Shown here: piece after piece, positions 1-64,000 of the stretch | Position numbering within the stretch: position 1 is the first letter of the stretch | How the letters are laid out: the number at the start of each line of letters is the position of its first letter | NCBI GenBank assembly: GCA_001179505.1 | Contig: CDMY01000033.1 | Span: forward strand, 142,984 to 206,983 | Source: Vitrella brassicaformis CCMP3155 | Taxonomy: Eukaryota > Protista > Chromerida | Reading direction: 5' to 3' | Length of the DNA stretch: 64,000 bases | Translations under genes and position numbers: made by a program | The notes under the pieces: generated by a model | Seen by the model: only the letters and a program-made list of their open reading frames with translations | Told to the model about the DNA's origin: nothing | Databases searched by the model: none

Positions 1-4
1 GGCG

Positions 5-813
5 ATGCGGGCGAAGGTGGAGGCGCTCAAGGCGGTGGAGCAGCACACGGCGGCCGACCGGGAGGCCGAGCTGCTGGCCGACAGAGCGGCGCGCCAGCAG
101 GAGGCCCCTGATGCTGCTGCGAGCGACCCCCGAGGAGCCGGCCCCAAGATCACCACCACCAGCGCCCCCAGATCAAAGCAGCTGCAGCAGAGGTTGTTGG
201 TGAGAGAGAGAGTGGCGCCCACACCAGGACCGCCCCAGTATGACCCCAACATGAGGGCCTGCCTGCCCACATCCACCACTACTGCGGACCTGGCCCTGTC
301 TGCGTCTCTCTACCGCTCCCGTCTCGTCGCATCACCCACCGCCCGGCCCATGGTGCCCCTCTCACTCCCTGCAGACCAGCGGACCACCGGCGGATGGTCT
401 GCCGCCCAGAGAGACTCGCATGCCCGGTCCCCCACCCACAGCAGCACCGATCCCCTCCCCTGCCTTCGTTCCCGCACCTCTCCAGCACATTCGCGCTCCC
501 CTCGCCCAGCACGCCGATGTGTTCAAGGCCGGTATGGCCCTGGAGGTGCCTGGCCCGCACCCCAACACGGCTGAGGCGGCCAGAGGCGGGTGGGTAGAGG
601 GGTAGGTGTTTGACGGCTCGCGGGGGGAGCACACCTACTGGGAGTACGACTGGGGCAGCGGCGTGTGACTGGTCCGATCCGAGTCCCAGGACGCAAACAT
701 GAGCCTTCGACGCCTGTACGTGCCACAGCCACATGCGGCCCTGCCGGGAGTGTACGTCCCCACTCTACTACCCAGACATGCAGCGCCACCTGCCCGATAC
801 TGCCCGACGCCAT
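5..813 (+). pseudogene. Degenerate coding-like fragment at the window edge; product unknown
   Basis: ORF 5-574 overlaps a second frame (420 onward) reading DVFKAGMALEVPG...GGWVEG*VFDGSRGEHTYWEYDWGSGV*LVRSES, with in-frame TAG (603-605) and TGA (~666). The 5' context is outside the window. Confidence 0.25.
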
Positions 814-2288
814 GACAGCCTGATGGTCACGTCCTTGGGGGGCGTTAAATTACATCGCTGCCTACATTTTATATCCCTAGTGCTGGTTGTCGCGATGTTT
901 GCATTCGTTGACACCAAAGACTTGCTCACAGACATTGAACACGTTCTCACGTGAATCGGACTTATTCTCAAGTATCGGTTTTGTGTCAACCAATCAGACT
1001 TTGCTTGCCTAATGGACACGCCAATCGATTGAATGCACCATGTGTGTGTCTCTCTTTCCATCCATCTAAACAACCAACCGTCTCCCTGATACACATACAC
1101 ATACATACAAAAATACATACATGCCCACCGGCCCACCCACACATCACACACCAGCACGCACACACACGAGGCGGCGATGCATTTCGTGTGGATGAGCTGT
1201 GTTGTTGCTTGTATTGCTGCTGCAGGAGGGTGTTGGGGGCGTTGGTGGGGATGGTGACGGTGGGTCAGGACCGTCCCCAGACCGTTCAACAGAAAGATGC
1301 TCCAACGAACGACAGGTCGGTCGGTGAATGGCAACAGTTCACGCCAACACACACAGCACACCCACGTATCATTCATTCATCGCGGAGGTCTGAGCGGCGG
1401 GGTAGTTCGCTACTGGTGCAGGCCGTCAGGGAAAGGGAAGGGTTTGGCAGGGAGGGAGGGAGGGAGGGAGGGAGAGGGAGGTGGGCTGTGCGCTTGACGT
1501 GGGTGGACGAGCCGGTTTACACCGAGACGAATACCATTCAATTAATAAAGCTCTCTTACACACGCTCATCGGCAGTCAGTCGGTGGGCGTGGGAGTGATG
1601 CTGCCAGCTAGAGGCACATCCATCCAGCCCCTCCGATTCCTGCCAAGCAGAATCGGATGCTGGATATGCTCATGGTGCACCATTCGCTCATGCTCGTCCA
1701 ACAACACATACAGGCAGGTAGGCAGCTCTCGCTTTCAAACACCTTTGTATGCACTCACGCCACACCACACCATACCACACCACCCCACACGGCATGACGT
1801 GACTGACACCCATATCTGTGTGTCTGTTGGTATATCTAAAAACCGCAGCGAGTGGCGCCAGCCATCGATATTCCACTCACTCACGAGTGGTCTCTCCGGC
1901 TGGCGTAAAAATACAACGCAGAGGCAGTACCAATAGGTACGTATGGAGCTCTGACTTTCACGCGGGGCACGCAGACAGACAGGCAGCCGGAAGCAGACAG
2001 ACCAGTCATGTCATGACCCTCCCTCCTCTCGTGGGTGAGGTGACTGACTGACGGAGGGGACACGACTGGACTGTCTTTCTCGCACGCCCCGCCCCTGCGT
2101 TTCTCCCACCCCTCCCTCCCCTCCCCATCCCTCTATCTCTCAACGAGAAACATTGCACACAGACGAGTGCATGCCATGCACACATGGACTCTCTGCCGCT
2201 CTCCCAAGTGGCCGCGCTCTCAGCCCATCCAGCGACTTGTGTGTGGTGCTGGACGGACTTGGGCGTGCCTCGCTCCCATGACATCCGC

Positions 2289-4104
2289 TCACTTGCGCTG
2301 GCGGGCGCCAGAGGCCTCGCCCAACGCCTTCTCCTCTGCATATACACACACAGAAGGCACGCACACATACACATGGCTTGCCCATGTGTGTGTGGCCCCA
2401 CCCCGTAGATACGCATAGGAATGCATACATACCTTCTGCGAGTCTGCCCTCGAGTATCTGGTTGTTGAGTTGGAGCTTGAGCATCTGCAGCTGCGTCTCG
2501 AAGGCGGCTGATCGACGGGCCATTTCGGCAGCGTGTCGGGCATCGAGCAGCAGGATGTCCCACTCAGCACTGCGGAGCGAGATGAGGCAGATGGACGTGA
2601 TCATCTTGGCCACGCTGTCCATCGCGGTGTACCTACACGGCAGGCAGGGCAGGGAGACACGCAGACACAACACAATGGATGAATGTGTGGCAGCCCTGAT
2701 GCGTCCTGCCCTTGACGTGTGCGTGTTCACGTACATGAGCTGCTCTCCCTCAGATGGCAGGATGCCCAGCTGAGCCAGGTGGAAGAAAATGCCGTACTGC
2801 ACACACACACACCAGCCACATACGATGGATGCATGATGGATGGATGAGATTGTGGGTGGGACTCCCCACCCCCCGCATGTGTGCACGTCAGTGAGGTGAG
2901 AGGTTGGCTGCTTACCGATCCCCACCAGACGATGGTGAAGTAGAGGAGGCCCTTCTTGACCCACAGGTCGCCGTGCTTGTCCTGCACGCCATCCGTGAAC
3001 CGGGCCAGGTAGTAGGCCGACGCAAAGTACCCGATGTACGCCCCGTACACGCAGCCCCAGCGGATCAACGGATTCGCAAACACTGCAGCCCTGCAATGCA
3101 TTAACCAACAAAACACAAACGTGACAAGTGTGTGTGAGTAGAACACGGTACGGTGGGCTGGTGTTTCCTCTGTGTGTGGTTGGGTGAGAGGTGACTGGCT
3201 GGCTGGCTGACTGACCAGAGTCCCATCTGTAGGTAGATGGCGGTGATGACCATGGGGGGCAGCACCTTGCTCAGGGGCTGGTTGAAGATCAGACGGCCCG
3301 TCAGATACGTGTACATGGGAGCGGCCATCGTCCACTCGATGAAACGACCACCGTACACACGCCGCCCTGACGGAACAGCACACACGCACAGAGAGACACC
3401 ACACCTTGCATTAGTTAATGTCGCTCGCTGGCGTCAGTGAGTGTGTCGGTCTGTGTATCTCACCGACGACTGGGTCGAGGAATGCGGGTACCATGTCGTT
3501 GGCGAGGAAGATGTACGAGGTCATGATGACGCTCACAATGGTGACGTTGACGGTCGACACCTTCAGCTTGAAGTGCAGGTGGGCGTGGTCGGGGTGCTTC
3601 AAGATGTTCACTATCGTAAACACCATCGGAAACAACTGCACACCACCGAGACACACACACACACACACGATGTTCATTCGTCCACAGTGGGCGAGACATG
3701 TCCCCTCTCTCTCCCTCCCCCCCTGTGTTTTGGGCAGCCGGCTTACTTCCATCATGACGACGGTGCCAAGTACGTAGCATGCGATTTCGAAGAAGTAGAG
3801 CTCCGCACGGTTGGTGTGGACAGCGGGGTCGATGCGCTGTGCCGAGTAGAAGTGCAGGCTGCCCAGCAGCACCGCCCAGATGGCCGCATACGTCCCCGTG
3901 AAGACCGCACTCTCGTAGATGTTGAGTGTCTGCTTCTGCAGCACCTCCTTCTGCTCCTGCGTGTAGTCAGGATCAATTGGCTGCACGCGCACAAAGCACA
4001 CCCATGCACATACGCAGGGAGGGAGAGATGGTCAAGGTCAAGCACATCAGCGCATCTCCCATGTGACCCTCAGGCATGCCGCTCACCTTCAGAATGGATG
4101 CCAT
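2289..4104 (-). CDS. Microbial (type-1) rhodopsin A, 8 predicted TM helices, short C-terminal coiled coil, no enzyme domain
   Basis: The spliced model keeps one frame. Exons: 4104-4087, 3980-~3747, 3635-3464, 3366-3216, 3090-2916, 2796-2735, 2632-2433, 2335-2289. Helix C reads GRFIEWTMAAPMY (cf. bacteriorhodopsin RYADWLFTTP), helix F WWGSYGIFF, and helix G YTAMDSVAKMITS (DxxxK; Lys codon 2605-2607). Confidence 0.85.
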
Positions 4105-4341
4105 CGTGACGCGTTGATCAACTCGTTCAACTCACAAAGCAAAACCCGTTTGGCGCTTCTGGTGAAAGTTTGGTCTCTGAATTCTCTTGTCCTCCTGGCT
4201 GCAACGGTTAGCTGCACGTCGGATTTCCACCGGACTTCGGATTTCCACCGAAGTATCCGCGAGAGGCAGGTCACTCCTCCAACGGCTAGAGTTTTACGTG
4301 AAACCTTCTCTCAGCTTCCGCGGTGCGAGCTTGAATAAGGG
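4105..4341. promoter_or_regulatory. Putative bidirectional promoter of the rhodopsin pair
   Basis: 237 bp between the divergent ATGs, free of microsatellites. Contains direct repeat TCGGATTTCCACCG x2 (4219-4232, 4237-4250). Confidence 0.55.
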
Positions 4342-6945
4342 ATGGCGAGAATGACGTCCACTACTCATCCCACCGTGGGCGGTGCGCCGCCTATGGCACC
4401 CTCCAAGTGTTTCGACAAGGAGGGGATGGGCGGCGAGGAGGGTGCCCTTATCGTACGCAAGACAGTCGAGCGGGACGCCCGCAGCGAGAGCGTTGAGTCC
4501 AAGGCGAGTGTGGACGACACGCTGCCCTACTTTTGTCTGCGTGACCTGAAGTAGGCGCGCCCGCCACACGAGACACGACCCCCCTTGACTCCCTGTGTGA
4601 TGGTTGTGTCTGCAGGCTTTTTGCCTCGTACTTGCTGGCTTGGGGAGTGCTGGTGTGTGTGTGCAATGTGGTGGCTGGCCCGACCGCCAGCCGCAGCCCT
4701 CCCTCGGCCGACAGAGGGCTGTCCTCGGGGGCATTGGCAAAGGTGTTCGGCCTCTCGTCCATGATACTTCTCATCATGGTCGCCATGGAGCTCTTCCCAA
4801 TGATTTTTACCGGCGTGACAGTGCGCCGGGACCCTTCGGACAAGCGGCTGCTGTTCGTTCGAGAGGCGACAGCGGTGCTGTTTTTTGTCAAGGTGGTGTG
4901 TGCGGCGAGTTACGGGATCCTCACCTCGGGTCTGATGCCGTCCCAGCTGGACCACCTGACAGGTCGGCCGGTGATGAGCCTGCGGTCGATGGAGTGGGCC
5001 TGCAGCTTCCCCCTGATCCTGCGACTACACGGCCTGCACGCATTCAAGACCACCAATGAACGCATCTACGCCGCCATGATGCTCGGGTTCTTCACACCTA
5101 TGTTGCTGCACTGGTGAGCCCACCTGACCTGATGCTGGCTGGCTGGCTGGCTGGGGGACTGGCGGTGTCCATCCATCCATCGTTGCCTCTGCCTTTCTTT
5201 CTTTCTTGTGTGTGGTATGTGCCCCTAGGGGATCTCTGGTGCCTCTTACATGGCTGAGTTGGGCCATGCATGGCGCGGCGATTGCGGGCGTCATAGGAAC
5301 CATCTACACGACCTCCAAAGTCTCTCGTGGTGGCTGTGTTTCTGCGCCGTCCCCCCAGCAGCCTGATGGAGATGGAGGAGACTTGGTGGACACCATCTGC
5401 CACTTCATCCTGCTGTGGTCCATCCCCGTCTCGCTAACGGCTCACACGACCATCTTTTGTTTCGCACACAGCGGCCTGCTGTCGATTACGCTTGAGCAAG
5501 TGGGGCTGGCGGCCGTCGATGTGGCCATCAAGGCGGTCGAAACGGTCGCACTGGCGTGCCTCCGCAACAGCGGCTCCAGCCTCATTCTGGAGGAAGCCCA
5601 AAAGGGCTACGGCAACACCACCACAGCCGCCACACCACGACCACAACCGATTATCCAGGACACCGTCACCGCCCACACTCACACACACACGCGGCATGTG
5701 GGCACTTTTCCGGCCAGTGCGGCTGATGCCACCACAGGTGCCAAGGAGGGTGGGCACCTGCGGCAGCGGCAGCGGGGCCAGGCATCAGCAGCCCATGGTC
5801 AGGAGCAGCGGGTGGGCTCCTCCATGTCGTCCTACCATGGGCAGGGTCGGGTGCCCGTTCGCAGTGAGCAGCAGACGCGAGTGGACCTGCTGAAGTTGCA
5901 GCTGCAGAAAGAGCGGCTCGAACATCAGGTCAGCCACTCACCGGGGGTGTAACTACCTGGCAACTGATTCACTATCTGTGTCTCGATCGCTTTGGTGGAT
6001 GGTGCATGCAGCTTGAGCTGTTGGAGTTGAGTCGTCGTCCATCGGCCTCTGCTGCGACTGCCCCTGCCCTGAGCAAGAGCCGCCCCCCACATCCCCCTAC
6101 TGTGCTTCGCCGCAAGAAGAGCAACACCCTGGGGGATGCCAGTGCTGCCCACCCAGGGCTGCCGCCCCGGCCACGGGCCACCAGATCGTCCACCAGCCGG
6201 CTGCACGCCACACTGCCGCCGCGACAAGGCGACAAGCCGGACGGAGACTCGCAGCCGCCAGCTGGTGGGGTCGGGGGGGTGTCGGTGGGTGTGGCCAACA
6301 CCAAGAGCTTCACTCTCGCCGACACCTCTAGCAGCGGGACGAACACGAGTTCGGGCGAGATGGCTCGCAGCCATGTGGGTGCCCGATCTTCGCATCGGCA
6401 GCGGTTGATTGACCGCAAGATGGGGCACTCCACCAAGGGGGGCGGGGGGGCCGACGACGGCACTCTGGACGTCAGACTAGCACTCGGCAAGGCCGCTGAG
6501 ACTGCATGTGAACATTTTGTCAAGCGACGTAAGGAATGCACGGTCGGGACGGGACGCAGACACAGAGGGAGACGGCATGCGCATGTGTGGGCGTCTTTGT
6601 ACATGTGGGTTCAGGTAATGCCTGTTTGAAGAGTCTAAGCAACAAGACCCATCGCGACCTGGTTATCGAGTACCTGGTAAGCGGCTCGCCTCGCCTCGCC
6701 TCGCCGGGCTGCCTGCCTACCTGCCTGCCTGACATCAACAGATACCTGTATATTGTGTGCGTCTGTAGGTGTGCCAGAAGCGCGCGTCATTTCTGGTTCG
6801 ACGGCGTCGCTTGCGCCCACGCCTGACACCAACAATTGCCGCTGCTCTGCGCATGATGTACCAGCAGCAGCAGCCACCACATCATGACCTCACGGGGCAG
6901 TTGGGGGATGCATCTGGCAGTCTTGTGAAGGGGTGTGTGGGGTGA
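4342..6945 (+). CDS. Microbial (type-1) rhodopsin B, paralogue of A, 8 predicted TM helices, coiled coil and long low-complexity tail
   Basis: Exons: 4342-4550, 4616-5113, 5229-5928, 6011-6528, 6615-6676, 6769-6945, all in compatible phases. Helix C reads LRSMEWACSFPLIL and helix G GLAAVDVAIKAVET (DxxxK; Lys codon 5530-5532). It shares MELFPM(I/V)FT, YxxxWxVL and LKLQL with gene A. Confidence 0.8.
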
Positions 6946-8190
6946 AATGAATCAATGAGCTGGGATTTTTGCTTGCGGGGAGACACCGATCACTCTAATG
7001 CTGCTGTGCATGTCTGTCTGTCTGTCTATGTCTGTGTGTTGGGGGAAGTTAGGGAGGCCCTTGACTGACTGAGCTGACAAGGGGCATCCCATGCATTCAG
7101 CTGGGGGGGGGGGAGGTGAGGGCATTCCATTCACCATGCCACTGGGTGGGGTGGGGTGGGCGTTTCAGCCAGCAGGGCGAGTCAGGGCAGGGGGAGTGGG
7201 GGATTTGAAACGACAGGGGCGGTGCGGTGCGCCTGGCGTGAATGCATATCATATGTGCATGCCATATGATACATCCATCTCCTGTATGTATGTATGTATG
7301 TGTGTATGTATGTGGGGGCGGATGTGTGTGGATGGGATGTGGCTGTCCTGTCTGTCAGTCAGTCAGTACACAGACTGACTGAGATGGTTTGTATGGGTGC
7401 CGTGCGGTGGGTACGTATGGGTGGGTATGAATGAGGATGGGTGTAGTGCGCTGTGAATGTTATTACCCACCTCGGCTACCTGTTCAGCCTTGTTCGCTTT
7501 TTGCGCACGCAACACACGTGTGTGTGCAGGTGTCGGTCATGGCTGACCAAGGAGCCGAGAGGGTAATGTAATGGGTGCTGTGGAACTAACTGCTGCCTCA
7601 ACTCAACCCGATTTCTTGTCCATCCATCCACCGTGCTTCCTTTTATGTGTCTGCGTGTAGCTTACATGTATGCGTGTGCGTGTGCGTGCGTGCGGGTGGG
7701 GCGGGTTGTCTGCACGTCCTAACGCTACTGCGATGCTCTGGGTACCTACCTGCGGTCTTTCTTTCCCTGACTTGTCCAAGGCCTGCCTGACACACATGAG
7801 TGAGTGAATGAGTGAGTGGAGCAGACACCTTCTAGTGTAGGGACATAGAGCATGTTGGTGCATGCGGGACCATACAGACACCAGAGAACATTGCTTACAA
7901 AGAGAGAATTTCAATCATGAACTCCACGAATTACGGCCCCCATGCACAGCAGGCGGCCCCCATACACAGCAGGAAGGACAGCACATTCATGGAGTCAGTC
8001 GTGTCTGAATCATATGTTTGTATGTATAGCACCACACCGGGTCATCCATCCATCCATCCGCCCATCCATACGTCTCTCTGTCTGCACATAATGGACGCAT
8101 GGATGGGAGGCTACGCTAGGACAAAGTCAGTCCGGCACTGCCAAGCAGGGATTCAGGCTACAACGGTGCTACCATCCTATGGGTGGTAAT

Positions 8191-11405
<3,215 letters not shown>

Positions 11406-12003
11406 TGTGGGTGACGGTGGACCCAATCACGGGGGAAGCACAGAGAGACGCACAAACCAGAGAAACGCCTCCAGGGTCGCTTGGTTCGGCGGCCTAGCTC
11501 GCGTTCCTTTCGCGAGGCGAGAAGGGCAATTCATTCCTTCGGTGGCATTGCAGTCAGTACCGTCCTGGATCACTCGTTTGCAGACACGCACCAGCAATCA
11601 ATCAAGAGGTCCGTCTGCCGGCCAATGGCATGCACTCACCTCAGGCAGACACCAACCACCTAGCCAGCCAACCCCAGCCGCCCAGCCAGCAGATAGATAG
11701 ATTCGCTCACCACACTCATGGTTGTTTGCTTTAAACCAGCCACCTGTCTGTCTGTCTGTATGCAATGAATGCAGCCATGCCATTGCAGCCCTCCCATTCA
11801 TTCCCAGTCAGCCAGCCAGCCAAAACCGATGATATCATATGCATGTCATGTAAGGATGGCTGTATGTATGTGTGTCTGCAGTATGCACATGGACACGAGT
11901 CAGTCAGTCAGTGAGGCAGTCAGCAGTTAGTTAGGTGAGCAGAGCAAGTAAATGAGTGAGTCTTGGGCGGACGGACGGACGACGTTTCCTTCACCTCACC
12001 CTT

Positions 12004-15000
12004 TCACCCTTTCTGTGGGCGCTTGACGCGGAGCTTCTTCCTCTCTGAAGTCAACCCGACACACATACACACAATGCATGGGGTAAATAGGTAGGTGCAT
12101 GGACGCAGGGGTGTGACGCGTCATGTGACCTACCTTGTTTGGGCGCGGGCGTGAGAGCGCCTGACGAGAATGCAGTGCCCGATGCAGCAGCAGCCCCGAG
12201 GCCGCCACCGAAGGCCGACTGGCTGGCAGCGCCACTGCCCGACACCTGACACACACATAATCCAATGCGCATGTGTCAGAGAGACCAACAAGCGAAGGAG
12301 CCGCTCGTACGTCTCACCTGTGCTTGAGTCAGTCCGCCCCCGAATGCTCCACCCGATGGCGGCTGGCCGAACGGATTCGCTGAGCCGAAAGGTGCCTGGG
12401 GTTGCTGAGGCTGCAGAGAGAAAACGAGACAAACAGACAGACAGATCCACGGCCATCCACCGAGCGGTTGACCTAGGTTCACCTACCTGGCTGAAAATGC
12501 TGCTCTGCTGTGCAGCACCGCCGGCGGTTTGCTGGCCGAAGGCTCCCCCGCCGAAAAGGCTGCCGCCTGTTGATGCTGATGAGCCGCCGAACAAAGACGA
12601 CCCCGCCACGCCTGATCGATCCACACGCAAACACACACACATGCCATCCATCCATCCACCTCTGCCGTGTTCGCTTCATGACCCTCACTCACCACTAGTT
12701 CTGAAGATGCTCCCTCCTGAAGAGGTCCCCGCCCCCGTGCCACTGGTGCCGCCGAAGAGGCTGCCCGCCGTCTGTCCAAATATGCTACCGCCCGTCCCAG
12801 GTGCGGCAGCTCCACCGCCAAACAGGCCGGACCCCCCGCTGCTTGTGCCTGCGCCACCGCCGAACAGGCTGCCCGTGGACGCGTCTCCCCTAAACAGAGA
12901 CCCGCTTCCCGACGCTGCCCCTGCGGCAGCAGAGGCGGCCTCTGCCACGGCCGCACCGAACAGGCCGCCCCCTGTGCCAGAAGAAGGCGCCTTGGCGGGT
13001 GCGAACAGGCTGGTGGCTGGTGTGGTTGTCGACTGCGATGCAGACGGTGCGGGTGCGGTGGCTGGCGCGAAGAGGCCGCCAGCTCCAGGCTGTGTCTGGG
13101 CGGTCGTGGCGGCTGGGGCCGTGGTGGCGAACAGACTTGCGGTTGACGCTGGTGTGAGGGTGACAGCGGGGGCCTGTCCTTCGCTCAGTCGATTGAAGAC
13201 GCTCACGCGTGGCTTGGCAGCATCTGATGCTGCCGAAGGGGCGGCGCCCGTTGATGGGGCAGCGGCCGTGCCTCCGAAGGTGAACAGTGATGACGTTGCC
13301 TCAGCAGCACCAGCATTGGGAGGGGGAGTGGCGAAGATGTTGACACTCGACGAAGGGCCAAGCAGAGACGACAGTGGTAGGTCATTTCTCGCCGGCAGGC
13401 CGTTGGCACGGACGTCCTCGGGTGCAGCCGTGGTGGTGCCGTTGACCGATCCGAATGTGGCCCCCGCAAACAGCGCGCCGCCACTGGTCGAGGGCAGCGC
13501 AGAATCGGATGTCATGGATGAGAGGGTGGAGTAGGTGCCAAATAGGCTGCCAGTGCCCAGCAGGGGCGTGTAGGGGAGGGCGGTGCCATTGGAGGTGAGA
13601 AGGGGTCCTTCGTCTGCTGCTGCCGCCGCGGCAGGCACACCGTTGGCCCTGGGCTGTCCGTCTTGTGCCTCCTCTTGGTCGTCGTCTGCGAACACTCCCT
13701 CTCCCTCGTCAACCCCCACCATATTGGGCTTGCCCACGTTGGCCAGCCACCACGGCACGCCACCTGCATTGCAGTGCATTGCACCCATCCAAGCGTCAAG
13801 TCAACCACATAACACACACCATGGCCATCCATTCATTCGCTCTCCGCCCTGTCTGTGTGTGTGCCGTTCGTTTGTCCGTACCTGCGTCTTGTGCCGGTGC
13901 CGTAGGTGCGGGTGCAGGTGCAGGTGCTTGCGCCGGCGCCGCAGCGGCTCCCGTGCTCACAGATATGCTAGGGTCCTTCTGGTCTCCACCTGCAGCAGCT
14001 GCAGCTGCAGCAGCGACACCCTGACCCGGCTCACCAGGCCGCAGGCCGGGAAAGGCACCGCCAGTGGCGGGCCTGGCACCCGCAGCCTCTTCGTTTCCTC
14101 CCTCCCGCTGCTGTTGCACCTCAGTCGTCGTGCCGAATGTGGGCAGCAGTGTGGGCAGTGGCCGGGGGGCCACGCCCGTGTCGGGCTTCTTCTCTTTGGT
14201 GGCTCGTCCCGCCTCGTGTGCCGCCCCCTCGGCCCGGCGCTTCTTGTCGTTGGCGGCGTCGACCATCTGGTCGCTGTCGCTGGCGGCTGCGGCACCGGTG
14301 GCGAAGAGCGACCCCTCGCCGGTCTTGTTCATGTGGAAGAGGGCCATGCCGCCACCTGACGGCGGGGCTATGAAGACATGCTGCTGCTGGCTCCCGGGAG
14401 GACTGGTAGTGAACAGCGAAGGCTGGGGCTCCACCGATGGCTGTTGGACCACACGAGCTGCCGCAGCAGCAGCAGCGGCCGCAGCGGGTGGCGGTTCGGC
14501 AGGTGAGCTGTCCTGGGAGAGGGGCCGTGTGGGGGAGGAGCCGAATGTGGGGGTGGGTGGAGAGGGGCGGTCGTCGTCTGGTGAGTGGGCTGTGGGCGAG
14601 GCCAGGTGCGGGTCGGTGTGTGACATGCCCAGCGGCGGGGGCCTCTGCCGACTCTCCTCAGCCTGTTTGGACAGCCACCACAACACAAAGAGGCAGACGC
14701 ATCGGGCAGTGTCGGTGGCCTCATTCATGTGTATGTTGTGCACCGTACCTTTCTGGCCTCCTCTTGGATGATTCTCCTCCTGATTTCCTCTGCCTCCTTC
14801 CTGCGCGCCTCTTCCACCTCCTTCTCCCGCTTCTCGCGCTCCTGGCGGGCCCTCGCCTCCAGCTCCCTGCGCTTCTTGTACAGATAATCCTGCACACGCA
14901 CTCAGGCCATGGACGGATGGATGGATGGATGGCGGTGAGCCGCGCAAACTCACCAGTGCATTGTCATTGTTGAACCTGCGTGACCGGCCATGACGCCGCA

Positions 15001-17074
15001 TCAACTCCATCGTCGACAGACCCTGACAATCATCACGACAGATGATTGGATGCGTTGCATTCATGTGTTCGCATCTCTGGCGGGTAGGCAGGTGCGTACC
15101 TGTGTTCTGCTGTGAGTGGAGCCGATGAATCCATCGATGGGGCGGGGCACTGGCGTCATGCCGGGGCGCCAGGGGGGAGGCTCCGATGCACCCGGACCTG
15201 CTGCTGCTGCTGCTGCTGCCGCCGCTGCGGGCGGCTCCTCATCCACCCTGTCCCTGCCGAAGTCGGGCGTGCCAATGCGAGCGAATACGCTGTCGGTGAC
15301 TGAGGCAACCACACACGAGAGGCACACCCAATATGCATCCCCCTCTGTCTGCCTCTGTGTGTCTGTGTGTGTGTCGGTCGATCAGTCGCCCACACACCAT
15401 CGGTTGTGTGTCGTGATTGTTTGCGTCGATCATCCTCCTCGTCGGTCGGACGGTCCGCCATCGCCCTCTTCTCTAACCCCCCTAAGCCGCCCTGGTCAGC
15501 CCGCAGCCCCGAGAACAAACCCAAGCTATGGCCGCGACGACCGGACCCCTTAATGGCCAGCGGATCGGGCGACAACACACCAGCACCACCGCTGCCGCCC
15601 ATGCCAATACCCGCAGCCGTACCGACACCGTTGGGGATGACCTCTGCCGCAGCGGCATACGGAGGCCGGTGGTAGCCCATCCCTGACGACTGACCTGACG
15701 TCAGTGACGAGCTGTAGCTGTACCCCCCACCTGCAGCGGCCGCAGCTGCTGCTGCCGGCGACGACACTGACGCTGCTGGTCCCGACTCTTTGCTGGTACG
15801 GCGAGAGGGGTTGGAAGAGATGAGTGGTGTGGGTGGTGCCAATGGGTGGCCGGGGGGCAAGATGTCAGAGGGCGGGATCTGCACGTCGGTCTGGATAGAC
15901 TTTGAGCAGCCGAGCAGCCCGTCAGGGATGGCGGGGCGCGGCAAGCCGGCACGGTACGCCTCGATGTGCTGATTGATCCAACACACACAAATGACAGACA
16001 ACAAACAGTGAGGGACACATACGACCGATGTGCATCCCTGCCTGCCTCCCTGCCTGCCTGTGTGCCCACCACTCTCAAGCGCTGCTGGTCGAGGTATCGT
16101 TGTGGCCCCTCGTTCCTCGTCAGCGGCCAGTTGGGGTCCCGCTCGCACCACCTCTCGCCCGTCCGCATGTCGTACTTGTAGGTGTACTTGGGGACGTCAC
16201 GGCCGCGCCACAGGTGCTCGTACACGTAGCGGGTCACACGAGACGTCCGACGGCGGTAGGGGCGAGGCAGCTCCAATATGTGAGGGGATGTCGATGTGCC
16301 GATCCCCAGACCGGCCGCCGGCTCCTGACGGCTGCTCTGCTCGGTCCCGTTGAGCAATCCCATCCCTTGGCCGGACGAGCCGGGCCACCCCGACGATGTA
16401 GCCGAAGCTGCCGCCGCCGCAGCCGCTGCTTCAGGTGCCCCGCTGGGCGGTCCGTAGTTGAGAGGCTCGTATGCGTTGCGGGGCATCTCGAGGGGTCGGT
16501 GTGAGTCCATCATCAGCTCGTCTCCCGTCTCCTCCTTGGCACTGCTGCCTCCCGACAAGCGGTTCCACGCGCTCTTACCCATCCCAATGGCCCCAGCCAC
16601 AACACCACGCGCGGAGTTGACAAGGTTGCTGGGCGAGAAGAGCCCCTGCGGCCTCTCCGGGGCCCCCCCTCCCTCCCGATCCTCCCACTCGTACCCTTGC
16701 AGCTGCGCGGGCTGGTCGTCATAGTCATCGTGTAGGGGTGCTGGGGGGCCGTGGGTCTCATAGATGGACGTGTCCATCAGGCTGGCCTTCCACGACGAGT
16801 CAGGCAGCTGATTCAAGAGCGGACGAGACCCTGATGCCGCTGCTGCCGCCGCCGCTGCAGGCGGAGACGAGGGTCGGTTCGGGTTGGGCAGCGGTTCGTC
16901 GAGGTGAGGGTATGGGCCATTGGTCGTGGTGCTCATGCTCACAGATGTGTTGTTCTGGGAGGTGTCCTCGTCCATCGGGGCAGGGGCGGGCCGAGACGAG
17001 CCGGATGACGTCGGACCTTCGCGGAAAAACGGGTCCGCATAGCGCGGGTCGATGAACCTCTCCGAAGGATCCAT
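12004..17074 (-). CDS. FG-repeat nucleoporin-like protein (Nup153/Nup1-type layout), mostly low complexity
   Basis: The ORFs 15701-17074, 15156-16151, 15061-15327, 13796-15064, 12685-13788 and 12130-12651 join through phase-compatible GT-AG introns. The C-terminal third has many SLFG/PFG/AFG repeats. The last exon encodes the basic tail ERKKLRVKRPQKG*. Confidence 0.65.
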
Positions 17075-17303
17075 AGAGAGTCACTCGTAGTCAGCTGTAG
17101 TCCACAAACGAGGTCAAGGAGTCGTCACGGGCATACGTCACTCTTCCTCGACATGCGTCCCAAAGGCTGCCGAGCGCTATTGGCCGAGCGGGGGACGTGT
17201 CGCTCCTATGCGCTCAAGCCGTCACACACTGTCAATTCTTCTCCCCTTTCTTTGCCGCCAATGCGAGCTAATCCACAGCCCGTGGCCAAAGGCGATCGTG
17301 GGC

Positions 17304-17335
17304 GAAACCCTAAGCCCCAGGTTCTATAGGGTTTC
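17304..17335. promoter_or_regulatory. Inverted pair of telo-box-like motifs in the nucleoporin/IMPDH intergenic region
   Basis: GAAACCCTA (17304-17312) and its exact complement TAGGGTTTC (17327-17335). Confidence 0.35.
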
Positions 17336-17681
17336 TTTGGCCGTCGCGCTGAAAAGGAAACACCGCCGTCCCACTTCCACGCCGCCGTCCGCTTCCTACC
17401 CGTCCTCTTTCGTGGAGTCAATATCAGAATCCCAGGAAGAGGAGCGCGACGCTATCTGTCAGGTACGCACATGCGCGAGCAAGAGAGGAAACACGTGGAC
17501 ACATGAGTGACACGAGGACACGACCTCACATGGTCCGTCCATATTGTGGATGTTGGCTTCTCTCTCTTCATGTCATGTGTGTGTTGTTTCACCAGGCTCC
17601 CCGTTCCTGCGTGTCTGACATCCATCCATCCATCTCCTCATCTGCCCGTCTGTGTGTCTGTTTGAGCAAAGGACTGTCGCC

Positions 17682-19426
17682 ATGGCTGACGGCTGGGACG
17701 CTGAGAAGGTCTTCAACTCGTCTGTGTTCGGCTTCACGTACGATGACGTCATCATGATGCCGGGCCACATCGACTTCGGCATCGACGAGGTGGATCTGTC
17801 GACCAACGTGACCAAGAACATCATGATCAAGACGCCCATCCTGTCGTCGCCCATGGACACCGTCACCGAGTCCAACATGGCCATATCCGTGGCCCTCATG
17901 GGCGGCCTCGGCGTCATCCACAACAACAACACCGTCGAGGAGCAGGTTGCTGAGGTCCGCAAGGTCAAGCGGTTCGAGAACGGCTTCATCATGGACCCTT
18001 TCTGTCTCGCACCAGACAGCACCATCACAGATATCGACAAAATCAAGGTCAGTCACGGCGTCAGGCCGAGAGCGAGAGAGGGGATGGGCACACCACCCCC
18101 CTTCCTTTATGTATCATCTGGTGTGTCTGTGTGTGTATGTGCGTTCAGGAGAAGTTCGGTTATTCGTCAGTGCCGATAACGGAGAACGGTCAGATCGGGT
18201 CCAAGTTGGTGGGCATCGTGACGAGCCGCGACATCGACTTCATCAAGGACCGGTCCCTCAAGCTGTCCCAGGTCATGACGCGAGACTGCATCATCGGATA
18301 CGAGCCCATCACCCTCAACGAGGCCAACAAAATCCTTCGCGAGAGCAAGAAGGGCAAGCTCCCCATCGTCAACGAAGACCACGAGCTCGTCGCCCTCATC
18401 TCCCGCAACGACCTCAAGAAGAATCGCGACTACCCCACGGCGTCCAAGGATGCCAACAAGCAGCTGCTGGTGGCGGCGGCGACGTCCACAAAACCCAAGG
18501 ACGCCGAGAGGGCCAAGGCGCTGATCGAGGCTGGGGTGGATGTGATTGTCATCGACTCGTCGCAGGGAAGCTCCACCTTCCAGGTCGACCTCATCAAGCG
18601 CATCAAGGCCGACTTCCCGGATGTCGACATCATCGGGGGCAACGTCATCACAGCGAGACAAGCTAAGGTACACACACCACACACACACACTCACACACGA
18701 GGGAGGGAGGGAGGGAGGGAGAAAGAACCACACGATATCCCACCCACTGTTGTACCTGTGTGTGTCCTGTCATGCCTCATTCAGGTGTTGATAGATGCGG
18801 GTTGCGACGGTCTTCGTATCGGCATGGGTTCAGGGTCCATCTGCACGACCCAGGAGGTCTGTGCGGTGGGCCGCGCCCAGGCGACGGCCGTGTACCAGGT
18901 GGCCAAGTACGCCCGCGAGTACGGCGTGCCGTGCATTGCCGACGGCGGCATCCAGAACAGCGGCCACATCATGAAGGCCTTGGCCTTGGGCGCATCGGGC
19001 GTCATGGTGGGGTCGCTCTTTGCCGGCACGGAGGAGGCGCCGGGCAACTACTACTTCCAGAACGGTGTGCGTGTCAAGACCTACAGGGGTATGGGCAGCC
19101 TCGAGGCCATGGAGAAGGCCCAGGGCGCCATGACGCACGGGTCGCAGGGCAGGTACTTCGCCGAGGACGCCAAGGTGCGGGTGGCCCAGGGGGTCAGCGG
19201 CGCTGTGGTCGACAAGGGGTCGGTCAAGACGCTCATCCCGTACGTCATCCAGGGCGTCAAGCACGGCATGCAGGACATGGGCAACCACACCGTGACCGAG
19301 CTGCACAACGGCCTCTACAGCGGCCACACGCGCATGGACATCAGATCGGGGGCGGCACAGAGGGAGGGAGGCGTGCACGACCTTCTGAGTTACGAGAAGC
19401 GACTATTCAGCGTCGTCAGGGACTAA
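17682..19426 (+). CDS. IMPDH: Inosine-5'-monophosphate dehydrogenase, eukaryotic type, with CBS pair
   Basis: [34 protein letters not shown], catalytic [26 protein letters not shown]. Three exons: 17682-18047, 18149-18667, 18785-19426. Confidence 0.97.
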
Positions 19427-22400
19427 CCCACTCACTCACTGGGTTGGGAGGCGGGAGAGGGCGTTACATGGGGGGTGGATGGATGGATGGCGTCGCATTC
19501 CCTTCTATCGCGGCTGTTGTTCGTTCATTCATGGGTTGCTTTGAGGGCGGGTGGGCGTGGTTTCTCCTCGGTGTGAAGGACAGGCATGACTGCGGTGGCA
19601 GCCAGCCAGCCATGGTCAGTGAGTTTTCTTGGGCCAACCAACTAGCGAGCGTATGCAGTCAACTAGTTGTGTTTATGAGTGTCTCTCTCGGCCTTCCCTG
19701 AGTGTCCCCTCTCACCCTCTGTGTGGGCGCAGCGGTGTCTCTCTCTGTCTTGTGCTGCATCTGCGTGCGTGTCAGTTGCGCGTATTTCTCGACGGATGGA
19801 GCCTGGCCTGGCTTCATGTTTTCCCCCCAGTAAGGTGTGTGTGTGTGTGCATGTGATGGTGAGTGAGACCTTGGTGCATGCTGTGTTGTTAACAGACTTG
19901 TGATCCACTTTACGTACGTATTGTGAAATGGTGTGTGCCAGCAAGTGCCTTCCCGATCCCCACACACAGCACACCCCTTGAACAGAACGAACACAAGCCG
20001 CACGTGTGTGTGCGTTGCCATGCCGTGCCGACAGGTGTTTTATGGACTGGATGAGTGTCCGTCTACAGCCATCCATCCATCAGTCAGTCAGCATTGGTCC
20101 GGTCGGTCGGTCTGTCTGTAACACTTGAACACACACCCACCGTCTATCCTACCAGCACACACAGCGCACCGCACCGAACAGCCATCCATCCATCCATCCA
20201 TCCATCCATATGCCATCGGCCCGTCCGTCCATCCAATCCATGCATGCAGAGAGCTAGTCAGTCAGTCAGGCAGGCAATCAATCAACCAGCCTGTCGATTT
20301 GATAGACATTGATGAGCTAAATCCGCAGCCCACACTCTATCGCACCCACCCTCAGCCCTCCCTCGTCTAGGCCACCCTCCCTCCCTCCCTCCCTTGATCG
20401 ATCAAGTGCTGACTGATGCGTCCCCCCTCCATCCATCCGTCCATTGCAGCCATCAGTCATCCCTTCCCATCCATAACCCACCACCTAGCGTAGCACCACC
20501 GTGCAGCAGAGACACAGGCAGGCAGGGAGTCGGCAAGAAACAAGGCGAGCGAGTCGTGTATGTATGTAGGTAGGTATGAACCATCATCGCACTTGTCAGG
20601 CAGGGAGGCAGGGACGAATTACACACAAAACGGCTGGTCGGCTGTCTGCTTGGTCAATGGTCAATGAGTGAATGAATGCACGGACGGCTATAGCCCTGTG
20701 AGGATGTATGTATGTGTGTGTGTGGTACGTCTGCTGGCCCTTACTTACACGATGCACCAACCAAGAAAGACAGACAGAAGGCTAGGCAGGCGCATCCGCC
20801 CACATCCGCACACCACCCCACACATGCATGTCAGTTATCATGATATAAATGGTTTGTCCGTATGTCCGTCGGTGCCCTCCCTAGCAGGGTGCGATGCGAT
20901 GCGATGCGATACACAGAGAGGGAGAGAGTGAGGCATGTATGTATGTATGTATGTACGTGTGTACGTATGTGTGTACGTATGTATGTTGAGCGTATATGTA
21001 TCGGTATTTATGTAAGATGTCCCCTGACGGTAGGGGAGGGGTATGCGAAGCGAAGCGAAGCAAGGCGAGGCGCACATGCGAGTGAGGAAGCCAGTCAGTC
21101 AGTAAGTCAGGAAGTAGGGCGGAATTACAGCGACAGACACGACAGGCGAGCAAAAACACAAAACACACACCAACACGCCAACACACGCACACGCACCACA
21201 CACATCCCATGGATGGCATCACAGAGAGGGACCCTTTTCTGTAGGTTTAAAACATCCCAGGTTGGAAATGTCGTATGCACATCGCATCACACAGCACATC
21301 AGCACATACACGCTAGTCGTCATTCACCGAGCGAGTAGGAGGCATGGCATGCATAGAACACGTGCGGGCAGGCATGCAGGCGAGCGAGAGCCAGTGGGCG
21401 GGCAGCAGGGCGGGCGGTTGAGAGTGGGCCAGCGCTCAAGTCAGATGGCAGGCAGGCAGGTAGACAGTAGGTAGAAAAGCCAGTAGGGACAAAAGGACCA
21501 AACATTCTAGGCACTTCCCCCTCCAGTCCCCTCCCCCCTTTGTACATGCCTTACTTAGGTCACCACATGCATTCAAACATGGGCGCCCGACATGCAACCA
21601 TCACACCGACGTCAAGTCAACATACATACATAGCCGAGTGAGTAAACTGGATGATATGAGCGAATAGCGAGCGAGGCACACACACACAGAGCCCACATCA
21701 GTCACATAGCGCATGGCACACAGACACAGAGAGCACAAGGCGTGACGTAAACAAACACCAAACGGTCGATAGACAGAGACAGCCATACAGACGGAGAGAG
21801 AGATGGAGAATGCGCTGTATATATAAGGCAGAGAAAGGCAGGCAAACAGCCAGACACTAAGACGGCTAAGACAGACGGTAAACAAACACCCCCTGGCAGC
21901 CACCCACGCCGCTTTCACGCCCCCCGGCCCAAAAAAGGAGCAGATTTCTTGGTTCTCACCTTTCATTCGTGTATCTGAATGTCTGTCTGTCTGTCTGTCT
22001 CTCTGTACGTACGCAGCCGAGCCCAGCTCAGTCCAGCTCAGCACTTTGGTGGCTCTTTCGCTTTTCTTCTTCTCTTCTCCATCCATCCATATGAAAAGGG
22101 ACGTCCATGCTATGCGTGTGAGTGTATGTGGATGTGCGTGTGTGTATTCATTTCATCCTCGATGGAAGTAGTGTGACAAGTGGAATGGATGAATGGATGG
22201 ATGATGCAAACACCAACACATACACGACGCGTACAGCGATATGTCGTCTTGCCCTCCCTCCCTCCCTCCCTCCCCCCTCCCCTACACACACAAAACACAG
22301 AGCGGACACACCACACACAGACACACACACATAGACCACCATCTATCTAATTCTTGGAGTGCGCCAGCAGCAGCAGTAGCCAGCCTGCCAGCCATCGAGT

Positions 22401-25289
22401 CCACCAGAGCCATTGGTCTGGCGGGGCGGTCGGGAGGCAAGGCTGACGACCGGGCCGCTGGCGCACACACACATGAACACATCTATCCATCCATCCATGT
22501 ATGTGTGTGTGTAGGGATGGATACGGTAAAAACAGCAGCGTGCTAGACATCCATCCATCCATCCGAGCAGACAGACAGACAGACAGACAGAGAGGAGAAT
22601 GACACACACACACAGTGACAGACGACATAACAGGTAAGAATGAGTGAATCCAATAGATGCATCCAGCCCACGAAGGAACAGACAGACAGACATACACAGG
22701 CCGAGCCAGCCCACCCCAGCAACACAACCACCACACAGCACTCATTCATTCATTCATTCATCAATCTATCTCCCATGTCAGCACGAACCAACGGACTCTC
22801 CGGCAATCCAATCCTGCCCGCCTCCCTCCCCCCCTGCTTTCCTCCAGGCTGCCTCGCCTTGCCTCCCTGGCCTTGCGCCACCAGAGCGATAAATAGGCGG
22901 GCCGAACCAGCCCGGGCCGCCGGGCCATGCAGGAGGGCGATGGATAAAATGCATCCATGGGATCCATGCCATGGAATGGACCACCACACCCATCCGACCC
23001 CCAACCACAATACACGCACACACAGACATGCACACACACACGCCATTCATCGACACGCCACGATCAGACCCACACGAACCACGGCACGGACTGCATCGAC
23101 GACGCCGACGCTGCAGCCGGAATAATATTAGTAACCGTTGCTGCACTCGTCCATCTGTCTAGCTAGAGTGGCGGATGGGTGGTGGTGGCACCTATGGATG
23201 GATGGATGCGTCATGCGATGGATGCGATGCTTGAGGGAGGGTTAGAGTAGCAAACAACTCCCAGCCACACACACACAGGCAGTCAGGAAGGATCAAGTGG
23301 ATGGGATAGATGGATGGATAGATGGTGGGAAACGAACGAAACAAAGACCGCACGAGCACAACAGCCAGCCAGACGCAGACACAAAATTGTCCCGTTCTTC
23401 ATTGTCTTGTTCCCCTCCCTCCCTCCCTCTCCGTGTGTGGAACCATCCAGGCGGGTACCCATGAAGGAGTGACTGAGTGAGTGAGTGCATTAATGCGATA
23501 TCCGTCAGGCCTCGTATCTACACACACCACGCCACACCACATCACATCACATCACAATCACGACCACACAGCAATGAATGCACAATTCACAGCGCTCAGG
23601 GTGGCTGCTTGGCTTCCTGGTCTGTCTGCCTTGATTGATATCCCTCTCGTTCTCCATCTCTCCCCTCCCTCCCTCTCAACCAAAACCCACATGGTGATGT
23701 GATTATGAACGAACGAGTCACTGAATGAAAGCGTCGCGTCAGTCAGGTGTGGCGTCTTGTCTTGTTTGATGCGATAGATAGATAGATGAGGGCGAGGCGA
23801 GGCTGGGCGAGCGAGTGGGCCATAAATGACTCAACACGCTCGTACACACATACACACACACACGGGGTACACACGGGGAGGGGGCGGACTGGACAAGAGG
23901 CAGGCAGGCGGGCATGCTAGGTCACCGGTGCTTACAAGATAGACGACGGAGAAACTCATGGACTGACTGGACCGACCGGATCAGAGGGGGCAGTGCAGTC
24001 GAGTCGGGCGAAAGGGATAGCGGGAGAGCGGAAGGGAGAGCGGGCGGGCGCGTTGAGAAGACACACGACATAGCACAGCACGGCACAGCAGGGCACGGCA
24101 GGACACAGATGGAATAGCACAGCATCAGGCGGACACTCACACAGGGTGAGGTGAGGTGAGGTATGTATCAATCACGCCATGCCACCCCATCAATCGACGA
24201 CATTCCCTCTGTGGCCTCTCTCCCACCCATCTCCCTCCCTGCCACGTTTCCTTCACGCGCCCCCGAGACAGACAAATCGATGGCTGGCTGGCTGGCTGGC
24301 TACACAAATGAAGGACATCAATCACATTGAGGTAGTTCGGTAGGGAAACACCCTCAGCCTCACGCTCTGTCTGTCAGTCAGCACTTCCCTCCCTCCATCC
24401 CCCTCCCTCATCATGGGGGGCACGAACCACACCACAGCACACACATGATAGCGCAAGACACACACGCAGGCCGGGGCGAGAGACAGGCAGAAAGAAATGC
24501 ACTGCACTCAAGACAACATGGCAGCGCAGCCCTGCACTCACGTGAGCACTCACTCACGGATCGATCGGGGGGATGTCGGTGTGCTTGATTGAATGTACGC
24601 ATGACATCAAGGAAGCATGCCTACACCCAAGCCCTTGCTGTCTTGATTGCCTTGGTGCGTGGTGCGTGTGTGCCATAAAAGCGACACCAACCCGTTCCCA
24701 GCCCAGCCCAGCTGGGAGGGGGAAGCTGCCTCTACAGCCGGCTGGTCTGTCTGTCTGTCTGTCCGTCTCTCTGTGTCGATGTGCAACGTGTCCACGGTCA
24801 AGCCCGTCAGTCAGTCAGTCGTCCTTGCCGTGCATCGGTCTCCCACTCCAGGTGACGCATTTGCCCCAGCCAGATGTCATGGCTGTGACGGACACGTCAC
24901 CCAGAGAGGGCCCAGCGATGCACAGAAGCTGACCGAGGAATCAGGCAGCCACTGTCTGTGCGTATGTATGTACGGTCAGCGATCTCTCTACGCACCCATG
25001 AATGAAGGAAGCACACTCAACACACGCAATGCACGGGAGGGAGCACACGAGCATCCATCCATCCATCAACACTTTGGGCCACACGCTGAAACACAGTCAT
25101 GGCCGGCCGTTCCACCACACCCACGCCACACACACACACACACACACACACACAGCAACCCGCCCACACACCACAGCATAGCATACCCTCGCCACACCAC
25201 GCACACCACACACGAGAGAGACACGAAGCTAGCACATACCCCCCGGGGACCCATCCATCCATCCATCCATCTGTGCCCACACTGATCAG
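19427..25289. repeat. ~5.9-kb microsatellite-rich stretch with no supportable CDS (3' UTRs/intergenic)
   Basis: Dense (CA)n, (ATCC)n, (CAGA)n, (GTAT)n and (GAGG)n runs. The ORFs here translate to microsatellite-derived peptides. Confidence 0.6.
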
Positions 25290-28200
25290 TCAGTCTTCGT
25301 ATTGGGCGGGCTCGGCCTTCTTTAGATCTGCCAGACAGACCACACACAAAGAGACCAGCCAGACCCATGAGACCAAGAGACCATTGATGTCAGTCAACAT
25401 CTTATGCTGCTGAGGCACTCTGACTGACGTACCAGATGCGGTGATGTGCAGTTCGCTGAGTGCCGACTCGATGCTCTCGATGGACCGTGACGGCATCGCC
25501 ATGCTCTCCACACTCGCAGTAGTCGTCGCCAAGGTGCTCTGCGTCGTGGAGGGCAGCCCCTCCGGCCCGCCCCTCGTGCCAGATGACACCACCACGCAGC
25601 TGCCCTGCTTGGCCACCTCACCCTCACCCACGGTGTCGAGCGCACTCCCCAGCAGCGCCCGCTGCCGCGCCCGTTTCTTGGCCGCCCGCGGGTTCATGGG
25701 CACGTGGAAACCCAGGAATGGCACCGTGGGCGTGTTGGCCGCTGGGTGGTTGGGCGCATCGTCCTTGGCAGAGGCGGACGGCAGCGATGAGGACAGCGAG
25801 GCACCCATGCGGGCCGATGTCATGGCCTGCATGCCGCTGAGTGAGGGAAGGGGCGCTAGGGATGACGTGGGCGGCGACGATGCACTGGTTGAAAAGGACG
25901 ACAGCAGCGCCATCTGTGTGGAGCGGGTGGTGCCTCGTGGGTGGGGCAGAGGGGGCGGGAAGGGCAGCGGGCCGCCACGCCGAGACGGCGTGCTTCGAGT
26001 CGTGCGGGACTCGTCTGTCGGTCCACCCTCTGAGGCCTGCTGTGCCACCCCAGGCGCGCTCCTGCCCCTCTCCACCGTCGGATGGTGCGCCATTGGTCGC
26101 GGGGTCGTCACGAGTGGCACGACCGATTCCATGGTCGATGCGCGCGGAATGCGCTCGCGGACGTGAGACGACGCTGACGATGCAGTGGCTGGCCGCGGCT
26201 CGGGGCTCGCCGTGGCTGATCGTGAGAGGCTCGTGAACTTGCCGGTGGTGCGGGAGGGTGGGGGCCNNNNNNNNNNNNNNNNNNNNNNNNNNNNNNNNNN
26301 NNNNNNNNNNNNNNNNNNNNNNNNNNNNNNNNNNNNNNNNNNNNNNNNNNNNNNNNNNNNNNNNNNNNNNNNNNNNNNNNNNNNNNNNNNNNNNNNNNNN
26401 NNNNNNNNNNNNNNNNNNNNNNNNNNNNNNNNNNNNNNNNNNNNNNNNNNNNNNNNNNNNNNNNNNNNNNNNNNNNNNNNNNNNNNNNNNNNNNNNNNNN
26501 NNNNNNNNNNNNNNNNNNNNNNNNNNNNNNNNNNNNNNNNNNNNNNNNNNNNNNNNNNNNNNNNNNGGGGGCGGTGGGGGAGGGGGATGCGGTGCGGCCA
26601 TGCTGCCGATTACAGGGGAGGTCTGGGCCTGTGTGCTGGTCTTGCCGGTGAGCAGTGGGGTCAGGTCGGGCAGCGACGAGGTGGTGCTGTGTCCGTGGCC
26701 ATGCCTGCGGCCTCCGCTGCCATTGCCACCGGGTGGCTTGGGCTGTATGGGTGCGAATGCCTTGCGGGGGGCAGTGGGTGAGGAGACGAATCGGAATCGG
26801 TCGGGGAGGGGCTCGTTGGACCTCGCCTTGAGGTTGTACAGCCACTGGTTGCCCCGAGGGCTGAACGTCGCCGTCGCCGTGCCAGTCACCGACCCACGAT
26901 GAACCGCATGCCCGCTGGCCCTTGCGATCTCGCCCGCGGCGTGGTGGGTGGTCCTCTCCGCCCTCTCTGCTGCACGCCAACTGCTCGGCTCTCTGTACTC
27001 GAATCGTGGAACGAAGGCCGACACACCAGGGGGGGACAGCCCCCTCCCTCCCATAAGAGTTGAGTAGGGGTGCGCCTGCTCGATCGACAGCAGTGACGGG
27101 GGGATCTCTGGCGGCTCTGGCGGGGCAGGTGGGTAGAGACCGACAGGCGGGGGCGCTCGAACGCCAGCGGCAGCAGCGGCCGCCGCAGCAGCAGCCGCTG
27201 CCGCTGCTGCCCCCGGTGCGGGCTCCATGTGTGTGGGTGCTGGGATGGCATAAGGGACCGGCGTGCCGTAGTGGTGCATGGGCGACAGCTGCACGCCGTA
27301 GTCCTCGAGGCTGTGGTAAGTCGGTTCCTCTGGGGGCGAGGACGACATGGAGGCATACGAGCTGTAGGCCGGGTGGTGTGGAGGGGCCCCACCCCAGTGG
27401 GCCATTTGGTACTGGGCCTGCATCTGCATCTGCAGCGGACCGATGGGGGGCGGGGGCGGCCGGTGATGTGTGAGGGGGAGTGCGGGGGCATCCACGGGCG
27501 TCTCGAATGTGAGCGACGGGTAGGGGATAGAGGCCGTGACGGTCATCGGGGGGAAGGCAATGTGCGGCCTGGGGGCGGGGGAGTGAGGGCCGGGTGGGGA
27601 GGAGGGGTGGTGCAGCTGCTGTGGGTGCTCCGTGGGGATGTCGTGCTGTGAGGCCTCGGACACCTGGTCGGGGATGTCACCCGCTGACGCGCGGCGAGGG
27701 GGGCGAGGCAACCTGATGGACGGATGGATGGATGGATCGACACGAACAGATACCGACATGTGTCTGTGTGTGTGTGTGTCTTACGCTCGTTTGGGCCTCA
27801 GTTCGTCCCATCCATGCGCATGACGACACGTATCCTGACAGACAGGCACACAGACAGAAAGACACGTGGACCACAGAGACCGTACATTTGCCCCACTCCC
27901 TGCCTGCCTGCCTGCCTGCCTGTGTGTGTTGCTCAGCTCACCCCTCTGGGGCAGTGCCCCCGCTTCCAGAAGACACACAAGGAGGTCTTAAAAAAATCGT
28001 CCGTGTGTCGAAGCTCCTCCGTCCCGTGGGCTGGCAAGGTAGGTGATGCACACGCACACACACACATTACATGGTCACAACTCATCTCATTCACCCGATC
28101 TACCCGTCCCGTCGACAGCACAGCTGATGTGTCTGTCGTGTGTGAGTGTGTGTGTGTGTGTACCGAATGGGCAGTCCTCATCCTGGCACTCTCCCTGCTG

Positions 28201-28721
28201 CCACAGCTCACACACCTTCGTCTGTACAACACACACCACACACCACACACACCATACAAAGAGACTCGTCATGTGATGGCTGGATGCGTGTGTGTACCTT
28301 GGCCAGGTCAGGCTTGGTCCTCAACTCGACCTTGCCTGCACATCAATCAATACGCACACAATAACACGCAAGCAGCATGATATGATAGCCGTCGATAGAT
28401 TGTTGTCTGTATCTCCGTCGATCGACCGCACCGTGAGCATAGCTGCACACCAACATAACACAACACAACACAACACACAGCAAGCCATCGTGACTGACTG
28501 ACAAGAGTGTTGTGATGTGACCGTTCCCCCTCACCGGCAGAATTCGCCTTTGGTACACTTGCCCTGCACAGACAGACAGACAAAGCAGGCAACACGACAG
28601 TCACACATCCACCCACCGAACGAAACGTCGCAGCCCTCGCTCCCCTCCCCTCTCCCTCCCCCCGGCTCACCGATCGCCAGTACTTGCAGTATTTGGTCTT
28701 ATAGAACTGGTTCATCTGCAT
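25290..28721 (-). CDS. Triple CCCH zinc-finger (tristetraprolin-like) RNA-binding protein with long Pro/Ala-rich C-terminus
   Basis: Spliced fingers: YKTKYCKYWRSGKCTKGEFCRYAH, TKVCELWQQGECQDEDCPFAH and FKTSLCVFWKRGHCPRGDTCRHAH. The large last exon is interrupted by an N gap. The true start may lie upstream of 28721. Confidence 0.85.
26267..26566. other. Assembly gap (300 N) inside the CCCH gene's last exon
   Basis: The N run follows a G-rich/poly-Pro-coding stretch. The sensible frame after the gap (25290 frame) differs from the frame before it, so the nominal gap length is not exact. Confidence 0.95.
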
Positions 28722-29313
28722 CTCGCCTCACCGACCGACGCAAGCAACCACAGATCCTTACGTACTTACTGCCCGCCTGACCGCGAGCCGACCTCGAGCG
28801 AGAAGCACGAGGAGCTGGCTGGTGATATCAGTTGTCCGTGTGGGCGGCCCGGTCGACCTGCACACAACACAGCCACACGCGCACAAGAGAAAGGGCCCTC
28901 GTCAAGTGGCACAGCGGCGTTCGCATCTGTGGGCATCTATCTACCTCGTCGGTCTGCATGTTGGAGCCAGGGGATAGTGCGGCGGTTGCTGGCGTGCCCT
29001 CTCGCACCTGCGCAGACCCCGCTCCCTGCCTGCCGCAGACGAGTGACTGTCTCAGGGCGCCGCAGGTTGTCACCCCGATCTGGCGATTTCTCGGCACAAA
29101 TGAAGCTGCTCGACGCCCGAGATGAAGCTGCGCTGCCGCCCGCAGCAAAGATGCCAAACGATATTGCCCAGATTCGGCAAGCTCGCACATTCCGTGAAAC
29201 CGCTCTCTCTGGAAATGCGAGCTTCGAAACTTCCCCGCGGCACATGAGATGAGTTGAGCGAGGTGTGTTTGTTGGGTGTGGTGTTGTGGACGTACGCGAG
29301 TCGTTCCACCGGC

Positions 29314-30016
29314 ATGATTCATGTCAAAGTTGGAGGATCCGTTCACTGTGAGGTAGATGTGGAGGCGGAGACCATGACGCTGGCGCAGATGAAGCAGCAC
29401 ATCGCAGAGAAAGCCGGTACGTACACACAACACAACGCAGATAGATGGATGGCCGGCATGGCCATCATGGCGCACAGGCATTGCCACTCGCCCATGTGTC
29501 TGATGTCTGAAACGTGTTTGTGGCCCGGCCGCTGTGTGGGTGGATGGATGGATGGATGGTTGCTGTCAGGATTGGACAGCTGGAGTGACTGGAAGGTGAT
29601 CAGCCGCGGCAAAACGCTCACCGACAGAGATGACGACAAAACGCTGCGCACACTGGGGTTCAAGAACGACGTACGCGCCACACCACACACCACCAAACAA
29701 CGCACCAGCAACAGCACATGACAGAATGCCCCGGGTGTGTGTGCGTGTGTGCGTGTGTGGTGGTTGGTTGACTTGACCTACGCGATGCAGACAAGGATAA
29801 TGATCACGTCGGCATCAGCAGGTCGTCAGCAGCTGGCTGCTGACGAGACGGCCCAGTCGGAGGGGCGGGTGGCCGAGAAGAAGGTGGAGCAGATCCTAAA
29901 CACTGCCGCAGAGCTAGCGAGACGCCAGGATGCTGGGACCAGGTACACACACACACACACGGGAGGGAAGGAGGGTCTGTGTGGCGGGTGGGTTTGGTGC
30001 ATGCGATGCTGTGTGG

Positions 30017-30051
<35 letters not shown>

Positions 30052-33000
30052 CAGTGCCCGGCGTCACGACTACTTCGCATCGCTGGAAACGACAGTAGGC
30101 TGTCAGCCACACTCGACGCTACCGATCACCGCATGGAATGCCGTGCGTGTGTTGCGTATGTGCAGTCCGGCGAGGTCATCAACATCCCGAAGCAAGTGGA
30201 GGAGAACCTTAAACTGGTAAGGGGGGCACACACAGCACACCAAATCGCAGCATACACAACGGTTCGCCATCCCTGTGTGTGTGTGTGTGACCCCTCTCTC
30301 CAGGCGATGACGTTGGACGCCAAGGCGCGTGAGATCCGCAGTAGCAGCAACGAGGAGACCGCCCGTGTGCTGCTCGAGAAGGCCCGCGGGGCCATCGAGA
30401 AGGTCCCGGACGAATTCAGAAACATGATCGACAACGACGTACGTCTAGATGGATGGATGGATGGATGGAAGAGCTCTATAGGACACACCACACACCTGTG
30501 GGGGGTTCATGTGGTCTTGGTGTTGTGTTGGTGTTGTTTGCTGTCAGGTGGACATCTATCTGGATCTGGCGTGGTGCTACTTCAAGAAGCAGGAGCTCAG
30601 CCGACTTGACGACTTCGAACAGGCGCTCGCAAAAGCCGAGGTCACACACGCACACACATGACCTACCGACAGCCCACCACAATGGGGGCCTGATTGTGTG
30701 GTGTATGTTGTGTATGTTATGTGCAGACCAAGTTGCAGCGCATGGAGAAGCGTGACCGAGGCGACAAGGCCGAGATGGCCGCACGCAAGGCCAAAAAGGC
30801 ACGGCTGCTCCTACTACAGTGTGAGCGAGGGGGGAACAGAGATTGGGGTGGGCTGCGCAATCCGATCCACCGTCTGCATGTCTGCATGTCTGCGTGTATG
30901 TCTGTCTGTCTGTCTGTCTGTGTGCAGGTGTGGTGGCGTTCTTCAAGGACCGCAAGATGCAAGCGGCCGGCTTCCTCAACGACGGAATAGAAATATGCGA
31001 TGAGGTCAGTCAGTCAGTAAGCCAATCTGTCTGTCAGTCTGTGAGCTAGCTAGTGCTCTCGCGCACCACACACAACACAACACACGTCACGTTGCTTGCG
31101 TGCCACGTATATGTGTGTGTATATTTATGTGTATGTATGTATGTGTCCGTCAATCAGTTCAATGTGCGGGAGGAGCAGATGGCGTACCTGCAGGCAATGG
31201 GTTACCAATTCAGAGAGGCCAAACGGTGCGCTGCGCCAGGGGGGGGGGGGGGGGGGGGNNNNNNNNNNNNNNNNNNNNNNNNNNNNNNNNNNNNNNNNNN
31301 NNNNNNNNNNNNNNNNNNNNNNNNNNNNNNNNNNNNNNNNNNNNNNNNNNNNNNNNNNNNNNNNNNNNNNNNNNNNNNNNNNNNNNNNNNNNNNNNNNNN
31401 NNNNNNNNNNNNNNNNNNNNNNNNNNNNNNNNNNNNNNNNNNNNNNNNNNNNNNNNNNNNNNNNNNNNNNNNNNNNNNNNNNNNNNNNNNNNNNNNNNNN
31501 NNNNNNNNNNNNNNNNNNNNNNNNNNNNNNNNNNNNNNNNNNNNNNNNNNNNNNNNNNGGGGGGGGGGGGGGGGACGGACACACGGATGGATGAAAGGCA
31601 TGTACCCATATGTATGTGTTGTATGTGTGTTGTATGTGTTTGCAGGAGTCTGCGTGCGGTGTGCGGTCGTCGCCGTCTGAGCGGTGACTTTGTGGATATG
31701 GACGACCCCACCATCGTACAGGAGGCTATCGAATTCATCTATGTATGTGCACACACACACACACACACACACACAGAGGGAGGGAGGGAGGAAGGGAGAG
31801 CCCGACGGACCACCGACCATGTGTATGTGTGTGCAGGAGATGCGCGAGAAGCGTTCTGAGCTCAATGGCAAGAATCGAGAGGCAAGCGGGCCACACACGA
31901 CGCGACGTGTGAATTCCTCCTCCCTCCCTTCCTCTGTATGTGTGTGTGGTTTATCAGAAGCACCAGCTGATGTTGAAGCAGAAGCGTCTGGGCAAGTGCC
32001 GCGACGGCAGCTGGGTCAACATGACACTGCTGCAGCAGTTCACACGTACAGTACCTACACAGCACAATGCCACACCACACGTCCGTGCCATGCTATGATT
32101 GATGCACCCACCCACCCATCGTGTCCTGTGTGTGTGTGTGTGTATCAGTCCAGAAGTACCCCGAGAAGGACGTGGTGCGTGTGCTGCAGAAGACCAACAA
32201 TGACCCGCAGGAAACCGAACGCATGCTACAGGGTCAGCAGCAGCACGCACACAATACGGTGCCAGGGATCCATGTGATGTGTGCGTGCGTGTCTATCCAT
32301 CCATCCATCCATCCAGAGGAGGCGCTGTCCAAGTCTATGCTAGAATCGGCCGTAGAAGCTATGGTGGGAGCCTCACTCTCGCGTGTGCGTGTCATCCGAT
32401 GGATCGCTGTCCACATGTGACTGACACAGGTGGGTATGGGTGTTGACGCCGAGCGGGCCCGCGCGGCGCTGCAGCTGACGAGCAACAACTCGATCGACGA
32501 GGCCATGACCATCATCACCACACAAGACACCAACAGCCAGGACTCGGTGCCACCTGCTGCCGCTGCGGCCGCTGCCGCTGCTTCCGAGTCATCACCCTCC
32601 CCTGCTGGCCCACCCAGCCTTGACTTCAGCTGCCTACACAATCCACTGCCGTCTACCAACTTGGAGGTGGGAGGGGAGGGGGAGGGACAGAGAGGACGGA
32701 ATGGCATCCGTCAGTGTGTGGGGGGGCGTGTGTGCAGGAGTGGACGGGCAACGAGTTGTGTGTGGGGTTCGTGTGTGCGTGTGTGATGTGTTGTGTGGCG
32801 ACCCGCCTGTTAGGCGGTGCCACCCTGGCCATGCTCAACACCCAGTGGAACCTCACACCGCCCGACATACCGCCCGACGACGACGACGACGGCGAGGAAG
32901 TCGACTACCAGGCTGAGCAGCTGAACGAGCAGATTGAGGAGCAGTTCGCACACTCACTCCGCAGTAAGAGCAGAGACACACACATACGAGGGATACAGAC

Positions 33001-33699
33001 GGGACGCGTGGAATGGCCTCCCTCTCCCCCTCGCTGTGATGTGATGTGATGTGATGTGTGTATTCCATTTATCCATGATGGCCATTCCATGCCATGCAGC
33101 TCAGAGCGACCCGTATGCGTATCTGGACATTGATTTGAGCGAGGAGCGGGCCTACCTAGACGTCTACCGCAACACATATCTCGAACACCAGCGCAAATTC
33201 GGTAGTTATCTAGGCAACACACACACAACCACCAGACGCGTCATGTCATGTCATGTGTGTCTGTCTTTTCTGATGTTTGCATGACATGGTCCCCATTCCT
33301 CCAGGCGACAGTGGGTGGAGTGGCATGGAGATCCTGCGCGTGGGCGCCCAGGCCCTCTCACACACATCCACGGCATCCTCATCCAGCGGCCCTTCATCGG
33401 CCACATCCGCCGCAGCCACCGTGCCCTTCCCCATGCAGACAGACGACGCACCCAGCCCAATGTCCATCGACCAGCAGCCGCAGCAACAGCAGCAGGAGGG
33501 TGGTGGTGGTGGCCAGGAGGGGCAAGACCAGCCTATGGACGACAGTGGCGGTGACAATGACAATGCCAATGACAATGGCAGTGGCAACGCGGCGGAAGAG
33601 GGTGAGGGTGAGGGTGAGGATGGTGGCGCGCGGAAGCGGCACTGTGGCGAGGGCAAGGCCAAAGACAAGGAGCCAGAGGACGGGCATGGCAACAAGTGA
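29314..33699 (+). CDS. NUB1: NUB1 (NEDD8 ultimate buster 1)-like: N-terminal UBL, central helical region, UBA domains
   Basis: UBL-like MIHVKVGG...WKVISRGKTL, then LDLAWCYF, ARLLLLQGVVAFF, LQAMGY, KRLGKCRDGSWVN, UBA-like VGMGVDAERARAALQLTSNNSIDEA, and C-terminal YAYLDIDLSEERAYL. Many phase-compatible introns. Confidence 0.8.
31259..31558. other. Assembly gap (300 N) flanked by poly-G, in a NUB1 intron
   Basis: N run with G homopolymers on both sides. Confidence 0.95.
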
Positions 33700-34434
33700 T
33701 ATACAGCCAGACAGACAGACAGAGAGGTGCACTCACTGCACAGGCAGCTAACAGACGGCTGGCTGGCTGGCCCACTGGACTGTCCAATCCGATGCAATGC
33801 GGACGGACGTAGCATCCATCCATCCATCGATCCATCGATCCATCCACCATCCCATCCACACGGCACAGAAAGGGAAGGACGTTACTTTTTGCAAGCAGCT
33901 TTGTCATTCCGACACACCCACAGACATGTGCGTGTGCGTGTGCGTGGTTGGTGCATGACATCAAGGTATGTGCGTTCTGCTGCCAGGGTGGGTGTTGTGT
34001 TGTGTATCATATCATAGCTTGGGCGACGATAGAGAGTCACGAGACAAATCCATGCGCTGATATGTGAAGGGCATTCTTTGTTCGATGCGGTTCATCGACA
34101 TGCACAGAGGCAATCCAAATGTCGTCATGTGTGTGTGTACTGCTTGTGCGTCTGCAGACCTGACCGCTGCAGTGGCAGTTGACATACTACCACCGACCCT
34201 TGTCAAGGCAGACACACAACACAACAGCACCCCACACGAGAATCACCACTGGCGGGACGGGATCAGCAAGCAGCACATGAGACCGCCACACCGACCATCC
34301 ATCCATCGTGACATCCATCCATCGTGACAGCAAAAAGACCACTCACGTCTGTCTGTCTGTCTGTACACAAGGAGGCTGGGCAGGTAGGCTACAACCCATC
34401 ACATACACACACACACACGACCCACCCTCATCTC

Positions 34435-35394
34435 TCATCTCTTGGCAAGTTTGCTCAGCAATGGCGCCCTACTCGGCTTCTGTTTCGCCAGCAGCCCCTC
34501 GATGCGACTCCTCGGCCCGTCCGAGCGGAGGAAGCCGTTGCCGTTGCGCGCCTTCTTGGCTACCGCATCTGCCAATGCCGCTGCGGGCGCACTGCGCTTC
34601 TTGCCGCCCGCCCCGTTGCCGCTGCCGTCGAATATCGACTGTGTCTCGATGTTCTTGCGCCTGTGGTGTTGCCGCACGGTGGCACTGGCGCCCTTGAAGC
34701 GCACGGCAGACGCCTCGACGCGGTCCTCGTGGCTCTCGTCGAGCAGGGGCATGGCGAAGTTTTTGGGTTTGCTGTCCTCCTCCTTCTGCCGCTCGATCTC
34801 CTCCTTCTCGGACCGGAATGTCCGCCGCAGGGCCGAGTTGAGGGCGTAGTGGTCCTCGCGATCGTCCTGCAGGTCGATGAGGGCCTCGAGTGCCGACTTC
34901 TTGGCCTCGGCCTTGCTCTTGTCGTCGGCAGTCTTCTCGAGTCTCAGCATGGGGTCAGCCCTGATGGCGGCCTGCTCCTCCTGTGACGGCAGCTCGGGCA
35001 GGTCGGCGTCCTTGGCGTCCCAGGTCTCGACCTTCTTGTGCAGGCCCTCGAGGATGACGTACTCGCACTGCTCGGGGTCGGTCTTGATGGCGAATGTGTT
35101 GTCGCAGTAGTAGCACGTCATGCGGAACTCCCAAATCTTGGTGGTGTAGTAGTTGCCGATGCACTTCTTCTCGGCGTTGAACCGCACCCCCTTGGCGATG
35201 TAGGAGCCGCACTTGGTGCAGATGCACTTGAACGGCAGCTCGAACCGGATGATGAGGATGCCCTCGTGCAGCCGCTTGGCGCGGTCGCCGAGGGCGCCGT
35301 GGGAGCCGCGGTACTTGTTGAGGGAGCCATGCTGAGGCCCGTAGGACGGACCGTAGTAGTAGTTGTCCGCACGAGCAGCCGCTAACGAGCTCAT
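34435..35394 (-). CDS. YJU2B: CWC16-family splicing factor CCDC130/YJU2B, intronless
   Basis: ARADNYYY, IRFELPF-CxxC, KGVRFNAEKKCIGNYYTTKIWEFRMTC-xx-C...KTDP. Confidence 0.92.
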   Translation of the reverse strand: MSSLAAARADNYYYGPSYGPQHGSLNKYRGSHGALGDRAKRLHEGILIIRFELPFKCICTKCGSYIAKGVRFNAEKKCIGNYYTTKIWEFRMTCYYCDNTFAIKTDPEQCEYVILEGLHKKVETWDAKDADLPELPSQEEQAAIRADPMLRLEKTADDKSKAEAKKSALEALIDLQDDREDHYALNSALRRTFRSEKEEIERQKEEDSKPKNFAMPLLDESHEDRVEASAVRFKGASATVRQHHRRKNIETQSIFDGSGNGAGGKKRSAPAAALADAVAKKARNGNGFLRSDGPRSRIEGLLAKQKPSRAPLLSKLAKR

Positions 35395-35735
35395 GATGCC
35401 AACACAAACCGACCAAACAACGTGTCACTGACCAACCAGCGAGAAACCTAACAAAGCCGCTCTTGCAGCAGAAACAAACACTGTCGCTCGTTTTCCTCAC
35501 AGCAGCATTCCCTCTTTGTGCGAGCTGAGATTTCTCGTGAAACGTATGCCTACTGACGTGTTTCCATACTGCCTCAGGCGAAGGAATTTGACGTTCTTTC
35601 GCACTCCTGTCACAGTTCAGCACTTTCCCGTGTTGAAAACCGCTGTTATCGCTACATCCCGGCTTGTCGTGTGTTAGCACGTAGCTATCGGAGCTGTGAA
35701 GTCCCTTTGCATCGCTTGGAGGTACCGCTGACAGA

Positions 35736-37673
<1,938 letters not shown>

Positions 37674-38201
37674 GGTCCTTGTTTGACTCGAAGATAGGCA
37701 GCCAGCGGGGTAGCGGCTGGTTGATGGAGGGGGCGGGTTGGGGATGAGTGTATGGTGACAATGGTGTGCAGGAGGGGTGGCATGGTGTCGTGGACTGACT
37801 GATTCCATGTGTTGCATGCGTGTGTCTGTATGTGGTGCCGACACACCTGTTTGCACACAAGAGAAGTACAGTGCCTCGGCCGCAGTCTTGTCAGCCGCCG
37901 TTTGGATGTCCATCATGGCGGGCTGCACCACAGCTACAAAAGCGGGTGTGTTGCAGACCGTCAAGGTGGGCTTCTCCATGGCGGCGTAAAGGGGGACGGA
38001 CAGACGGATGTATCATGAATGGAAGATAGACCGACGGAGAGTGTATCTCGTTCGTACTCCGAGAATTTCGTGCCTTCACCCATGTGTGGAAACCCATGTG
38101 TCAAACCAATGTGAAAAATGTCCAAGCCAACGCCGCCATTCGGCGTGCTCACCAAACAAAACATTGCCAGCAGCATCGACTGTAGCAAAACACGAAACTC
38201 G

Positions 38202-41200
38202 TCAGGTATCGGCCCTCTTCTGCACTCTTGCACACCTGTCTGTCTGGCGCTGGCCCCTGTTGTGGGCAAAAACGCCCACACAGGCCATCAACATCGCACC
38301 CATCGCCACGACATAGCGGGGCATTGACAAAATACACAAGACAGCAACCAACAGAATCGCGACAAAGACAGCAACAAACACCCCCCATCCACCACCCGAC
38401 ATCGGCGGTGTGGCGTCCCTGTCGGCGGCTGTGTGGGGCTGCATTGACTCCTGGGTAGACAAAGAGGCGGTGAACGACACGTCCACATCCCGCTTCACCA
38501 GCTTGCCGGCACTCGTCCCCTCCCCCCTCCTCTCGCGATGATGCCGCCTGCCTGGCCGTGGGGGACGGCGCCCACTGCTGCGATCCGGTCGGCCCCCCCT
38601 CTCCCCTCCCCCCTGTAGGCCAGTCGACTCCTCGAGAGGGAACTGATAGTGCTGGCTGATGTACTCCCACGCCTCCTTCCATGAGCCCACACAGCGTTCG
38701 GCACCGCCCTCATGCAGATTGGAGGTCGGCTCGGCCCCCCAGCCCACACCCACGGGGGTCACGCCGGCGTTGCGGGCCATCTGCATGTCCAGCCTAGCAT
38801 CGCCGAGAAAGAGGGCGTTCTGCTGGTCCACGCCGAGCTCCGACAGGATCTCTGTGACCATTTGTGGGTTTGGCTTGCCGAGACATTCTGTCGGTGTTCG
38901 GGAGGCCGCGAAGAGGGGCCGGAAGCCGGTTGAGTCGAGCTGCACGTTGAGGCCGCGGCGGGACTTGCCCGTGGCCACCGCCAGACGGACACCACGACGC
39001 CGGAGGGCATCAAGGAAGTTGCGGGACCCGTCGAACGGCTCAACCTGACGAAAAGAATGAAGACAATGTTGCAATGGGGACCTCTGTATGTGTATGTGTG
39101 TGTGTAGATCGATGTACCTGTGTCTCGATTTCCCTCCAGTGTGTGCGGTATGCGGCCTTGATCTCTTCGTGCGTCTCTTGGTCATCGTCCGGACAGAGCA
39201 CCAGGGGCACGTCATCGATCGACAGGCCAATCGTCTCGCGAATCTCCCTCTCCAGACGCCTCTCGTCCATCGGCGGATCAGGCTCATGGCCACAGTCACC
39301 AGAACCATCAGCCGCCTGCCGTCTCCTCTTGTTGTCGCGAGCGGTCTTCTTGCCCTCCTTGACGGCCCTTGCCCAGCACCGGATGATCGACGTCACCGAA
39401 TCGACCACAGTGCCGTCCCTGGTGCAAGAAGCATTACAGTGGCCCATGCATACACCGCTGCGCACCTGCCCCGGTCACCCACTTACCAGTCGAAGCAGAC
39501 GCATCGCAGGACGGGCTTGTCGGAGACCGCCTCCCTCACATCGTGGCCGACAGCCGCCTCGTCATGACAAACATCGTCTGGCGGGTCGTTCCCCTCCTCG
39601 CCGCTAGCCCTCTCGTCCCCAGCATCCTGCTGCCCTTGGTCATCACCCGGCGGATCGGCAGATGCCGTGGCGGCCACATCGCCACTCTCCGTCGCGCCCC
39701 TGGTAGGAGCAGGGGCGTGCTGGTACACAGGGGGCTCCTCAGTGAGATCATCAAAGGAATTCCTTTGCACAGATTGGCCCTCGTCAGATGGCGACACGGG
39801 AGAGGCCATGGCGTCGGGGCATGAAGGGGAGCGCCGTGGGGTGGGGGGAAGAGACGGGGGGAGGGAGAACGACATGCTGGTACGGAGGCCGCCCAGTCTC
39901 GATACAACGATGTCCTCATGCCCGAGACGCAACCGATCGACCTCTTTAAGAGTCAGTTCCCGCACAGGCTTGTTGTCGGGGCCCTCGACCGCGATGGATT
40001 GCGCCTCTGTCGGCTCGGGGAGGGCGCTTGTCGAGACCGTCGCCTGCTCCGGCGCCGCGCTCGTGGCAGCATCCACAGTTGAAACGGGTGTGGGTGTGGG
40101 CGCTTCCGGCACAGCTGCCGGTGGCTGCTGTGACTCTCCCTCAATCACGTCGTCCGATGCCAGTCTCCTTGTGTCGTCATAGGGGGTGGCTGTGGGCACA
40201 TCAGCGACATCAGGGGCCAGGGTGATGGCCGCATAAGGGATGGCTGGGGGAGGTGTGGGTGTGGCGTGGTCAGAGGGCGACGCCTCGCTCAGGTCCAGCG
40301 ACACGCATTTGTCGACCACACTCGCCGGCCGGCTGGCACTGTCCGCCTTGCCGGAGGCTGCGGTCTTGTCCTGTGGAGACATGACAGCGTCCTCTAGGAT
40401 CGCCATGATATCTTCCGCTGCCTCGTCGAAGAACGCCTCGTCGTCCATCTCACTGCCCACAACCACGTCGTGCCCTTGAGGCAGCAGCGGTGGTGGCGAC
40501 ACCAGCCGAGCGCCCTTGTCCCACTGGTCGTCTGCAACCACACGCGTGAACCTCTCGGTGCACGCCGTGCAGCCGCTGGGGACCATGTAAGATGGGATGG
40601 AGGAGAGGCCCTCAAACATGGACCCCTGGGGGGCCGACTGGTGGTTGAGCAGCTGGGACTGCAGCTGCTCAACCGTCTTGGGAGGGGAGCGGGATGACGC
40701 CGACACGGGGACGGCAGACGCAGAGGAGAGGAAGGATATGGGAGACCCGAGGGCGTTGGTGGCGTCTGGGAGCATGGTCTCGTCGAGGGGGTGCTGCTGC
40801 AGGGTGAGCCGATTGAACCGCTTCCATGCACGTTGGGAGGTCAGCAGATGGGGGCCGGTGGGCACGGTGAGGGTGCCATGGTGCTCTTGGTCCTCATCGA
40901 TGCTGGCCTGATGGGACTGCCACTGCCACTCCTTGTGCGCATCGATGGCGAAGGAAAGCTCCTGCCGCCTCCTGTGTGTCATGACGTAGCCGGTCGCCTC
41001 CATCTCGTTGTTCCTGGCGGACATCGGGGTGACCGACCGGGTGTTGACAGAGGGGGTGAAAGAGAACACCGACTCGACATGTTGATCATGTTGCTGCCGT
41101 GGTCTTGCCTTCTTCTGGCCGTCCCTGACAGGGCTGAGCACCGCAGGGGCAAAGCGGTCGAACGGCGATCGACCTATGTGTCTGGCATCCCTCAGCGGCC

Positions 41201-44200
41201 CCGCGTCCCACTCCACCCGCGGCACCTTGCCCTTCTCCCTCACCACTTTGCCGGTCTCGGGCACGTCTGCCGGTGTGAGCAGCAGCCCTTCCTTAGTCCG
41301 CCGCAGCGTGAAGGCCAGGCTGTCGATGGGCACCTGCATCACCGCCCTCGGCTTCCGATGAGGACGCCGCGGACGCTGGCGCGCGCGTCGAGCAGGTGAC
41401 GGGGGATTCTGGGCATGCGAGGGTGCGTCGTGACGCATTGAGGGTCCTGCCGTGTAGGCCGCCGTGTGGGTCTCCTGGTCCTCCCCTCCCCAGGGCGACA
41501 GCGACACCGGCGTCTCATCGCCTGGGACCAGAGGCACCTCGACGGGCTCGGCAGACACCACATGCGGCCCTTTCTTCCGTGAGTGGCGCCGTTTGTCCAC
41601 CAGCACAGTGCCGCTCTTGCGTCTCGTCGTGTCGGGGGGCTCCGCATGCGTCCTGGGCGTCGGCTCGAGGCGTCTCTCGGCCTGGGGTAGAGCCGCAACC
41701 TTCTCATCTTCTTCTCCAACTGACTGGTCGCTGGTTGCTCTTGACGGCAGAGACGGCGACAGCGATGCCACGGTGTCGGCACGGGTGGCTCGCTGCCGCT
41801 CGGGCGGCCTCCTTGCCATCGATGGAGCTCGTGAAGAGCCGGTCCGCCTGCGAATGTGAAGAACCGGTGACGAGACTGACCGCCTGGCCGTCGCAAACCT
41901 GACGGTCGAGGGGGTCTTGCCGGTGGATGTGGCTGACGCAGGGGAGCCTGGTGAAGCTATGGTTCGACGTGTCTTGGTGGTGCCAAGGGGGGCGCTGAGC
42001 CGAGATGCCGGTGCTGTCTTGTTAAAATCGCTCTGGTAGGACCCCCTCCCTGCTGCGACGTAGGGCGTTGGTGGCAGGCTGATGGCGTCGATGCCGCTCC
42101 GCTGCTTCCTCCTCCTCGCTGCGCCCTTGGAAGTTGGCTTGCGACGGAACGAGCGACGAGATGTTGTGATTGTCTCCTTCAGATGCACGTCCACCCACTC
42201 GGGCACCATAGCTATCTTGGAATCGAGCCGCTCAATGCCCCCGTGACCCGCCAGACGACCGAGCGACAGCCGGCCCATCCGACCCGTCAGCGACCTGCGC
42301 TTTGAGCGAGAAGGGGGGCGGGATTGCTGCCCCTGCTGTTGGTGCTGGTTGGCTGTGGATGGCCGTCTGCCCCTTGCTGCAGGGTGAGACCGCGGTGAAC
42401 CGGTGGGCTCGCGTGCCGGGGGCTTGGGGGCCGCCGATGAGAGCACAGGGGGCATTGTGGACGCCTGTCCCCTCTTCTTTCTGGTCACCACCGGGGGACT
42501 CGACAATGGCAGGGATATCCCCTTCTCGCTGGGCGGCGGTGACGGTGACGACACGTCGGGCGCCGAATGACGAAACGCGGCTGCCTTGGCCAGGGGCACC
42601 GCCTTCGCCGCAGGCTCCACATCTCTCTGCTGCGGCGTGGGGATCGTCACAGCTGCCGCATCCGTCACCTTGGCCGGTACAGCTTTTCTCGCCCGCATCA
42701 GGGGGCCGCCAGCGGTCTGCTCCACGATGCTGCCTCTGGCGATGGGGATGATGTCGACGCGTCCCGATGGCTGCACGTCGATGCCGAGGATTGCGTGCTG
42801 CGAGTCGAGCCTCTTGCTGGGAGGTGATGTGCGCTGGTCCAGGAGCTGCAGGGTTTCGGATGGAGACGTAGGACCCGCTGCGGCAGCTTCGGGCTGCATG
42901 GCTTCACGTGCAGTCTCGATGTACTCGTCGCAGAGGTCCATCATCGACCTGTGGACAACCGCACCTCCCTCCCTAAGACAGACACAGAGCCCACAAAAGG
43001 AACCATCCATCCATCCATCCACCGATGCGCATCGATCGTCGGTCTTTTCTTGCTTACTGTGTGTGTTGGTACTGGATGTTGAAGAACATGGCAAGGTTCC
43101 AATACACCTCTGGCGCCTTGAGGCGCAAGATCTGGGAGGACGGGCACCGCTGACCCCACATACGGCTATCCATATCGGGAAACGAATACGAATAGCCAAA
43201 GCTGAGCCGCTCCCCGCCCGACTGAGAGGGCGACATCGACATCGATGCCGCCGCCGGCGACCCCCCCTCCGTCTGCGATGCAGCCATGGGCGCGACGGTC
43301 GAAAGGCTGACTCCCGTCATCTCGGCCAGGATGGTGAGGATGCCCATGAGAGTCAGGAAGGGCACCTCCCGGCCGGCGTCGCCCGCCTGTGTGGCCGAGG
43401 AGAGCACGAAGTAGGGGGGCTTGAGGGCAGGGTCCTGCCCACACTTGCCGCACGCCACAGTGACGCTCTCTGCCTGCCAGCTGCGGAGCGACTGGATGCT
43501 GCGCCGGCCGGGCTGCGTGTCTTGCAGGTGGTGCCTGTCGGTGGAGTAGAGGCCCACGGCCGCCTTGAGGCGGATGGTGGGTGAGTCTGTGAGGGGGGCG
43601 GCGCAGGAGAGAGACGGGCAGGAGAAGCCGGGAACCCCCGTGCAGCGGCGATAAATCTAGAGAGAAAGAAGCGACCAAGGACAAAGCGTCATGCGTGCAC
43701 GGTTGGCTCTCCGGTTGTCGTTTGCTCTCACCTCCCAGAAGGCGATCTTGAATCCACATGTCGGGCACTGCGAGCCACACTCGACCACGTCACGCAGCGC
43801 CCCCCACAGCAACGCATCCTCCTCCCCCTCCATCCCCGCCAGCTGCCGCATCGCCCGCTCGAAGGGCGTGTCCAACATGATCCCATTCAGCAACATCGTC
43901 AGGGCGTCGGCGAACTGCCCCGCCATCATGTTGGTGGTGCTGCGGGGCGACCGCGCCGCGCGGGCCATGTTGCGGAAGACGGGCGATGTGCCCAGGTCGG
44001 GGGAGACAGACGGTGAGGGATGAAGGCTGGGAGAGGGAGGGGGGGAGGCCGAGGAGGACGAGTGGCGGGAGGGCTGCTCGGGGCTCCCGAGCCGCAGCTG
44101 CAGCCATGGCCACCTGTCGCTCCCCCATGGCACCGGAAAGCGCGCGGGGTCCAGCTGCCGGACTGGGAATGGGCGGCCCTTCACAAGTAGGTCCATCAAC

Positions 44201-47200
44201 ACACTTGGGGGAAGCCCCGCCAGGTCTTCGACAGGTAAGTGTGTGGGTGGGGTGGCCGTGGTGTCGTCCATGGGCATGACGATTGTCGTCTCCACCATGT
44301 CCCTTTTGGCCATTTCCCTCTTGACCCACTCACGGAACCCCGATATGTTGCCGAACTCATACACAGGCCCCTCAGCAGCAGGGGTGGCCACACTCGTCCC
44401 CCTGGTGGACGTCCTCGAGCGTGGCGCCGTGGTGGTCCCGTCGGCTGCCTCGAGCAGGTCGCCGCCTGTGTGTGACGATGGGCTCGGGACGGGTGTGGAC
44501 GAGGGGGTGGCGCTGCGGACACGGCGAGTGCTCGGGGGTGCGTCTGCGGCTGAAGTGGCGTCCTTTCTGAGGGGACTGCTGCCGGTTGCTGGGGTGGGCT
44601 CGACCCTCGACACACAGCTGGAGCTGAGCAGGGAAATAGACAGACAAAAAGGCATGTTGATGCACCCAATCCATCCTTCGAGGTGTTTGGGTGTGATGTG
44701 GCTGGCCTACTTGAATCGACTGCAGAGGCTGCCGAAGAATGCCGCTGCCCTTGCGGCCTCGGGCGTGGGGTGATGGTGGCGGTGATGGCTCTCCGCCTCC
44801 CTCCTGCCTGGCGACGCATCACGGCTGCTGGGGCGACCATGGCTCCTGCACCACCATCACACAACAAACGCATCAAAAGCAAAGCAAGTCTACGCATTGT
44901 TGCCACCGAGTAGAGCAACGGGCGACCTGACCTGATGAATATCTCCCATGCGTTGGTCTGCATCAGCCCTCGCACAAAGGGCTCGGCCGTCTCCAACCCA
45001 CGACTGAAGAAACGCACCGACCGACACAAAGAGGTAGAGCCGATCCGACGCATCCATTATCCCTTTTCCCTTGCTTCTTCTTTCCCCGCTCACCTCTTCA
45101 GCTCCGCGCAGAACTCCTCAACCAGAAAGACAGGCTCGTTCGAAGCCGCGTCGCCCTGCCCCTCATCCCTCTCGATCTTGAGCGGCGCCGGTCGCCTGGG
45201 GCCGCGTCTCTCGTCGCCCCGCCCTCGGTGCTCATCCTCTTCTCCGCCCTCCTCATGGGACACCTTGCGCGACGTGTCCTTGCTGACCGGCACAGATGGC
45301 TGCGGCGAATGCATCAAGGACACGCTGCTGCTCTGGGTGGGGGTGATGGTCGAGTAGGCCAGCGAGAGGGCGGGGGAGGGGAGGAGGGAGGTCCGCTGGG
45401 TGCCGGTCGGCTGCACCTGGGGCACGGGGACGTCAGGCAACGCCGTGGTGCCGTCCTGTGGCTGCTTTGCCGCTGTCCCTAGGTCCTGCTGTTGCTCGGG
45501 GCGGGCATCTTGGTAGCGAATGAAGTCACTGACACGCAGAAACCACACGCACAAGGGAAAATACGCGGACGCTTTGATCGCTATCTCTGTGTGCGTCTGT
45601 CTGTGTCTGTATTAAGTTACCGGTAGCAGTGGAGCAGCTTCACCAGGACGGTCGCAAAGGTCGCTTGCGTGATCAGCCTGATCTCGTTCTCCTCACTCTC
45701 CGACGGCACCGCACCACCAACAACCCTCCCACTCCCCAGCTGATGCGCGTCGCCCCCGCGGCTCTCAGGTCGGCTCCCAGTCGTTTGGTGATCGACATCC
45801 TGCTGTGCGTCTGATGGGGATAGCAGGGGCCGCTTGGGGCACAAAGGCGAGTCGTAGGAGGACATCACTTGTGGGTAGAGAGACCGGATGACTCGCTGGG
45901 ACTCGGCCTCTGTGGTGGTAGGGATGGACGACGTCAGCGAGACGGCTGATCTCACCCTGCCGGGCGCGTCATGTCTCCCCCACACGGATTTCTTGCTCAC
46001 GCTGCTCGACGCCTGCTCGCTCAGCCGCTCCAGCATCATGCCCTCCAGCTCGGCCTTGGCGGCGCTCTCAGGAGACGCCGAAAGCACCTCCACGATGCTC
46101 GTCTGCGTGACGTGCTCAGGAGGGATCGCCGACTTGCCCGCCTCGGTCGTGTCCGCGTAGTCGAAGTCGGCCCAGAAGAGCGGATCGCGGTTTGGTCCGG
46201 GCAATGGTGTGGGGGGCGGGGTGGACTGAGAGGGAGGGGGGGCAGGGGGGAGGGGAGGGCCCCGTCCGCTCCCTGTGGTGGCCCAGTGCTCGGCGGCGCT
46301 GATGCTCTTGAGGTTCTTGAGGGCGTGCAGCAGGAGGGTGGGCAGCTGCGGGAATGCCGCTGCCTCTGGCGTGGCGGGGCCGAGGATCTTGTCCCGGTCG
46401 ACGTCGAGCAGGAAGACGTCCTTCGGGAACGACTTGGTGAAGTCATCATAGGACACCATCGAGCCGTCGTCTGTGTCAGCTGGCACCTGCTGCTGTGGCC
46501 CATCCTGCTTGGGCAAGACCCATGAGGGCACGAGCATGCCGCAGAGGAAGGGCGCGGGCATCTCCACGAGCTCGGATCTCTCGCTGGGGATGAGGGGCAG
46601 GTACGGGTGGTGCCACTCGAAGGGAAACAGCAGCTGCCGGAAGATCTCTGCCAGGTAGGTCAGGAGGGAGGCCCGCCGCGAGAGCATCAACACCTTCCGC
46701 TCAAGCAGCAGGAGGGCGAAGACGTTGACGATGCGATCCAGCTTCAGACACGCAAAAAGCGCCCGATAGCTCAGCTCCCGGCCGCCGCTGCTGCACCCGC
46801 CCGGCAGATCTATCGCCCGCAGGTGTGTGTCACCGATGCCAATGTGCAGCTTGACTGACGGCCGGGCGAGACCCGCACCGCTGAGGTCGCCGAGGAGACG
46901 GCCGATGGTGCTCTCAATAGCAGCAGAAGAGTGGTCACTCGACGGGCTGGGCCGGGTGGGTGTGTTCAGCAGATGCCGCAGGAAGGACATCTTGGCGGTC
47001 CTCTGCTGCAGCTGGTAGAGCTCATAGAGGACACTCTTGAGCGAGCTGATCAGCGGCTGCCGCGTCATGAAGCACAGGCACGTCGGCACATAGACGATGG
47101 ATGAGCCCGCAGGGCTGTCTCGACTGTAATCCTCAAGGTCGGCCTCGTCGAGCCCGTCCTCCGTCACTGCGACCATGCCGTCGATCAGGCCGCTGCTCTG

Positions 47201-47734
47201 CATCTCGCCATGGTCGATATCCCACGGCCAAGCCCGCGGCTCCCACACCATCAGGCAGCACACGTAGGCCCGCCGGGACAGTCCCCATAGCACCGTCGAG
47301 AAGAAGACAGGTCCGGGGCACCCCTGCTCTTCGCGATAGAGCCACAGCCCCTCTGGCGGGCAGAATGACGTGAGTGTCTGCTGCATGGCCGCACTGGGCG
47401 AACTGTCCTTCCGGCTGCTGGGCGAGGAGGGCCCGCCCATGCCGGCAGACAGGAGGGAGTGAGGGGATGTGGCGGGGCTGTGTGATGGATACCACTCGAC
47501 AATCTGGCCCTTCAGGGGCGTCAGGAAGGCCTCTTGCGGCCCCCTCGATAGATGATCCTTCAACACGGAGTCTTCCACACCTGCATGAACCAGACAAACG
47601 CAGAAAAGCGCAATATTGGCTGCTGCCAAGATGTGATAGCATTCGTGCTTGTGCTGACCGATGCGGAAGAAGACGTCTGCGATGTGGAGTGAGGCAGGGA
47701 GGCCTCGCTGGGCTCTGGGAGAGCCACTTGGCAT
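38202..47734 (-). CDS. Giant multidomain protein: uDENN/DENN/dDENN (Rab GEF-like) + DENND4-like Cys module + ~1150-aa disordered region + HAD phosphatase + C-terminal hydrophobic anchor
   Basis: DENN motifs: LLLERKVLMLS, LLFPFEWHHPYLPLIP, PAPFLCG, YRDFIRY, FVRGLMQTNAWEIFI. Then CGSQCPTCG...EIY...CPSLSC and PEVYWNLAMFF. The 1238-codon ORF ends CVCFDW and splices (intron 39419-39486) to DGTVVDS. All junctions are phase-compatible. The individual domains are more certain than the single-gene fusion. Confidence 0.7.
38640..39510 (-). CDS. HAD-superfamily phosphatase domain (phosphoglycolate-phosphatase-like), C-terminal part of the gene above
   Basis: Motif I FDWDGT, II ATGK, III GKPNP and IV GDARLD are all intact. 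Confidence 0.9.
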
Positions 47735-47975
47735 CTCGAGACCTATTAATCGTCGTCTTTAGGCAGCGGCTCGGCTCAGATTGACACTACAACCAATCTA
47801 CAACTTGCACCTGTTCCCCCTTCCTGCTTCCCTTCGCAAGCTCGCAAATGAGTTACGCGCTGCCGACGAGGAGAAGAAGGAAGAAGCAAATGAGGAGATT
47901 CAGGCCGCCTATGCTCAACTGAGTTGAGATGTGACAGGTCATCTTTGGAGTCGAGCGAGAGGCGTGCTGCACACA

Positions 47976-49334
47976 ATGAGCTACGAGTGGAGCAGCCTCG
48001 CCCTCTGCGGGAGCTTCGTCCTCTGTACAGCTGCGCTGTGGTTGCTGGTGGTGGTCATCCGGGGTTTGATGATGCTTTTCTTGGACTCTGACCTTCGCAC
48101 AGCGATGGCAAGGAGCCACGAGACCTTTGAGGGGCGAGTTGTGTGGATCACAGGTGAGGAACGAACCGCCACAAGAGAATGGCACCTCCCCTGTGGCTCA
48201 ATGTGTGTTGAATTTCATTGATCCATTCAGGTGCGTCGAGCGGCATTGGTCGGGCTATGGCAACACAGCTGGCCAAGGCGGGAGCGCGGCTGATCATCTC
48301 AGGCCGCAATGTCAGCGCCCTGAACGAGCTGCGGAGCCACCTGCTGACCCTGCAGCCGCGTGGGGCAGCACAGGAGGTCATCCTCACCGGCAAGACCATC
48401 GACGAGGCCGCCAATGCCAACCCCACCCACGACCTCTCGCCCTCTTCCTACCAGTCGACCGCCGACACCGACAGCAAGCCGCCATCGCCATACGCCCGCA
48501 ACGGCAGAGTCAGCACAGAGAGCTTCTCGTCTGTGGCGAGCGCTGACAGGCCTACGGAGCGGGTGGTGGTCCTGCCGTTTGATCTGTCGTCCCTGGACAC
48601 GCTGCCCGAGTTCAGCACCAGGGCATTTGACACCTTCGGCCGCATCGACATGGTCTGCCTCAACGCTGGCGTCAGCCAGCGGTCGCTGGCCGAGCAGCTG
48701 CCCTTCTCGAGCGTGAGGCACATGATGAGTGTCGACTGCCTCTCGCCCATCTGTATCGTCAAGACGCTGTTGCCGCGGCTGCAGCAGCAGGGCGGGGCGA
48801 GGATCCTCATATCCAACACCCTGCAGGCCAAGATCGCCCTACCTGGGCGGTCCAGCTATGGCGCGTCGAAAGCGGCCCTCAGATCGTAGGACACACACAC
48901 ACACACACACACACGAACACTGCAGGGGATTGATGGGTGCGTGTGTGTATCCGATCAGTTGGTTTGACAGCCTGCGTGCCGAGCTAGAGGGTCAGAGGCT
49001 CGCCGACGGCATCACTGACAAGGCCTCTCAGCTGCACGTCACCCAGTGCCTGTTGGGCTACGTCAACACGTCCCTCTCGCTCAACGCCATCGGTGCAGGC
49101 GGCCAGCGGCACGCCGCTCACGACCCCACCACGTCAAAGGGCATGAGTGCGGACCGGGCGGCGCAGCTGATGCTGCGGGCGGCCGGGGCGCACGTCGAGG
49201 AGGCGTGGATTGGCAAGAGGAAGGAGCTGTTGCATCTAAATCTGTGCCACTACGCCCCCGACTTGTTTGCATGGGGGCTGCGGCGGCAGAATCGGAAGAG
49301 GGTGCTCGAGCTGCGTGGGCACAAGAGGGATTGA
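47976..49334 (+). CDS. Short-chain dehydrogenase/reductase, DHRS7/7B-like, with N-terminal membrane anchor
   Basis: VVWITG|ASSGIG (TGxxxGxG split by an intron), NAGVSQRS, YGASK (YxxxK), WFDSLRAEL. Three exons. Confidence 0.92.
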
Positions 49335-49778
49335 CAAGGATGGGCAGGGGGTGGGAGGGGGATGGGGCGGTTGGTGGTGTTTTTGAGTCAGGTGAAGTGT
49401 ACAGACAGACAGATACACAGACAGAGGATCCTTATGGCTTTTTCTCCCTTCTTCTCCCTCCCTGGCTGGCTTTTTCATCCGTCCACAGCCACCAGATTAT
49501 CTCTCTCTACACTGTGCTGCACGTACCAAGTTTTGCCATCCATCCATCCACTTGCTGACCGATCACCCCATGTAATTCATCTCATCTCGACTTATCAGGA
49601 CGGCATCATGGTGTCCCGTGCCAATTTTTGCGTCTCGTCTTGTGCTGTGGTGTAATGGTACATGGGTGCCATACCAATACACACATACATACATTGTGCA
49701 GACAAAGGAGGGAGGGATGAAGTGCAGTGACTGTGTGGGTGGATGGATGGATGGGATGGGTGGCCTCATTGTGTGTGT

Positions 49779-49980
49779 GAGACGCATACTCACTAACCTA
49801 AACATCATCGAAGACACGCCATCAATCAGCATCGATGGAACCGCTATGTGCCAAGCAGGAGATAGATACTAATTGGAAGCGGCACAGCACAGAGGCGTGA
49901 GCAAACCCACAGAAAAGAAACACACACTACACAGACACGCAACCACAACCACGCGCAGCACGATGCACATTCACACACAC
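49779..49980 (+). repeat. ~200-bp direct repeat, copy 1
   Basis: Near-identical to 61973-62175 (GAGACGCATACTCACTAACCTAAACATCATCGAAGACACGC...). Confidence 0.95.
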
Positions 49981-50076
49981 GCACACACAGATGTGGGACA
50001 GAGTGTGTGTGGGGTTAGTGCGTGGAGTCGACGCTTCTTTCGATATCTCCCTGTGCATGCTGACACACGGACACGA

Positions 50077-50175
50077 ACTTCAGCGGGGTAACTTCAGCGC
50101 GCCTCGCTCGCATAGCTTCGCTCCTTACGCCTCGCTCGCATAGCTTCGCTCCTTACGCCTCGCTCCGCATAGCTC
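50077..50175. repeat. Short tandem repeats: 13-bp AACTTCAGCGGGGT-like x2, then 28-bp GCCTCGCTCGCATAGCTTCGCTCCTTAC x~2.6
   Basis: Read directly at 50077-50100 and 50101-50175. Confidence 0.85.
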
Positions 50176-50446
50176 CACAGTGGCCAGGAAGTAACCGTTG
50201 GCCAGCGGAGGGGGCCCAAGGGGGGCCAGACCGAGCTCGCAGTCTTCCTTCCGAACTTCCAGCCCTCTCCTCCCTCACCCCGAGCGTCGCAGATTCTCGC
50301 GCAGTGAGAAATCAATGCTTGTCGAGATTCTCTACGAGACGGAGGAGACGGCTTTCTTTTCTTCTTGCTCTCCAGATTCTCAGACACGCTGAATCCGAAA
50401 TCCGCCTCCTTCGCGGCACTGCAGGCTGACATCATTGCAATGCATC

Positions 50447-51640
50447 ATGGGCACCGCCACCGCGACCACCAGCTCTCCCCCATCCGTCCTCAGCGGCCTG
50501 TCATCCCTCTCAATTGATCCCTCTCACTCAGTGCGACGAAAGCGATTGGAACGAAAGCCTTTAGCCCTCCAGGTGAAGAAGGGTGTGGACGAGCTGAGGA
50601 GACGAAAGGCTTCCACAAACATAGTAAGCGCGCTTTGTTCCTTTGCAGGTTACCGGTAGGTTCGAAGACGCGCCGCATCCATGAGTGGCCAGGAACGCCG
50701 CCAAAGGTCTCCAGGGCGACAGTCTGACGTGCAGGTGGGGAGAGAGAGCCACAGGGTGCCCACCAGCACGAGCCATGTCATGAGTGTTGCTCCTCCTCCT
50801 CAGGCTGGTCCTGATGCGCACCTCACCACAGCCTGTCTGTTAGTCAGTGGCTGACCTTCCCACTCATCTGCTGAGCGGCCTGGCTGTCTGCTGTTAGGGT
50901 CAGATCAAGAACCTCAAGGCTGCGGAGAACCAGACGGGCGGACGAAAGGGAGACAGTGACGAACGGGGAAGGAGTGTCACACCGGTAAGCTGACGGCGGG
51001 CAAACGGGCGGAAGGAACACAACACCACATCAAGTGCGTGTCATTTTGGCCTGGATTTAGGTGCCTTCGAGTCGCCCTGATCGTTTGGAGGTGCAGAGAG
51101 AGCATCACATGCACACGCGCAGAAAGAGGGAAGGGTGCTATGTCTGCAATGCTGTTCATGTCTCATGTGTATCTCGTCAGGGTGGGAGCATGTCGCCAGC
51201 TGAGCGCCGACGACTACTGGCCCGCTTCAAGTCGACCGAACCGGCCCCCAAGCGGAAGCGGTTCCATTCGACAGCTCTGCGTCCGGTCATGGAGAACGGC
51301 GGGGCGGCTGGTCCACCCATACGACCCGAAGAGCGCCGCACGCGCTCCGGCAAGGTACTCAGATTGGCTGCCTTCTCGCTCCGGGTGTGGTGCATGTGTG
51401 CATTTATGTGTGTATGTGTGCATGCGGATGGGAAGGTCGGGCCTCTTGCCCGAGAGACTGCCGCTCAGGAGGGGGAGGAACCGTTTAGGAACGAGGAAGA
51501 GGTCAGACCAACGACAAATGCACACACGTACAGCAGCATCCACCGGCACTTGCATGTCGTGCTCAGGTTATTGCGCGTCTGGAGGAGGCCTACAATCAGC
51601 CCAGCAAACCACTCCCTCCGGCTCGGTCCAACGAGGTGAG
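50447..51640 (+). CDS. Hypothetical basic low-complexity protein, or its remnant
   Basis: Exon-like pieces MGTATATTSSPPS...RRRKASTNI|gtaag and SPAERRRLLARFKSTEPAPKRKR...RSGK|gtac. No family recognised. Confidence 0.25.
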
Positions 51641-54600
51641 CACATCCGTTCACGTCAGTCACGGAAGAGGTGGATGTCCGTGGCCGTGTTGTTCTGTTGT
51701 TCTATAGCCTGCTCAGGGCGTGTCGTTTGGAGAGGGAGAGGACGCGATACCCCTTCGGCTCTTCGTCGCTGAGGGCGTATCTCTACCTAACATTCGTGTC
51801 AGCCATTGGCACACACACCATCCCAGACACACAAATGCGCGCAACCGTCACCTCTATGCCTTCTGTATCTTCAGCCTGCTGTGAGCATGGCTGAGAGGTC
51901 TGGACCATTCACTGGCCGGGAGGTGGCGGTCGACTCGCCGGCATCTACCCAAAGTAATGCAAACAAACAAAAGGATCATTCAGATATACGTCAAACCTGT
52001 TCTTTTCATTCTTTTCTTCAGGCGCCCCTCAGCCCACCACCAACACCAGGGGCTCGCCGGTGAGTGGGGCGCTGAGGGGAGGAAGCGGGAGGGAGGGAGG
52101 GAAGAGGGAGGGAGAGAGGGAGACGCCGCAGCCACCCATCCATCCATCCATCTATCCATCTATCATTGTCTTTCCTTGCCTTATCTCTCAGTCGAGCACA
52201 TCATCGGTGCCTACTGCAGCCAGCCGTAAGAAACCAAGAAAGCAGCCAATCACGCACACGCACGTCTCCCTCCTTGCCTGCTTCCATTCAGGTCGCGCCA
52301 TGACGACGCCGAAGCAGCCTGCCGCCCCCCCTCAGGTCAGGGCAGGCAGCTCACCAAAGGGCAGGGAGACACCGAACAGCGACCTGCCACTGTGTCTTGT
52401 GTCTGCAGGGGTCCGGCATCTCTTCAGCGGCGTGGCAGCCCACCGGTCAGGGCGTGTGCCTCAATGTCAGGTCCACGGCGGCGCCCAAAGCCAGCGGTAC
52501 GTGATGGATAGACAGGTGGGACGACAGTCAGCGGCTGGCACTCATGGTAGCCTCTTCTCTCCTTTCAGCTCCTACTCTGAGCCAGCGAACCGGGCGCCAT
52601 CTGCCGGCCTCAACAGTCGATTGCTTCGATACAGGGCCTGTTGTTTGGAGAGCACGCGATCACAGAGAGATACACAGAGCAACAATTGGTTGCTGGTGTG
52701 GTGCCTTGTGTCTCCAGCAGATGCACCGCTGCCTACATTTTATATTCGTCGACATCGGCGCCCTTCCTCCCCCAGTGTCCCTTTTCTGTCTTGGCGCGGA
52801 GCAGTTGTGTGCCCGTGCAGCACCTGTCTGCTTCGATCGCCTCCAAAATGTGGATTGATCAAGAGCGATGAGAAAGAGGAAACGTCTCTTAGCGCGTCCC
52901 CCCATCCCCATGCCACCCCCCACACACTGGCCACTGTGGACAGGCGAGAAATGTTGACAAGGCACACACCCACCAACGCTGTCACACCAGCCTTCCTCCC
53001 TTTGTGTCTCTCTGCTCTCCATTTCAGTACATTTCAGATGCGGCAATGTCTCTCCCCCGGCGGCACTAGCGCGCCTCCGTCTGAGGTCAGAATATGACCA
53101 CATGATAGACGCACAATGTGCGTGTCGTCTTGTTGCTTTTGTCAGGACACTGGCCAAAGGAAGGACGGCCTGAAGGTCTAGTTGAGGCCTGTATGAGCAC
53201 CGGCACACTCTAACAGTGACGAGATCTCATCAAAAAAGTGAGCGAATTTCAGGGAATCTGCCTTCATCTGGGGCAGCAAGCATCCTTTCTGCCTCTGTCT
53301 GCCTTTAATGGCCTCCTGTTGTCCGCAGAGAGGGGCGGCGAGATTTTCGCGCGAAGAGACAGACAAACCCCGCAAACCCTGATTTACGAGCTCGCATTAG
53401 TTTTTTCACATTTTTCGTCCGCGATTTGCTTCTTAGCCTTATTTCAGCGACGGATTCTTCACTTGTTTCTCTTTTTGGCTGGTTCTAGGCTTGTATTGTC
53501 CGCCTCGTCGCCCTCTACCCCTCCCAACTCGTCCGGATGCCATCCTCCACTTGTACGTCCACCGCCGTGCGCCGGGCGAGGCCCCGCCTGGTGATGCCCT
53601 GCCTTATGCGGGTCGGCCGGAGATTGTCTGGCGGCTGCAGAGTGCTCACGCACCTTCTTGTCGCATAAACCGACCGCATCAGGTGAGTACTAGTACATGT
53701 GTGGCCTCGTGCGTCTGTCTTGGCTGTGGTGATGGTGTGGTGCATGGCTGATGTGTAGGGACAAATGCATGGTGCATTTCGTTACAATGGGTGTGCTCAC
53801 ACATGCCCCCTCCCCCTGTCATGCCTGTGTGTGCAGATGAAATGGTGATTTCTTCTTTTGTTCCCGTCTCCTTTTCTCGACGCATTTATCTAAAGGTTGG
53901 CAAGTACCTCACTTAGTCTGGTCTGCACACACCAGACAACCCACGTCGGTGTCCTTGTCTGCTGCCTTTCAGAAACGCGATTCTCTACTTCGACGGCGGA
54001 AAAACAGGAAGACAGACATATTTAATCCATTGGTCAACAAATTCATCGCTGTCCATCGTTGTGTCTTGCAGCTAATCAGGAGGTAACTTCAGTTCTTCGA
54101 CAACAAGAACCTTCTCGCCGACGAGAAGACAGGCACATCGATGACACACAAAGGTACTCGAGGTGAGTATCCGACTCAGAAATTCGGACTGTCAGAAGTT
54201 CGCGATGCACACTGTGAATTTTCAGCAGAATGTGGACAAGTCAGACATTTCATTCCTGCCGTCAGCGAGGGCTCTAGACATAGTGACGAACACCTGGCAT
54301 CCCTCCCTTGTGTCTTGTTTTTCAGCTGAGCAAGAGAAGTCTGGCGGCACCGTTGTCGACCTTCCATTCCCGGTGGCCCCGAAGATACGTAAGCAAGGGA
54401 GGGAAAAAAGAGGAGAAAGCACAAATCTCTCATGTTTTTTCTCTATTTCCTCTGTGTGTCTACGCATACTTGGTCGCCTTGGTGCAATTAGGTTGCCGAA
54501 ACGATGACAGGTGCGCAGTGACTGACAAGGCCGCCGTCCATTTTCATTTCGCTCTCTGTCATCATTCTCTGTTCGGGTGGACGACCCTCCAGCAGCTCAA

Positions 54601-55365
54601 CCGGACCAAAAATCGCGCCATGGTGAGTGGGCACTCACACACACACACCTGTGGGTAAAGGAGGGCCACACAACAACACTCACCTGTGCCATGCATGTGT
54701 GATGGCATACGTGGGATATGCCAGTTTTACGGACCGTTCGCGGAGGGATGACCGCTTCAACCTATCGGTGAGGCTGAGGGAGAAGGTCGCGAGGGAGTTT
54801 GAGGTGGAGGAGGACCGCCTTAAGGCACTCGGCGGCTCTCCAAGCTGTCCAAGCGGCAGCAGGAGAACATGAAGGAGGCCAGGGCGAGGCGTGACTCACT
54901 GAGGAAACGGAGCGAGGAAGCGGCCAAGAAACGCTTCCGATTCTGAGCCAAGTGAGCAAAGACAGACAGACGGCGAGACATCCAGACATCTGCCTACATG
55001 ACACTGACTTTGTCTGCTTCATGCAGGTCACCTGTGGAAGAGTCCGTCTTGTTGTTTGACGAAAGAGACTGGTGCACCCTCGAGGAGACGAAGTAAGTCA
55101 AGAGACACAGAGAGACACACAGAGAGGCAATTAAATTGGCGGATGGTTTCTGTCCTTTGTGTCTTCAGCATATTATATCGCTGCCTACATTTTATATCGG
55201 TCGAGTTCCTTGGTTATTCTACCGACGATGTGGAGAGGAGCTCAGAGTACAGCTTCGCCAGCCTTCACGAAGTTTGCTCTGGCAGTGGTAAGCGAATGGA
55301 GAAGGAAGGCGTACCTGATGGGCACGTACAATGACGTGTCTTTGCCTGCATGCTGCACGTGTCAG

Positions 55366-56789
55366 GTCATAGCATCGGTGCCCCACCACCAGCAGCGGAG
55401 CAGCGGCTCCTCGATGGGCAGCATGCCAGCTGGCCGGATGCCAAGGCGGCGCGAATAGGAGAGGGCACTCGCGGAAAGGTCCTGTGGGGACCCCTGCAGC
55501 CGCCCCAACACGGCCACGGCAGCGACGCGGCCATCAAGATGATCAGGCTGGATCGTTTCCCAGAGAGCCACAGAGAGGGGATTGCGAGGCAGATCGAGGA
55601 GGAGCGGCTGAGGCTGTTGGGCGGCGAGCCTCCCTTCCTCTCTCTCCTGGCCGCCAACACCGACCCCAGCCAGCCCGCCACCTACACAGACAACCAGGGC
55701 GTCCAGGAGAATGTCCTGTGCGTAGCCATGACGCCATTAGGTAAGAAAAATGGAACGGATGGGGGGAGGGAGGGAGGGAGGGAGGGAGAGGTGGCGTGGC
55801 TCTGCGTCTATCAATATCTTATTTCTATGACGTCTGCGTGTTATTGTGTGTGTGTGTGCAGGGGACGAGTGGGTGGAGCTGAAGCGGATTTTCGAGGGCA
55901 CGCCCGAGGGGGAGAGGGCGCATGACGTCTCGGCGGCGCTGGCCAGGCTGGAGGAGGGCGGCTTTAGCGACAAGGCCATAACGGCTTTCGTCGATGACAT
56001 CGGTGTCATCACGCGCGCCCTCCTCCTCGTCTGTGCCGTCCACATCGCCGCGCTACGGCAGGGCATCCTGCACTACGACGGGTTTTGGTCGAACGTCATG
56101 CTGCGCCGGTCCGCCCTGCTGCCCAGCACCCCAGCCACATCGCTCTCCCTCAACGACGTGTGGCTGCTCGACCTGGCCGACACCCTCATCATCCGGCCAC
56201 CCACACCTTCCCCACAGACAGACATCAGTCCCCAACCACCCGCCCCGCCCTCCTTCATGGGCAGCCAGGCCGTCATGCTGCCCTCCAGCATCCCGAGGAG
56301 GTGGGCAGAAGGGAAGATGCCCGTGAGCACACGGTGGATCACCGCCCCTGAGCTGCTGCCCGCGACCGTGAGGCTGCCCGGCCCGGCTGACTCCCCACCA
56401 CCGACGAGCTACTGCGCCCCGGGCACGAGGGTGCTCTGAGGTTCCGAGAGGAGCTGCGGCGGGAGGGTTTCCTGGTGGGCGAGGGCACGACGGAGGGGCT
56501 GTGGGTGGGGCAGCCCACCTCTGCATGGCAAATGGGCATGCCCGTCCACCGAGCCGCTGAGGGGCGCCCACCGTATGACGCCGTCTTCGACATATATGGC
56601 GTGTCCGAGGGCGACAGGAAGAGCAGGCACGTGCTATACGAGCGCCGGATGCTCGTGGAGTGGGAGCAGCACTACAAGCGTATCATCGAGCGGCCGAGTC
56701 CCGTCGAGCAGCTGCGTGACGAGGGCGGCTTTGAGTGGGTGGGGCCGTGGCTTGACACCCTCAGCACCATCCGCGAAAGAGAAGCCTGA
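55366..56789 (+). pseudogene. Divergent Ser/Thr protein kinase, frameshifted between subdomains VIII and IX
   Basis: GEGTRG, AAIK, HYDGFWSN, DLA, TAPE, then SAWQMG...GRPPY in a different frame. A 1-nt deletion near 56390 would restore PADLPTTDELLRPGHEGALRFREELRREG. Intron 55741-55861. Upstream exons (53.5-55.3 kb) are possible but also disrupted. Confidence 0.75.
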
Positions 56790-57058
56790 GGCCGCGGCAG
56801 CAGGAGAGGGGCACGCTGGAGGAGATCAGGTGTGGGCACACAAAAGTCAAGAGACACATAGAGACATTTAGAAAGGCAATTAACCGGTTTGGCGTTGTCC
56901 ATTGTGTCTTCAGCATGTGTATCGCTGACTACATTTTATATTTGTCGAGTCTGTGCATTCCTCATTGGGCGTCATGACGTGCCTCCAGCTAGTGCAATGG
57001 TAGGTGACATATGACACGAGTCTACATCGATGTTGCGATTTCGTTTGGTTGGTTTCAG

Positions 57059-57658
57059 GGTCGTATTGGTTTGCCGATTTCGACGTCCGGCATCAACCAG
57101 CGGCACTTCCTGGCTGGTGGCCCCGGAGCTGCAGGCCGCGCTGCTGGGCGACCCTGTAGAGCCGACCGCAACCAGCCTCGACACGTCACCTTTCTCGCAG
57201 CGCATCCACAGGGGGCTGGAGAGGCTGACTCGGCAGCTGCGGCGTGCATGACGGTGTCGTGCTGGGAGAGGGAGACAGGCAGGCCACCTGGCTTGGGCAG
57301 CCGACGTCGGTGTATGGGCTTGGTGCGATGATGGAGAAAGTCATCCGAGCAGGCGGCATCTCAGGCGTCGTGATGGCTGACGTGGCGGAGCGGGAGAGGG
57401 CGGCGTTGACGGAGACATATGTCGAGCTGACGCCTCTGGAGTGGGATCTGCACTAATGACGCCATCATGACCACCGACGGCAGAGCCACAGACAAGGTCG
57501 GCGTCCCGACGTGCCACATCGAGGAGCGTCGAGGGGAGAGGCGCTTTGATGGCGTCTTCCGGTGGCTCGACACCCTCTGCCGCGCTGCGAGGACGGGGCT
57601 GAGTCCGCGGATACCGCTGATCGTCTCGCCAACCAGCAGCCACGGTGGAGGAGGTCAG
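57059..57658 (+). pseudogene. Second kinase paralogue, C-lobe fragment with several frameshifts
   Basis: GTSWLVAPEL; LGEGDRQATWLGQPTSVYGLG parallels VGEGTTEGLWVGQPTSAWQMG; FDGVFRWLDTL parallels FEWVGPWLDTL. Confidence 0.7.
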
Positions 57659-57839
57659 GTATGGGCATAAGTACAGAGACGCAGAGAGAGGTACACAGAC
57701 AGAGAGGCAATTGGCTGCTGTTCTTGTGTCTTGTGTTTCGGGCAGATGCACCGCTGTCTACATTTTATATTTCGCGAGTCCCTGTATTCTTCGAAGGCAG
57801 CTCCGGGACATCGGCGACTTGTTCTACCTTCGTCTGGAG

Positions 57840-58020
57840 CAGTTGTGCGCTGGGGAGAGGTTTCGTATGTAGCGATGACACCCCTAGGTGAGAAAGATGG
57901 GATGGACGAGGGAGGGGAGGAGGCGACTTCCTTACCACCGACGTCACTCATCGCTGTGTTGTGTGTGTGGGTGTGCAGGTGAGGAGTGGGTTGGGGTGGT
58001 CCGGCTGTTCGGATGGACGA
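57840..58020 (+). pseudogene. Third kinase fragment (VAMTPLG|intron|EEWV junction)
   Basis: gtagcgatgacacccctag|gtgagaaagatggga...gtgcag|gtgaggagtgggt mirrors the 55725-55880 exon-intron-exon junction. Confidence 0.65.
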
Positions 58021-58169
58021 AGGGAGAGAGCAAGGAGACCAATCAGGTAGAGACAGAGAGAGACACAGAGAGACACAGAGAGACACAGAGAGAGGCAATC
58101 AATTTCCTGCTGTGTTGTCCTTTGTCCTTTCGGCATTCAGATCGCTGACTGCATTTTATATTTGCGCAG

Positions 58170-58410
58170 CTGGTGTACGGCGGGTTCAAGCTCCTCAAGA
58201 GAGACCCAAACGCGCCACCCGCTCCCCACACTAGGCGCACATGCCGAGACGGCCCTCCACCCGCCGAGCTGTCCTATCATGAGCGGGTGGAGAACTACGA
58301 GAGGGTCAAGGCGAGGATAGAGATGGAGTTGGGTATCGCCCCCCCAGTCCGACTCGACCCCCCACCACGGCCGAGGTGGCAAAGCGGCTCATCAAGCACC
58401 ACCTCCAGTA
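58170..58410 (+). CDS. SUZ-domain-like exon (fragment)
   Basis: FKLLKRDP...LSYHERVENYERVKARI matches the SUZ pattern KILKR...S-x-EEREEEY-xx-ARARI. Confidence 0.55.
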
Positions 58411-59269
58411 TGATGATACACACAATGATACACACACACACACACACACACACATTCGGCTTTTCACGCATCAGCCGGTTGTTTGTCTGTCTGTCTGTCT
58501 ATGTGTGTCACTACTTACTTGTCCACAGAAATGGCAACCGCAGACGCGCGTGGTGTGGAGACACCGGGAACTTCATCCGTCTCCGAGACCCACGGCCCCT
58601 CAGCACAGCTATAGGGAGGGGGAGGAGCTTGTTGACGTGCTTAGGAGGATCACGTATGGGCATCAAATTAGAAAGACACAGAGACAATAATTGACAGCTG
58701 GTGTTGTCCTTTGTGTCTTCAGCCGATGCATCGCTGACTACATTTTATATCGGTCGGGTCCCTGTATTAACCTACCGATGATGTGCAGAGGTCAGGGCGC
58801 ATGCGGCGAAGACATCAAGAGGACGACAGCGATCACTTCATGTAGGCAGAGAGGGGGAGGACGTGCAGACAAGACGGTGTGGGCTGACTGCTGTCTTTTC
58901 TTGTGTGTTGTTATGTCAGCGCCTGTCTGCGGGATGCGAGGGCTCATCGGAGGAAGCTGGGGCAGCTGCATTGGTGCACGTGTTCGCTGCACGCGGCAGG
59001 TGATAGCATCGGTGCTGTGCTTGAGCTGACAGTTGTACATAGCATGAAGTTCATTAAAGGCCCTTGGTCAGTTGCGGAGAAATGAGTCGAGGCGAGTAGG
59101 ACATTCGTCCATTCGCCCACCCGAATGGCACGCAATGGAATCAGCCAAGTCACCCCCACTTAAAAGCACTCTGGACCCTTTAATTAGGCCGCCACTGCTC
59201 ACACACACACAGACCTTCCCCACCCAATCGCACACGACCAGCCGCCGCCCGGCCAATAGCACTCACCGC

Positions 59270-60379
59270 TCACCCCGCCTCTGTCCCCCTGTCGATGACA
59301 TCACGCTCGAGGCCGAACGGCCGCAGCACACGGCGGATAGCACCAACCGACTCGGGGAACCGCTTGGCGAACGATCTGAGTGCATCGACAGCAGGTCGCT
59401 CGGTCGTGTACAGCTAAATGCTGCCCCTCCCCACCCACACGAAGGCAGCGACGGTCTCGTTGGGTCGGAAGCCGCTCACTATCACACGACGAGAGTCTAT
59501 CGCATAAGCAGAATTGAGATTGCCCCTGTCGTAGCGCCGGTGGACAGGGATGCCCTGATCCTCTGTGATGGCCGATGTCAGTAGACGTTCACAGCGAGGG
59601 TCGCTCCGGCCGAATCGGATGTCTATCCTCTCGGCTGCCACCTCACCGGACCACCGACTGAGCAGCCTGTCCAGCAGAAATGCCGAGAATGAGGGGGAGA
59701 GAGAGAGATAGACGTCCCAGCGGATGACGGGATCGGTCCGCTTGTAGCCGTCAGCATAGCGATGGCCGGCCGGCAGATCACCATGAGGCACCACACGAAA
59801 TGACACATTGCCAACCCGATAGGCCCCGTTGTTGGCTTGCTGCAGCGCCAGGGTGACCCCGTTTTTTGTCAGCTGACGGCTGAAGGTGGAGTAGATGGCC
59901 AATGCGATCGGCAGCTGGTGCAAGGCCGTTGCTGTGGGCAGCGAGTCGGCCGGCAGCCGAAGGGGCAGAGTCGAGTCGGCGGGGGTCAGCCGATGGATGA
60001 AGGCCACCCGAAGGAACCGTCCCATCGCCCGCCACTCCTCACCGGTGCCCTGCTCCAGCAGCCAGGCGACCCTCAAGCCGCCCTCCACGTCACCATCAAT
60101 GTCGAAGGCTAAGACGTTGTCCAGGCCGAGACGACTGATGGCCTTGTTGACGTGCTGCTGGACGCCGTTGAGCAGCGTGCTGGTGACGGTCGCCGAGGTG
60201 TGGCCCAGGAGCTCCTGCTGCCGAGTGCGGGTGACGATCTGTGAGCGGAGAGCGCCTCGCGTGGCATCGTCATTCGCCATGGCCATGCGGACCATCTTGC
60301 TGATGGGCAGTGACATGTCAAAGAGCTCGGCGGGCTGGAAGAGGGGCTGGGACGAGGGCGCTGCACGAGTGGGCTGCAT
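59270..60379 (-). pseudogene. Intronless lineage-specific hypothetical protein with internal TAG
   Basis: MQPTRAAPSSQPLFQP...AAFVWVGRGSI, then TAG (59414-59416), then 47 more protein-like codons (LYTTERPAV...VIDRGTEAG*). Confidence 0.55.
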
Positions 60380-61972
60380 CAGTCGTGACTGTGGAAAGGT
60401 CTCAGAGAAGCGTGGTGACACTGTGCGTGAGAGATCTGCAGGCACACAGCAGACCCATGGCAGCAGACACGGAGAGGCATCGGTTTTTCGGCATTTCGAT
60501 GACTCCTTTGCTTCTCTGGCTGTCTTACCCTCACTGAGTGGGTGGCTTGAGAGCTGCAAAGGCCTCGGAATCTTCCCAGTCGTCTGCGAGCTTGATTCGT
60601 AGATCTCGTCGCTTTTCCTTGCATCTTCCTCACAGCAGGGCCGTGTAGAGTTTGTGGGAGATGCCCAAAGAGCTGTCGTGATGTCATCGATCCACGCGAT
60701 GCCGCCGCCAATCTGACTGAGTGATGCTGATCTGACGCATCGAGGTGAGAGAGGGTGGGCAGGAGGGCCTGATGGCATCAGCAATGACAGTCTGCGACAT
60801 CCGTGTGTTTGTCGCAGATTTCCAGCACTTTCAAGTGGCGTCCAGCAACAGAGCGACAGTCAAAGGCAGCCGGGGAGCCAACTGAGGTACGGGAAGCGGA
60901 AGAAAGCGACTCGGAGGCTCACAGATCGATGAGGCGCCACCGGTGCATTCACTGATATGATGTCCGTGCAGTGACTCTTTGCAGGTGTGCAGATGTGATA
61001 CCTGGAAGGCCGTCATTGGCGATGTTCCCGAAGACGACTGACCGGCTGGCGTGTTGGCTGCTGCGCTGTCTGGGCCACATAAGCCCCGGTGGCCAGTGGA
61101 TGAGTGTACAGAGAGGGATGTCATGTCGTGTCGATTGTCGATAGCTGGCGTATCTGTCTGGGTATGTAAATGACTGACTGGATGGATGGATGGATGAGAC
61201 CACTGCCAGTGGCAGTTAGATTGGGAAACGTTCGTCCGTGTCCTTGATTGAGCCACATTTGCTCGACCTACTGTCGTGATCCTGGTCAGTGGATCAGACA
61301 GACCGGTGGGGTGGCAGTGGCTCAAAGGCATTGCCAGTGTGATGCCTCTCAGCGTCTTGGATGACTGGGTGCCTGTCTGTCTGTCTGTGAGTATGGCTGT
61401 GGGTCGACTTGACGCTGCCAGTGACGGTGGATGGGCGTGGGACTGTGATCGACAAATTCGTTGGTCGTAGCCCCTAGCTCGTCGCGCAAAATATTGTATG
61501 TGTAGTGGCCGTGAGTGAAGAAAGACTGACATGCACTCGTTGCAAGCGACAAATTGTGCCAATCGACACGTAGACCACCTTCTACCAACCACCCAAGCCC
61601 ACCACTCGGCAAAACCACCGACACATTGGCGTAGGCACACCCAGGGACTAGACATGCCATACAGCAGCTGCTGGCACAGTAAGTACATAGCCACATAACA
61701 TACACTCACTACACAAACAGACACTCAGGCAAAGAGAGAGGCGGACAGACAGACAGACTATTCGATCACGTAAGTAATACGCAGGCAGGCCTGCAGGCAC
61801 TCTGCACTGCAAGCGACGAATCAATGGCCATCCATCCATCCATTGATTGTCTATTGTACTACGCAGCCACACGGCACGGCAGACACATTGGTGTGGGCAC
61901 ACCCACGGACGGGACGGAGCGGAGCAAACACTCCTGGCTGACATGACACCCATGAGTGCACTGGGCCTGACA

Positions 61973-62175
61973 GAGACGCATACTCACTAACCTAAACATC
62001 ATCGAAGACACGCTATCAATCAGCATCGATGGAACCGCTGTGTGCCAAGCAGGAGATAGATACTAATTGGAAGCGGCACAGCAGAGAGGCGTGGGCAAAC
62101 CCACGGAAAAGAAACACACACTACACAGACACGCACACACAACCACGCGCAGCACGATGCACATACACACACACA
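61973..62175 (+). repeat. ~200-bp direct repeat, copy 2
   Basis: Near-identical to 49779-49980. Confidence 0.95.
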
Positions 62176-63759
62176 CACGGCACAGACGCACGCGTAGGGA
62201 CAGACACAGAGGGGGTGGGGTGAGTGTGTGGGGGGTGGGATGCTGCAAGTAAGTGTATGTGTATGTGTATGTGTGTTTGTGTAAGCAAGTGCCATACATC
62301 AGTGCACACACATGTACACGCACCGATGGACACACCATGTGTGTGTGTAGAGGTGGAGATGGCTGGTTGTGAGTGAGATGCAATCTCTGCCCGACAGACA
62401 CATGGGTGGGCGTGGGCACCATCCGGACCACATCCCATAGACTGCGGACAAAGAGTGCAGGGTAAAGTCGGTACGTGTATGTATATGAGGTGTGCGGCGG
62501 CACAAGGAGCTGTCGACGGGATGATGGATGGGCCGAAAGCGCGGCCAGCGACGAAAAACAGCGGCGGAAAGAGCAGTGCTCCTGCGCAGCAGGAGAAAGC
62601 TGCGCTTCGTGTCGGCATGTGTGTGCCTTAGTGGGTGGGCGTGTCGCGGGCCGCCAAGCAAAACCGCTGGATGACAAAGGGAAGCCTGTCGATGAATGGT
62701 GGACCACAACTGTGGAGTAAGTCAGTCAGTCAGTCAGTAGGTGGTGTGTGAGTGTGTGTGGTGAGTGAGTGGGATCACACAGTCAGTCGTGTCCGAAGTA
62801 AGTGTCTGGTTGGTATGTGTGTGTGTGTCTCTCTGCACATGAACACATCTGGCTGATGCAAACAAACAGGAGAAAGTGTTTCAGGCCAAAGCACACAATA
62901 AACAAACGGCTGGCTGTTCTCCTCTCCCTGTGGACGGACGCCTGGCTAGAACAGGTCGGGTCAGGTCAAGGGGGCTGCACCCAACACCGCCAAAGCAGCA
63001 GAGGAGCAGTGAGTCGGTGGGTGCAGTAAGGTAATCCTATACATCCGTGCAGCACATGGTGAGTGGAGTGAGTAAGTCGAATGAACCGTGGACAGAAATA
63101 CAACAAACACGCAGTCAGTCAGTCAGTAGTGAGTCGACACGGATGCACACGGGCATGGCGTTACGCTCACGCCTCTACACGCATCTCACGCATCCACGAA
63201 CCATGGGTCACGATTGTCACCACATGAGAGTGAATTCGTCTGTCATCCATCCATCCATCCAGACACACACACCCCGACACGCTGGCTGCATCACAGTCAG
63301 TCAACGGGCAGGCATGGGCCTCATCCATCCATTCTGGCAGCCAGTCATTCACAAATACGTACAAGCAATAAGTAAGTAGATGCAGGTGCCTCCCTGGCCG
63401 GCGTGCCACAAACGGCATTTTGGCGGGGGCAAAAGCAGCTCTCGTACAGGGCGGCGCCGAACCACACGGCGCCTGCTGGTGGAGCCGGGGGCGAGACGGT
63501 CTCCTCAGGCGGCTCCTACGGCGGTGCTGGTAGGGCCTGTTTGATAACCCCCTGCACCTGCATCTGGATCTGCTCCTCACTCGGTAACTCCACGTCGCCC
63601 TCCCCCTCGGTCGCGGCACCCTCCTGTGAGAGAATGACCCCCGCAGATGGGAGGCACGCACGGTACATACGTGGTCTGCTTGTCTGTTTGTGTGTTGGTG
63701 CTGTAGTCTTACCTGAGGCGCGTCTTCTGTGACGGCTTGTTCGATCTTGGTTCCCTCCA

Positions 63760-63913
63760 GTTGCGGAAGACGGGCGATGTGCCCAGGTCGGGGGAGACAG
63801 ACGGTGAGGGATGAAGGCTGGGAGAGGGAGGGGGGGAGGCCGAGGAGGACGAGTGGCGGGAGGGCTGCTCGGCCGCAGCTGCAGCCATGGCCACCTGCCG
63901 CTCCCCCATGGCA
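63760..63913 (-). pseudogene. Copied fragment of a DENN-gene exon
   Basis: Matches 43969-44132 except for a 10-nt deletion and one substitution. Confidence 0.93.
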
Positions 63914-64000
63914 ACGAACAGGATGTTGGCCTCGCGACGCACGTCGATGGCCAGCCTCCCTCCTGGTGGAGCTGCGCGAGCCAGCGAACTCCGCATGTGG

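What the first reader, a model, noticed from the sequence alone, without database searches (positions are those of the whole stretch)
2433..3366. Rhodopsin A has an unusual E-A-L helix-C motif and a near-intact retinal pocket
Seen: positions equivalent to bacteriorhodopsin D85/T89/D96 are E/A/L. R82, W86, P91, W182, Y185, D212 and K216 equivalents are present, and P186 is replaced by Gly. Established: ion pumps use motifs such as DTD, DTE, NDQ and TSA; lack of an acidic residue at 96 argues against a classical proton pump. Inference: a sensory pigment or atypical channel with a shifted spectrum. The protein ends ~55 aa after the Lys.
Basis: partly seen in the sequence, partly recalled or inferred. 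Interest (0 to 1): 0.7.

Follow-up and report, generated by a model that had tools for sequence, protein, structure and literature searches.

The report
Stand-alone bestrhodopsin-like light sensor of Vitrella
This is a real, expressed gene of the alga Vitrella brassicaformis for an eight-helix retinal protein whose closest studied relatives are the light-sensing domains of bestrhodopsin channels, but it has no channel or enzyme attached, and its "odd" E-A-L motif is normal for that branch of rhodopsins.

Summary
The residues were read correctly. Rhodopsin A is an 8-exon gene on the minus strand (4104..2289) encoding 352 aa. It is identical to a Vitrella brassicaformis database protein, and all seven introns are confirmed by transcript contigs. 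BR positions 85/89/96 are E152/A156/L163. R82, W86, P91, W182, Y185, D212 and K216 equivalents are present, and P186 is Gly. One short last exon was missed, so the protein ends 72 aa after the Lys, not about 55.

The motif is not unusual in its own lineage. The only strong match among solved structures is bestrhodopsin 7PL9 (E 3.9e-48), whose domains are E-D-L with the same Gly. Across 124 relatives found among 1.84 billion proteins, E-x-L dominates. E-A-L recurs in histidine-kinase/cyclase-type opsins.

The model (pLDDT 91.5) has eight TM helices, and TM7 continues as a conserved cytoplasmic helix of about 60 residues. There is no effector domain. Orthologs exist in Chromera and in the non-photosynthetic predator Alphamonas.

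The most likely function is a non-pumping photosensor that signals to a partner through the TM7 extension. Its colour and its partner are unknown. It is uncharacterised: a new architectural variant of a known kind.

The parts
4105..4276 (-). 5' UTR of rhodopsin A mRNA
   Evidence: Transcript contigs L003 and L005 reach 4276 at 100% identity. Runs X1 and X2 do the same.
4087..4104 (-). Exon 1 coding part (MASILK)
   Evidence: ATG at 4104 with a GT donor after 4087. The joint 4087/3980 is seen in three runs.
3747..3980 (-). Exon 2: N-terminus, TM0 and the start of helix A
   Evidence: The model has helices 27-50 and 65-97.
3464..3635 (-). Exon 3: the rest of helix A (invariant E84, P87), helix B and the B-C loop
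   Evidence: Helix B has no acidic residue.
3216..3366 (-). Exon 4: helix C with R149, E152, W153, A156, P158 and L163, and helix D
   Evidence: This exon alone matches both rhodopsin domains of 7PL9 (E 6e-8).
2916..3090 (-). Exon 5: helices D/E and the first half of helix F (W248)
   Evidence: This exon alone gave no PDB match.
2735..2796 (-). Exon 6: the rest of helix F (Y251, G252, F255) and the F-G loop
2433..2632 (-). Exon 7: helix G with D276 and K280 (Schiff-base Lys), and the conserved TM7 extension (RSAEWD...LKLQL)
   Evidence: It matches the post-TM7 segments of both 7PL9 domains and is invariant in many positions among the three orthologs.
2289..2335 (-).
   Evidence: The joint 2433/2335 is seen in three runs. 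It is identical to the end of P0001.
2121..2288 (-). 3' UTR; the mRNA ends here, so no effector domain follows
   Evidence: Transcript contigs end at 2121-2129.
4277..4324 (.). A 48-bp gap between the assembled 5' ends of the divergent A and B transcripts (putative shared promoter)
   Evidence: A transcripts start at 4276 and the B transcript contig starts at 4325. Shared regulation is inferred, not shown.
4325..7101 (+). Neighbouring rhodopsin B gene (717 aa, P0013, helix C E-S-L), given as context
   Evidence: Transcript L027 maps as six exons. Its only Pfam hit is Bac_rhodopsin. It is about 29% identical to A.

Best explanation
Rhodopsin A is an expressed Vitrella brassicaformis gene for a stand-alone eight-helix ("type Ib") microbial rhodopsin of the branch that also gave rise to the rhodopsin domains of bestrhodopsins. 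It should bind retinal at K280, with E152 and D276 as the counterion pair. It lacks a proton donor (L163) and the Thr/Asp at position 89 (A156), so it is not a pump. It lacks the acidic helix-B ladder of channelrhodopsins, so it is unlikely to conduct ions on its own. It has no fused enzyme or channel. Instead TM7 continues straight into a conserved cytoplasmic helix of about 60 residues, homologous to the helix that links each bestrhodopsin rhodopsin domain to the next module. The most likely mechanism, which is inferred, is that light-driven movement of TM7 passes along this helix to a partner protein. That partner could be another copy of itself or a separately encoded effector. The E-x-L pattern and Gly186 are inherited family traits. 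Only Ala at 89 separates it from bestrhodopsin's counterion triad.
For: Gene and expression: the 8-exon model equals database protein P0001. Three transcript contigs and three runs show all seven GT..AG introns and an mRNA end at about 2121.

Homology: 7PL9 bestrhodopsin scores E 3.9e-48 with both domains matched. The next hit, Chrimson, scores 4e-5. The TM7 extension aligns to both post-TM7 segments of 7PL9. In the tree, the A-clade and the bestrhodopsin clade group with support 93/90.

Fold: pLDDT is 91.5, with eight TM helices and helix 265-351 continuous. VIA-align gives Z 29.0 to the 8-TM Rh-PDE including TM0, Z 26.3 to 7PL9 over 289 residues, and Z 25.7 to BR at rmsd 1.6 A.

Family traits: the motif tally is ENL 24, ETL 12, EAL 9, EDL 9 and ESL 7, and Gly at 186 is nearly invariant.

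Conservation: orthologs in Chromera and Alphamonas edax keep E, A, D, K and much of residues 287-326.

No effector: Pfam finds nothing beyond the rhodopsin in the paralogs, and no bestrophin lies on any rhodopsin contig.
Against: No function was measured. Signalling through the C-terminal helix is inferred from homology and conservation only. A simple heptad count does not give one clean coiled-coil register. No partner is identified: the A+B complex job gave no verdict, and the bestrhodopsin-type channel domain finds nothing in this genome. The grouping with bestrhodopsins falls just short of the tree tool's star threshold, and the alignment was fitted to the A profile. Retinal binding itself is assumed.
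Confidence: 0.6

Rival explanations
1. A and the divergently transcribed rhodopsin B form a two-subunit (heterodimeric) photoreceptor, analogous to the tandem R1-R2 of bestrhodopsin or to NeoR/RGC heterodimers.
For: The two genes lie head to head, with 48 bp between the assembled transcript ends. Both are expressed. Both carry an LKLQL-type helical segment after TM7. The relatives occur as tandem domains.
Against: A has orthologs in Chromera and Alphamonas, but no B ortholog was found by the word search or among the profile hits, where P0013 is a lone long branch. B's helical segment lies about 110 residues beyond its TM7, behind low-complexity sequence. Synteny in Chromera could not be checked.
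Confidence: 0.15
2. A is the light-sensing subunit of a "split bestrhodopsin": it docks non-covalently, through its TM7 extension, onto a separately encoded bestrophin channel and gates it.
For: The closest characterised relatives are bestrophin-fused (P0011 is rhodopsin + Bestrophin_2). The extension is homologous to the rhodopsin-to-bestrophin linker, and the match to the R2 linker is the better one. The genome has at least 7 Bestrophin_2 loci.
Against: None of those loci lies on a rhodopsin contig. The channel domain of a true bestrhodopsin finds nothing in the genome at E<=0.001. Bestrophin_2 genes are common in algae and bacteria for unrelated reasons (controls).
Confidence: 0.1
3. A is itself a light-gated ion channel (an atypical channelrhodopsin).
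For: Glu at the D85 position is typical of channelrhodopsins. Chrimson is the second-best PDB sequence match. Other Vitrella rhodopsins are proven channels (PMC10147648).
Against: [quoted passage not shown] A is far closer to bestrhodopsin (E 3.9e-48) than to any channelrhodopsin (4e-5). The characterised Vitrella channels CEL94649 and VbACR2 have different counterion residues and are different proteins.
Confidence: 0.1
4. A is a light-driven ion pump with a novel motif.
For: The fold and Schiff-base region are intact. The core superposes on BR at 1.6 A.
Against: There is no donor at 96 and no Thr/Ser/Asp at 89. It has an 8-TM topology and a long signalling-type helix. All characterised relatives are sensors coupled to effectors.
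Confidence: 0.03

Closest known systems
Bestrhodopsin rhodopsin domains (Phaeocystis antarctica RRB, PDB 7PL9; RB type, e.g. Cymbomonas P0011/P0137)
   Same: They are clear homologues (E 3.9e-48; 22-24% identity over about 290-317 aligned positions). Both have 8 TM helices including TM0. They share GRRVY before helix C, E at 85, Leu at 96, WW-x-x-YG in helix F (Gly at 186), M-D-x-x-x-K in helix G, an R-x-x-[EQ]-W-[DE] motif and a long helix after TM7, and a Glu in helix A.
   Different: A has no bestrophin domain and is not tandem. Position 89 is Ala rather than Asp, so there is no counterion triad. Position 91 keeps Pro (bestrhodopsin has Cys/Thr) and position 215 is Ala (bestrhodopsin has Met). 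Far-red absorption and 11-cis photochemistry are untested.
8-TM (type Ib) enzymerhodopsins: Rh-PDE (7cj3/7d7q), RhGC/NeoR, HKR/2c-Cyclop
   Same: Rh-PDE is the best structural match (Z 29.0, TM0 included). TM7 continues into a cytoplasmic helix. The exact E-A-L motif occurs in the HKR-cyclase-type protein P0010 and in P0014 and P0075.
   Different: No enzyme domain follows the helix. Sequence similarity is much weaker than to bestrhodopsin, and these proteins sit on the other side of the tree.
Sensory rhodopsin II with its transducer HtrII
   Same: It is also a rhodopsin without its own effector that signals to a separate protein. Structural match Z 26.5, rmsd 1.6 A.
   Different: SRII has 7 TM helices, is archaeal, has a D-T-F type helix C, and contacts its partner through TM helices F/G rather than a C-terminal helix. 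This is an analogy of logic only.
Colpodellida channelrhodopsins of Vitrella (CEL94649, VbACR2; PMC10147648)
   Same: Same organism, and they are microbial rhodopsins.
   Different: They are different proteins with other residues at the 85/212 positions (VbACR2 has Gln128/Asp257). They are proven channels and are not close in sequence.

Membership tests
Microbial (type I) rhodopsin | Seven-helix core with a Schiff-base Lys in helix G and the R82/W86/D212 equivalents | tested here: met
   K280, R149, W153 and D276 are present. Foldseek probability is 1.00; BR gives Z 25.7 at rmsd 1.6 A over 217 residues.
Microbial (type I) rhodopsin | Match to Pfam PF01036 Bac_rhodopsin | tested here: inconclusive
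   P0001 and its exons give no Pfam hit even at E<=10. The ortholog P0002 and the paralogs P0004-P0006 do hit PF01036.
Type Ib (8-TM) rhodopsins | An extra N-terminal transmembrane helix (TM0) before helix A | tested here: met
   The model has a helix at 27-50 with pLDDT >90. It aligns to TM0 of Rh-PDE (model 25-294) and of 7PL9 (model 21-322).
Type Ib (8-TM) rhodopsins | Cytosolic N-terminus and a fused cytoplasmic effector domain | tested here: not met
   The topology is not testable here. The effector is absent: the stop codon is at 2289-2291 and the mRNA ends at about 2121.
Bestrhodopsin | Rhodopsin domain homologous to those of 7PL9 | tested here: met
   E 3.9e-48, with both domains matched. 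Tree grouping support is 93/90.
Bestrhodopsin | Fusion to a bestrophin channel (one or two rhodopsin domains in tandem) | tested here: not met
   It is a single domain of 352 aa. Bestrophin hits lie on other contigs only. Paralog hits of A lie only on C33, C553, C423 and C144.
Bestrhodopsin | Counterion triad: carboxylates at BR positions 85, 89 and 212 | tested here: not met
   A has E152, A156 and D276. The triad is described in PMC12875766.
Bestrhodopsin | Far-red absorption (about 660 nm) and an all-trans to 11-cis bistable photoreaction | not testable with these tools
   This needs spectroscopy. The properties are described in PMC10962995.
Outward proton pumps (DTD/DTE) | Asp85 acceptor, Thr89 and a carboxylic donor at 96 | tested here: not met
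   A is E-A-L, aligned against the DTD pumps 6kfq and 6gyh.
Channelrhodopsins | Polar/acidic helix B (TM2 glutamates) lining a pore | tested here: not met
   Helix B, residues 102-129, has no Asp or Glu. The criterion comes from PMC13739731.
HKR / 2c-Cyclop | Histidine kinase, receiver and cyclase domains after the opsin | tested here: not met
   These domains are absent in A and present in the E-A-L relative P0010.

The most novel reading that the evidence does not exclude
A represents an unfused form of the bestrhodopsin photoreceptor that works in trans. It would be a free 8-TM rhodopsin whose conserved TM7-extension helix docks onto and gates a separately encoded channel or effector. Bestrhodopsin-like bistable or 11-cis photochemistry might be retained without the third carboxylate. 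It is conserved even in the non-photosynthetic predator Alphamonas.
Probability: 0.15. Interest if true: 0.75.

Novelty: new variant of a known kind. Interest (0 to 1): 0.45.

Why it matters
Every characterised 8-TM microbial rhodopsin carries its effector in the same polypeptide: a cyclase, phosphodiesterase, histidine kinase or bestrophin channel. A conserved, expressed, effector-less member that sits next to the bestrhodopsins would show one of two things. Either this module can signal in trans, or it shows what the module looked like before fusion. It is also a natural Asp-to-Ala variant of the counterion triad, the feature debated as the cause of far-red absorption. Its presence in Vitrella, Chromera and the heterotroph Alphamonas points to a light response, probably of flagellated stages, that does not depend on photosynthesis in the closest free-living relatives of apicomplexan parasites. 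The specific claim of the finding, an unprecedented motif, is deflated.

Tried and rejected
- Pfam on the six ORF pieces and on the full protein found nothing for A.
- Exon 5 alone gave no hit against the PDB.
- PF01036 and the language-model atlas gave only generic rhodopsin leads.
- Complex prediction of A with B (residues 55-480) gave no verdict (scores 0.33, 0.02, 0.02). It is evidence neither for nor against binding.
- PF01062 bestrophin gave one sub-threshold hit.
- The bestrophin domain of a genuine RB bestrhodopsin (P0011:440-800) found nothing in the genome. This means "not found with this query", not absent.
- The word search for orthologs of B returned only B itself.
- The original bestrhodopsin paper (Rozenberg 2022) is not held, so I could not check whether unfused relatives are mentioned there.
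- The 2c-Cyclop paper gives no helix-C residues.
- Literature searches for chromerid or Alphamonas rhodopsins of this type, and for the UniProt id of the Chromera ortholog, found nothing.
- A heptad count on residues 285-352 gave no single clean register.
- The search of earlier findings by words was blank.
- I rejected predicting "not far-red because Asp89 is lost", because NeoR D140N shifts the maximum by only 4 nm.
Exons were searched singly by reference. After that, the identical database record P0001 returned was used.

Full report
WHAT IS THERE

The window is eukaryotic, about 59% G+C with short GT..AG introns. It is contig C33 of a 72.7-Mb assembly. A database protein named as coming from Vitrella brassicaformis CCMP3155 identifies the organism.

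On the minus strand I read eight exons: 4104-4087, 3980-3747, 3635-3464, 3366-3216, 3090-2916, 2796-2735, 2632-2433 and 2335-2289. They total 1059 nt, or 352 codons plus the stop. I searched the exons one by one, by reference. I built or submitted no joined model. The word search on an ORF holding exons 6-7 returned a 352-aa record, P0001. Its sequence equals the exon model residue for residue, and that record was used from then on.

Three transcript contigs (L003-L005) carry the CDS uninterrupted and map to exactly these exons at 99-100% identity. Their 5' ends are at 4276 and their 3' ends near 2121. Contigs of three runs show all seven joints with CT..AC ends on the plus strand, which is GT..AG on the gene's strand. 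The gene is real, spliced and expressed, and nothing is encoded beyond residue 352.

THE OBSERVATION

- Helix C reads R149-F-I-E152-W153-T-M-A156-A157-P158-M-Y-T-Y-L163.
- Helix F reads W248-G-S-Y251-G252-I-F-F255.
- Helix G reads D276-S-V-A279-K280.

The register is not in doubt, for four reasons. The R/W/P and D/K spacings are those of BR. phmmer aligns the stretch to Chrimson RYFEWLLSCP and to 8xx8 RYITWTFTTP. A 34-sequence family profile aligns it to the DTD pumps 6kfq and 6gyh and to the TSD pump 7zou, column for column. The predicted structure superposes on BR at 1.6 A over 217 residues, model 62-291 on BR 5-227.

So E/A/L, the listed conserved residues and Pro186->Gly are all confirmed. 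A last 47-nt exon adds 15 residues, giving 72 residues after the Lys. "Near-intact pocket" is generous. W189 is Phe and T90 is Ala. By my reading of the profile alignment, the M118, W138, S141 and T142 equivalents are Tyr, Val, Ala and Tyr.

WHAT IT IS RELATED TO

Among solved structures only bestrhodopsin 7PL9 matches strongly (E 3.9e-48). Both of its rhodopsin domains are matched, and the alignment runs on through the helix that follows TM7. The next hit, Chrimson, is at 4e-5. Single exons 4 and 7 already find 7PL9.

Bestrhodopsin helix C is RYMEWTIDACGLVYL / RYMEWAVDATGLIWL, which is E-D-L. Its helix F is VWWVLYG, with the same Gly.

A profile of A and its two orthologs, scored against 1.84 billion representative proteins, finds only 124 proteins at E<=1e-3 and 4 at E<=1e-30. 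Tallying the three motif positions over these gives ENL 24, ETL 12, EAL 9, EDL 9 and ESL 7. Gly at 186 is nearly invariant. Glu85, a hydrophobic residue at 96 and Gly186 are therefore lineage traits.

E-A-L itself occurs outside the A group. It is found in P0010, a 1303-aa opsin-PAS-HisKA-HATPase-receiver-cyclase protein, and in P0014, P0075, P0067, P0073 and P0074. What separates A from bestrhodopsin is Ala instead of Asp at 89. That Asp is the third member of the "counterion triad" shared by NeoR and bestrhodopsin (PMC12875766).

FAMILY AND DISTRIBUTION

Orthologs at 54-55% identity exist in Chromera velia (P0002, A0A0G4GEQ8) and in Alphamonas edax (P0003). From general knowledge, Alphamonas is a non-photosynthetic colpodellid predator. 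All three keep E, A, D and K, and many positions of residues 287-326.

Vitrella has further paralogs:
- on C553: P0004, 708 aa, E-A-L, with a large E-F loop insert;
- on C423: P0005, E-S-L;
- on C144: D-D-Q.

Chromera has P0006 (G-A-L).

A careful ML tree of 52 domain sequences groups this chrompodellid set with the bestrhodopsin clade (UFBoot 93 / SH-aLRT 90). The bestrhodopsins themselves are at 100/99. HKR-type and other opsins lie on the other side. Caveats: the alignment was fitted to the A profile, three very long branches were left out, and the support is below the tool's star threshold.

STRUCTURE

The AlphaFold2 model has mean pLDDT 91.5 and pTM 0.82. It shows helices at 27-50 (TM0), 65-97, 102-129, 147-168, 173-195, 199-224 and 234-259. 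One unbroken helix runs from 265 to 351, so TM7 continues for about 60 residues into the cytoplasm.

The best structural matches are:
- the 8-TM Rh-PDE transmembrane domain, Z 29.0, TM0 included;
- sensory rhodopsin II, Z 26.5;
- 7PL9, Z 26.3, 289 aligned residues, highest Foldseek TMq at 0.70;
- BR, Z 25.7.

No Pfam domain other than the rhodopsin occurs in any of the paralogs.

HOW IT PROBABLY WORKS

Shown:
- an intact Lys/Glu/Asp Schiff-base region;
- no carboxylic residue at 96 and no hydroxyl or carboxyl at 89;
- no acidic residue in helix B;
- an 8-TM fold;
- a conserved TM7 extension homologous to the inter-module helix of bestrhodopsin;
- no effector domain;
- expression.

Inferred: it is a retinal photosensor, not a pump, and probably not a channel by itself. 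The TM3 motif classifies pumps, whereas channel function rests mainly on TM2 glutamates (PMC13739731). It would relay light-induced TM7 movement through the extension helix to a partner.

Who the partner is remains open.
- The divergently transcribed rhodopsin B (717 aa, E-S-L) has 48 bp between its transcript end and A's, which makes it an obvious candidate. However, no B ortholog was found, while A is conserved. The complex job gave no verdict.
- A separately encoded bestrophin is conceivable, since there are at least 7 Bestrophin_2 loci. None is linked to a rhodopsin, and a true bestrhodopsin channel domain finds nothing in this genome.

Colour cannot be predicted. It is tempting to say that losing Asp89 abolishes far-red absorption. 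But in NeoR that Asp is protonated, and D140N shifts the maximum by only 4 nm.

COMPARISON AND NOVELTY

It works most like the sensor modules of type Ib rhodopsins. Its nearest kin are bestrhodopsin domains. It is not a bestrhodopsin, because the fusion and triad features were tested and not met. It is not an enzymerhodopsin, a channelrhodopsin or a pump.

The characterised Vitrella rhodopsins, CEL94649 and VbACR2, are different proteins. I found no paper on this group in the held library. The founding bestrhodopsin paper could not be read.

I rate it a new architectural variant of a known kind. It is moderately interesting as a family. The specific "unusual motif" claim is largely explained by ancestry.

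Noticed in passing
window 4325-7101 (+): Rhodopsin B (P0013, 717 aa, six exons) keeps Lys and Asp in helix G (VDVAIK) and has an E-S-L helix C. Its W182/Y185/P186 equivalents are L/H/T, and it has a roughly 340-residue low-complexity tail with no Pfam domain. No ortholog was found by the word search, and it is a lone long branch in the tree.
   Followed up: partly
window 4277-4324: Only 48 bp separate the assembled 5' ends of the divergent A and B transcripts, a very tight putative bidirectional promoter.
   Followed up: partly
L016 (G000:C553:4839-6575), L017 (G000:C423, locus 7090-8416), L018 (G000:C144, locus 7690-8007): There are three more Vitrella paralogs of this rhodopsin group. C553 is P0004 (E-A-L, 708 aa) with an insert of about 140 residues in the E-F loop and a long tail. 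C423 is P0005 (E-S-L). C144 has a D-D-Q helix C (KIFDWLLDCPLLFLQ).
   Followed up: partly
P0021 (1084 aa, Logan contig; not in the window): This relative pairs an E-A-I rhodopsin domain with a C-terminal Ser/Thr protein kinase domain (Pkinase, E 3.6e-34), an opsin-protein-kinase fusion. I did not check whether it has been described.
   Followed up: no
window 2967-3982, run X3 (sediment metatranscriptome): Short RNA contigs, 95-99% identical to exons 2-5 and carrying two of the spliced joints, occur in a sediment metatranscriptome. A close relative of this strain therefore seems to express the gene in nature.
   Followed up: no
P0016, P0037, P0038 (not in the window): Q-S/T-F rhodopsins, one of them from the diplonemid Namystynia karyoxenos, form the strongly supported sister group (100/99) of the bestrhodopsin domains.
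   Followed up: no
window 3500-3502 (residue E84 of A); B residue E124: An invariant Glu-x-x-Pro in the middle of helix A (MELFP) is shared by A, its orthologs and B. The Glu is also present in both 7PL9 domains (FFIEG / FLIES). A buried carboxylate conserved across the clade, with unknown role.
   Followed up: partly
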